This document shows, piece after piece, positions 1 to 64,000 of a stretch of DNA of 64,000 bases. The DNA is taken from contig NW_026889778.1 of NCBI RefSeq assembly GCF_033153115.1, positions 37,758,001 through 37,822,000 on the forward strand, written 5' to 3'. The position numbers and the translations under genes are program-made. The DNA is from Saccostrea echinata. Taxonomy: Eukaryota. The notes beneath the pieces are model-generated. The model was not told the origin of the DNA, ran no database searches, and was given only the letters and a program-made list of their open reading frames with translations. Within the stretch, counting starts at the first letter, position 1, and each line of letters starts with the position of its first letter.

Positions 1-1769
1 ATAAAACCAACTAATTGAGACACTCGGATGTTTCACAGCACTTTATGAAATCAGGTATGTTACTCCTAGGGTCGAGTGTAGAAGAAATCTATTGTAAAGA
101 AAACATTTGATTCTGACAACTTGGTTATTATTTTTGTAGGTAATTTTCAATCAGTAGAAATATTTTCGAATTTAAAAAGAAATAAGAAATATTTTCAAAA
201 TGTTCCAGAAATAAACCCTTTCTTTGAACCTAAAATCAGTGAGTTGGATTAAAAAATGTGAAAGTGAATCTTGTGTTTTAAACAGTATAATCTCAATGTT
301 GCTTGTAAAGAAAATCCTGCGTGATTTAGAGTTATTCGTTGTTTAGTAAATATCTGATATATGGCTAAAAATATTCAATTCTGAAAATATTGCAGTAAAT
401 TGGACGTTTTGTAGTTATATAATTTTCAAATTGATTAATACGCTATTTATCATGTATTGAACAACTATCAGAAAGACTGTCCGTCTGAAGTATTGAAAAA
501 ATTCTACTTCAAGAATACAAAACAGGTCGGCTAATTAAGAGATACAATTAGTGCCCATCTGATTTTCAACAGATTATTGGAATCTATGATCTGATCTTGA
601 AAGACTACATAGATATTATTAATGAGAAACTCTAGCACCTTCTTGATATCAACTTCAAAGTAATTTTGTAAGTGATCAAACACAAGAAGCTGTTGTCCAT
701 GATATCAAAAAGTCTGGTCTTTAATTTATCGTGAGGAATGGATGTATAAAGCGTCGAACATTAATATTCATACGGTTCAATGTAATTGATTTTAGTAAAT
801 ATATAGTATTTCAAATTTTCGAAGAATTCTTTTGAGATTTTGAGAATACAAATTGTATTAACATCTCTCATTAAATAATTAAATAAGTTGCAGCTATATA
901 ATATTTTTTACAGAGTAGGACAGAGGCTTGGTAAAATATTTACCGGACCCTTATTGAAGATTTGTACAGAAATCAAATTAACTTTCATTGCCTACAATAT
1001 TAAAATTATTTACATGTAAAACTGAAAGGTTATTTTAAAGCATTTCGTCTTTAGACAGAAAAGTGTAAATATAATGGGATTACCATGTATTGAATCAATG
1101 CTTCAAATATGCAGTCTAAAAATTTTGATATTAAAATTCTAAATCATTTCCTACTTAGTATATTCTTTATTTTCCATACCTTAAATTACATTTAACTTAT
1201 TTTTACACATATTTTGTCAAACGTGTACATCCGATTCCTGGTGTCCCAGAGATTCTTCCTTTGCTAAAATAAGATTTCCATTTATGTTGACAATGCGTTT
1301 AGTACCTTGATAAACCATTTGTAATATCTACAGCTGTAATTGAAAATAAAAGAAGTTTACCCTCTCCCTTACTTATTTCGTCTATAGGAGCCCAATGACG
1401 AATTCTAGATCTATTTCTCGCATGAAAAATATTTCCATAATTGCTGGTGCTTATTTGTACATACATATAGGATGTTATTCAAATAATAAATATAAGAGAA
1501 ATAACAAATTCTGTACGAATGTCACTGTTTTCTTTGATAACTATGAAAAATCATGGTGTTGCAGGTAAATGTTTTTTTCTGATAAAGATTTTGTAAATGC
1601 ATTTTATTACCCTCTTTCTTGGTACTAGATATAATTAATAAAAATCCATTCTTCCCATTACTTTATTCGTATTATTGAAATATGTAGTGTGTAAAAGTCG
1701 GAGATAACAAACAGAGATTGGTCACTTATAAATACAGTTGACGAAACGAATCTTTATCAGAGCAAAAAC

Positions 1770-1870
1770 ACGAACCTGAAACACCAGAGGCGGGATCAGG
1801 TGCCCAGGAGGAGTAAGCATTCCCTGTGGACTGGTCACACCCGTTGTGAGCCCTATGTATTGATCAGCTA
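1770..1870 (-). repeat. Fragment of an interspersed repeat, probably the end of a Penelope-like/RT element; second copy at ~12950-13085 on +
   Basis: gaggcgggatcaggtgcccaggaggagtaagcattccctg is the near reverse complement of cagggatgcttactcctccatggcacctgattccacctc at ~12958. Confidence 0.5.
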
Positions 1871-4389
1871 GGAGTAATCCGTAGTAAAATTTAGCATAAA
1901 AACAATGACCTATCTAGAAAAAAAGTATTTTCATGGCTTTCGATTTGTAATTATGTATATAATAACTTGGACATCCGTATTCAATTTAATTTAGTATAAT
2001 TTTAAAGGAAAAGTCAAGAACATTGGCATGTAAATAATCCTTATTCTAAGGGACTGCAGGCAATATTATCAGAATAAAAAAGCCCAGATGTAAAATTAGT
2101 TTTCTTCAATATTTATTGCAAATGACGGTTAAAACATATTTTAATTGCCCTTACCTAAAGGTTATGCCCAATACACTGTAACTAAACCAAGGTGTAATTT
2201 TGATTTTTACATGCATGATCATATCATTATTGGGGTATTATTCCCTCATATTTGATATTCCTTAGACCCTATTATTCACTGGTCCTTTATTGTAAGTAAA
2301 TATACATTTCTCATGTCAAAACCGTTAAATAATGTTTTTATCTAAATTTATTTATTTCTAAATTTAAGAGTTGTTTGTAAAATTATATCATTACCAGTAT
2401 TATATCACTCTTTTCTATTATAATTTCTCTGTAAAGTCCCCCTAAAAATTCGTTAAGTGTGAAATGTTTAAACGATAATACTTTGAAAAAAAAATACACA
2501 AGCTATACTTTAGAGTACCATATATAATCATGAGCTGAAGCACTTATAATTTAGATTAACTTTGATTTCACCTTAAAAACCTTATTAAAAAATGGGTTGG
2601 AAACATGAATTGAAAATTCTACCTTTACTTTAAATACGTGAAATTAATGAAATAAATGTTTATATATCTGTGTTTAACTAAAAAATTCAGTACAGATAAT
2701 TATTGTACCAAAAAAATCTAGGTCCATCTTTCGTTGGTTGAGATAAATTTAGAGAGACATACCTTAAATGTCTTGATCTGTATCCTGATGCAAAATGACA
2801 AACCCTCAATTTTGCCGAACCGGCGTTAAACAATAACAATCAATCTTCCGTTTCTCTTTTTCTCTTTGGAACCAGGAATGGCTTCCGTTTTTTAATGATA
2901 ATAAAAATAGTCGGGTAGTCGCAAATGAAAAGTTCTTTTCACTGGAGAAAATATACATTTTAGTATTCAATTATGTTCTTCATGAAGGATATCAAAAAAC
3001 TAAGGTTGTTATCCTTGACAAAATCTGTCAAATGATCTGATTTAGTTAATGAAAAACAATGCTTTTACACGTTCCTAGACCGATGTAATTTCACCTAACA
3101 CTACGACTAGTTATATTACAGTGTTTTTCTCTCGCGATTATATAATAAGAATTATTATTCTTTTTTTATTTTTTTAAATTTAACTTTAATAAAGGGAAAG
3201 GATGTCAAGAATTTTGTTGAACTTTTTTTTCAGTGAAAATATCATTTACAGAAATTCGATTTAAAAAAGCAAAATGAATCAAAACTTTGTCGAAATAATC
3301 TTTTTCTATTTTCATGCCCTAAGGCGAGCTCCGACACTCTGCGCCTCTGTCGCCAAAAAACTATACTTTGCACACTTTCAACATATATACATGTACACTG
3401 TACATAATACAAAAGTTTCACATTTGTTTCTTAAAGAGTTCTACAAAATTTTCTCCGCCAAAAGGGTCATTAAATAACTAAACAATAATAATATCAGGTA
3501 CTTGGCAAAAATTCAGAACTTAAATTATTGCAAAGAAATTTCTTCAATATCAGAAAATCAAGTAACGTTCTTTCAGTGACAAACATTTACTTGGGGATGT
3601 GATATATGAGAAAATGCATGAAAAAAAAAAATCTGGGGAAAAGAAACAATTACATGTATTTTGCTTTCAGGCCTCCGTTGAGTTATAACACACACAAAAA
3701 AAATCCTATGCAGCGAGAATTGTATTGGGAAAGACATATTTTCCAGACATAAAATGTTTGGAACTAGAGAACCAGAAAATTATTTTTCATAGTGGATATA
3801 TTCTGTATCCATGTACTTTATTTAAAAGACAATATCTTCTTAAATATTGCAATTATTGCAAAAAATGACCTTTCCTAAACTTAACCGGAATGAAGGAAGG
3901 ATGAGCATGCATTGTCGAGAAGGTTTTCTCTGAGGGTTATCTTTTTTTTAACGAGTGGAAATTACACTATGCAGTCACTTCTCTGTTGAAGATCTACTTT
4001 ATCTAGTTCTTTCGGAACTTTTTTTTTTGCATTTTTTCGGGATGGGTAGTTGCTGCAATGAAAAGTTTCTATAAAACACCAGTGTCTTATCTCTATACTA
4101 AACCTCAACCACAAATTCTAAGTATTCTCAATATTCTCAATAAGAGAAAAAAGTTTTTTTCATTGGTCATAACATATACTTTAGTAGTTCCTCTTTTTTG
4201 AATTTTCTTCCCTAAAAAAGGACATGTCCATTCCTTTAAACAATATATTACTTAGTGGAAATTATTGATAAAATTAGCTCAATGGCTCTAGTGGGGTTGA
4301 AATGGTAAAAATAGAACGGACGATAGACCTAACGGAACTCAAACGGACGCAGCTAATTTTAGAAGTTCAGATGAGCTAAACATCTTTTT

Positions 4390-4427
<38 letters not shown>

Positions 4428-5312
4428 AACTAAAAACGTGCAGGACAACAGTTAGTCAAATTGATATAAAAAGCTAGAGAGACTGGCGCATATGTTTCAT
4501 ATTTTGATAGTTCATTAGATGTAGATATCGATGGCATAGTAATATCTAAAATCTTTATCATAGACAAGATTCCTTCTAACTTTTTATCGACCATATTTTT
4601 TTATCTCCCATTTCATAAGATACTCAATGCATGTTCTGTGTTTAACCACTTTCTTACTATAGGCAGACTACTGATAAATAAGCAGGTGTTAAGGAGTATC
4701 AGCAATCTTGTCAATCTTTAACAATTTAATTTAGCTCGCGTGGTTGTAAACGTTTTTAAAATTGGCCGAAAATATACCATGAAAATAAGATATATGAATC
4801 CCCTATTTTTGTTATACATTTTTTGAAAATTTAATAAAATTTGTCTGCATCTTTTTTTGTCATTAAATCCTAAACATGCAATTGTCGTAACATATTTTCG
4901 ACCTTTTTTCTATTGAATTCTAGAAGGGAAAAGTCATTTTTGACTTGTTTTCATGCAAGATTTCGTTTCAAAAAAAGTCAATAACTTCTAAATGGTGCAG
5001 ACGAAATTGTTACCCCTTTGGTAACCTAGAACAGAGATGATTTCAAATAAATCTATTTGAAAAAAATTAATATGTCTTTTGGGTTAGTTTTCTCGTAATT
5101 TAAATACGATAATTACTTTTACATCGCAAAATGTAACATTTTTTTTTTAGAATGACGCTGTGAATATAAGACAGACTCACGCTGCAACAATCTCACTTTA
5201 GCCTTAAGTTCCTTGACATTTCCTTGACATTTAAAAGTTTAATACATGTAGTGACATCAATGTCTCTATAAATATCTGCACACAAATGTCACCTGTGTCT
5301 ATTATTAGATTA

Positions 5313-6321
5313 CTACGCGGGTATGTTAAGGCTACACCCAGAGATATCCTACTTGCCTTTACATTATGACGTCATAGTAAGCTGTATGACGTGAACTTTA
5401 GAAATAATGATTTCTTAATATCTATATTTAAAGTTTAATTTCAGGTCAAAGAAATGAATGGAATCATTCAATACATAATATAAACTAAATCTTGTCGTTT
5501 TGGGGTGGTAAAAATATCTAAGTATTTAGTACGGGGGTTAAATACCAAACCCATGACGTCATAACTATTGATCAAATATTTGCCGAGTGAAATTAAACGT
5601 GACGAGAATTCATGTAAACAAATAGATGAAATGGGAATTTTAAAGCATATACCGTGAATGTTATGTGTGATTCATAAGGAATTAAAGATTAAGAATCAGG
5701 TACGCTGATATATTCTTATCATGTTTTCTGATAAAGAACACAGGCAGTGCTTTGAAATCCTGATCAGTCTTTCCGCTGTCGTTCTATTACAACAAAGATA
5801 CAAAAGTTCAACACTATGCCACATACTTTGAAACAAAATTTTTGTTTGTATCGAAAGCTTGTATTCTATAGTACTTGGAAAGTGCTGCTAGAATCGTGTG
5901 GTTAACATAAATTGATGACAATTCCTTGATCGTATGAATAAAATGTGAAAATTTTGAGAAGGTTTCATGTGAAACTTTGGAATATTTTTTTCTGTGTCGG
6001 GAGAGTAGGATTCTAGCAGCACTTTTCATGGCTCAGTGATGTTTTTACATAATTATTTTCACTAAAAGAAATGAATTAGAACCGGGGTAGTGTTGAACTT
6101 TTCACTTTTTCATTAAGGCAATTTTTCTATTTATAGACGTCACGTGATGACGTCGTAGTGGAGTGCTTCTTCTAGCCTAAGACTCAATGACGTCTATACA
6201 AGGGATAATAATAGTAAATGTTTTATCTATGACTTTTCCGATTTATCAATGTTAGATTTTACGAAAAAAGTCTAAATTCGCCGAAATATGATCTGTGTAC
6301 TGCCTTAACATACCTGCGTAG
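5313..6321. mobile_element. Non-autonomous TIR DNA transposon
   Basis: Inverted ends ctacgcgggtatgttaaggc / gccttaacatacctgcgtag flanked by TA; tgacgtc motifs in both arms; no transposase ORF. Confidence 0.7.
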
Positions 6322-6775
6322 TATTACGTAAGCTGTTATGCACAATATTGCTTGGTCTTGATAATCTCTGAACCCAATACAGAGAGCTTGAAATGTTTTC
6401 ATGTCTACTTTTATTTAGACAGGAGTTTGACATAGAATGCTTTTGTACCTCTACTCAGATCGCAGGTTCTAGATAGAATTTACTTATGTTTGCTTTTGAA
6501 AAGACACAGATATTTTTATGACGGTAGCTGAGTCCGAGAAATGAATACTTTCAAACTTGAGGATACTTTCAGGCTCAAACATGCTTTGTTCTCATTTTTG
6601 TATTATAGTATTGGATTTTGAGCTTTATCGTCCCTGAACTCTTTACATGTGATATTCAACAGCTGTCTATCTTTTCTTTAAAAAAAAAAGAACATAGTTT
6701 TTCAAGAGTTCCATATAATTCTTTAAGGGACGATTTGTATATCAGAGTTTTCCATAAAAAGAATGGAATATACTA

Positions 6776-7389
6776 AAGGGTGTTGAGAAAGTTCGTTCAA
6801 TAATGAAATATTTTTGAAAAATCCAAAGTATTGTTTAACTGAAGGGATTAATTTTCCTGTTTGACAAAATCACAAGATTGTGCTTTCGGTTTATAGCAAT
6901 TAATTTTAAGCAAGAATTTATAGGATTTTTTTTCCGTATGAAAATATATAAACATCTTTAAGACACCCAAATCACAGAACTGCTGGTCATTTTTTGTGAA
7001 AATGTAGGATTGTTTGCTTTTTTTTCACAGCCTAGTGAGACTAGGTAAAAGAAAGAGCAGCCACTTTCCAAAAGAATAGTTTTGTCATGTTGGAATTCTA
7101 TATTGACTTAATAAATTTTGCATAGGTATTTGAAAAGATATATTGATCTGTATGCTTACGATATTACACAAATATGCTGCACCCCTGATTTTTCTGCACA
7201 GATATCATCTCTTTCAATACCTTCAATACCTGGCTTACCCATTTCTTTTCAACAAAACACAGCTAAAACCTTATCAGTAGCAAGAATGGACTCTGTGAAC
7301 ATGAAATATCACAAATTTAAAAAAATCTTCTCATTGTATTTCTTTTCCAGGATGAAAGAAAATGTGGAATGAACTTTCTTAGCACCCTT
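6776..7389. mobile_element. Tc1/mariner-like MITE
   Basis: TIRs aagggtgttgagaaagttc / gaactttcttagcaccctt, TA-flanked. Confidence 0.6.
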
Positions 7390-8212
7390 TACTTTCTGCA
7401 TTCTAAAAAAAAATCATGATTTGTTGATAACCTATGAATATAAATTCCTTTTACACAGAGAGTAACATCAATTAGGTACATATATATAGGTTTAATCTTT
7501 TGCATGTAATGCTGTGGTGAAACAAAAGTAATAACATTGATTCCCTGACTAATATTTCATTAAAACATTAAAATGATTTCTGTTCTTTTAAGTTTCTGCG
7601 AAATTGAAAGAAATAATGATAAATATTGACATTGATGAGAAAAAAACATAACGCATACATGTATGTGTTAAAAAGTTACAAATCAGTTCCCTATTTAACC
7701 TTTTTTTAGCTGTTTCCTTGGTTAACACAAAGAATGCATTTAGAACTTTGGAAATTCATCTCTTCTGGTTCAAAAAGACCAGCATCTTTTAAGTTTCTTG
7801 TGCTTCGCATTTCCAATATTTTCTAGATACTGGACAAAACGAATCCGGAATAACACAAAGACAACTGATATACAAACCAACAATGACAAGACATTGATTT
7901 TTCTCAATTACATTAACATTAGACATCGTACATTAGATTTCTAGTGCACAAGTATGGAAACAACGAAATTCAATGTGCATAAAGATTTCATTCTTTCGTT
8001 CATTAAAATCAACTTTTACATATATACAAACCCCAGAAGAAATTCTGTAAGCCAGGCTGTGGTGTGGTCGAAAGATAACTAGTAGAGTGAATATTTTTTT
8101 AGTTAAACTTACGTCCGTGACAAAGCATCTTTTTTAATGACGCTACTCATCTTTTCACAATCTCAGCATATTTATAAATAGGGAAATATATCAAAATTGG
8201 AAATTTTGACCT

Positions 8213-9283
8213 CTATACTTTTCTACCGCATAGTTTAATTGCTTCTACCTTGAAATGTGTATCAGTAAAAAAGTAAACAAATGGATTCAAAATCCCATTA
8301 ATGACTACAATATCTGGCAGGTATTCTTCAAAGATGTCTTCCATTTTAGAAAATTGTTGTCGTGGATAGAAATATCTTTTGGTGGCTTGGATAGTCTGAA
8401 ACAATGTGATTGTAACGAAGCTGGCTACCAAGAAAACAGTTACAAAAGCAAATGTTATCGCTATTCGTCTATTCTTTTCTTCCTCTGAATCTGTAGCCCG
8501 TCTCTTTGACTCTGGTTGATTCGCTTTCTCTTTTTGAACACTCTTTCCATCCAGTGTTCTGATGCCGCATTCTTCTTGTTCTTCTCCGGTACTGAGTTCT
8601 TTAGCCTTGCTTTTCATCTGCCTTTTTGTTATGGCTTTCTTAACAAGAGCATTTCGTATTTTAACTTGAAATATAACTACAAGTATAATACAAGTGAACG
8701 CAGCCACGAATACGAAAGCATAATATAGGAATGTTAAAACATTTCCATCATATTCGTTTTTTACATTGCACCGAGTAGCATTAATGTTTTCTACTTGTAC
8801 ATATCTTTTTCCATGAATCAAATAGACTGGGAATTGTATGAAAAAACCAATACAAATAACACTTAAACACATCACCTTAGATTGTTTCGTTGTAATTTGT
8901 GATTTGAAAGGTGTGCAAATTTTTCTGTATCTTTCGAAACTGATAAAAAAAGCAATCAGAAGAGAAGCCATCCCTACAGAGTTACCAAGATAGTGAGACA
9001 CCTTACATATCAAATCGCTCCCCCAGGCCACTTGATTGTAAACCGATATCATTCTGCTCATTTCTTTTGGAATGTGAGAAATACATAGAGAGAGATCGAC
9101 TACAGAAAGAAAAAGGACGAAGATCCTGTAATTTGAGGCTTGAGCAGTACGTGTTCGAAAGATATGTATAATTACACCATTGCCAACTATTCCTATGATG
9201 TTGAGAATGTAAGATATAGCTCCCAGTGGGGCTCTTTCTATTCTCCCTTCTACATTGTAATCCAGTGGTGGCTCATTTACCAT
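8213..9283 (-). CDS. Class A (rhodopsin-like) GPCR, orphan peptide-receptor-like, intronless CDS, 356 aa
   Basis: Seven hydrophobic segments; TM1 GN (GIVGNG), TM2 LSVVD, TM3 Cys and ERYRKICTP, ECL2 Cys, TM7 NPFVY. Start taken at ATG 9283; the upstream ORF part crosses a polypyrimidine-AG acceptor at ~9316 (5' UTR intron). Confidence 0.92.
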   Translation of the reverse strand: MVNEPPLDYNVEGRIERAPLGAISYILNIIGIVGNGVIIHIFRTRTAQASNYRIFVLFLSVVDLSLCISHIPKEMSRMISVYNQVAWGSDLICKVSHYLGNSVGMASLLIAFFISFERYRKICTPFKSQITTKQSKVMCLSVICIGFFIQFPVYLIHGKRYVQVENINATRCNVKNEYDGNVLTFLYYAFVFVAAFTCIILVVIFQVKIRNALVKKAITKRQMKSKAKELSTGEEQEECGIRTLDGKSVQKEKANQPESKRRATDSEEEKNRRIAITFAFVTVFLVASFVTITLFQTIQATKRYFYPRQQFSKMEDIFEEYLPDIVVINGILNPFVYFFTDTHFKVEAIKLCGRKV

Positions 9284-10237
9284 TCTGAACAATAATTTCG
9301 AGAAATGGAGATATCTGGAAAAATAAAAAAAAAATACTTGGAATGATGAATTGCAAATGATTAAAAGCATACCTTAAAATATTATATAAATATTAGTTTA
9401 GCATTGTTTCTGATATGTTTATATTGGCAATTTTATCTGGAATAGGAAGTTCTGCAGTTTTAACATATTTAAAGTTATCTACAAACTTTTTTGCATATCT
9501 TCAACAACTATCTGACATATTCTCCAATACTATCTTATATTTACCCTAAAACCTCATACAAAATGACGGTGTAAGTACTGATAAATTCATAAGTTTATCC
9601 TGAGTATTCAAATATTATTATAATTGTTACCCCTGATTGTTGAAGATGAATGGAATAAAATTCTACTTCGAAAAATGAACAGTTATTTTCTTATTTTTTG
9701 GCCACATTCCTCTGTTTGTCATGCAACAAATCTATTGAAAGTTTTACCCAGTGTCTTTTAAACGAGTACACGCATCTCAAGGGCGATACATAATGGGTAT
9801 TCCATGAGGAGGTGATGCATAGATCCGCCTGCTTTTCATATGGATATAGAAAAATTATTTATATGATATCTCCAATTTTGTTAAGGATAATCACCATGAG
9901 GATTCCAACAGATTCTTTGAAGGCTTTATCTTCAAAGACTAAATTGATATTGTCAATATGGAACTCAAGCATCTTTTAATATTAAGTTCAAAGTACTTGT
10001 GCGAAGGAGCAGAATGATTCTTAAGAAAGTCATTTTGAAAATGACCATCGATATGATGTGCAAATTTCCGAATTTCACTTTTTATTGAAGAAGCAATTGT
10101 TTACGGCGTCATAAAGCTAATTATCTCTAGGAATGGTTTTATAAACTGTGTGATATCATACATTTTGATGTTTGTGATTTTGGATTCAAATAAATTGAAA
10201 AATTCTCTAAGTTGTTTTCTTAGAGTTGTTCGAATGT

Positions 10238-10465
10238 CTGTTTGTTTGTTTGTTTGTATGCTGTTTAACGTCCCTCTCGAGATTTTTTCACTCATATGGA
10301 GACGCCACCACTTGCCGGTGGAGAGCTGCAAATTTTGTCCTATACTCGGCACTTACGGCCATTGAGCAGTGAGGGATCTTTTTCGTGCCAGCACCTACTG
10401 CGACACGGGACCTCGGTTTATACGGTCTCATCCGAAGGACCGGTCTCCACGTCCCACAGTGGGAT
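10238..10465 (-). mobile_element. SINE, 5'-truncated, Deu/Nin-type core with (AAAC)n tail
   Basis: Minus strand cttcggatgagaccgtataaaccgaggtcc resembles the Deu/Nin SINE core; highly similar to the copy at 16790-17092. Confidence 0.75.
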
Positions 10466-12657
10466 TTTTTCGAATGTAAAATGCTGTCTGTTTTTAACAT
10501 TATTTTTACGAGGCTTTGGATCGATTACAGATCCAGATTACAGCAAAAAATCTTCTAATGCAATGAAAAGTATTCATTTCTTAGAAAGTTATTATAATGA
10601 TTTTTCAATAAATGAAATTATACATGTATGGAAAAAAGTGCTTTAGAAATACGTAAGAATTGAGAAATGACACAAGGAATTTCTGGCGTCACGATGAAAA
10701 AGTATAAATTCATGTACGGACACAATAAAAAAAAATCAGTTCTATTCAAATGAATGTGCTACTCATATAAAAATACGACGTTTCTATTATCACTGTCAAA
10801 TTGAGTGTAGTCAAATATGATTGGTGGCTTCGTTTCAGCCCTTGCAATAGTTTTGAAAGTATTCCTGTAATAGTGTTTTGGTTAAATAACAGGAAGTAGT
10901 ATTTCACACAACACATTACATTTTTCTTTATAATAAAAAAATGTCTTTTTTTTCAGATAACAATATTGAGAACCACATTCTTGGGAAATGATATTACATG
11001 TATATATTCCAAATTTTCCCACGTTCCTCTTTCTTTGTAAAGTTGCCCTAAACATCGATTAAATGTGGACCGTATAATAAATTAGCTCCAAAACTAATCC
11101 AACAATTCAAGCTATATTTTGAACTAGAATATATGAAACATACTCTGAAAATTTGTAAATATTTGTCTAGGTTTCAGTACATTTATGAATACCTACCACT
11201 CGCCTTAAAAGCTTGTTAAATGGTAGGGATAGAAAATAATAGAAAAAAAGTCTTCTTTTTTATTTCACATAAAAAAAATTATTGAATTCATGTGGATTTT
11301 GTTCAACAATTCAGTACAGATAAATAATTACACTTATTCAGGTCCGCCTTTACGCCTTAATTAAACTCCTATGCTGGGCCAATTTTAAGAGACTTACCTT
11401 ATATTCCTTGTTCTCTGATGAAATGCGAGAGACCCCTCTTCAGTGTATATATTCTTTGTAGAACTGGGAATGAATTCGGCACCTTTTTGTGATTATGATT
11501 AGGGAAGGTTGAATATTGATTCGAAAGTTCTTGCTAATGAGGAAATAAGGATAACAAATCAAATATATCTAGCTACTTTCGTAAAGGCCTAATATTCAAA
11601 TCAAAGATTTCCCTTCATATGCTTTGCCATGAAGGATAATTAAAACTAAGCTCGTTATTCTGGACAAAACCTGTCAATTAATCTGCTTTGGCCTAATAGG
11701 GATAATGAACTCTATACAATACGTTTCTAGACGTTAGTATCATGTAACAATTGGTCTTGTTATCGTCATATATGACGAGTTTCATGATTAATGAATTATA
11801 CGTTTGTTTGCTTCTTTATGCAACATGTTTTGTGGAAAAATATAATGTTCATATTAATGAGAAATAACATTTATAACAACGAAGCGGTGTATCCTATAGC
11901 AATGTCATTCATCTGTGTTTTATTTATTTATTGCTCAGTATCATAATATTTTTAACAAGATAACTTAATGAGCGTTTTGAATAATTGTACATACCACTTT
12001 TACAAACAGACTCTTACTAGCAATTACATACGGAATCATTCTTTATATAAAGATAACAGAAATTGGTTGGATTTTTTTTCCCTTCACTTCTTTATTTTTT
12101 TTTTCAATGCCTTAATATGTGTTACATTTCGGCTCTACTTTGACCAAAAAAATATGATTTGTAGTGACGAGTACTATTTTGAGATTAACCATCCGCTTAT
12201 CAATTAAGAAATGGTATCTTTTTTACACGTACCATGAGAAAAGTTTAATTTCTTATTGTACAAAATGCTGTATGTGTTTTTCCTCAAAGAGAAAAGATGA
12301 TATTTATCTACTCTGGGATATCACATTAAACATATGATCCAATATGGGAAATATATGTCCATTGTTATTATTTTTTAATTATGTCGTTTTAATTTTATTT
12401 AATTACAGTATCTTGGTAAATGTGGAATAGTTTCTCATGTTACTTTTTTATTTCTTATTCTTAACATGCATTTAGATGTTTGGTTTGTTTGTATTTTCTT
12501 TTTTTTTTATTGGAGAGGATATGTTGGTCTATTACTTTTCACAAATGCATGCATTCAACAATTGACTAACTTTTGACAAATATATTTTTATTTTTACTGA
12601 AATACAAACTATAAAAGACATGATAGCACTCAAATTAATGGCAAATTATTTACAATA

Positions 12658-12849
12658 CTGTGTACAGGGTTATTTTCGCCCCGTGGTATTTTCGCCCTTT
12701 CGCACTTGCAAACAATTTTTGCCCCGTTTTAAATTCGCCCAGTCACCGTTCTGTTTAAGAAATTATACTGTGAACTTTGAATTCGCCCAACTGTGATTAA
12801 GGCAAAAGGGACGAAAATAAAATGAAGGCAAAAATTTCCCGGAATACAG
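12658..12849. mobile_element. MITE with TA TSD and internal ttcgccc repeats
   Basis: ta|ctgtgtacaggg ... cccggaatacag|ta; repeated ttcgccc units. Confidence 0.6.
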
Positions 12850-15800
12850 TATAATCGTCAAGTCGAATGTTGACTGACGTTTTCCATTCAAATTGTTAAC
12901 ATTATTTTTACACTGAATTTATGGATTTTCCGTTTGCCCAATCATACCAATGAGCAACAGGGGATGCTTACTCCTCCATGGCACCTGATTCCACCTCTGA
13001 TGATTTTTAAAGGTTCGTGTTTGCTCTTTTCCGTTGTAATGTTCCGGTGGACATTTGAGCTTGATTACTGGTCGTTATCTTCAGATAAAATATTATTATG
13101 TACCTTTCAAGTTTTCAGCACATAATAAAAATCGCACAATAGATACGTCACAGTGCTTATTGCATAAAACTGTTACAGCTGTATCTTAATCTTTCTTTTT
13201 CATCCATTTTATTAATTTTAAATGTTTTTGCCAACTAACAACTAAACTACTCAGTATTGACGAACGGGATGACTTCCGAATCGACCACTTCTTACGTGTA
13301 TTTATGTAGTAAAATTCTACAATCACCTGCTTATGATGTGTAAGTCTCATTTGGTACGCCAGAGCATTCTCTGTATACTATTTTATACATGTACAGGCAG
13401 GATACTGACAAATAAGATGATGTATCAGGGCTTTCAACAGCTCAATCAATGTCAGTCTTTCGAAAATTCCTGGGTCATTTTAATGACCTTGTAGGCAAAT
13501 ACATTTATTTTCCCATTTTTTAAATTTTGCAAGGTTATACACTTTGTGATATTTCAGAATCTTAATAACTTTAACAAATTTACAAAAATCCATGAAGGTC
13601 ATAACTTTTATAAATACGGAATATAATTCAATAGTATGGTGCCGTTGAAGCCCAGAAAAAATATATCATTGTTTGAGAAAATAAAGACAAATAAGGTAAT
13701 GGTTCTGACAAGTTTGTTTTTCGTTCGGAAGAATATATTTGGATGGACAAATAAATTCTTCCTTCGTAAAAATTAAATGCATTTAGAAGAAAGTAGACTA
13801 AATTGTTTTTGAATTGTTCAGACGAACTGGATATTTGCTTGGACAACTTAGCGAAGTATATACTTGTTCGAACAGATTTGATATTTTTTTAATACAAGAT
13901 TCATCATTCCTCTGATAAAGGAGAGCAGGCATGAAAATCAAAGATGGCACATGTATAAGGCACATGGGTTAATTGCACTTTGGGGACAAAAAATGGATAT
14001 CTGCATGCTCAGGTTTTTTTACTGACTCCATTCCTTTGCGATTTCTGGGGTTTCCTGGAAGTTTTACTTGCAGTTTTTCTCTCCACTTTTGTATGTACGA
14101 TAGGTTATAAATTAATGTTTTTTTTTTCTTCTGGTTTGAATGAACATGTACCAAAAGTAGCCAAAACACCCCACAATTCCTCTCATTTAACTTGTAAGAT
14201 AGTTTTGCTATATATCTCAAAATTACATGTTTGTACACTGTTAAAATCACTGAGTTAAAAATACAGACACTCAAATGCAACTTGATCAATAGAAATGTCT
14301 TTCACTAATTAACAATTTTCAATTGCCAATGAGTACATGATTAATTAAAACTGCATGTCAGTAGGATGAGAAGCCCCATGGGCCAAGGAAGCAACAGAAT
14401 TGGAGATATCACTTAAATATTCTTGTATTAGTAAAAGACAGATAGATAGACATTTAATTATAAACATTTTCTCTTTCTCTGGAATATATTTTTTAAAAAT
14501 GATGCATTTGTCAAATCAAAATGGAAGCATTTCCGCATAGGGTATATTGAAGTCGATTATTGTTGTCAATTTATCATAAAAGACAGATAGTTTTATTCGA
14601 AAGATTTAATGAGACCAACATATCATCCCTGTGTCTTCAGTTTTACGTATACCCCAGGTGAGTATTTTGGTCCACCGGTCTTTTGATTTATTATTCTTAA
14701 TCTTTATAATCAAAAAGAAAAATAAATGTATATTCCTAACAAAATATATGAGGGGTCATTATTCTACGGGGGTCATTTTTTCTTCACGCAGGATATGCAG
14801 ATTTTAAGGGTAAGGCCACTTTTTCTACAGGCAGAAGGGTAATTTCTCGACGTCGAAAATAAAATAACTCCCTGTCATTATTCTATGGGGGTCATTATTC
14901 GTCTTAAACACCGGGTACCGGCATTATGATGCGGTTCACTTATAGAATATTGATGTCAATAAATTCAAATATACGCAAATAATAATAGTAATAATAGTCC
15001 AATCCACACATTGCAAAGCGGGGTCAACCATGCAAAAGGGATAGAGATTACATTTCTCCTCTTTATACCATCAAACATTTGGGCTTGCTCCAATAAATCC
15101 ACTGTGTTTAATTTTTTTTTCACTTTGGGGGTAGCCCCATCTTGGGGCAATCTATATACAAGATGTAAAGATTTTTTCCAGTCAAATGACAGACCAGAAA
15201 ACTGTAAAGGCTATTGTGAGGATTATATGGATTTTCCCCCAAAGATGCACAGGTACTTGTGGACAGGACCCTCCCCCCAAATGTTCAACCCCGGGGCTTG
15301 TTGGACATTTCTTCACAAATTATATTTATATTTATTATGCTTATTTTCACATATACCATAGGAAAATCGGGAAAAACGCAAAATAATCGGAGGAGGGGGG
15401 GGGGGTGTTCTGTCCAGAAGTACCTGTGCAAAGATGGTGGGTAACGGAAATTTAAGTTTTGAAAAGTGTGGATTCAACTATAGAAAAATAGTATTTAAAA
15501 ATGTTGGAGACTTTACCTTTTAGTCCTCAAAATTTAACAAGAAAAGTAATTCAGAACATAAGACTGAGATACAAAATTTGTAAATCTTAATGTGGTAAAA
15601 CAAACTTTTTTTCGATCTGTAAGAATATATCAACTTTAGGCTGTCAGAGTGAGCTGGAAAAACCAAATTGCAATTCATTGCTGTGATAAATCAAAATGAC
15701 AAAATCAAACAAAAGAATAACGCATGTTTTTTGAAATTAAACGGACTAGTGAACCTTTGGAGTTACTGAAGTAAACAGACCTTTTGGACTAGTGAACCTT

Positions 15801-16789
15801 AGAGCTTGTGGACCGTGACCGGAAAAAAAATATTTCCACTTCAAAAATTTGCGGCAATCAATAAAAAAAAATATGCATATTTTACTGTTTAAGTTCATTG
15901 TAGTTGAATCCACACTTTAAAAAACACTGACCTTTGTAAGGTTCAGATTGGAACTGTCATTTGACTTAAAAGTAATAGTTTGATTTTGTATTTTGATTGC
16001 CCCTCATCGAAGGAAAAAAAATTAAACACACTGAATTTTATCGCAGCATGCACGATTGTTTGGCAGTGAGATGAGAAACATTCATTTGACCTTTTGGTTG
16101 ACCAAGCAAAGGGAAAAAACTTTTGCAAAATGTGGATTGGAGTAAGTTCTCGCACGGGACAGTCGGGTCCCCTTGAAATAATCTATCCAACCGCATTGAT
16201 CCGCCTTCGACAAATACTTCAGTTTCATTTTTAGCACTTGGTCTCTTCCCTTGATTCCAGTCGCTTATTGAATAAGCATATGCGAGATTGGCCGTGGGTT
16301 TCCGACGATGGTCGCTTCCGAGAGGAAATAGAAGTGGTTTGTCTGGTTCCTTGTGCTCGTTAACCAATGTCAGGGTACCAGTCAATTCATTTTCACTGAA
16401 AAGAAAACAAAACCAAAAATGAAAGTTAACTGGGATTTTTAATGCTTCATTCCAATCCAGTGATTTATATTAGTTGTTTTTTTTTTCTAATTCTCTTATA
16501 TTGTCTCAATGCAAAACATTTAACAACTAACGACCTGAAAACTATTTTTAGTCCGTGAACTATATTTAGCGCAAGGGATTTCTGTTTTCGTCCCAGGTAA
16601 TCATTTTGTTGGATTGCAGAAGAGTAAGCAATTTTAAGCTTTGTTATACCTGGATATTTTGAATATTTCAAGAAAAGACAATACAAAATATGCAATTTTA
16701 GTTTGACTGTTCAAAATTATGATAAATGACATTATGTAAATCTTTTTGTAAATATTCAAGAGATAACAGCAAGTTTTTGTGAGGAAGAT

Positions 16790-17092
16790 TTTGTTTCTTT
16801 GTTTGTTGTTTAACGTCCCTCTCGAGAATTTTTCACTCATATGGAGACGCCAACACTTGCCGGTGGAAGGCTGCAAATTTTGACCAATACTAGGCACTTA
16901 TATCGAGCCATTGAGCAGTGTGGGATCTTTTACGTGCCAGCACCTACTGCGACACGTACTGGACCTCGGTTTACACAGTCTCATCCGAAGGGCCTGCCTC
17001 TATGCCCCACAGTGGGTTCGAACCCGCGACATAAGGATCAACTCCTTACATCGCGACTCTAGAGCAAACACTCTAACCACTGCACCACACGG
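16790..17092 (-). mobile_element. tRNA-derived SINE, near full length, Deu/Nin-type core
   Basis: Minus strand A box tggtgcagtggtt and B box ggttcgaaccc, then the same core and AAAC tail as the copy at 10238. Confidence 0.8.
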
Positions 17093-17499
17093 AAGGTAAC
17101 CGCCATTGAACGTCAAGGTTAAGATTCAACAGAAAAAATATGTTTTGCTCATACCTCTGATACAAAACGAATATACTTTTTAATACTGCGAACTTGGGAG
17201 GGAGGGTTAAAGAAAAAGAGACCGGTATATATTTTTAAAAAGTTTAATGCAGCTAATTGGCAAAAATTTTTCTACAGAATATGAAGCAACACAATTTCAA
17301 AACGAAATACGAAATTCACCAGAACCACTTTCCTCAGAAGCACTTTCGCATTTCAGTTTCTTTCTGAATTGGAGGGTCGACATCTTTCTCTGATTTCACA
17401 AGAAAATAATGGTCTTGTTCCGGGGTGGATTCAAAAAAAATTTTTATACCGATTTCAATCTCTTTACCTCACACTGGTTCTTACTTTACATGTTCTGAT

Positions 17500-17738
17500 T
17501 CTGCACACAAGTATTCCGAAGTCGATACTAAAAGGATGCTTTCAAGTGTTTCTGATTGACAATATCTATGTAGTTTTTGGAGTTCAGACCTTCGAACAAT
17601 CTGTTGAAATTCACGTTGGTGCCAATTGTGCCTGTTACTATTCATATATGAAGCAAAATTTATTCAAAAACTTCTACATCAATTTGATGCATCTCTTTGA
17701 ACTGAAACATATGTCAACAGACAGAGCAAGCCAAATTC
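17500..17738 (+). pseudogene. Decayed reverse transcriptase fragment (Penelope-like), interrupted by the LINE and continuing at ~22068
   Basis: Translates FLIDNIYVVFGVQTFEQSVEIHVGANCA, a degenerate Q..GIPMG.NCAP RT motif; a YLD motif (tacctagat) follows the downstream TSD. Confidence 0.55.
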
Positions 17739-20700
17739 TTTTTTTTTATTGTTATAACACTTTCATAGGTATATGTATACAACATAAATTTCTTCAATTG
17801 GTACAAGTTAACATCCGATTACACATACTCTGTCTTGTCTTAATCATATTTACACAGATCTACTTTTATACACTATGAAAGTTGTTTTGAGAGAGAAAAA
17901 AAAAACAAACATTAACAAAAAAAGGGGGGGTCAGCAAAAGAAAACAATTATTCTATATTACAAATAATACAAAATGATAAATAATCAATCTAATTTTTTC
18001 TTCTGAATCAAATAGGTAATAGGAAGTATATATATCTGTATTAATTTCAGCGCATCACAAATAGTTTTCCAATGCCTTTCATATTCCTCATATCTACAAC
18101 TTTTAAACAACAAAACTTTTTCAATAAAAATTCTATCTGTGATCCCCTTTAGTGCAGCGTTAACATTTTTTGGGGACCATTTTATATTTACTAGCAAAAA
18201 TAAATTGTTTTACAATAAGTATGAAAAGATTCTGATATTTATAAACATTCATATTTTCAAATTTACCAAATAGTATTGCTTGTCTATCAAAACTACAATG
18301 GATGTTAAACTTATTGAAAAGTCATTCTTCAATGGTACACCAGAGTTCTTTTGCATAAAAACATTCTACAAATAAATGATCAATTGTTTCTATGTCACTT
18401 TTGCAGAAAGTACATGCTGGAGAATCAATCAATTTAAGTCTAAATAGATAATAATTAGTTGGGATGATTTTATGTAATAGTTGAAATTGTAGCCATTGAA
18501 ATTTAGATTCTTTTGATATTTTGATAAAGGAAGTTGAAATATTTTATTCCAGTCTGCTTCGCAAAGGGAAACACTGTTTTCTTTCCATTTTTTGAGCGAG
18601 TTGACTGGCTCTTTCTTTTTACTTATAAATATATTGTACATGCCCTTACAACCTTTATCATGTTATAATACACATAAATGGGATATGGAATATGTGGTCC
18701 AATTGACTTTATATTTTCAATTTCATTATTGTTTATATTTTTCAGTCTATCTAAAACTGCAGTCCTAAGACCAATATAATCAATAAAATTTGTTTTCACT
18801 TTCAAGTTTATTAAGGAGTCAAAACTTATGAAACTACCATCATTGTTAAAGAGGTCAATAAGAAAAACAGTGCTTTCATTAAAATAGTTTTTCCAAAAGA
18901 AAGATTTATTATTAATTTTCATCTTTGGATTATTCCATATATCTTCAAAGAGCACATGTCTGTTGTTTTCTTGATTAATCCTAATTAGCCTTGCCCAGCT
19001 TGACAGAACTTCTTTCCAAAAAACATTATTTAATCTTATTGAAAGATTCAGAATGTAATCAGAACCCCTTATCCAAAGATTTCTTATGTCTACTTTTATA
19101 TCAGCTTCAAATAGTTTTACCCAGTTTGCATCTGAGTGAATAAGTCTTCTGATCCAACTTGATTTGAGAGCAGAAATGAATTCTGTATAATCAATCATTT
19201 TAAGACCTCCATATTTATAGTCCTGGATTATAACATTTTTCTTTACCTTATGAATTTTGCTACCCCATAAAAAATAATACATTTCTGTCTCAAACATCTT
19301 CAAAAATTCTGACTTAGGGTTTGGTAAAGTAAGAATTAAATGGTTTAATTAAGGTAATATTGAAGTTTTAATTACTGTTAACCTTCTAATTGGGGTAAAT
19401 TTCCTCAACCTCCACTTATTTAACAATGTTTTGATTTCATTTAGTTTTATGGAATAATTTAAATCAGGCATTTCATCCAAGTTTACTGAAAATTTTATTC
19501 CTAGAAGATCAAAATTTGTATTATCCCAATCCAGCTTCCACCTCGAGTGATGGAATACTTCCCTTGAGATTTTTTTTTTCTTCCGATCCATATCATTTTA
19601 GTTTTTTAAGAAATTTATTCTTAAACCTGATATATTGGCAAAGTAATCTAATTCTCGGAGAATACCATCCATGGATCTTGGTGAACCATCCGAGATAAGA
19701 GAGGTATCGTCAGCATATTGCGAAAGTTTGTACTCTTCACCTTCAATTGTTATACCTTTAATATCTTGATTATTTCGAATTAAGATTCCAAGAATTTCAG
19801 CACATAGCAAAAAGAGATATGGTGAGATTGGATCACCTTGTCTACAGCCTCTTTGGGGGAAAAGATAGTCTGAAGTAAATCCATTTTGTATAACACATGA
19901 TTTAATACCATTATAGAAGGTTCTAATCCAATTTATAAAAGAAGATCCAAAATTAAAAAAAGTCAAGGGTTTGATATATAAAATTCCAAGAGATTGTATC
20001 AAATGCTTTTTCAAAGTCAATTAACATCAATAGGCCAGGTATTTGAATATATTCTGTATAATGCATTATATCATATATCAGTCTAATATTCTACCCGATA
20101 AATCTACATGTACCTTTAATAAATCCAGTTTGGTCTCTGTTTATCAATTTGCCCAATTTAGTTTTCATTCGTTCAGCGATGCATCATGATGCTATTTTAT
20201 AAACCACATTTAAAAGACGAATGGATCGCCAATTTTTCAGAAATTGTTTTTCCTTTCCTACTTTCGGAATACACGTAATGATTCCCAATTTATTTGAATC
20301 TGAGAATTGAAGTAATTCATTTGAATTATTTATTACTCTTGTAATAAAGGAGCCAATATCTTTCCAGAGAAATTTGAAAAATTCACACGTAAATCCATCA
20401 GGTCCTGGACTTTTTTTCATTTTTCATTTGTTTTAAGAAATTAAAAACTTCAAGATTTGTTACTGGCCCTTCCAGACTGTTTGATTCCTCTCTACTTAAT
20501 TTAGGAATATCATATTGTTTAAGTCTTTCATAAATATTTTCTGACTCTACATTTTTCCTTTTCTTGCATAGGTTTTCGTAAAAAGCTTTTGTTTCGTTTA
20601 AAATCTCAGATTGAGAAGAGATAATTGATCCATTGTCCTTTTCTATTTTAGGTATTTGCTTACTCACATAGTTTCTTGATTCTAAACTTACAAAATATTT

Positions 20701-22052
20701 AGAGGGTTTTTCTCCTTCCTCAATCCATTTGACCTTTGACCTTATGCATTGACCTTTAAATCTCATATTCTTTATTTTTTCTACTTCTCTTTGTTTTTCT
20801 TCGAGTTCATTTATTGACTGATCTGTTAAATTCTGTTATTTCTCTTTCCAATTGTTGCTCTCTTTCAATAATTTTCTTTTTTTTATACGTTGAAAATGAA
20901 ATTGAAATTGACTTCCCTCTTATTTCCATTAACAAGACATCAAGAAAGAGTTGATCACTAATGGTAAATTGAATAGCATCATTCTCAAGGTAACTGATTT
21001 TTTCCATACTGGGCAGGAATATTGGATTTTAACCTCCTCAATCTTACATTTTATTTGTTCAACATATTATTTTTCATGTAGCAGAGAATTATTGAATTTC
21101 CAGAAACCATTTCCTTTTTAAATTCATTTAATTTACAGTGTAGTAGAACTGGAGAATGATCAGAACAGTAACTACTTTCAAACTTTACACAAGGCATCAT
21201 AGTTAGCATAGACTCAGACATCAGGAAAAAGTCAAGTCTAGCTTGTTTGAGTGGATTTTTTCGTCTCCAGGTAAACCTTTTTAAATTTGGATTATCTTCA
21301 CGAAATACATCCTTAAATTTAAAACATCCGTAAGCTTCATTACTTCAAGTTTTGATTTTGGGTTGTTTAAATTTTTGTAATTCATTGAATCCAAATCCTT
21401 ATCAAAAAGTAAATTAAAATCACCCCCTATAACAATATTTTGGGAAGAGTAAATCTCCTCTTTTTTATAAACTAAACTTAAGTAGAAATTAGGTGTGTCA
21501 GAGTTTGGACCATAAATATTTATTAGTAAAAAAGAGATATCCTCAATAAAAACATCCAAAATTAGAAGATTACCACCAGTATCCCTATATTCATTGATGA
21601 TTTTTAATTCACAGTTATTATTAAAAAGGATAGCAACTCCCCTTGAATTGGATTTGAATGAACTAAAAAAAAAGCTTTATATCCCCATTGTGTTCTTATA
21701 AAGTTTTCATCTTTTCCCACAAAATGAGTATCTTGTAAAAAATAAACATTATAATTCTTAGGTATGAAATTCTTAAGCACATCTCTTCTTTTATGAATGT
21801 TACCAAGGCCTTGACAGTTTACTGTAAGTATTTTTAGGTTGTTGTTCTTATTATGATCCATATATTTTTTAAAAGTATGGATGAAAATATTGCTGACCCC
21901 ATACAAGACAGAAACAAAAAAAAAAAACAAATAAATAAAAGATAACAAAAGTGTATATACAAAAGTATGTGGATTGTCTGAGAAAACATGCCTTGTTGTT
22001 TTTGAGAGTAGAAAGTTTATACCAAAAACATATTTAATTGATATTGCTAATT
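17739..22052 (-). mobile_element. L1/Tx1-clade non-LTR retrotransposon, 5'-truncated (no ORF1), ORF2 frameshifted
   Basis: APE endonuclease motifs (TVNCQGL, FLQDTH, NIYGPN, GGDFN), RT motifs (KSPGPDG, KNWRSI, GCRQGDPISPYLF, YADD), YGGLKM; poly(A) tail seen as T-run at 17739; exact 15-bp TSD gagcaagccaaattc at 17724-17738 and 22053-22067. Confidence 0.93.
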
Positions 22053-22955
22053 GAGCAAGCCAAATTCGTTACCTAGATCAAACTCACCAAGGGCTTCCAT
22101 CGTAACATAAATTTCGGCGCTCTCTGAAACTTTTTATTTTCTCTGCAATGAAGTTATCTGATTGGTTTGATCAATGAATTTGAGTTATATATTTGATTGG
22201 TTTGATCAATAGATGGAACGTTTTAAAACACAAACGTCATTTAGGAGTCTTGTGTCATTTAAAGTACTTGTTTCCAACTTTATGGGAGATACAGGCGGGG
22301 CCCAGCTCGATCTTTCGCCCTTGTCTTAATCCCCGCCCGGTATATCTCATACAGTAGAAAACTCGTATTTTAAATATAAAAAAACCCACTGACATGCTGT
22401 TTTTATTAAATAATGTTGTCTAAGATCTGATTTAGATATTTTGGTGTATACATGTCGTCAAATATTACACAGTTTTTATTTCAAAGTTCTAAAGAAATGC
22501 TCAATCAAACAGAAATGCTTTTATTTGATATTTGAGTTCTATAGAGAACTTTGAACACTTTGTAAGAACATACCAAATAAGATACTGTGAAAACAAAATA
22601 GAATGTCCAAATAATTATTTTCTAAGATTTTTTTTTCTAATTGCTAAAGTGTATTTATCTGTTATAATGGCTTTTTCAGTTTCCTCAATAGATGCTAAAA
22701 CTGTGATCCTAAACATTACAAGTGGCTTCAGCATGCCATATTCCAGTATTCAAATTAAATATGATTGCATATGATCATTTTAATACGGAATACAAGAGCA
22801 GTGCATTTTTAAGCTACTTTAAATCAACTTCCAGCATAACAGAAAAATAGGATAGAAGTATTAATTAAGATATCATTTTTATGGCCAATTTAAAGAACAG
22901 TAAAATGATTTTCATTATTTCAGGAAAACCTACCAAACAGAACTGATGGCACGAA

Positions 22956-25900
22956 ATGGCCAAGAGTCAGAAGAAGAAGAAATTAGCAAAAAGCAATTCA
23001 GGTATAATATTTACCCACAACTATTTATAAATATGAAAATATCTCAAACAGGATTTGAAATGTTCATTCGGTTTGACTTAGATCCAGAATTATAATAATC
23101 TGTGTAGAACGAGAATACATGTCATTTCCATACTAGAAAAGTCTAATACTGTAATACTATAGTTAACATAGACAGATATTAAAATGTTACTTTTACCAAA
23201 TTGTACTGTGAAGTCATAATTATTCTTTGGGGAATAATATTCGTGGATTTCGTCGGTCACCCTTACCCACGAATTTGGATCCCCTCGAACAATGACCTTT
23301 GTCAATGTATTCATTAAATGTAATGTGTCCATTAAACTTTTTCATATACTAACTACCCTCGAAATTACGTCCATAAGAACCGGTGAAGTTTGGTTACTCA
23401 CGAACATTGACCCAAACTATTCCACGGTAACACCCCCCAAGAAAATCTGTATAAAATGACATCAATCTTATATATATAAGTTTCAGATTACCCAGCCTTT
23501 TTTGAAGAGGAATTGTGTTCACGTCTCGGTAGAGAGTGGTTTTCGTTCGGTACCCATATAGGCTTTGAACACAGTTCTCTGGTCCAGCTACAAGATCTGT
23601 TTCCTAATAGCCCACAAAAATGTGCCAAATACATGCTCCAGCAGTGGAATACCGTGGTATTGAAACATACATTGAAATGTGTTCCTTTGCTATACTTTGG
23701 ATTAAAGGAAATTAAACTTCTGGATTTAGCAGATGACCTTTTGAAAGCAGCAAATTCTGGTGAATATTTATGATTTATTTATATATAAACGCAATCTCGG
23801 CAAACTTTTAATTTGAAAAGAGAGAGAGAGAGAGAGAGAGAGATTCATTTTGTTACTGTCATTTGTAGATAAACCGGAGTCCAAACATGAGAGTATTTGG
23901 GATGATCTTCTTCAGGACTTAACAAAGATTTCGTTTAAAATGATGCCTGAACTTGATGAAAAAGGTTGATTATGGTTTTTTGAGTTTTTGACATTAAAGT
24001 TTCAATTGAAAATACGTTCAATTCTTCTTACTTCTTAGAATTAATAGTGCAAACTTTTCTCTTCAATTAATACAACTTTCATCTGATTTTTAAAACATTT
24101 TAGAGAGTAAACCCAAAGAGGGAGATACATATATCTTTAAGGACTGTAGTAATATTGTTATTGGACAAGGTTCAAAGCTCACTGTTAATCAGGCATATAA
24201 AGAATTAGCAAATCCGAAAGGTAAGTGTGTAATTTTATATATATATATATATATACATGTGTATAGAACTTGTTTAATGAGTCTGAAATGCATTGACTGT
24301 ATACAATTTTAGTCCATCCTTCATTTTTTCTTATGATACTGAAAGTAAGAATTTTTTATGACGTTTTGAAGGAAAACAGCAAAAGAAAGATGCTATTCTT
24401 CTCGGTATGCTTCAGTGTATACTGTACCCAAATGAAACTGAAGAGCCAAAGGAAATGAATCTGCAAAAGCTTGAGACTGCTTTCACCAAGCTCTTTGGAA
24501 CATTTATGACTGATAAGAAGTCTTTTTACCAAGTTTCAGGAATTAAGTTAAAATCCTTTTTGCAAAGATATCCCCTGAAGTTTAAGTGTACAAAAAGAAG
24601 ATCAGAATTCGCTGTTAAATTTATACCAGGAGATGATAAATGGCATGAGTGCTATGAGCTTAATATGCTTAGAAGCGCATCCCAGACCAAACAGTGTAGT
24701 GAAAATATTTCTAGATCATGTTCAGCTGTTTCTGATCATCAGTCAGATACTGAACATGAAGACGAAGATTCAACAGATGAAGGATGGGTCTACGTGAGGC
24801 ATAAAACCCATGAAAAGAACAAATCAAAGCACAAAGACGAGAATGATTTGTTTCCGCCTCTGCCTCGTAGCGGAAATATATCACAGAAACCCATTTTTCA
24901 AAAATCATATGCATGTGTAACATCATCCTCAAACAAAACTGCGAAAGATTACAGAAAACTTGAACAAACTACATCGCAATCTTCGAAGCCAGTATATATG
25001 CAGCAAAGAAAGGAGTACACAATACCGAGTAGTGGAACAATTGCTGATATAAAAGATCTCTTTGCCTATCTCAATAACTTTAAATCAGGTCACCACATTC
25101 TTTTTACTTCTACTCAGGACATGTCCGAAAATATTGAAGCGCTGGCCCTTGTTCCTTGGCTAAGCGTTTATGATTTTGATAAACATAGTCGAGTAGATGG
25201 GCTTTTATCAAGAATAGAGGACAGTATAAAACAACGGCGATCAATTCACGTTTGCACATGGAGGGATCGTCCTCATCTTTCCCACCATGGGACACAGTGG
25301 TGTTTGCTTCGCGGATCTGTGCAGGAGGCTGATAGTCGAACGCCTGACGATTATATACAATGGATGTTCTATATAAGAGAAAACTACGAAAAGCAGATTA
25401 TAGAATTAGCAAACATATCTGATAATTACTGCACATTAACGTTTGTTGTATTTTGGCCTTCAGATCTTGAGTCATGTCAATATATGTTCAAGGCACTTTC
25501 AAAAATAGCAGAACTCATTGAAAACCCTAACATTGTTATTTGCTGTAATGAAAGCAACGCATCGTCAGAGAGTAAAACTATGCTGGGACTTCTGAAACCA
25601 AAGCTTACGCTGATCAATGATTTTAAGGAAATACTACAGGGAATATCAAGTTTGCTTGGTGAAAAATACTCAATCCAAAGCGTAGAGTACAAGCTGCCAA
25701 CATTTGATAAAACAGATGTTCCACATATTGATGAATCAATGGCTGCCATATTCCGAGAAGACTTTGAAATTCTGTACTTGGACAACCCATATCGCAAAAC
25801 TAAAGAAAGCGAAATGACTATGGAAGAGTTACATGAAGAAGAGAAGCATTTTTATCGGGGAGGGAATCTCCACTGGTTTGCACTTTACCTTGCTGGGGCT

Positions 25901-28623
25901 GGTCATTTTGATGCAGAAAGAGATCTAACAGCAAATATTGTACGGAGAATAAAGCATTTCTTTTTAGAGCCATTTAAATCTGGTAAAATTACAATATATC
26001 ACGCCCCGGGTGCAGGTGGATCCACTCTTGGACAAAGAGTTTTATGGGAATTGAGATCCATGACTCCCTGTGGACAAGTACAAATGAATTCCAGGACATT
26101 GGTTCAGGACTTAGTTGACAGAATAAAAATATTATTTGAGAAAACAAACTTACCTGTAGTATTGCTTATTGATGGAGAAGACCAGCAAAGGTTTACATAT
26201 TTGCATAAATTTTTAGAGAGAGCTCATTTGATTGTGATATTATTACACATCAAACGTTGCACACAACCAAAGAAAACCATAAGTTTGAAGGAAACCGAAT
26301 TCTGGTTACCTGGGACAGTTTCGTCAAATGAAGCAAACAAACTTGGAATCAAATTTTCAAATCAGTGTGACTCACCGGAAAAGAAAGATCAAATAGACAG
26401 TCTAGTAAGAGATGTTTCTGATGGTAAAGAGCACCTTATGTACGAATTCGGAATGGTAGCATTCTTGTCAGAGTTTAAAGGTGTACGTTCTTTTGTGCGT
26501 GGATACCTTCAGCTTGATAAAAATCCCACTGAAAAGCTCCTCTCGTGGCAGAAGATTATAGGATACCTTTCCCTGGTTTACTACTATGGTCAAACATCAA
26601 TGCCTTGCCAGTTCTTTTCAACTCTTTTGGAGTTACCACCAAATTATAATGTTACCATGGAGGATTTTCCCTTCCCTGTTCAGATGTTCATTGTTTCTTG
26701 CTCAAATGAAAACAAACGCAATACCATACGAATATGTCACTATACAGTTGCAAAGGAAATATTAGAGCATATGCTTACTTGGAACAAAAAGAAGATGGGT
26801 AAATGTGATAGCTCTGGGTTGAGTATTACAGCTCGATACGAACTCTACGAATTTTTGACCATGTTCTTGGAAGACATTAAAGCAAAGAAAATTAAAAGCA
26901 TTGTTAAGTCTGGAATCATTGCAGATATTTTAAGAAGAACTCTTATTTTCCGAGATAACCAAGATGTCGGTGACAATGAAGTGCCTGGAAGAAGGAAACT
27001 GTCTCGTCTGATGGCAGATATTGAATGCAAAGCGCCTTACATGGAAAGGATTGACATCCTAAAGCGCCTGACTGATATCTTCCCAGAGGATGCTAATTTT
27101 CATGCGCATCTTGGAAGAATGTATTCAATATGTAGACCAGAGGATGAAAAGAAAGCTGAAAATTGTTTCATCCAAGCAGTTGATTTATGTAGAAAGAAGA
27201 AAGCAGGGAAATCTTATGAAAACTTGGATGACAGTGCAAAACATACACTTAAGCATGTTTATCACATGTTTGGTATGTTTTACTTGCAAAGAATTACGAA
27301 GTATACAGGAAAATCCCACGGAGATAAACCAGAAATTCTTACACCACAGGATAATTTCGATAGAAAATAAGGGAACTACTACAAGACGCTAAGGATGCTT
27401 GCTACTATTTCTTTGAGACAAGAGAATTGACAAATTTGATTGGATATGAAGAAGCCTATGGATACGTAGGAGAAATAGCAACAAGGTTAAAAATCTGTGA
27501 ATTTATTTACAGGCATATGACTTTCAGGGAATTTGAAGAGTTTCTAGAAGTTTCACCTGATTCAGAAATAGTCAACTTCGTGAAGGATAGCATCACAACA
27601 ATTCTTGAGTTGTTTCTGCAATGCTACGGATGCGTAGATTCTGAAGACCTGCCGCCTGGGTTTTTCAGATATATTTATTGGTACAACGCACTCTTCAAAT
27701 CCCAGGCAAAAGAACTGGAAAGGCTGGACATAACAGAAGATATTTACTCTCGGCGCTTACATGTAGCTGTTATTAAACTGAAATATGGAAAGGATGAATC
27801 CCTTGGAACCTTAGAAAGGATATCCTCAAAATCAGACATTGAAGAGATTGTGCGTATTTGTGAACAGAATTTCAAGGATGCTGACCGTGGCGGATTTACT
27901 CCAATTAGAAGCGCAATTGACCTTGAATACAAAGATTGGCTCAATGCCATTAGACATGAAAAATTTTCAGAAATCTATTGCACTGCAGACGTCTTACGGA
28001 GAGTTCGTCATTGGCATGATACTTTGAAAAGTCCGAGTTCAAAGTTCTACTTGTTCATTCTTCTCAGCATACTTGGCTTTGGATACTCAGAAGAAACATC
28101 ACCAAATGATGAAATGCTGAGGGAAGCAAACGAGTTACTAGAACAGCTGAGGAAAGGAACGAAAGCTTTAGCAAAACCAAGAAGTCCGAAAGAATGGTAT
28201 GGTAAAGGACCAGGAATAAAATGCCTCATACCAAGTTGGAAAGTCAGGCATAGCGGTGAAAATCGAGTAAACGCCGGGGACTCTAGTACCACGCATTTAG
28301 CAGTATTCAAAGGGACCATTACACGACCGCATACACAAAGGCAAACTGGATATATCAAAATGGATCTTGGGGACAATAAATTTACCGTTCGAGTGTTTTT
28401 CATTCCAGTGAGAACTAAAGAACCGCTTGTGGGAAGTCGATACGCTGGAGAGAGAGTTGAATTTGTCTTGGCCTTCACATACGCTGATGGATATGAAGCA
28501 TACAACGTTGCTTTGTTAAAGAAATATCATTGTTTCAACTGCAATAGAAAAGTCGAAATTACAAGTGACAAGTTCTCTGTACAATGCAAATGTGGAAGGG
28601 TAGTAACCAAGTCGGATAATTGA
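22956..28623 (+). CDS. SAMD9/SAMD9L-like STAND NTPase with N-terminal death domain and RHIM-like motif; ~1594 aa if the frameshift at ~27365 is corrected
   Basis: Coding exons 22956-23001, 23487-23759, 23869-23964, 24104-24220, 24372-28623; all introns GT-AG, phase 1, and joining in frame. SAMD9-family motifs: WLSVYDFD (SIR2-like), Walker A HAPGAGGSTLGQRVLWELR, Walker B LPVVLLIDGE, TPR-like FHAHLGRMY, OB-fold ERVEFVLAFTYADGYEAYNV. Confidence 0.88.
23207..23427. mobile_element. MITE in an intron of the SAMD9-like gene
   Basis: ta-ctgtgaa ... tccacgg-ta ends with inward-facing ttcgtgg / ccacgaa motifs; similar element at ~41004-41224. Confidence 0.5.
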
Positions 28624-29784
28624 ATTAGCTGTGTGACTGATGTTGAAATTATTTCGTATGAAATTATATTGATTACTGTTGAAATTTGTGTTTTGTACTT
28701 AACTGGTGGTAACATATCAGACAGTCATCAAGGGACCACTTTTTTTCCTTCTTTCATCCGAGTGCATGGGGTTGCACGTCATGACATGACAGTTCTTTCT
28801 TCTTTATGCAACTTCAATAAATCAGTTATGGTTTTATTCAGGACTTGATGAAGATTGACATTTATTAAAGTCACGACAAGTGGCTTTTTGTTCATTGGGA
28901 TTGTGGTTAATTTTCTTGTTGATATTGTGCATGGTTGACTACGAAAAGAAAAAAAAACCAGTTTTATGAAATGATATGAGGCTTTGCAATTTTATTTATC
29001 AATTACATTTTATATAATATATCTTTTCCAGTCAGTTAATTATTGAATTGTTGACTAAATACTGCTTTTAATGATTGTTTATGAGGGCAATGGTTTTTAT
29101 TGATAAAAGTGCTTTTTCTATTCAGGCCAATTTTTTTCCCAAGGGTAAAGAACCTGTTTGGTCTATTTTTAAACATATATTTGCTCATGAAGCTGTGATT
29201 TTCAGAAGCTAGACTAAATATGTTCATTTTAGAAAAATAGCGCTGAAACTATAAGTTATGTTTCTACTTTTAACACCATTTTATGTACGGTACTTTTTCA
29301 ATTTGTTGGGATTATAAAATCTTATGTATACTGAAACCATTTTTCAGCACTCTTTAGCTGAACAAGGTTTGTACTTAGGTTGTCAGAAATAATTGTATCA
29401 GTACAATATATCATGATATAATTTAACATGTTAAATGAAGCGTAAAGAAGTAAAGTCTGCATATATTTTTAGTACTGTTGTCTGCTTGTCATCAGTCTTT
29501 GAGATATACATTTGTTAAAATCAGGACTCTCTGGAAAGTATGAGCATTTGACGCACAAAAGCAGTGCATTTATTTTTGCCTTTATTTCGACAAAAGAAAG
29601 GAATACATGTTTATTTTCATATTTAAATACCAAAAGTAACAAGCAGGTACCTCACCGGAGATTCAGGAATAATTTAGAGTACCAATTATAATTTGTAAGA
29701 GTCGATTTTTAAGAGAATGCACTGGATTATAATTCATCTAATTTATAAAATATTTCCAAGCAATAATCTCAATGATCCTTATAC

Positions 29785-30380
29785 CGTTAGGGGTCCTGTG
29801 TCAACTCTTTGCCGTTGGACCCCTGACAAATTTCATTCGATATCTTCAGACTGACTGCACCGATGTCTTTCGGGAAAATTACAAATCTTGATTGTTTTTC
29901 TCATCTCTCAACCAATCACAGTAAACCTTTCGGTAATAAACAATGCGTTACACGTGCATTTTAGGTGTCAACTGATTCATTTCTGTTTATAATGAAATTT
30001 CATCACTTATTTTTCAGTAAGAGATTTCTTCTTGTTTAATGAATGTTTAAATTATCTTCCTTGGCATTATCAATTCATTTATTTACAGTTATTTCATGAC
30101 CCTTGACAAATTTCATTCGATATCTTCGGGCTTCCTTCTCTCATTGAGAAGCGCCAATCAAGTTGCAGTAGACAGATAATATATACACAGAAAGAAATCA
30201 GACGACACCTAAAATGCACGTGCAACGCAGTTTTTTACCGAAAGGCTTACTGTGATTGGTTGAGAGATAAGAAAAACAATCAAGATTTGTAATTTTCCCG
30301 CTGCAGTCAGCCCGAAGATGTCGAATGTTCAAATTTTGTCAGGGGTCCAACGGCAACGAGTTGACACAGGACCCCTGACG
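29785..30380. mobile_element. Foldback MITE with ~190-bp inverted arms
   Basis: cgttaggggtcctgtgtcaactc...gcattttaggtgtc is mirrored by gacacctaaaatgc...gagttgacacaggacccctgacg. Confidence 0.8.
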
Positions 30381-30914
30381 TTGTCAGGGTGGAAAGAAAA
30401 TTCTGTGGAGTAAAATCAATTTTAATTATTTTTGAAAATGTTTCCACTGAGTTTTGAACATTCTTATTTCTTAATTTTTGTTAATAATACCTGGACTTGT
30501 TTTGAGTCTTAAAATTTTATCACTTGAAAAACTTTTTTTAAAATAAGAGATTTCTCTTTGTTTAATGGATGTTTAAATTATCTTTCTTGGCATGCCAATG
30601 AATTATTCAATTGAAGACCAATATAAGGTCTTATAGTTATTTTATAATCCTTAGATGCAATATCCCTGTAATTCTGGTCCATGTATCATTTATAGTTACT
30701 TGGGAAATGGATTCTTGGTCGGAGGCGCCCCTCTCTACTTTTCACATATTCATGTCTGTAACGAACATTGGAAAAATACATTTATTTTTACTGAAATACA
30801 AAATATACAACAAAAAAAATAACATAAAATAAATGTCAAATTTGCATGCATGTACGGAAATACAAAGAAACAAAAGATCAAGTCCAAATGGAATGTTTAG
30901 AAATACGTTGGCAG

Positions 30915-32231
30915 CAGGGATGGGGTAATTGAAAAAAGTAATTGTAATTGACTGTAATTAATTACATTTTTTGAAGTAATTGGAAGTAATTTGTAATTGA
31001 ACATTTTTTCAATTACTTGTAATTGTAATTTAATTAATTACACTGAAAAAATACCATGTAATTTCAATTACTTTTTCAATTACATTCAATTACTTTATAT
31101 AATACACATTCATGATATATTCATGATATATCGTCACCACTACCTCCCCATTTTACTGGTTTTTATTTTATTGTTAAACATATCCTCAATCCTTCATTTA
31201 TACAAAATCTTAGGTTAATGCTTACAAAATAATTAAATGATTGGCTTGATAATAATAAACTAGTTTCTTTCTAATCATTATGTAAATTTTGAATTTTTTG
31301 ATCTATGTTTATAAATATGAATTTTGAACCACCTAACTTAGGTCTATTCAGCTATGAAACACACATTTATTATATTTCAATCTTTGTTGTTTGATCAATA
31401 ATAAAGAAAAAGAAGGTGTATGTCATTAATTAAGTTCTCTCTTGTTGGGAAGAGATAATTGCCCTCCAGATCACAGCTTTAAATTGCAATCAAAACAAAT
31501 CAACTCCTCTAAAGAGATATTCATTCCATGATTTAGAAGACAAAGCCAATGAAGATAATTATTTCAATTTAAAATGCTCCGCTAGCTTTAGAAAAAAAAC
31601 CATTCAATTTGATAATTATTTTAACATCTAAACAGATTTTTATGAATGAATCTTCTATCTGTACAATTCTGATTTATGAAGTAAAATTGTTCAACATAAA
31701 TAGCAATTTAGGATGTTCAGGTTACCTTCAAAGGAAATATTTAATTTGAGGGGTTACAGTTGCGACTCATTTCACTCTATTAAAATACTCACTTTTAATC
31801 AAATATCATAAGCCATGCAATTTGTGTACATGTAGGTTTTGTGTGGTGGAAACTGCATCAAACTGATCTCGGATAGTTCTTTAAGGAGATTCTTATTGTT
31901 TTGTAAATAAATGTTATAAAATTTAATTAAACCAGAACGATACACAATGCCTATAGCATATTATTTCTTGTACAGTAACTGTTTGTGCAGAGGCTGAGCT
32001 TATATACAAATAAATGATGTTCTGTATATTCATTGACAAGGATTATAAAAATTTTCAAAAAATTAAAAAATGTAATTTGTAATTTAATTAATTACTTTTG
32101 CAAAGTAATTGTAATTTAATTAATTACATTGTCTTAGAAAGCCTGTAATTTAATTGTAATTTAATTGAAGAAAAAGTCAAAGTAATTGTAATTTAATTAA
32201 TTACTTTTTAAAGTAATTGACCCCATCCCTG
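30915..32231. mobile_element. Non-autonomous hAT element
   Basis: TIRs cagggatgggg / ccccatccctg; exact 8-bp TSD gttggcag (30907-30914, 32232-32239); subterminal gtaatt/aattac arrays. Confidence 0.9.
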
Positions 32232-32830
32232 GTTGGCAGATGGAATTTTTTCAATTTGACGTACAAAAACTGTTGGTATTATAAATATTGATGTCAATCT
32301 ACTCAAATATGCACAAATAATGATTACAATAAAAAAAAAAATCTTAAAAAAAAAAACAGTTGGAGACTCCACTTTTTAGTCCTCAAAGTCAAATATGAAA
32401 AGTAATGCAGAACATAATATTGAGATGCAAAAATGTAAATCTTGAGATGGACGAAAGACCTCTATGTCTATCTTAAAAATATCAACTTTAGACCAAACCT
32501 AAAGTATACACAACTCTGTGAGCATGAAGAATGAATTTTGCAATAACATTTCGTATTTTAACAACAATATAAAAGTCACTATTGGAAGTTTTGCAATATC
32601 ATGAATACAGCAGGTATTCCATTAGGAGCCTACTGTATTTTGCAGAGAGCACAATCAATTGCTGAGAAAAATTATGTCTTATATGTATAGCTCTGCGTAG
32701 TTTAGAAATCTGGAATACATGGTATATAACTAAATATGTAAACATTTAAACAAAAAAAAGTTTTTTGCTACAGACAGTATAATATTTACATGTCACTCAT
32801 ATCCAATAATTAAACATATTTTTAATACTG

Positions 32831-32868
<38 letters not shown>

Positions 32869-34375
32869 AAGATTTCTAATATATCACATATTTTTTGCAA
32901 AATTGGTACAAAACCTGATTAGGATCACAGAACACTGTAAAATCACAACAGTGCATGACTTGTTTTATCAAAATGTTCATTATCAACAAAATCATTTAAA
33001 TTAACCATCACAAAACACCCTGATCCCACCCCCCCCACCCCCCCTTTAAGGGGACCGACTTGGGTTTTATTTTGCAAAAACTACAATAGAAAAATTCTTT
33101 ACTTTTACATTAAATGGAACCTAAACTGACCTATGTTTAGATGCAAGGTTTCAGGAAAATCTACCATTTGGATATTTTCAGGGTCAGTCTTGGAATACAG
33201 GTACATTTACTATAGGATTATATAGGGAATTACTACTTTTAGCACAATGAAATTCTACAAAAAACTTTCTGTCCAATTTGTAATAAGTGGTGAGTAATAC
33301 TATAACATTGATATTAAATCTATGAAACACAAAATTCTACATTCTAATTTTCTAAAGGGGGAATCTAAAATTTTAACAAATTTTCATTTTTTGCTTACTT
33401 GTTTTTTTAAACTAATAAGATATGTATTATGGATTCATACAGAAAATTACAAAAAAAATATTTCCACATGTTTTATGACTAAAATTTCAAAGGTCTATAT
33501 GCATATACTTTTTCTTTTATAAAAATGAATTATAACCTCCTTGTAAAGACGTAATATAATGTCATACTATCGATAAAAAAAAAATCTTTAAAAACTTCTT
33601 TATGAAAAAAATTATTCTTTAATCTGTTATATCTTAATTTTATTACATTTGATAAATGATATTAAAATAATTTCTTTTAAAACATATATTTGCTGTATTT
33701 TGCAATACTGTGCAAAATATTGCATGATGAAAATCCCCAGTTGGCCACCTTGAAAAAAGCCAAAATTAACAGATGTAAATCTGGCTAATCTTATTGGAGT
33801 ATCATCTGCAAGACTTGCTTTGTAGCTCCAAAAACATTTTAAATACATGTACATTTTTTTAATTAATCCTAGCTTTATTAAAGAAATAAAAGGAAACATT
33901 CAGTTAAATTGCAAGAAATTAACAAGTGTTTGACTTCGGAGTTCCTAACCCCTAAAAACTATTTAGCACCTTAGTTTGCGTTTATCATCATGTACAGACA
34001 ATGGACCACTTTTTGTTCCTTTGTCAAGTGCTACTTGTATAGTTGCAATCATTTAACCATAACATAAATCTAAAAGTATCAGGTGTCACTAACCATGTTA
34101 ACATGTGCTTTCAGTGACATATGCATGGCACATAAACCATAAAAATACATGAAGGTATTTCTACTCATTTAATATTGTAAGTGTTTGTAATGTTTTGTCA
34201 AAAAAAAACCCCAAAAACACAAATTCTTCAGAAAAAGTAAAGTATGTTAATGACATGTCTGCTTTGTAATATACTAAAAAATAATTACTTGCTCACTGCA
34301 GAACAACAAAAATATAACATATTCCAAAAAAATTATGTCAATTAGCCAAGACACAACAAGCACATACAAATACCA

Positions 34376-36316
34376 CTACAGAGTTGTCATTTTAGTGACC
34401 TTTGTGGATCTTTCTTCACTGTCAACATCCGTGTTAACTGACACCACAGAGATGGTCTGAGCCATCTCTCCTGTCCCACAAAACTCCTTCATGGACATCA
34501 CTCCAAACTTCACCTGCTCCACTCCCATGGCAACCCCAGCCCTGACACGGTTGGCTGCAATGCTTCCTGAGTCTTTGATGGTTGTCAAGTACTGGGAACC
34601 AGATTCTCTTATGGAATGCACTCGATTGCGGACTTTCTCCATCTTCTTTTCCAAAGTTATTTTCACTTCATTTAAGGTATAGCTGGTGTTGCTTCGACCT
34701 TTCTCAAGGTACTCTTCTGGAGTAGGTGTTGCACATTTCTTTGGAGATGACCTAGGTGTCCTAGCAACTGGAGAATTTACAGGGACTTTAAGAAGGGATT
34801 CCTCATTTTGGTAAGAATCATCGTAGGAATCTTGGTCATCCAGACTCCTGCTCGATGAATTCTGATCATCCGTATAAACTTCAAAAGTGTAATCCATGGC
34901 GACCTTGGGTTTTTCTCTTTGTTCAACAAGAACACAAGAGCATTTACAAAAATGTATTGCACAAAGTTTAATCATTCCAACAAGCAAACCAAACACCAAA
35001 GCAGTTAGAGCACTCACACCTCCATATACCATGCCAACCCATTCAATGGTAAAAAGTTTTGTAACAGCAGTTAAGGTTAGGTTTGCTGTATCATTTCCAT
35101 GACTGTTAATCAGCACACAGGTAAAAGTCCCATTGAAAACCCCTCGAAAGTTGGTAAATGTCAAAGTATTGTTCTCTGTTATGAACAGTTCTGAAAAATC
35201 TTCTATACTATGCTTGTATTTCAAATGTGACAGAGTTGTTATGTTTATTTGTTCCAGCATTTCTTGGTTATACTTATGGCTTATTTTTACTCCCTGAGGT
35301 GTTATCCAGTATCCAATAGCATAGATTTCAGGTGATGCTCTGCAATGAATGGATCCACTGGAACTGACAGGAACTTCCAGAGAGTTAGTTACTTTATCAA
35401 TGTGAGGAATATCACACTTTAAATCATTCTGCGTCAAATCTTGTAATTTTGTTCCCCGCATTCTGAAAGGAGAGTAGCAGTCTAGCAAGTCTGGATTGGA
35501 AACTCTTAGTTTTTGCTGTGTCAGGAATTCTAGGAAGTTCTCCAATTCACAAGAGCAGTCCCATGGGTTTCCATGCAATCCAATTACTGTGTAATTGTTT
35601 ATTTCTGATACAACCTTCCCTGATAGACTTGTTAAAGCATTCTCACTTAATTGAAGGGTTTTCAAATTAGTCAAGTTCTGAAAGGTGCCCTCTGCAATCC
35701 AGTGTATATTATTGTTTCTCAGATCTAACTCTTCTAGAAAATACAGTGGATTAAATAGACCCAGAGGAAAAGAATAAATCTTGTTGAATCTTAAATGAAG
35801 TGTTTTCAAATTAGCTAATCCTTTAAAAGCATCTTTTGGAAAAGTCTGTAATTTGTTTTCACTAAGTGAAAGAATCTTCAAGTTCTTAAACTCACTAAAA
35901 GCACCTGAGGAAATTTTCACAATATCATTCGAACTGAGATCTAATTCTTCAAGTAGTCCTGGGTTTCCTACATGAAGCATGTCTATTGTGGTTAATGCAT
36001 TTCTGCTGAGATCAAGTATTTGAAGTCCTTTTAAGGACTGGACTTCAAGAGGGAATGATTTCAAACCCCCAAATATGTTCAGATGTCTAACAGTGAAAGT
36101 TTGGGGGATGGACTGGATAGAGAATCCCTCATAATAAGAGTTGCAGGATGCCTCTTGTTTAGAATGCTCACAAACACAGAACTGAGGGCATTTTGGGCTT
36201 GAAGAGTTTTTCTTTGAAGCATGCGTAATGACATCCTTAATGTATACAGACTGGCTGATCATATGTTTGTTCCATGCTGCTATCAAAAAGACAACAGCAA
36301 GAACTTTCTGTAGCAT
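34376..36316 (-). CDS. LRR-Ig single-pass membrane protein (LRRN-like), 646 aa, intronless CDS
   Basis: Signal peptide; LRRNT CPQFCVC; about 7 LxxLxLxxN repeats; LRRCT NPWDCSC; Ig domain (HCRA..YW..FTC); TM helix VGMVYGG..LLVGMI; long cytoplasmic tail. Confidence 0.93.
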   Translation of the reverse strand: MLQKVLAVVFLIAAWNKHMISQSVYIKDVITHASKKNSSSPKCPQFCVCEHSKQEASCNSYYEGFSIQSIPQTFTVRHLNIFGGLKSFPLEVQSLKGLQILDLSRNALTTIDMLHVGNPGLLEELDLSSNDIVKISSGAFSEFKNLKILSLSENKLQTFPKDAFKGLANLKTLHLRFNKIYSFPLGLFNPLYFLEELDLRNNNIHWIAEGTFQNLTNLKTLQLSENALTSLSGKVVSEINNYTVIGLHGNPWDCSCELENFLEFLTQQKLRVSNPDLLDCYSPFRMRGTKLQDLTQNDLKCDIPHIDKVTNSLEVPVSSSGSIHCRASPEIYAIGYWITPQGVKISHKYNQEMLEQINITTLSHLKYKHSIEDFSELFITENNTLTFTNFRGVFNGTFTCVLINSHGNDTANLTLTAVTKLFTIEWVGMVYGGVSALTALVFGLLVGMIKLCAIHFCKCSCVLVEQREKPKVAMDYTFEVYTDDQNSSSRSLDDQDSYDDSYQNEESLLKVPVNSPVARTPRSSPKKCATPTPEEYLEKGRSNTSYTLNEVKITLEKKMEKVRNRVHSIRESGSQYLTTIKDSGSIAANRVRAGVAMGVEQVKFGVMSMKEFCGTGEMAQTISVVSVNTDVDSEERSTKVTKMTTL

Positions 36317-36606
36317 CTTCAGTAGTCGTCCATGTGTTCACAGCTGTAATGAAAGAAATTGTAATACAGTGTACAGGCAATGTTACCTCAAAAGAAAAAT
36401 TTTAAATAGTTACTTGACATAAATTATTTTCATAAACCAGAGAATTAATCATCTAAAATACTCCTTCTATGGTATAATGACACAGTTTTCGGGAGTTGAC
36501 AATATTTTAAAGGGTACATTAAGCTCTTTTGTTGTCCTTGCCTACAACAAACCCTCTACCATTAAATTGATTTCACAAGCCCGGTTTAGCAGTAAATTTT
36601 GTTTAA

Positions 36607-37323
36607 AGGACTTATCGCATGATCTTTCAAAAATCGTAATTCTATGAAAAATATTATCTACAACCTTGTTTATTAAATACTGAATACAATAAACATTGTT
36701 GAAAGCATATTTTAAGAGATATTGAGAGTTGAAATTCAAAAACGGCAATATGCATATTTCAGTCGGATTTCTGCGAAATACAGCTCTGACATCATAGGCG
36801 ACAATTCAGTGATAGAGAGATGAGAATTATATATATGCACACTATTTATGGAGTTACCAACGACAAATGCAGCTTGATTACGAAAAATGCTGAAAAAATT
36901 AATTCCTGACGTGCTTTTTAATTACTAAAGAAACATTAACTAGTTCTAAGGTATAAGGCTTTTGAGATATTTTCGTTTTTTATTCGAAACATTTAGAATA
37001 TGTACAGCTCTGATTACGGCAATGTTTCGTGAATGGAAAATTATTTTTCATGATCCCCATCCTTTACAAAACATAAGTAAATTAATTTATGCTAAAAAAG
37101 AATAACAACGTTATACAATATTAAATTTGTGAACCAAATAAGTTAATACATGTGATAAGATGACAAATCAAATTGTGATTTAATTCAGGGGTTTTCATTG
37201 AGCCGATAATTGGTTAATTTACCATGGTTTATCTGCAGTAAAAACAAAAATTTATAAACTGTGGTCATAAGGAACGTTTTACGCTTTTAATTTCAAATAA
37301 TTTAGAAACATGCGATAAGTCCT
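36607..37323. mobile_element. Kolobok-like non-autonomous element
   Basis: ttaa|aggacttatcgcatg ... catgcgataagtcct|ttaa: 15-bp TIR, TTAA TSD, RR..YY termini. Confidence 0.75.
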
Positions 37324-38792
37324 TTAATGAATCATGGTAAGAAAGGTAACTGTTAACAGTACAGCTAGTACACATGCAGAGTATACATTCATTTTCAAAA
37401 TGGCCCATTAAAAATTTTGACATCGGCCATAGTCCCCTTTGACTTTCATGGCCTTCCCAATCACTGGGAAAAAATAAAACCTGAAAAGAGTGACACCTCT
37501 CCAAAAAAAACTTGCTAAAGGTATATAAAGTATCAGGAATAGAAGTAAAAGATATGGTACTGATACCACATTCAAAGCGGGGGAATGCATTAAATACAAG
37601 AAATAATACCCATTAACGGAAACCATGTTCAAAGCCAGGGAATGCATAAAATACAAGAAATAATACTCGAAGCGAATGAAAAAAAGCTGCAAGATTTGTG
37701 GGCTTTTATGATGCATAATCAATGTTCCGAGAGGTCCGGTGCACAAAGAGCAGGAGGAGCAGCATTATTTTCAAAGAACAAGCTATGTAAACAAGCGAGT
37801 GGAGCAGACGCCATTACGGAGTCTGTATACCTTTACTCTTTTTTACATATTCAACAAGTAAACATAGTTATAAACCAAGACCCAAGTACCTGTGTTCAGA
37901 ACCAAGCGCAAGAAACTTTCAACCTTCAAGATACGTACCATGACAAACAGCACAGTTTAATGTTTTCAGTATCAATCTATCTTGCTTTTTTCATGAAGTC
38001 TGTTATTCAGTGTTGATCGAGATATTACGGAAGTAACAAAGAAAAACGTCCCACCTATTCGCCTTTCAAAATACACACTGCCACTGAGTGAGACACCATT
38101 TGAACTTTGCATTAAAATTTGAGGAATGCTTATGAATGAAAAAGCGTGAATTAGACACCCTTCAGAAATTTACCTTTCCTGATCAGCTGTTACTTCAACT
38201 AGTAAACTATTTCGAAAATTTTGGCTCAACACCTGTTATCAGGTGATAAAAGAATTTCCGGTGTATAAATTATTTGTAGAACGAACCCGACAAAGCCATA
38301 CGTTGTGGGGTTAAGAGAACTTTTACAAATCTACTAGCTGTGTTTACATTAATAATTTTTATTCATGAATAAATAAAAAGAAAAAAAATACCAACCTTAA
38401 AACAAACAAGCAGGATAAACCCAAAATTACTTATTTAAAACATGATAAAAGTGATTTTATTTAAAAAATGCTAAATTATCATATATTTTTTTTTATGAAA
38501 ACAAAATTTTAAAATTAAAAAAAGATATATAGTCACCCTGTTTGAAACAAGTCTTCCTTTATAGTTTACAAGTCCCTATATTTATGCACAAGAAACACTT
38601 TTATAATCTGCTTCAGTTTGGATTGCCTAGTATGAAACGTTTACTTGGCAATTATTAATAAGGTTTTAGATAAATAAAGTTAATCATGGTTAAGTGCAGT
38701 CAAAAGAATTGTAGTAAATTTTATTTATTTTGAAAGTAAAAATAATTAAAGTTGGGATCGACATCCCAAATATCAAAATCTAAGTAAACAAT

Positions 38793-41700
38793 ATGGCGCT
38801 CAGTTCAAAACAGGAATCGAAGCAGAAAAGTTTGGCAGTATTATTCAGAAAAAAATTAGATGTAAAGTGTTTACTTGATTTTTTTTAAAACATATTTAAC
38901 AATTTTAGACTATATGCCATAAAAACATAGGCAACAAAGAAATGTAGCTGCAACAAGATCGAATTCACTGACTTTTTAGAGATATTTTTAGCTGTGATAG
39001 TCGGTTTAAGAGCTCTACAGAGCTCATGTTCATTGTTAAACTTTGTAAAAAATGCCGACTTTAAATAAAATTTACTTACTTACTGACACTGTGTTCTAAA
39101 TCATTATCACGTCTATAAAAAGTTTTGCTTAGAATTTGCAGATTTCAGATCAAATTTCTTTCTGACACAAGTCAAAGAGAGACAACTCATTTATGACTTC
39201 AGTTCATTGATAATTTTGTTGTACTTTGTCATATATCATACTTGGTCAAGTCATGGACAAGGGAGGTACTGATTATACCTTTATTCAGTCTCAAAGGAAT
39301 GAAAACAAATTAGCATGTAATGACATAAATACTTTTCGTGTGCCGTTGTTGTCTCTTACTAGACTTTAACGTTTCTCACCTCGCTGGAAGGTGCACAAGT
39401 CAAAAAAGAACAGTTTTTGGAAGAGATGGCAGTACAAAAATTTTAATCTCGACGAATCTCGCTGAGATTATGATTGATCACCCATGCAGAAAAAAATTTC
39501 TAAAAAAGATTTATACAATCTTGTCTACTTTCAGTGAAATAGTTGAAGAGGGAAATGAAGTAAAATACCTTGAACATGAAGGGCTTGCTCATAATATTGC
39601 ATACTAACACTTCAAATAATGCTTGTTGTATGAATAAAAAAAATCTTAAAAATTATTTCAATTTTTTATTAAATCAGTTTCAGTGAATGTCAGTAAGTTG
39701 TCGTATCCATGAATTGTTCATTCCATGACTTAATATGTTATCTATAAGTTGTCATACTGAGAAGTCACATTGATGAATTTCTTCAATGTTGGAGTTTTCG
39801 ATGAGTTGTCATGGACCGAAAATCAACACATTTTCTTAATTTTATTTTCTTAAAATGCATCAAATAAAATAAATCTAACATGTTGACATCAGAACATGGT
39901 ATATGAATGTGTAGATAAGAATTATCAGCCCCAGTTTATTTTCAAATAATTGCTACATTGTCATCACAGGGAATTATTTTATCTTTATATCGGCTCCTCA
40001 GGACAAAATTATTTTAACGATGGAAGATTCTTTCTACATTGAGAACCATGAAGCTATGATGATGTATGATATGCAAAATACTCATTGCTTACTTATAGTT
40101 GCAGTTTTTGTTTGAGTTGATGTTGTTACAAGTCAGTCAGATTGCAAGTTGCCTAGAAAGAACCATTGATCCTTATAACATGAAAGCAAAAGAAGTTCAG
40201 TTTAGAGGACCGTCCAATATGCAGAAGCCAAAAATAAATGTGGAAAACAAGTATTTCCACAAGATTTCACTTACAAAACTTTTTCATTGTGATTTGGTAT
40301 CCAAACATTACAAGCTAAAAGAGTAAATATTTGGTGTGCCTCTTATTATGAAGTTAGAATTCTCTCTAATGGCAAGTGATATTTTCTTATTGTAGAAGCT
40401 GGGGTGCCCTTATACAGAGGGTGTGTCAGAGTCCTGGATCTCGGAAATGATCTATAAGCCGGGAGAACCAAGGATCAAACTACTTCAATGGCTCTTCTCT
40501 AAGTAAGTGTATAAAGTGCAACTTCTTCATTTAAAGTACATGGTCTTGTGGGCATCATCTTACTGATACAGTTACACTTTATACACTTCTTGTAAGTGTA
40601 TAAAGTGTAATGATAAGTGTATAAAGTATTTCGAAGGACCTTAGACAGCATTGTAATCTCATGTCTTTAGTGTCATGTTCAGCATCAAAAAACCATCTCA
40701 TGTTTTCTTTCAATTGCCCTGGATTTACTTGCAATTAGACCCCTTTATCATTGCATCCAGGTCAGTTTCACTGCATTTGGGATGCAAATACATATGTACA
40801 TGCATTAGATTGAAGTTTGATATTTTTATCAAATCTAAAGAAACATGTTTTGATTATGTTGATGATAATGATAATAATTGCCCTGATTGATATGGATTTT
40901 TTTTTTTTCAGATTTGATTCCAAGCTCCATGAATACATTGAACCAAGGTTTGATACTGCTGAGTCCAAACTGGACTCGAGAATTCAACGTAAGAGATCAA
41001 CTACTGTAAAATCACTCATTTTCATGGGGTCAAATTTTTGTGGTTTATGAAAAATTACCTGTTTCAGGGGATTAGAATTCATGGTGAAAGGAGAAAAATC
41101 ATACTACAGTATGAGATCATGTCTACTACAGTATGAGATCTGAACATTTCGTGGGTCTTTTCATTCATGAAAACATCAAAAAGTACCCACCCCTCCCCCC
41201 TCATAAAAATGACTGATTTCACAGTATAAAAAATTACATTTTATGTAAACCTAATTCAGTGTATGTACAATAATTACTTGAGATTTTGATAAAAGAACTA
41301 GATTGAACAGTATGCAAAGTTCAAGAATACTTATTACCGTAATGCTAATCGCTATTTTTCTCATTCAAAAAAAAAAAAAAAAAGAAAAAAAAATAGATGA
41401 AATTAATCAAACTACAATATTTATACATGAGTTTGAACAAACTTTTATTGTTTTAATCCACTGTTTCCTTGATACCAGTATAATGTAAATGATGAATGAA
41501 CTACATGTTAATACCAATGTAAAGGCATAAGTTAAGACAGGGGAATATTTTACATGAAAAAATCCTCACATAGTGTAAAGTACCCCAGCTTTTACTAAAT
41601 GTAACCATGTAATGTACCAGCCAGGTAGTATTTTTTTTAACAATATTCTTCATGAAGGTAAGGAAAATCGAGTTTTGCTGCATTTCTTATATTCTGTCAC

Positions 41701-44700
41701 ACTGTGACAGAATATCACTTTTAATCAATAAATATATTACAGTATTTTACTGTTGAAAATGTAATAAATAGAGGATATTCAATGTTTTGTAGATTTCACG
41801 AGTGCGAAGCACGAGTGAAAATATAAAAAAAAATCCTGTCTCACGAGTGAAATAAATTCCATATTCATCTACAAAACATTGAATTTTTGTCTATTACGTT
41901 TTTTGTAATTTTCCCTTTGCCTCTTTCTTTTCTTAACACAATGTCATAGGCTTCACATCATAGTTGAGCGGTTGAGACGTCATAGCTTACCATTGAAAAC
42001 ATTACATAGCATGGATTTTAGCAACTTATTTGGGAAGAAATTTGCAGTTTTAGCTCTATCAAGATGGTTAATTACTATCTCTATCTTATGACAGGCCAGA
42101 AATTATTTTTTACTTACTTTGATATCCTTTCACGCTGTGAGAGAATATCATTTTGGTATCCTTTCACACTGTGAGAGAATATCACTTTTATTCATTATAT
42201 AAATCACAGTATTTCACTGTTGAAAATGTAATAAATTGTATGATATGTTGTTTTCGTGTCTTAAAGTATGAAAAATACACTGCTAAAGACACAATAATTA
42301 AAACATGCATCATCTGTAAGAAATGTGATACTCTGTGTTTTAAAGTGATACGAGGATGTTTTTTTTTTACTATGTAGGTTTACTCTTTGTGGCTTCCACT
42401 CTAGGATTCTGTAGATATGATGATGTGGATTTGATCAGGGTATGTCATATGTATATATGTGTACTATGAAATCTGTAATTCCAAACAAAGTTTTTTGTAT
42501 CATTATTGATTTAATGGCAATTAAATTGACAAGTAGATTCAATCCTATAGTATATAAATGATGATATAGGAACAGGGCTCTACATTAATGTTTGTCCAAT
42601 TGTCTGTGTTTTGTTCATTTTGTGATTGGATTAGTCAATTTCCACAAATACTTGTTCAACTGGACAAGTAAACTTTTTCCCATAATACGTTCCATTTCCA
42701 TTAGTGAACTCTTCAAAATTAGAGGCGCGTTTGGTCGTCTGACTGGGACAGCATGGCATTGCAGATAATAAAAAACATGCCAATCTCAATCCAATTTTAA
42801 ATGTTAAATGTATTAGTCATTCCAGTTAAAGAATAGAAGAACTAAAAAACATGTAAAGAGAGCAAGAACCCTAAATTTATCATCCATTAATAAAAAATAC
42901 GACTTTTCCGAGGCATGTGTATTGTATTTAGATGTACCATAAGATAAATAGATACATACGATCAACAATAGATATACATGTAAATTGATATCGTTGTCAT
43001 TCCTACACTTGATGTATATAAAGTCCACAACAATAAAGTATTTCATTTGCATTTTCTTAGGAATTGTTCATCGACATTTAACATATTGTTTACATGTTTA
43101 TGTTACGTTTGTCCCAGAAATCCCGCGAGATTTGTCCGTTTTCCGACTTTTTCACAAAAGAGCGCACTAAGAAGTATAACTCTTCCATAGTGGAAATAGA
43201 ACGTATTGAATGGTATAAATATCGTGATTTTTTTTTTGAATCATGAAAATCAAATACGAAACATTCTTAAGGGCTTAGTTTTGTCTCAACCTATATCCCT
43301 AAGGGATGAGCACCATTGAGACTAGGTTAAAGACAGCAGTAGTTTATGTTTTATATCAGAAATGTTTTTAATTTCATGATCAAAAAGGTTTTTTTAAGTC
43401 AATAATATCAGTCTTGATAATGAAATTCTCTACAATTTTCTTTATATCTGTTCGGAATCAGACAGGTAAAAAATGCATTCAGACAAGTAACATTTGTTGA
43501 CAACTTCTCCAATGGACAAGTCAATGTTGAGCCCTGAGGTCTGGTTGTTGCACAGTATTTACTTGATGATGATGAACTCTTTTAAAATACTTTAACTAGG
43601 GGGTTACCACTGGGAGTAAGCAGGATGCCTTTATGGACAAACTGATAGACCTGGTGTGTATCAAGGATGCTGCAGATGACCCTGACAATAAGTCAATGAG
43701 AAACCCAAATGTGGTCAGGTAAAAAGTACAGGACTGATGTGATCACTGGTCAGGTTTGGATAAAGGTGTTAGGTAAGGTTGTTAGGAGTATAGGTGTGTC
43801 AGCTTAAGCTGTAAGTAGTACAGGTGAAGTCAGGTAAAGCAGTCATTGGTACAGGTGAGGTCAGGTAGGCTTTAAGAATTGCAGGTGTGTGTGTCAGGCA
43901 AGACAGTAAGGAGTATAGATTTGTCACTCAGGCAAAGCAGTGTGGAGTATGGATTGTCAGGTAAAGCAGTAAGGAATATGGATTTGTCTGGTAAAGCAAT
44001 AAGGAGTATGGATTTGTCAGGTAAAGCAATAAGGAGTATGGATTTGTCAGGTAAAGCAATAAGGAGTATGGATTTGTGTGGTAAAGCAGTAACTGAAGGA
44101 GTATGGATTGTCAGGTAAAGCAATAAGGAGTATGGATTTGCCAGGTAAAGCAATAAGGAGTATGGATTTGTCTGGTAAAGCAGTAAGGAGTATGGATTTG
44201 TCTGGTAAAGCAATAAGGAGTATGGATTTGTCTGGTAAAGCAGTAAGGAGTATGGATTTGTCTGGTAAAGCAGTAAGGAGAATGGATTGTCAGGTAAAGC
44301 AGTAAGGAGTATGAATTTGTCTAGTAAAGCAATAAGGATTTGTCTTGTAAAGCAATAAGGAGTATGGATTTGTCAGGTAAAGCAATAAGGATTATGGATT
44401 TGTCAGTTAAAGCAATAAGGAGTATGGATTTGTCTGGTAAAGCAATAAGGAGTATGGATTTGTCAGGAATAGCAATAAGGAGTATGGGTTTGTCTTGTAA
44501 AGCAGTAAGGAGTATGGATTTATCAGGTAAAGCAATAAGGAGTATGGATTTGTCAGGAATAGCAATAAGGAGTATGGGTTTGTCTTGTAAAGCAGTAAGG
44601 AGTATGGATTTATCAGGTAAAGCAATAAGGAGTATGGATTTGCCAGGTAAAGCAATAAAGAGTATGGATTGTCTGGTAAAGCAATAAGGAGTATGGATTT

Positions 44701-47700
44701 GCCAGGTGAAGCAATAAGGAGTATGGATTTGTCTGGTAAAGCAATAAGGAGTATGGATTGTCAGGTAAAGCAGTAAGGAGTATGGATTGTCAGTTAAAGC
44801 AATAAGGAGTATGGATTTGTCAGGTAAAGCAATAATGAGTATGGATTTGTCTTGTAAAGCAGTAAGGAGTATAGATTTGTCAGTTAAAGCAATAAGGAGT
44901 ATGGATTTGTCTGGTAAAGCAATAATGAGTATGGATTTGTCTTGTAAAGCAGTAAGGAGTATAGATTTGTCAGTTAAAGCAGTAAGGAGTATGGATTTGT
45001 CTGGTAAAGCAATAAGGAGTATGGATTTGTCAGGTAAAGCAATAAGAAGTATGGATTTGGATTTGTCAGGTAAAGCAATAAGGAGTATGGATTTGTCAGG
45101 TAAAGCAGTAAGGAGTACATGTATGAATTTGTCTGGTAAAGCAATAAGGATTTGTCAGGTAAAGCAATAAGGAGTATGGATTTGTCAGGTAAAGCAGTAA
45201 GGAGTATGGATTTGTCAGGTAAAGCAATAAGGAGTATGGATACGATTGTCAGGTCCTGTTGTGGTTTGGTTAGACCAAGGGTTAGACTGTTAAGGTATTA
45301 GGGAGTACAGGCTCTTAGGCCATAAAACTGAGATCACTTTTCAGTCTCAGTCTCACTTTTACAAAAGAAAATAACTGTGGAAAAATGAAAATTAAGATCG
45401 AATGTGAAAACATCCAAGTTTGTGGGTTTAGATTAGGTATAGACAGGTAATATATTATCTGAGTAAAAGAGCCGATTACCTTTTATTATATGCAATGCAC
45501 ATAGTGCTTTATAAATTCGTATGGCTACATTCACATATCAACATCAGTTTTGTGAGTTTGACTTAACGAAATCTGATATCATCAAAATAAGTAATTACAT
45601 ATCAAACCCCTTTTCTTTTTTGTACTGAAAATTAGTTCTGTTTTGTAACAAAGTATGCTGTAGACAAAAAAGATGTAGACACTGTACATGAAATAATATA
45701 TTTTTTATTTACTAAATACTACTCTATCATAAATTGCCTAATCTCTATTCTGTATATTGAATTATTTCATATCATACTGAGTGTGTCTTGTTATAAGTAA
45801 ATACAAGGGCACTGCAAAGTGGAGCATCCCCTCCCAAGAGAACATTGATCCAGATGTAAATTATTGTTTGCATGCTCACTCACTCATAGTCACCTGCACA
45901 CATATCCCCTCCAATTTCAATGCGAGGGGATAATAATCTAATGGAAGCAGGACATGAGGTGCTGGATGTATTGTGTTAAAAAAAAAAAATTCCCAATTTT
46001 CAGCGAGTCCATGCCACTTGAGGATCAGTTTCAACATGACTCGCATTTGATGAAAACTCTAGTCAGCCAAGAAAAAGTGGATTCCATGCTCAATCCTAGA
46101 CTCTCCCTCCTGCCGCCAGATTTACAAAGGCAGTATGAGGTCGCTATGGTGGAAAAAGGACTGGACAAAGACAGGTGTTTTATATATATATAATATATAT
46201 AAAATAAGTAGTAGAGACATATTCTATGTGCTCATGTACATCAGGATTTTGAACACTGTTGAATGGAGGCAAAAAACAACATTGTTTAAATCCTATAAAT
46301 TTGACATATACTTACAGTTAAACTTGTCTAATCCAGATGTTGTGTTTTCCAAAATCTTGTCCAATAAGATGTTAACTTAAGTCCCTTTCAGTAAATTCAA
46401 CTGTCATTAAAATGTTGTCTAATCCAGAATGTTTTCTCATCCGACCAATTTCCATGGAACCATTGATGTTCGGATTATAGACAACTTTTACTGTATATAG
46501 TTAAATTACGTTACTATTCATAAAATAACATTCCATTCCATTTCAGGCCACCTAAGCCTGATATACAGAGTCTAATGGAGTCTGCAGAAAAACTGTCACA
46601 GGATCTTCAGAGGCAACAGGAAATTCTCCGAGAAGTCAACAAAACTGTAAGATTTTGCCCATTAAACCAAATATTTCCCAATTATTATTTCCATTCTTAA
46701 AGGAGATTTCATGTAAAACAGAGCCCACATATTCTTGTCTAAAATGTTAGTCTAATCTTGATAAAATATTCCTAAATAGTGATGATTATTACATTGGAAT
46801 TATTTTTTGCTCTAAATATTATGTGAAATGTGAAAATGTCTCAAGGGAGATAACTTTTACCTTACTAGCACAATTTATAAAAATTTCTCATTCTACATGT
46901 GAAGTCATTCTTTGCAATCAGATGCAATATTAATATATTCATTTAGGTGGGATAAGCACACATAATTATAGATGAAAAGTACAAGATAAATATGAAAAAC
47001 TTTTGGAGTTAAAAAATTTCAAATATATGTAGATCTATCATGTTAAAATTTAGCAAAAGAAACAAAAGCCCTGCTGATTTGAAGTGCTTTAAATCTCTGA
47101 ACTACCAGCTGGATAGTTACAAAGAGACTGACAGCACGTTTGTAATGAAGTTATGTTCATTAATTGTGTGATGTGCTATTCCCTATTTACCTTGATGTCT
47201 TATTTCATTTCAGTTTATGTACGAGTCTCCAGATCCATCTCGAGGAGAGATTGTGAGTAAGACAATGAGTCTGGTGCTCTCCGAGTTATCTCAGCTCGTG
47301 ACAGGATTCACCTACTGCTATGAGAACGAGATGAGTCACTGGTGTAACAAATCTCCTCCCGTACTCAATGAATTAGGCCCAGCATTCAAGAGAGTTTATA
47401 ATTTACTGCAGACCTTTGTCAAGGTGTGACCAGGAATTGGATTTTTCTCTTTTTTTTTTCATTTTAAAAAAATGTTGAAATTTCTACATATAGACAAGCT
47501 TATTACTCATTTCTGGTTGGCTTCCTTTCTAAATATACACTGGCATTGATCCTTGTTTATTAAATACATATAGCCAAAAGTTGTGTTACACACTGAAAAA
47601 TAACCCAGGATGTAAACTTAGATGGGTTTTTTTCAGCTTTTTAATTCTCAGAGGAGTTTTTATGTTGCAATTTAGTATATTTTTGTTTTAAGGACCCTCT

Positions 47701-48240
47701 ATACACTAGAGGAAAATATTTTTTGGACATTGAGAAAATTATAGTGTGTAAAGGTGTACATATTGAGCTTATCTATCACATTTTCAACATAGGGTGCCTT
47801 GCATTTACCTCCAGGAAAAATGTTCAAAGACAATGAAGTACTGATGAACATAAATCACTGTTGTTTACTTAAGTGGGCAAAATACCTGCAAATGAAGTGT
47901 TCTATCTATTCATCTTGGCCTATTAAAGTGTTATGAATGCTTGATTTGATCACAAATTAAGTAATAAACTGTACATTTCAATTTATATTATTTGTGATCA
48001 AAGGGCAGATCACTCTATCTGCATAAAAATACCACAAAATCAGAACTCTCTAGTGTGCAGTGTATAGAGGGCTCTTAAGTTCAAACTTTTCAATTAACAC
48101 TTTTCTTTGTGTTTCAGCTACTGAAGGATTTTGAATCCATCAGGGACTCCTACACACATCTTAGTCGAGACACCAAACTTAATATAAAGAAATCCGTCAC
48201 CACTAAGAAAGCTAGTCTGGGCAAGTATATATTTTTCTGA
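38793..48240 (+). CDS. HAUS7: HAUS augmin-like complex subunit 7
   Basis: Exons 38793-38861, 40396-40502, 40912-40988, 42378-42439, 43600-43718, 46004-46174, 46547-46646, 47214-47423, 48118-48220/48240 join in consistent phase. KLGCPYTEG..RIKLLQWLFS and SQLVTGFTYCYENEM..CNKSPPVLNELGP match HAUS7 as I recall it. The 3' end is uncertain. Confidence 0.8.
42573..43536. mobile_element. hAT-like non-autonomous element in a HAUS7 intron
   Basis: TIRs cagggctctacatt / aatgttgagccctg and ggacaagt subterminal motifs; no intact TSD seen. Confidence 0.55.
43945..45252 (+). repeat. 30-bp minisatellite, about 40+ units, in HAUS7 intron 5
   Basis: Unit gtcaggtaaagcaataaggagtatggattt with point and indel variants. 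Confidence 0.97.
46315..46493. mobile_element. Tc1/mariner (pogo-like) MITE; related copy at ~63502-63678
   Basis: ta|cagttaaacttgtctaatcc ... acaacttttactg|ta; both copies share gtctaatcc repeats. Confidence 0.65.
47692..48074. mobile_element. TTAA-flanked TIR element (Kolobok-like)
   Basis: ttaa-ggaccctctatacact ... agtgtatagagggctc-ttaa. Confidence 0.55.
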
Positions 48241-48902
48241 TATACAACATTTCATTATAGGAAAGATACTGGAGGGCATTATTAGACAAACCTCGTCATT
48301 TAATTCACTGTAGAATAATGTTTGAAAAAGTGTCCAGTGACAATGATTTTATGACGATATTCTTATAAAGTAGAAATCAATATGTAATAAATTATATGGA
48401 GAATGGATGTCAGAATGTGAATTTTTCAAACTGATATTCCAAGGTAGGGTGGTTCCAGCTGATCTTATGCCTGCAATATCCAGATAAATGTTTTTATTTC
48501 CTCTCATCAGCAAAACATCAATCTGGCTTAAGTATCATTTCTCCACTTTATTGTATTGTATATTGTTTCAATTTCACCCTGGGTTCCAATCAATATTACT
48601 TTTACTGCTTATTTCCAGTTTAGTTAAATATATCCAACTTAGCTTGTTATCTGCATTCTCAAAATCACTCTAGGTTGTACTTTAACATACAACTCTAACA
48701 AGAGCACACTGATGTTCAAAACATAAAATGTCAGTGGGTGTATTGCCACTTGTAATTGCAATGCAGTTTCTCTCCATTCATTCCAAAAAACATTTTTAGC
48801 AATTATGTCTTCTTAGGCTAGCAGAAAATGGAGATTTAAAAAAAAATATGAGCAGAGGTTCAAGAAACTTTGAATCAATTTTATCATACTATGATCCCTT
48901 AA

Positions 48903-49681
48903 AGGTGCTTAGACACAGATTTGAAGTTAATATTTTCTCAAATTTTCTGTATAATATCACGACTTATATATTGCAATAGCATTTCACACGAAAATATAAT
49001 TAAAAACTTATTTTATCTAGAATTTATTGGAACTACGAATTCCTGGACAAGTTTGATTAACACAGCCTTGCACTTTCACAAATTTTTTCTTTATCCTTAA
49101 CATTTAAGAAAAGAAGCGGTATTTTGTTGTGTATTAATGAAAAACATTACATCTATAACCAGAAAATTCAGAGTAAAAATGTGCGAAATAAAACCCCCTC
49201 ACTAATATCGTCAGCCCGTGCTCAGTGTTGTGTACAGAGTTTAACAAATTGAATACCCTGTGAAACGTAGACTGTTTTTGTAAACAGAGCACGAGCTCTG
49301 TTATTGTTAATGTTTACGATTCACCGGGTGCGTTCAATTGTTAAACTCTGCACACACCACTGAGCACGGACTTACAATACTGTGAGTGGGTTTTGTTTTC
49401 GAACATTTCTACTCTGAATTTTCTGGATTATAGTTTTAATATTTTTCATTAATACACAACAAAATTGCCACTTTTCTTAAGTATTAAGAATAAAATTAAA
49501 ATTTGTGAAAGTGCAAGGATGTGTCAATCAAACGTGTTCAGAAATTTGAAGTTTCAATAACTACGAGATGAAATAAGATTTTTATTATATTTTAGTACGA
49601 AATGCTGTAGCAACATATAAGTCATGGAATTATACAGAAAATTTGAGAAAATATTAACTTCAAATCTGTGTCCAAGCACCT
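48903..49681. mobile_element. Kolobok-like palindromic non-autonomous element
   Basis: ttaa|aggtgcttagacacagatttgaag ... cttcaaatctgtgtccaagcacct|ttaa; the arms are complementary nearly to the centre (~49290). Confidence 0.85.
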
Positions 49682-49957
49682 TTAAAGAGATAAAAGGAGA
49701 TGGGTGAACATGACGAGCGATAAGCCTATAATGGGACAAACATGAAGATGAAAAATTAAATTTCAATTCTATCAAAATTTTCCTTGATATTTTGTCCAAC
49801 ATTAAAATATACTTTATGTAAAATCTCTACAATTTGCAAAAATCCCTCAAAGAGTGAAATTATTTGCCTGTGAAATATTAGACACACACCAAAGCGAGCA
49901 AAAAAGAGTCATTTTCTCATACTATAACACTATTTTTCGATATGAGTGGGTCTTCGC

Positions 49958-50164
49958 TCCACCTTTTTGAAAGTTAATCCTCAAAGTTTGCATAAAAATA
50001 TACATTTTTTGGTTACCAAAAATATGGAGCAATGACCCACTATCCCTTAAAAATATACTGCTCCTTTTTGAAAGTTAATCCTCAAAGTTTGCATATATAA
50101 AATATACATTTTTTTGGTTACCAAAAATATGGAGCAATGACCCACTATCCCTTAAAAATATACT
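49958..50164 (+). repeat. Tandem duplication of ~100 bp
   Basis: cctttttgaaagttaatcc...cccttaaaaatatact occurs twice in succession. Confidence 0.85.
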
Positions 50165-50266
50165 TTTATGACATAACATTCGTATCTTTTCGAGAAATAA
50201 GAAAATAAGAAGTTCATTAAGTCAAGGGTCATATCACAAACATGATTTAAATGCCACTCTTCATCA

Positions 50267-50358
50267 GGACTTTGTGTAGTCTAGTGGTTAGCGTGCTAGT
50301 CTCGAAAGAAAATGATACTCAGGGTTTTTATTGCTAGGGTTCGAACCCCACGAATACC
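50267..50358 (+). pseudogene. tRNA-like relic or SINE head
   Basis: A box gtagtctagtggtt and B box gggttcgaacccc, separated by a long insert; no good acceptor stem. Confidence 0.5.
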
Positions 50359-50570
50359 ACATTAATATTTTTTTAATAAAAGAATAAATTTTGCCGAGAA
50401 AATTGTCCTCAGAAAAGTTTTGTTTATCATAATTTCACGAATTTCAATAATGAGACAATAATAATTGTCAAAATTCCCAAACTGAACATGATTTATATAT
50501 ATCTGAAGCTATAGGCTTTCTGCACGCTATGTTCGCCCATCTCCTTTGAGACAATTCATGTGATGGAATA

Positions 50571-50738
50571 GATTTAAACCACAGGAGTTCGCATACCTAT
50601 CAATTTTACCGAAATTTTTTGTAAATAAAAAAAATATGTAATACCTATAGTGTTACTATTATAGGTATTACGTATTTTTTTTATTTACAAAAAATTTCGG
50701 TGAAATTGATAGGTATGCAAACTCCTGTGATTTAAACC
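50571..50738. repeat. Near-perfect ~165-bp palindrome (hairpin MITE)
   Basis: tttaaaccacaggagttcgcatacctatcaat...gtaatacctata is mirrored by tataggtattac...attgataggtatgcaaactcctgtgatttaaa. Confidence 0.85.
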
Positions 50739-50960
50739 AACTAGGTACAGTAAAACAAGCCTACAGCAAAGACCCAAGGCCAAACACTTTTGAATCTTTA
50801 GAAATGTTTTAAAAATGAGGCAAATGAAAATCACACTGCTATAAGTTCATTCATTACATTTAAAGCTGTAATGGGCTTAACTGTAGAGAATTTTTCAGTT
50901 ATATGAGTTACCTCTCTTTGCAGAGAGCCCCCTTTCCTCCAAATGTCAACAGAGTAGGTT

Positions 50961-50992
<32 letters not shown>

Positions 50993-52758
50993 CGGAAAAA
51001 CAGACATGAATTCAGACTTAACTTCTTGTTACTCCCACACTTTCTTTTTTAAAATTTTCATTTCACAGTAATTGACTCAACAAATATTTCACACAGTTTT
51101 CAATCTTGACAACCTTGTAACATTAGATCGAGAACCACTTTGCCATGTATGCCTGTTCATCACATTTACTCTCCTTAAAGCAAAACAGGAGACCAAGTTC
51201 ATTTCCATAATTTATTGAATTCTTCAATATGAGTATTTCATCAATTATTATTCTCATCTGGAAAATTCTTAGTAAGAAGGATCTTTTTCACCGAAAGGTT
51301 TATTTGAAGATTTCTGCTGGCAAAATATATTACATACTAACCTGAAATAAATTCAGACCTGGAAAAAAAAGCATAATATATACAGACATGTTCATAAATT
51401 CAAAATATTTATCTTTCAATAGCAACAGCAGGGCAGGAAATGTTGGAAAGCCTCCAAGAGTGCGTTACTGTTCTAGACGAATCTGTTCATCGGGGGACAG
51501 CAAATTCCAGTCACTCCATGCTGGAGGTATCCAAGCTTGCCAGATGATGGTTGTCTGCATATCTGGAGGGGGTGCAATAAATGCTTGGATTTTCACCCTG
51601 GGCTTTAAAAGGAGAGGGTATTTGTTTAGCCTCAAGAACCAATCAAATATACACTTGTGAAACAAGTGGGTTAGGACACTACATTGCAATTTTAGTGTTC
51701 AAACTCCAAATTAAATATGTTTTTCTTCAAAACATATGCTAGCACTGAATTGATGATAATTTGAACTGTACCAGAGAAACATTTCATTTGTACACATTCT
51801 CGATTGTTTATAATAAAATTGTACAGTAATACTACATGCCACTTAGGTTTTTTTTTTTGGTGAAAAATGCAAGCATACAAGTATGATTTGTTATTTGTTG
51901 TCTAATTCCGTAATGGAAAAACCATTGATCTTGAATGAACTATCTACCTTCAAAGAGGTACATGTAATGACCTAATCCCTCTTTACACTTTTCACCATTA
52001 TATGTAATATTCGACAAAATGAGTACCATACCACTTGATAATCTGATGACATCATTACGCCAGGCATTTTATTAAAAAAAAAAACAGCGGATCATAAAAT
52101 ACACTACTATTCTCAAACTTCTTTGGGCGTATGAAATTAACAATATCCAAGACTATAAAGTATGATGAAATATACCATAACTATCATGATTATAGATCAT
52201 GTATTAACCATGAAGATGATCAGTATATTACATGTACAATGTACTAAGACAAAGCAATGGTTTCTATGGTCCATGATGCCAAACAAGTCCCGAAACTTTC
52301 AAGTAAAGACAATCAACTCTCAATTTCACTTGTCCCTTTCAAGGTTTAATAAATGGGATATTCTCAGTTGGCAGTGTCAAGACTTGTAAGTTTCAGGACC
52401 GTGTTTGAAATGGTAAAAAGCAGACCATTTACCTTAGTTTAGATTGAGGAGGTACTGCACCCTATAGGGGGCCCCTTCGGCCACCTCGGTACAGTGTGCC
52501 CTTAGTTTCGATGTACGTCCTCGACTGAAAAATAAAACTTGTAGGCATTAGAATGGAATACACTCAATACATGGATAAAACACAATTTTAATAGTTTCTT
52601 AAAAGGTACATATAATTGGATTAAAAAATATTTTGTTTTAAATCGTTTTTGAATTTGAGAGTTGTTTTACACAGCTGAGCTGTTAAAATAAAATAGTCAA
52701 CTTTCAATATAGCACTGGATTGTTTTACATTTGACAAATTTCATTTTTAAACATTTTT

Positions 52759-64000: not shown

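Follow-up and report, generated by a model that had tools for sequence, protein, structure and literature searches.

The RHIM (PF12721) is a motif of ~20 residues known from RIPK1, RIPK3, ZBP1, TRIF and viral decoys, and in RIPK1 it lies in a flexible region by a death domain. The glutamine of its tetrad shows high conservation among RHIMs of cellular and of viral origin (PMC7375649, PMC13506858). In VZV ORF20, the viral RHIM tetrad reads IQIG. The cryptic RHIM of Drosophila (cRHIM; IMD, PGRP-LC/LE, Pirk) lacks this glutamine, its consensus having been summarised as VxxG (PMC13506858), and since the cRHIM works, a Gln-less relative of the RHIM can function. RHIMs have been described as having unstructured flanks and are regarded as relatives of the HET-s motif (PMC4262963). 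They have also been found at the adaptor position of amphioxus (Branchiostoma) NACHT STAND proteins (Kajava et al. 2014, PMC4262963), and bivalve RIPK1 homologues carry a RHIM together with a death domain (PMC12119088).

Short beta-arch motifs at the N-terminus of STAND proteins are also a feature of fungal and bacterial NLR amyloid systems (HET-s/NWD2, PP, sigma, BASS). A matching motif carried by a neighbouring effector gene is the defining feature of these systems. In humans, SAMD9 and SAMD9L are genes with antiviral roles and links to disease. To our knowledge, their invertebrate relatives, though numerous, are unstudied, and the downstream signalling of non-vertebrate SAMD9 proteins is unknown. 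Invertebrate SAMD9 proteins with DEATH-superfamily N-termini have been described (Mekhedov, Makarova and Koonin 2017, PMC5445408); in these, a death-fold adaptor (CARD, Death, Pyrin or FIIND, with no RHIM-type motif listed) replaces the vertebrate SAM domain ahead of a SAMD9-like core.

Within a 64-kb window of Saccostrea echinata DNA, the whole stretch analysed here, lies a gene of the same build, with a SAMD9-like core and an N-terminal death-fold adaptor, to which a short-motif exon (exon 4) is added. This exon belongs to a family that spans Saccostrea, Ostrea and Magallana and falls into three orthologue groups (A, B and C). In each group the motif takes the N-terminal adaptor place of a SAMD9-like gene, following the death domain in A and B and substituting for it in C. 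With the RHIM the oyster motif shares a length of ~20 residues, a probably flexible region by a death domain and the skeleton h-x-h-x-x-(C/S)-S-x-h-x-h-G-x-x-x-x-h, and xQIG-D-H-N cores occur in group C members and in a bridging protein, P0017. However, the tetrad glutamine is valine in the window gene and alanine in group B, the downstream (ladder) asparagine is serine in the window gene, Pfam scores are below the cut-off or nil, the host is a SAMD9-family NTPase rather than a kinase or nucleic-acid sensor, and a conserved A-x-x-E-L...P-K tail comes after the motif. As in Branchiostoma, the motif lies at the effector/adaptor end of a metazoan STAND NTPase, the usual position of a six-helix death fold, but the oyster NTPase is SAMD9-like and not NACHT, the core is divergent, and groups A and B pair the motif with a death domain. 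The Drosophila cRHIM, likened to the oyster motif by description only, is an invertebrate immune amyloid motif with a consensus that departs from the mammalian tetrad, although its host proteins differ.

Gene model and domain content

On sequence grounds, the 117-bp segment is confirmed as a genuine coding exon (Table 1). Its acceptor (ttttag/AG at 24102-24103) and donor (AAAG/gtaagt at 24221) are intact, as are the splice sites of all five exons, those of exon 3 having been read from the sequence. The region 24103-24219 translates as ESKPKEGDTYIFKDCSNIVIGQGSKLTVNQAYKELANPK, with the core YIFKDCSNIVIGQGSKLTVNQAY at ~24130-24198; the codon of the first E is split, with G at 23964 and AG at 24104-24105. 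Exon 4 is in frame with the upstream death-domain exon pair and with the downstream 4.25-kb SAMD9-like exon, and no plus-strand ORF of at least 60 aa in the ORF list covers it. The borders, the ORF list and the translation agree with the earlier note, which had described a separate 117-bp exon absent from the ORF track, with an IVIG core and serine for the downstream asparagine. Its claim that the motif is attached to a STAND protein also stands, the exon following straight after the death domain of a SAMD9-like gene.

Table 1. Features of the SAMD9-like gene in the window
Feature	Coordinates	Strand	Length and phase	Remarks
Exon 1	22956..23001	+	phase 1 end	start codon, basic N-terminus MAKSQKKKKLAKSNS; read from sequence
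Exon 2, putative divergent death domain	23487..23759	+	273 bp, phase 1-1	
Exon 3, post-death-domain segment	23869..23964	+	96 bp, phase 1-1	KPESKHESIWDDLLQDLTKISF... then acidic linker
Exon 4, RHIM-like motif exon	24104..24220	+	117 bp, phase 1-1	
Exon 5, SAMD9-like body	24372..28623	+		ORFs 24407-27370 and 27427-28623
A-run	27364..27368	+		1 base short vs orthologues; -1 frameshift splitting exon 5 into two frames

All comparisons were run exon by exon rather than on a joined spliced model. Exon 2 matches Pfam Death (PF00531) over profile positions 7-82 of 86 with 16.2 bits (E 0.011), and the S. cucullata protein P0003 scores 16.8 bits, against a cut-off of 22.6 bits. Exon 5 encodes a winged-helix/LOTUS-like domain, a low-complexity stretch, a SIR2-like region and a P-loop STAND NTPase (HAPGAGGSTLGQ), together with a region of helical/TPR-like character and, at the C-terminus, an OB-like region that bears a zinc ribbon. 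Residues 229-603 match SAMD9 chains in the PDB (E 4e-11), and homologues among the protein database matches carry the name SAMD9-like. Membership of the SAMD9 family is judged by SIR2-like and P-loop homology with a Walker A, all of which the window gene has, its Walker A being GAGGST. P0011 scored 23.9 bits against nSTAND_NTPase5, under the cut-off of that family, and no AlbA domain was detected when the body of the group C protein was searched against Pfam and the PDB. The junction of exons 4 and 5, GKQQKKDAILLG, matches P0041 and P0002. The model of the S. cucullata orthologue, P0001, begins downstream of these short exons.

Conservation of the motif exon among oysters

The concern of the earlier note that the motif might not be kept in orthologues was allayed by O. 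edulis. Its orthologous RefSeq model (P0041) has the same exon order around the motif exon and a counterpart of exon 4 at identical junctions, with 25 of the 26 core residues identical, compared with ~75-80% for the flanking exons and ~80% for the protein. Identities to P0041 are 67% for exon 1 (N-terminus), 76% for exon 2 and 74% for exon 3; exon 2 is 43% identical to P0003, and exon 3 aligns to P0003 residues 112-134. The motif exon is also present in P0003 itself and in transcripts of M. gigas. Further, a second paralogue of S. echinata carries it too (L026:8502-8630), equal in phase and with the same ...PK/G junction as exon 4. The exon is absent upstream of five other SAMD9-like paralogues, and a word-based search with the P0003 N-terminus returned P0003 alone.

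Group A, comprising the window gene and O. edulis, has the core IVIG, and group B (S. cucullata, Magallana gigas) has I/V-A-I-G. In group C, where the cores FQIG, IVVG or IVFG are found in spliced transcripts, there is no death domain and the motif is the sole N-terminal module. The h-x-h-G skeleton and its spacing are kept in the three groups while exposed positions vary, the pattern that would be expected of a stacking beta-arch. The conserved block spans 26 residues plus.EL..P[KR] and is longer than the RHIM core; conservation past a typical RHIM into TVNQAY.EL would also fit another kind of structured element. One M. gigas RefSeq isoform lacks the motif exon, so the motif may be dispensable.

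Relationship to the RHIM

In shuffled 64-kb windows read in six frames, the relaxed RHIM pattern used in the earlier note turns up 0.77 times per window. A motif match alone is therefore insufficient, and it is because of its conservation and context that exon 4 stands beyond chance. The RHIM tetrad, (I/V)-Q-(I/V/L/C)-G, is replaced by I-V-I-G in the window gene, and the glutamine is absent from two of the three group C orthologues as well as from group B. The tetrad of the window exon is flanked by Y-I-F upstream and L-T-V downstream, and the position of its serine is occupied by asparagine in groups B and C.

The reference for the comparison was a RHIM from contig C62 of the same genome, which scores 23.7-25.6 bits in Pfam, where the RHIM gathering cut-off is 20 bits. 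After this Pfam-positive RHIM (23.7 bits) comes an exon for a death domain (24 bits); as no kinase domain was seen within ~13 kb upstream of the RHIM exon, the locus is named a RHIM plus death-domain gene and not RIPK1. RHIM-HMM matches on C33 and C61 lie in DNA that is duplicated and has no recognisable gene, and were not used as references. Running the Pfam RHIM model on the window exon, as the earlier note had proposed, gave zero matches at E up to 10, as it did for P0003, so that groups A and B are both negative. The group C exon of L026 has the RHIM as its sole Pfam match, at 13.6 bits (E 0.052) and thus below the cut-off. A Pfam CxC7 match of the window exon (E 0.055) was put down to chance.

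Eight family sequences aligned to the C62 RHIM over 31 columns with an hhalign score of 29.6 (probability 93%), a score reached by 0 of 100 column shuffles (7.2±1.4, maximum 11.5). Group A alone scored a marginal 14.4 (probability 6.6%), which 1 of 100 shuffles reached. Further, a two-row profile of the window and L026 exons found P0017 among 1.84 billion proteins at E 2.5e-5; this protein carries three RHIM-like repeats, and its own best Pfam match is the RHIM, at 15.7 bits. Two of the six matches of that search (P0013, P0018) were translated tandem repeats and were discarded. Searches of the PDB by phmmer with the window exon or the L026 exon returned no RHIM chain. The best match there was the Ig/TCR J-segment FGxGTKLTV (E 0.026), judged coincidental, in which VFGGGTKLTV resembles VIGQGSKLTVN of exon 4. 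The ESM Atlas yielded nothing usable with the window exon.

Collectively, the exon family appears to be significantly related to the RHIM at the profile level, with the group A copy alone marginal. With valine for the tetrad glutamine, serine for the ladder asparagine, no Pfam match and a marginal hhalign score, the window copy by itself cannot be classed as a RHIM. The RHIM-like identity claimed by the earlier note is partly supported: it is backed for the family, through its profile match to an oyster RHIM and the sub-threshold group C match in Pfam, and fails for the window copy taken alone.

Possible role of the exon and alternatives

We would give an even chance to exon 4 being a selectively maintained, frame-neutral exon of an oyster SAMD9-family STAND NTPase gene that encodes a divergent RHIM-class motif. 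The motif would then be a beta-arch-type homotypic element of ~20 residues, h-x-h-x-x-C-S-x-h-x-h-G-x-x-x-x-h-T-h, with a short helix-prone tail, placed in a flexible linker that joins the death domain at the N-terminus to the winged-helix/SIR2-like/P-loop/TPR/OB body. Driven by a ligand, the STAND core would oligomerise and gather multiple death domains and motifs; the motifs, once clustered, would stack with cross-beta order into an assembly of the RHIM type, and the death domains would build a helical oligomer; and both assemblies would recruit downstream adaptors with the same two modules, of which the RHIM plus death-domain gene on C62 is a candidate. Valine for the tetrad glutamine and serine for the ladder asparagine would make the window copy either a more hydrophobic variant particular to the lineage or one tuned to self-assembly alone. 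From these comparisons we infer that an amyloid function of the motif, and such a partner, are plausible.

A bolder and unlikely extension is that oysters have wired the SAMD9 family into RHIM/death-domain signalling through a Gln-less RHIM class, specific to their lineage, on a frame-neutral cassette exon. Inclusion or skipping of the 117-bp exon would decide whether the activated SAMD9-like oligomer nucleates an amyloid signalling platform, and the IVIG, IAIG and FQIG/IVVG cores would be specificity codes against cross-seeding between paralogues.

The alternative that deserves most weight, and which is possible though we hold it tentatively, is that exon 4 is a conserved non-amyloid linker element whose likeness to the RHIM is an ancestral relic or beta-prone convergence. 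It could be an internal regulatory strand-plus-helix, docked for autoinhibition on the death domain, winged-helix or NTPase, or a short linear motif for another partner. Such an element would sit well with the absence of both glutamine and asparagine in group A and of glutamine in group B and most group C orthologues, with the missing Pfam match in groups A and B, with a conserved block that exceeds the RHIM core, and with the M. gigas isoform that does without the exon; short beta-motifs also arise by chance, as the J-segment match and the pattern frequency illustrate. However, the profile score of the family lies far beyond its shuffle null, and in group C the motif occupies the place of an adaptor domain as the only N-terminal module. 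The h-x-h-G skeleton and its spacing are constant in three groups, and docking finds no echo in the AlphaFold2 model of the group C transcript P0016, in which, on a shallow alignment, the motif (pLDDT 39-47) is not packed on the neighbouring winged-helix domain (pLDDT 80-93).

It is improbable that the window gene is a decaying pseudogene in which an ancestrally functional exon 4 now lies idle. The -1 frameshift at ~27364-27368 does truncate the protein, with the loss of its last ~420 residues, and no identical same-species protein occurs among the database matches of compatible length. However, this is the sole disruption in 4.7 kb of coding sequence, and every splice site is intact. The alignment to P0001 is in frame 2 for residues 1-943 and in frame 1 for residues 943-1361, and past the shift the sequence runs without a stop at 97.9% identity to S. 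cucullata and 90% to O. edulis, which is consistent with an assembly error in the homopolymer or with a lesion that is polymorphic or very recent. The frameshift may be an assembly error.

An NLR-effector amyloid pair of the fungal or bacterial kind, in which the motif would template an identical motif on an executioner encoded nearby, is highly improbable: the case for it is one of analogy only, in that a short beta-motif stands at the N-terminus of a STAND protein (PMC4262963), the family HMM found no second motif in the window (next best 8.6 bits, E 0.2), and genome searches with the exon and the two-row profile, of limited sensitivity and with the best candidates scored, retrieved only the two SAMD9-like exons. 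The earlier note had drawn this analogy and suggested looking for partners with a matching motif; within that sensitivity neither the window nor the genome yielded one on an adjacent effector or other second gene, and the analogy fails there.

Implications

RHIMs on STAND proteins and death-fold SAMD9 proteins are already known; what is new here is a divergent, RHIM-like candidate exon in a SAMD9-like gene. As valine or alanine replaces the tetrad glutamine and has long been held across genera, the sequence definition of RHIM-type motifs would widen. The exon also shows how motifs of this kind move about, carried on small symmetric exons open to gain, loss or skipping, and annotation often misses short exons of this kind, as in the P0001 model. 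If true, a conserved RHIM-related module at the adaptor end would link, by a testable path, a molluscan SAMD9-like sensor with RHIM/death-domain signalling.

Gene structure and reading frame

The RHIM-like motif (RHIM, RIP homotypic interaction motif; Pfam PF12721) is encoded by the fourth of five exons of a SAMD9-like gene. The acceptor of the motif exon is good (ttttaaaacattttag/AG) and its donor follows the consensus (AAAG/gtaagt). Translated from 24103 it reads ESKPKEGDTYIFKDCSNIVIGQGSKLTVNQAYKELANPK, whose first Glu codon is split across the exon junction. As the earlier note had remarked, the exon is absent from the ORF track: no ORF of at least 60 aa spans it, which explains why it is invisible to such a list. 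Because exons 2, 3 and 4 share the same phase, each can be skipped or inserted with the frame kept.

The exon 5 ORF contains a Walker A motif (HAPGAGGSTLGQ), and the exon 5 protein matches human SAMD9 chains in the PDB (phmmer, E 4e-11, residues 229-603). SAMD9-like is also the name of the scallop and pearl-oyster relatives in the database. Judged by its sequence, the product is a SAMD9-family protein. Exon 2 is read as a death domain from a match to Pfam Death that is weak (16.2 bits; cut-off 22.6) yet full-length (profile positions 7-82 of 86). Downstream of the motif exon, the next folded domain (window 24372-24700; residues 65-155 of the oyster transcript P0016) is predicted to be a winged helix, and the P0016 domain weakly resembles winged helices of the LOTUS and ROQ type (Foldseek E 0.2-0.5, TM to target ~0.65).

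The nearest relative of the window gene is S. cucullata P0001 (91% identity). The A-run at 27364-27368 has one base fewer than P0001, which shifts the frame and leaves exon 5 in two frames. The gene has no other lesion, and 3' of the shift it retains 97.9% identity to S. cucullata, which favours an error in the assembly or a very recent change over long-standing decay.

A degraded LINE-type retroelement, made up of endonuclease and reverse-transcriptase ORF fragments, lies ~1 kb 5' of exon 1; related copies occur elsewhere in the genome (loci L029-L035). Further downstream, a 30-bp minisatellite accounts for the GC-skew spike at 44-46 kb.

Features of the window and related loci of the same genome (G000), with identity of the exons to the O. 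edulis orthologue P0041
Feature	Position	Strand	Identity to P0041	Details
Rhodopsin-family GPCR	8216-9370	-		single exon; 7tm_1, 98 bits
LINE-type retroelement	18623-21948	-		degraded
Exon 1	22956-23001	+	67%	start codon and basic N-terminus; ends in phase 1
Exon 2 (death domain)	23487-23759	+	76%	273 bp, phase 1-1
Exon 3	23869-23964	+	74%	96 bp, phase 1-1
Exon 4 (motif exon)	24104-24220	+	82%	117 bp, phase 1-1
Exon 5	24372-28623	+	80% 5' of frameshift; 90% 3' of it	long exon, SAMD9-family coding
LRR protein	34379-36316	-		single exon; LRR_8, 112 bits
Minisatellite	43892-45241			30-bp unit, ~45 copies, TGTCAGGTAAAGCAATAAGGAGTATGGATT
HEXIM homologue	52762-53715	-		single exon; 73 bits
Group C motif exon	L026:8502-8630 (G000:C29:17014501-17014629)			129 bp
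RHIM of C62 gene	G000:C62:4204892-4204948	-		
C62 gene, RHIM and death-domain exons	L044:6611-7021, L044:4869-5087			one death-domain exon after the RHIM scores 24 bits
RHIM-HMM match, contig C33	G000:C33:2538140-2538187			
RHIM-HMM match, contig C61	G000:C61:1161709-1161756			

The motif and its conservation across oysters

By itself, the window motif is not distinguishable from chance. The relaxed pattern of the earlier note occurs 0.77 times per shuffled 64-kb window, and the Pfam scan proposed there returned no RHIM match for the window motif exon. The accepted RHIM tetrad is (I/V)-Q-(I/V/L/C)-G (PMC7375649, PMC13506858); the window gene has IVIG, with Ser at the position of the following RHIM Asn. 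The best PDB match (phmmer, E 0.026) relates FKDCSNIVIGQGSKLTVN (window 24139-24189) to the FGxGTKLTV strand of Ig lambda/antibody and TCR J segments, a likeness judged coincidental and one that shows how easily short beta-motifs look alike.

Conservation across oysters changes the view of the motif as mere chance. Full-length relatives were obtained by cluster look-up, and the motif exons fall into three orthologue groups. In group A, O. edulis P0041 (RefSeq, 1603 aa, reading frame intact) shares the five-part N-terminus of the window gene. There the motif exon is ETKAKDGDTYVFKDCSNIVIGQGSKLTVNQAYTELENPR, with 25 of the 26 core residues identical, so that the conservation in orthologues on which the earlier note had made its reading depend is found. 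Group B, comprising S. cucullata P0003 and the Magallana gigas transcripts P0053, P0055 and P0058, has ...NCSG(I/V)AIG(D/K)N... after the death domain, at the same place as the window motif. Group C includes an exon upstream of a further SAMD9-like gene in this genome, with the phase of the window motif exon and the same ...PK/G junction; its sequence, YIEIRKSSAFQIGDHNVI, holds a motif (AFQIGDHNVI) closer to the canonical form than that of the window exon. Orthologues from two other oysters (SSGIVVGDQNVV and SRGIVFGDHNVV) occur in spliced transcript contigs, in which the motif exon stands between a basic first exon of 19 residues and the gene body and no death domain is present.

Exactly the 38 residues that the motif exon encodes are missing from P0048, a RefSeq isoform of M. 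gigas, a gap that fits possible skipping of a cassette exon. P0048 may instead be another allele or copy, since it is only 94-96% identical to the inclusion transcripts P0053, P0055 and P0058 and has a different junction residue (G versus D).

Relation of the family to the RHIM

The alignment of the family's eight sequences has no internal gaps and shows a common skeleton, h-x-h-x-x-(C/S)-(S/N)-x-h-x-h-G-x-x-x-x-h, then A-x-x-(E/R)-L...P-K. Alternation of hydrophobic residues is kept throughout, as is the Gly. The tetrad Gln varies between group C orthologues (FQIG versus IVVG) and is Ala in two genera in group B; the family is thus not dependent on it.

One convincing RHIM was found in the genome, IHIHNSKNVQVGNNNVMVV on contig C62 (23.7-25.6 bits against Pfam). 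Death-domain exons follow it, and no kinase exon was seen within ~13 kb upstream. Two identical copies of SMFNCQSVQIGSYCVS (23.5 bits, Pfam RHIM) lie on C33 and C61. Their surroundings are duplicated DNA in which no exon could be recognised, and neither copy is likely to be a gene.

The family was compared with the C62 RHIM by hhalign, with 100 column shuffles per test. All eight sequences together scored 29.6 (probability 93%; null 7.2±1.4, maximum 11.5), a value reached by none of the 100 shuffles. Groups B and C each scored 21.3 (probability 61% and 60%, respectively; 0/100 shuffles in both), and group A, the window gene plus O. edulis, 14.4 (probability 6.6%; 1/100). Further, the only Pfam match of the group C exon is RHIM (13.6 bits, E 0.052; cut-off 20). 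A two-row profile of the window and L026 exons, run against 1.84 billion proteins, retrieved the group C orthologues and the metagenomic protein P0017 (E 2.5e-5), whose best Pfam match is RHIM (15.7 bits) and whose three repeats read SSNFQVGEHNV, CSNFQIGDHNT and NGFQVGPYNQ. P0017 and P0033 are JGI metagenome proteins with RHIM-like repeats and a likely N-terminal transmembrane segment.

From these comparisons, the motif-exon family is probably RHIM-related, and within it the copy in the window gene diverges most. The RHIM-like reading of the earlier note is thus partly supported: it is probable for the family, whereas the window copy itself is without the tetrad Gln, the Asn and a Pfam match.

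Possible role and known systems

In an AlphaFold2 model of the group C transcript P0016 (shallow alignment), the motif has a pLDDT of 39-47 and adjoins the confident domain at 65-155. The main rival explanation, that the motif exon is a conserved non-amyloid linker element, is possible but less likely than not. On the reading with the best support, the motif would be a beta-arch module that stacks homotypically; it would sit at the adaptor end of a STAND NTPase and act jointly with the death domain in groups A and B and in its place in group C. Oligomerisation of the NTPase would bring the motifs into proximity, and the clustered motifs would recruit RHIM and/or death-domain adaptors, for example the product of the C62 gene, a candidate partner of such death-domain/RHIM-like sensors. 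In the RIPK1-RIPK3 core both hydrophobic tetrad residues face inwards and the Gln faces outwards, so that a change of Gln to Val or Ala would be tolerable. The Drosophila cryptic RHIM is without the Gln (PMC13506858), and bivalve RIPK1 homologues with a RHIM and a death domain are known (PMC12119088).

The analogy to fungal and bacterial NLR-amyloid pairs drawn in the earlier note does not hold. Those NLR-effector systems are defined by a second gene with a matching motif, and none was found for the oyster gene in the window or among the best-scoring candidates of the genome searches.

In the literature searched, seven papers name both RHIM and SAMD9 without linking them, and none was found to describe a SAMD9-family protein with a RHIM-type motif. 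Amphioxus NACHT proteins carry RHIMs at the adaptor position (PMC4262963) and invertebrate SAMD9 proteins have DEATH-fold N-termini (PMC5445408). Since metazoan STAND proteins with RHIMs are already known, as are SAMD9 relatives with death-fold N-termini, the oyster motif exon is not a wholly new kind; what would be new is a probable RHIM-type motif on a SAMD9 relative.

Follow-up and report, generated by a model that had tools for sequence, protein, structure and literature searches.

A SAMD9-like STAND protein of the oyster Saccostrea echinata with death-domain, RHIM-derived and LOTUS modules and without AlbA_2

Background

How might a SAMD9-like protein signal when the effector domain of its human relatives is missing? 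This question is raised by a gene in a stretch of 64,000 nucleotides from Saccostrea echinata (contig NW_026889778.1, positions 37,758,001 to 37,822,000; hereafter the window, to which all coordinates refer, with all features on the forward strand). The gene is intact and transcribed, consists of six exons and comprises about 1,596 codons. It is already known that death-fold N-termini and the loss of AlbA_2 occur in invertebrate relatives of SAMD9: Death, CARD and Pyrin domains have been described at the N-termini of SAMD9 cores from molluscs, other invertebrates and fish, AlbA_2 has been lost in some family members and apoptosome-like assemblies have been predicted (Mekhedov, Makarova and Koonin 2017, PMC5445408). 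RHIM, HTH and winged helix are however not mentioned in the text of that paper, and within the SAMD9 family the oyster protein's RHIM-derived exon and its LOTUS domain appear to be new. In addition, the architecture described here is backed by splice-junction evidence, and forms with and without an AlbA_2-like insert were found as paralogs within one genome.

Results and discussion

Domain architecture

From its N-terminus, the protein consists of a basic tail, a death domain, an acidic linker, a RHIM-derived beta motif, a LOTUS/OST-HTH domain and a disordered linker of about 120 residues, followed by a SIR2-like domain, a lysine-less P-loop NTPase, a helical array, a beta-rich C-terminus and a zinc ribbon-like cluster. 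The SIR2-like domain of the SAMD9 family (25091..25816) was found by phmmer against human SAMD9. Full-length human SAMD9 chains were matched with an E value of 4.1e-11 over about 375 residues (229-603 of the query), which align with chain index 257-658 of 37ht; if residue 156 is the first of this 1434-residue chain, these are about residues 412-813. The alignment to SAMD9 (lyhhpgcggttla / pvlllvdd) also covers the start of the STAND-type NTPase (25817..26215), which contains a deviant Walker A motif (YHAPGAGGSTLG, 25997-26038) without lysine and with an upstream His, and a Walker B-like PVVLLIDGED (26153-26182). A lysine-less P-loop is a trait of the SAMD9 family (PMC5445408). Both the similarity to human SAMD9 and the deviant P-loop thus confirm the SAMD9-family core of SIR2-like domain and P-loop NTPase assumed in the initial annotation, which had been made from the sequence alone.

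For the C-terminal 398 residues no sequence similarity to human SAMD9 was detectable. They include a beta-rich region, a putative OB fold, followed by a Cys cluster (together 28294..28596). The previously noted cluster can be described as a zinc-ribbon-like CxxC...CxC motif (28531-28596) whose four Cys are invariant in the four paralogs of this genome, while its matches to zinc ribbons are weak (Pfam E 0.087; RNAP subunit P E 0.28).

Exon 2 (23481..23759, 279 nt, phase 1-1) is, judged from profile searches and structure prediction, a true death domain, as had been proposed. The exon itself reaches 16.2 bits against Pfam Death (E 0.011), which is under the cut-off of 22.6, whereas its closest relatives score 23-31 bits and exceed it. 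A profile of the exon 2 family searched against the PDB matched the death domain of FADD (E 4.4e-5), then those of PIDD, RIPK1 (E 1.6e-3) and ankyrin. The AF2 model (pLDDT 91.9) resembles the FADD death domain in Foldseek with a TM of 0.76-0.82 and an rmsd of 1.6-2.2, and that of RIPK1 with 0.76, whereas CARDs reach just 0.4-0.5. Exon 3 (23869..23964, 96 nt, phase 1-1) codes for the short acidic linker, which is kept in the alignment of P0003, P0014 and P0023. A single annotated protein contains the module of death domain, linker and motif in S. cucullata (P0003) and likewise in Crassostrea angulata (P0023), and the module is conserved between clades with only about 51% core identity.

The RHIM-like motif lies in exon 4 (..YIFKDCSNIVIGQGSKLTVNQ.., 24104..24220, 117 nt, phase 1-1). 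Sequence comparison, mainly by way of its relatives, supports that this exon derives from a RHIM exon and has since diverged. It has no Pfam match of its own, and direct similarity to the RHIM-like exon of paralog L012 is not significant (p 0.5). The homologous exon in clade-B proteins, however, matches Pfam RHIM with 11.9-12.2 bits (E 0.14-0.18, cut-off 20), the L012 exon likewise reaches 12 bits, and for P0014, P0023 and the L012 exon alike RHIM is the sole or second family matched at this score. Locus C62 of the same genome contains a canonical RHIM (23.7 bits) together with a death-domain exon (30.1 bits). The RHIM-related exons show in-register similarity to this canonical RHIM with p values of 2e-4 to 7e-3; for exon 4 of the window the alignment is ungapped and in register (shuffle p 0.007). 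The RHIM-like motif of the initial annotation therefore stands as far as ancestry is concerned, while the window copy itself is weak and the most decayed of the RHIM-type copies: with I-V-I-G it departs from (I/V)-Q-(I/V)-G, V replacing the conserved Q, and both flanking N are gone. Y, F, I, I and G are present at nucleation-critical places, and an aliphatic tetrad is required for RHIM nucleation (preprint 10.64898/2026.02.19.706818).

Exon 5 (24372..28623, stop codon 28621-28623) is a single large coding exon. It opens with an N-terminal helix and a winged helix of the LOTUS/OST-HTH type (24374..24658), a more precise assignment of what had been called a possible HTH. Residues 1-95 of the exon are modelled by AF2 with a pLDDT of 82-94, and the top four matches in VIA-align were TDRD5 (Z 8.9), the LOTUS domain of MARF1 (8.5), TDRD7 (8.1) and the LOTUS domain of Tejas (8.0), with an rmsd of 2.1-2.3 over 70-74 residues. 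Foldseek (TDRD7/TDRD5, TMt 0.68), Atlas (OST-HTH, 0.92) and Pfam (WH_Egal, E 0.053) point in the same direction. The LOTUS domain is of an RNA-binding type. A disordered linker of about 120 amino acids rich in S, K, T, Q and E follows (24671..25039), as seen from the AF2 model, the paralog alignment and composition. Residues 100-222 of the exon have a pLDDT below 50 and no secondary structure, and the AF2 model contains no folded domain between the LOTUS and the SIR2-like domain.

Absence of the nuclease

Neither SAM nor AlbA_2 was found in the window protein by Pfam searches, in the paralog alignment or in the AF2 model, in agreement with the initial annotation. At the position of the disordered linker, the paralogs L012 and L013 as well as P0011 carry an insert of about 190 amino acids with AlbA_2-like motifs, the C-terminal end of which aligns with the end of the AlbA_2 of SAMD9. 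Based on these motifs and the partial alignment, the insert is a candidate AlbA_2; a profile of the insert alone gave no match in the PDB or in Atlas. The same genome encodes two full-length insert-bearing paralogs with 36-39% core identity (C29:17.0 Mb and C15:13.76 Mb).

The further suggestion that the N-terminal modules stand in place of the nuclease does not hold. In L012, a RHIM-like exon with the core FQIG lies immediately upstream of a large exon that retains the insert, and at least the RHIM exon is therefore older than the loss of the nuclease. It is more likely that the death fold occupies the position of the vertebrate SAM domain, as proposed by Mekhedov et al. 2017 (PMC5445408).

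Comparison with known systems

The oyster protein shares with the antiviral STAND-like proteins SAMD9/SAMD9L of human (PDB 9zjr, 37ht and others) homologous SIR2-like and P-loop regions, the lysine-less Walker A with upstream His, the order of SIR2, NTPase and long helical C-terminal half and the single large coding exon. It differs by the absence of SAM and of AlbA_2, the nuclease to which vertebrate SAMD9/9L owe their effector activity, and has death, RHIM-derived and LOTUS modules instead. Like RIPK1, Drosophila IMD and the C62 gene, it combines a death domain with a RHIM-class motif (RHIM/cRHIM) across a flexible linker. In contrast to RIPK1 and IMD, the order is reversed, the death domain preceding the motif; a kinase is absent, the core Q is missing from the motif, and the module forms one protein with a STAND NTPase, whereas RIPK1 and IMD are free adaptors.

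In amphioxus RHIM-NACHT and fungal NWD2/HET-s a STAND NTPase carries a short amyloid-type motif at its N-terminus, where death-fold domains otherwise sit, and signalling templated by oligomerisation has been proposed (Kajava et al. 2014, PMC4262963). These are however NACHT-type NTPases with canonical motifs, while the oyster protein has a SAMD9-type NTPase and a degenerate motif plus a death domain. Bacterial Avs9, a SAMD9 analogue in phage defence, likewise has a STAND-type switch and exchangeable N-terminal modules, but kills via the active site of AlbA_2 (PMC12680541), which the oyster protein lacks.

Proposed mechanism and alternatives

Since AlbA_2 is absent, the window protein cannot act via cleavage of tRNA or other RNA, and it probably signals by recruitment of partners. 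The core would sense a ligand, possibly aided by the LOTUS domain with its nucleic-acid-binding type of fold, and NTP-dependent oligomerisation would then cluster the N-terminal death domains. Homotypic assembly of the kind known from the apoptosome, PIDDosome and Myddosome may then bring in death-domain adaptors, a candidate partner being the IMD/RIPK1-like adaptor at C62, in which a canonical RHIM precedes the death domain. We infer cell death or NF-kB signalling as the output. Of the output proposed initially, the adaptor type instead of RNA cleavage remains the natural reading of a protein with a genuine death domain, a RHIM-related motif and neither SAM nor AlbA_2, whereas amyloid signalling is its weakest link because of the decay of the window motif, which would assist assembly at best. 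Taken together, we consider it somewhat probable that this intact SAMD9-family STAND protein acts as an adaptor by death-domain clustering.

Alternatively, the protein might be a non-autonomous partner that forms mixed oligomers with the insert-bearing paralogs by way of their common STAND core, as a sensor, helper or brake, its N-terminus merely tuning localisation. The two full-length paralogs that carry the insert in the same genome, and the layout of LOTUS and core common to all paralogs, would fit this idea. Such assemblies are however uncertain at the core identity given above, and the conservation of the death-domain module across oyster clades speaks for an independent function. We regard such a role as improbable.

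Less likely still, the death domain and the RHIM-derived motif could be an integrated decoy, i.e. a bait for viral inhibitors of death folds or RHIMs, whose engagement, instead of nucleic acid, would activate the STAND core. A bivalve iridovirus has captured a CARD+RHIM gene (PMC12452177), the N-terminal modules lie on symmetric phase-1 exons which are easily shuffled, and the exon 4 motif is diverging fast between clades. But a bait-only N-terminus would leave the protein without effector, as no other output domain is visible in the absence of AlbA_2.

Integrity and structure of the gene

In the assembly, an A4 run (27364..27367) causes an apparent frameshift between two large ORFs, one of 987 amino acids in frame 2 with its stop at 27368-70 and one of 398 amino acids in frame 1; this shift of frame is not mentioned in the initial annotation. 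Transcript evidence was taken from contigs of four runs (X1, X2, X3 and X5; at most three samples from two studies), whose type was guessed and which are likely RNA because the contigs skip introns. The stop, the several decayed paralog fragments elsewhere in the genome and the lack of a protein from the window in the protein collection searched could indicate that the frameshift is real and a decaying copy is merely transcribed. This is very unlikely, however: all four runs, which represent up to three samples, show an extra A behind 27363 at full depth, which makes exon 5 one continuous frame. Over 4.2 kb both flanking ORFs are otherwise open, and the first shares 91% identity with its ortholog from S. 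cucullata. This ortholog (P0001) reads ...DNFDRKIRELL... without a break, the homolog P0002 also reads through, and paralogs have uninterrupted frames of 1391-1629 amino acids. Errors in assemblies commonly take the form of miscalled homopolymers. From the four runs and the S. cucullata ortholog we conclude that the gene is intact.

Every proposed exon is joined in contigs aligned to the window, with GT..AG at all borders, which bears out the proposed splicing of four small exons to the large one, although no single contig of the four runs covers the entire gene. The junction 23001|23481 is present in an X5 contig and in an X3 loose end reading TTTCAGATTACCCAGCC, 23759|23869 in an X5 contig, 23964|24104 in an X3 contig and 24220|24372 in X3 record 17, one contig across exons 3, 4 and 5. 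The stretch 26422-28700 is unbroken in contigs except for the one-base insertion. The acceptor of exon 2, initially placed at 23487, had to be moved; the one used is 23481, 6 nt upstream, which adds two in-frame codons (V-S). The end of exon 1 was likewise corrected, to 23001.

Database models of relatives, which often start within exon 5 (P0001, P0002, P0004 and P0006), and the short proteins P0014 and P0023 might suggest two genes, a short death-domain/RHIM adaptor made up of the small exons and, downstream of it, a SAMD9-like gene with a shorter N-terminus. This is already contradicted by X3 record 17, by P0023 itself, which continues from the death domain through 45 residues at the start of the large exon, by the single 1572-aa RefSeq model P0003 of the same layout and by exon 5, which begins in phase 1 and offers no in-frame ATG ahead of residue 12.

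At the 5' end, a non-coding exon, of which the 3' end was located (21238..21271, donor GT at 21272, ...tctccag|gtaaac), is spliced to the acceptor at 22923; the sequence at 21249-21271 is identical to the loose ends that contigs of X3 and X5 show ahead of 22921-22923. Coding exon 1 (22924..23001) starts with the ATG at 22956 in good Kozak context and contributes 15 codons plus 1 nt (phase 1), which code for a lysine-rich N-terminus; the same basic N-terminus is present in P0003 and P0014. A short uORF would begin at an upstream, out-of-frame ATG (22946).

Gene structure and transcript support

The SAMD9-like gene (coding region 22956-28623, plus strand) lies in AT-rich animal DNA and contains two long plus-strand open reading frames placed head to tail, one of 987 aa in frame 2 (24407-27370) and one of 398 aa in frame 1 (27427-28623). 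Among proteins, the 987-aa frame best matches P0001, the Saccostrea cucullata ortholog, with 91% identity; a paralog on contig C25 corresponds to the S. echinata protein P0006, to which it is 100% identical over the overlap.

To place transcripts on 22900-28700, contigs from four sequencing runs (X1, X2, X3 and X5; at most three samples from two studies, their RNA nature being a guess) were used. In the searches, each exon was treated on its own and the halves of exon 5 apart. The contigs jump 23002-23480, 23760-23868 and 23965-24103, all borders being GT..AG, and record 17 of X3 leads from exon 3 to 24102-24217 and straight into 24369-24565. All four splice junctions proposed in the initial annotation are thus present, and the skipping of introns argues that the four runs are indeed RNA. 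The death-domain exon is spliced in as had been proposed, but not at 23487; the acceptor used is 23481, which lies 6 bases further upstream, in frame, and adds V-S. Exons 2, 3 and 4 measure 279, 96 and 117 nt, respectively, and are all of phase 1-1. Loose contig ends that precede 22921-22923 are identical to 21249-21271, a stretch that closes with ..tctccag and is followed by gtaaac, from which it is concluded that a non-coding first exon ends at 21271.

Within 22946-23001, an upstream ATG is found 10 nt before the start codon in another frame and would yield a short overlapping uORF ending in exon 2; the ATG at 22956 has the better Kozak context of the two. Within intron 1, 23229-23293 reaches a depth of up to 95x in X1 as compared to 3-11x for the exons, and its contigs continue into unrelated sequence; this stretch is a dispersed, expressed repeat. 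The intron in the 5'UTR contains open frames on the minus strand (21281-21948) that resemble a non-LTR retrotransposon in its endonuclease part.

The two large frames are mutually out of frame, frame 1 being open from 27364, and meet at the run agAAAAtaa. In each of the four runs one more A follows position 27363, supported by the full depth (11.1/11.1, 7.8/7.8, 6.4/6.4 and 2.2/2.2), the ortholog P0001 and a homolog, P0002, are unbroken across the site (..NF(D/E)RKI(R/K)ELLQDAKDAC..), and paralogs of the same genome are open over 1391-1629 aa without interruption. For these reasons the break most probably reflects either an assembly error in the homopolymer or a private allele. That the gene is a pseudogene was rejected on the basis of the transcript contigs carrying the extra A. 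With five A residues, the coding length becomes 4,788 nt or 1,596 codons.

The SAMD9-like core

Membership of the core in the SAMD9 family was borne out by a phmmer search of the 987-aa frame against full-length human SAMD9 chains (E 4.1e-11), in which query residues 229-603 align with chain index 257-658, corresponding to about residues 412-813 provided that the 1434-residue chain begins at 156. The match extends over the SIR2-like domain and into the beginning of the NTPase, and homologs in Mizuhopecten and Pinctada bear the name SAMD9-like. The Walker A motif YHAPGAGGSTLG at 25997-26038 contains no lysine, has an upstream histidine and aligns with lyhhpgcggttla of SAMD9. A lysine-less Walker A with a conserved upstream histidine has been described as a peculiarity of this family (Mekhedov et al., PMC5445408).

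For the C-terminal 398 residues, neither the sequence (searched for the SAMD9 C-terminal half, TPR and OB models) nor a profile (searched for SAMD9 and OB) gave a match, and their CxxC...CxC cluster yielded weak zinc-ribbon matches only. The 987-aa frame shows a weak match to the TPR of MamA (E 0.2). No NACHT or NB-ARC match was obtained with the window frame, and its relatives gave weak matches to nSTAND5/7 and KAP only. The oyster protein may work like an NLR, as had been suggested initially, yet it is not an NLR.

Death domain

On its own, exon 2 scores 16.2 bits on Pfam Death (PF00531; E 0.011), the curated cut-off being 22.6. An exhaustive HMMER search gave ten representatives, the six nearest of which reach 23.2-31 bits on Pfam Death; of the remaining four, two are more distantly related proteins with multiple death domains and the two weakest are without a Death match. 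The profile of this family (alignment A1) finds the FADD death domain in the PDB with E 4.4e-5, followed by those of PIDD, RIPK1 and ankyrin, each over the full domain. The AF2 model, a six-helix bundle (pLDDT 91.9, pTM 0.80), superposes on the death domains of FADD, ankyrin, PIDD, TNFR1, RIPK1 and RAIDD with TM 0.64-0.82 and probability 1.00, as compared to only 0.35-0.51 for CARDs. The domain encoded by exon 2 is a real death domain of the DD subclass, in agreement with the first reading of the sequence.

When this exon and the related protein P0014 were used as queries against the S. echinata genome, nothing was found beyond the exon of the window itself, and residues 1-200 of P0003, a homolog from S. 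cucullata, retrieved P0003 and no other match. Local HMMs for the death domain and the exon 4 motif detected no such exons upstream of the paralogs L011 (contig C25) and L013 (contig C15), and the death-domain HMM none within 6.7 kb upstream of the paralog L012 (contig C29).

Predicted LOTUS domain

The first 300 residues of exon 5 were modelled with AF2 using alignment A2, and residues 1-95 are confidently placed (pLDDT 82-94). Among 48,161 chains compared by VIA-align, the best four are all LOTUS domains, namely TDRD5 (Z 8.9), MARF1 (8.5), TDRD7 (8.1) and Tejas (8.0), although Z values of 8-9 are middling on that scale; the superpositions comprise 70-74 of about 75 residues at an rmsd of 2.1-2.3, with Egalitarian and Oskar lower in the list. 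With Foldseek the winged helix matches TDRD7/TDRD5 (TMt 0.68), and Atlas features give an OST-HTH score of 0.92 with 19 of 30 matches being OST-HTH. Pfam PF12872 (LOTUS/OST-HTH) gave no match, the single weak one being to WH_Egal (E 0.053, 14.5 bits). According to the model, the region formerly annotated as a possible HTH is a LOTUS/OST-HTH domain, on which four independent lines agree. Domains of this type have been shown to bind G-rich/G4 RNA (PMC7498356) as well as DEAD-box helicases (PMC5458760), and our literature search found no paper in which LOTUS occurs together with SAMD9.

RHIM-like exon

Exon 4 of the window has no Pfam match. Homologs of this exon are found in P0003, P0014 and P0023, where the core reads ..NCSG(V/I)A(V/I)G(K/D)N... 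P0003 is a single RefSeq model of 1572 aa with the same order of death domain, linker, motif and LOTUS domain, and in P0023 from Crassostrea angulata the homolog runs on into the large exon. On Pfam RHIM (PF12721, cut-off 20), P0014 scores 11.9 bits (E 0.18) and P0023 12.2 bits (E 0.14), in both cases as the sole family match besides Death, as compared to 23.5-25.6 bits for the true RHIMs of S. echinata, which exceed the cut-off. With the canonical RHIM of contig C62 (..IHIHNSKNVQVGNNNVMVVNQ..), P0003 (shuffle p 2e-4), P0014 (1.6e-3), P0023 (2.6e-3) and exon 4 of the window (7e-3) can all be aligned in register and without gaps.

A further copy belongs to L012. This exon of 129 nt (L012:6502-6630, i.e. 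G000:C29:17014501-17014629, plus strand, phase 1) adjoins the upstream side of the large exon and, like exon 4 of the window, ends with ..PK before the gt. Its core is A-F-Q-I-G-D-H-N, and Pfam RHIM (12.0 bits) is its single family match; the exon can be aligned to P0003 (p 6e-4) and to the canonical RHIM (p 1.2e-3), and when it is compared directly with exon 4 of the window, no significant similarity is seen (p 0.5).

The RHIM tetrad (I/V)-Q-(I/V/L/C)-G is fitted neither by the window (I-V-I-G) nor by clade B, which includes P0003 and P0023 ((I/V)-A-(I/V)-G), the core F-Q-I-G being found in the exon of L012 only. The window exon is the most diverged copy, with the exchanges N to D, G to N, Q to V and N-x to G-S. 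In register with the human RIPK3 core NIYNCSGVQVGD (PMC9918910), it has Y, F, I, I and G at the places of V450, I452, V458, V460 and G461 as judged by inspection, and a deep mutational scan has found four hydrophobic residues and the glycine to be essential for nucleation by RIPK1/RIPK3 (preprint 10.64898/2026.02.19.706818).

Because the exons of P0003, P0014, P0023 and L012 align with the canonical RHIM, and those of P0014, P0023 and L012 show weak Pfam RHIM scores, exon 4 is best read, as far as sequence comparison goes, as the descendant of a RHIM exon already present in the ancestral oyster SAMD9-like gene. Of the RHIM-like motif proposed at the outset, the ancestry is thus supported, whereas the copy itself has lost the Q and is without a Pfam match. 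A whole-genome search with the back-translated pattern N-C-S-G-(V/I)-x-(V/I)-G produced 10 matches as compared to 12 in the reversed control, all in non-coding context, so that no further copies of the clade B motif were found. A resemblance of exon 4 to the J-segment strand of Ig/TCR chains in the PDB (FGxGTKLTV, the lone phmmer matches) was dismissed as a chance beta-strand likeness.

Absence of the nuclease domain and comparison of paralogs

An N-terminal SAM domain is confined to the vertebrate SAMD9/9L members, and none was detected in any exon of the oyster gene. Likewise, no Pfam match to AlbA_2 was obtained in the window exons at E<=10, and residues 100-222 of exon 5 have no structure in the AF2 model (pLDDT <50), leaving nothing folded between the LOTUS and SIR2-like domains. 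The reported absence of both domains is therefore upheld. AlbA_2 on the N-terminal side of SIR2 belongs to the core architecture of the family and has been lost in some members (PMC5445408).

In alignment A2, an insert of about 190 aa is located exactly between LOTUS and SIR2 in L012 (C29:17.0 Mb), L013 (C15:13.76 Mb) and the relative P0011, opposite a clean gap of the same length in the window protein, and the clade of the latter (P0001-P0009 and the C25 paralog) is without it. The insert contains motifs typical of AlbA_2/Schlafen-like domains (F.LK, VSLWNT, IVI..D, FEIPxSHG and LWxR), and a profile search gave a partial alignment in which the LWiRq.. near its C-terminus is paired with ..LFVRDGTSS, where the AlbA_2 region of SAMD9 ends. 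Since the profile of the insert alone matched nothing in the PDB, and Atlas gave no usable match, the insert is regarded as a probable, not a proven, AlbA_2 domain.

According to the initial annotation, death-fold and RHIM-like adaptor modules stand in place of the nuclease. This does not hold for the RHIM part, as a RHIM-like exon is also found on L012, which keeps the AlbA_2-like insert; at least this part was not exchanged for the nuclease, and so the nuclease would have been lost in a lineage already carrying it. The pattern of L012 fits the proposal of 2017 that the position of the polymerising SAM domain of vertebrates is taken by death-fold domains (PMC5445408). The same study described Death, CARD, Pyrin and FIIND N-termini in invertebrate members and loss of AlbA_2 in some, and put forward an apoptosome-like model for the family (PMC5445408). 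What seems to be new are the RHIM-derived exon, the LOTUS domain, the RNA support for the architecture and the paralogs seen side by side. Taken together, the initial observation is confirmed with corrections, and its interpretation is supported in part.

At L011, an open frame of 265 aa encoding a HEPN domain of the DZIP3 type (28.5 bits, exceeding the cut-off) was noticed on the plus strand (L011:6376-7170, G000:C25 ~10,520,375-10,521,169), 1.5 kb upstream of P0006, the SAMD9-like paralog without AlbA_2. Judging from its sequence, this predicted RNase could be a further N-terminal module of the exchangeable kind, or else a gene of its own.

Possible signalling and implications

Human SAMD9/9L restrict poxviruses and lentiviruses and are involved in bone-marrow failure syndromes; the AlbA_2 tRNase is regarded as their output. 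Within one oyster genome, paralogs of the same core exist with and without the AlbA_2-like insert; two have RHIM-class exons, and the one in the window has a death domain as well. As paralogs with and without the insert share the core, this suggests that the SIR2-NTPase-helical core is a portable sensor and switch with exchangeable output, and the oyster paralogs provide a naturally occurring system in which sensing can be studied apart from killing.

In such a protein, the core would sense a ligand and undergo nucleotide-controlled oligomerisation, which would cluster the death domains and recruit a death-domain adaptor. A candidate partner, predicted from its sequence, is a kinase-less IMD/RIPK1-like adaptor gene on the minus strand of contig C62 (L031:611-1021 and L030:8869-9087, i.e. 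G000:C62 ~4,202,868-4,205,020; RHIM 23.7-25.6 bits, death-domain exon 30.1 bits). Here the death-domain exon is located 1.5 kb downstream of the canonical RHIM on the same strand, the domain being split over two exons, and the RHIM frame continues into a tandem repeat (IIDHRQYF x6).

A more far-reaching and rather unlikely reading is that the SAMD9 core acts as a general switch driving a necrosome/IMD-like pathway of the oyster. Clustered upon activation, death domain and RHIM-class motif would together seed the C62 adaptor, which would form a filament or amyloid leading to NF-kB activation or cell death, and the LOTUS domain would supply an input in the form of RNA (G-rich/G4) or a DEAD-box helicase. 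If true, this would bring together three systems which have been studied apart until now, namely SAMD9, RHIM amyloid signalling and LOTUS domains.

Mass mortalities caused by viruses are known from bivalves. Looking in the literature for SAMD9 expression in oysters following OsHV-1 yielded no usable result. A CARD+RHIM gene has been captured by a bivalve iridovirus (PMC12452177), which indicates that the death-domain/RHIM network matters in infection. The window protein is a candidate upstream receptor for this poorly mapped network, and the LOTUS domain, if confirmed family-wide, would be a new lead on what the invertebrate SAMD9 relatives sense.

Genomic neighbourhood

The 64-kb window contains no other SAMD9-like or death-fold genes. 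On its minus strand, a rhodopsin-family GPCR (8213-9370; 7tm_1, E 8e-28), a leucine-rich-repeat protein (34376-36316; LRR_8, E 1.5e-32) and a HEXIM homolog (52759-53715; E 3e-20) were identified. The 2-kb bin at 44001-46000 has a GC skew of +0.41 as compared to an absolute skew of about 0.15 or less elsewhere, and 55750-55884 consists of 135 N (gap or mask). Outside the window, decayed SAMD9-like C-terminal fragments with in-frame stops, i.e. pseudogene copies, are located at G000:C22:8.0-8.1 Mb and C15:13.748 Mb (loci L006-L009).
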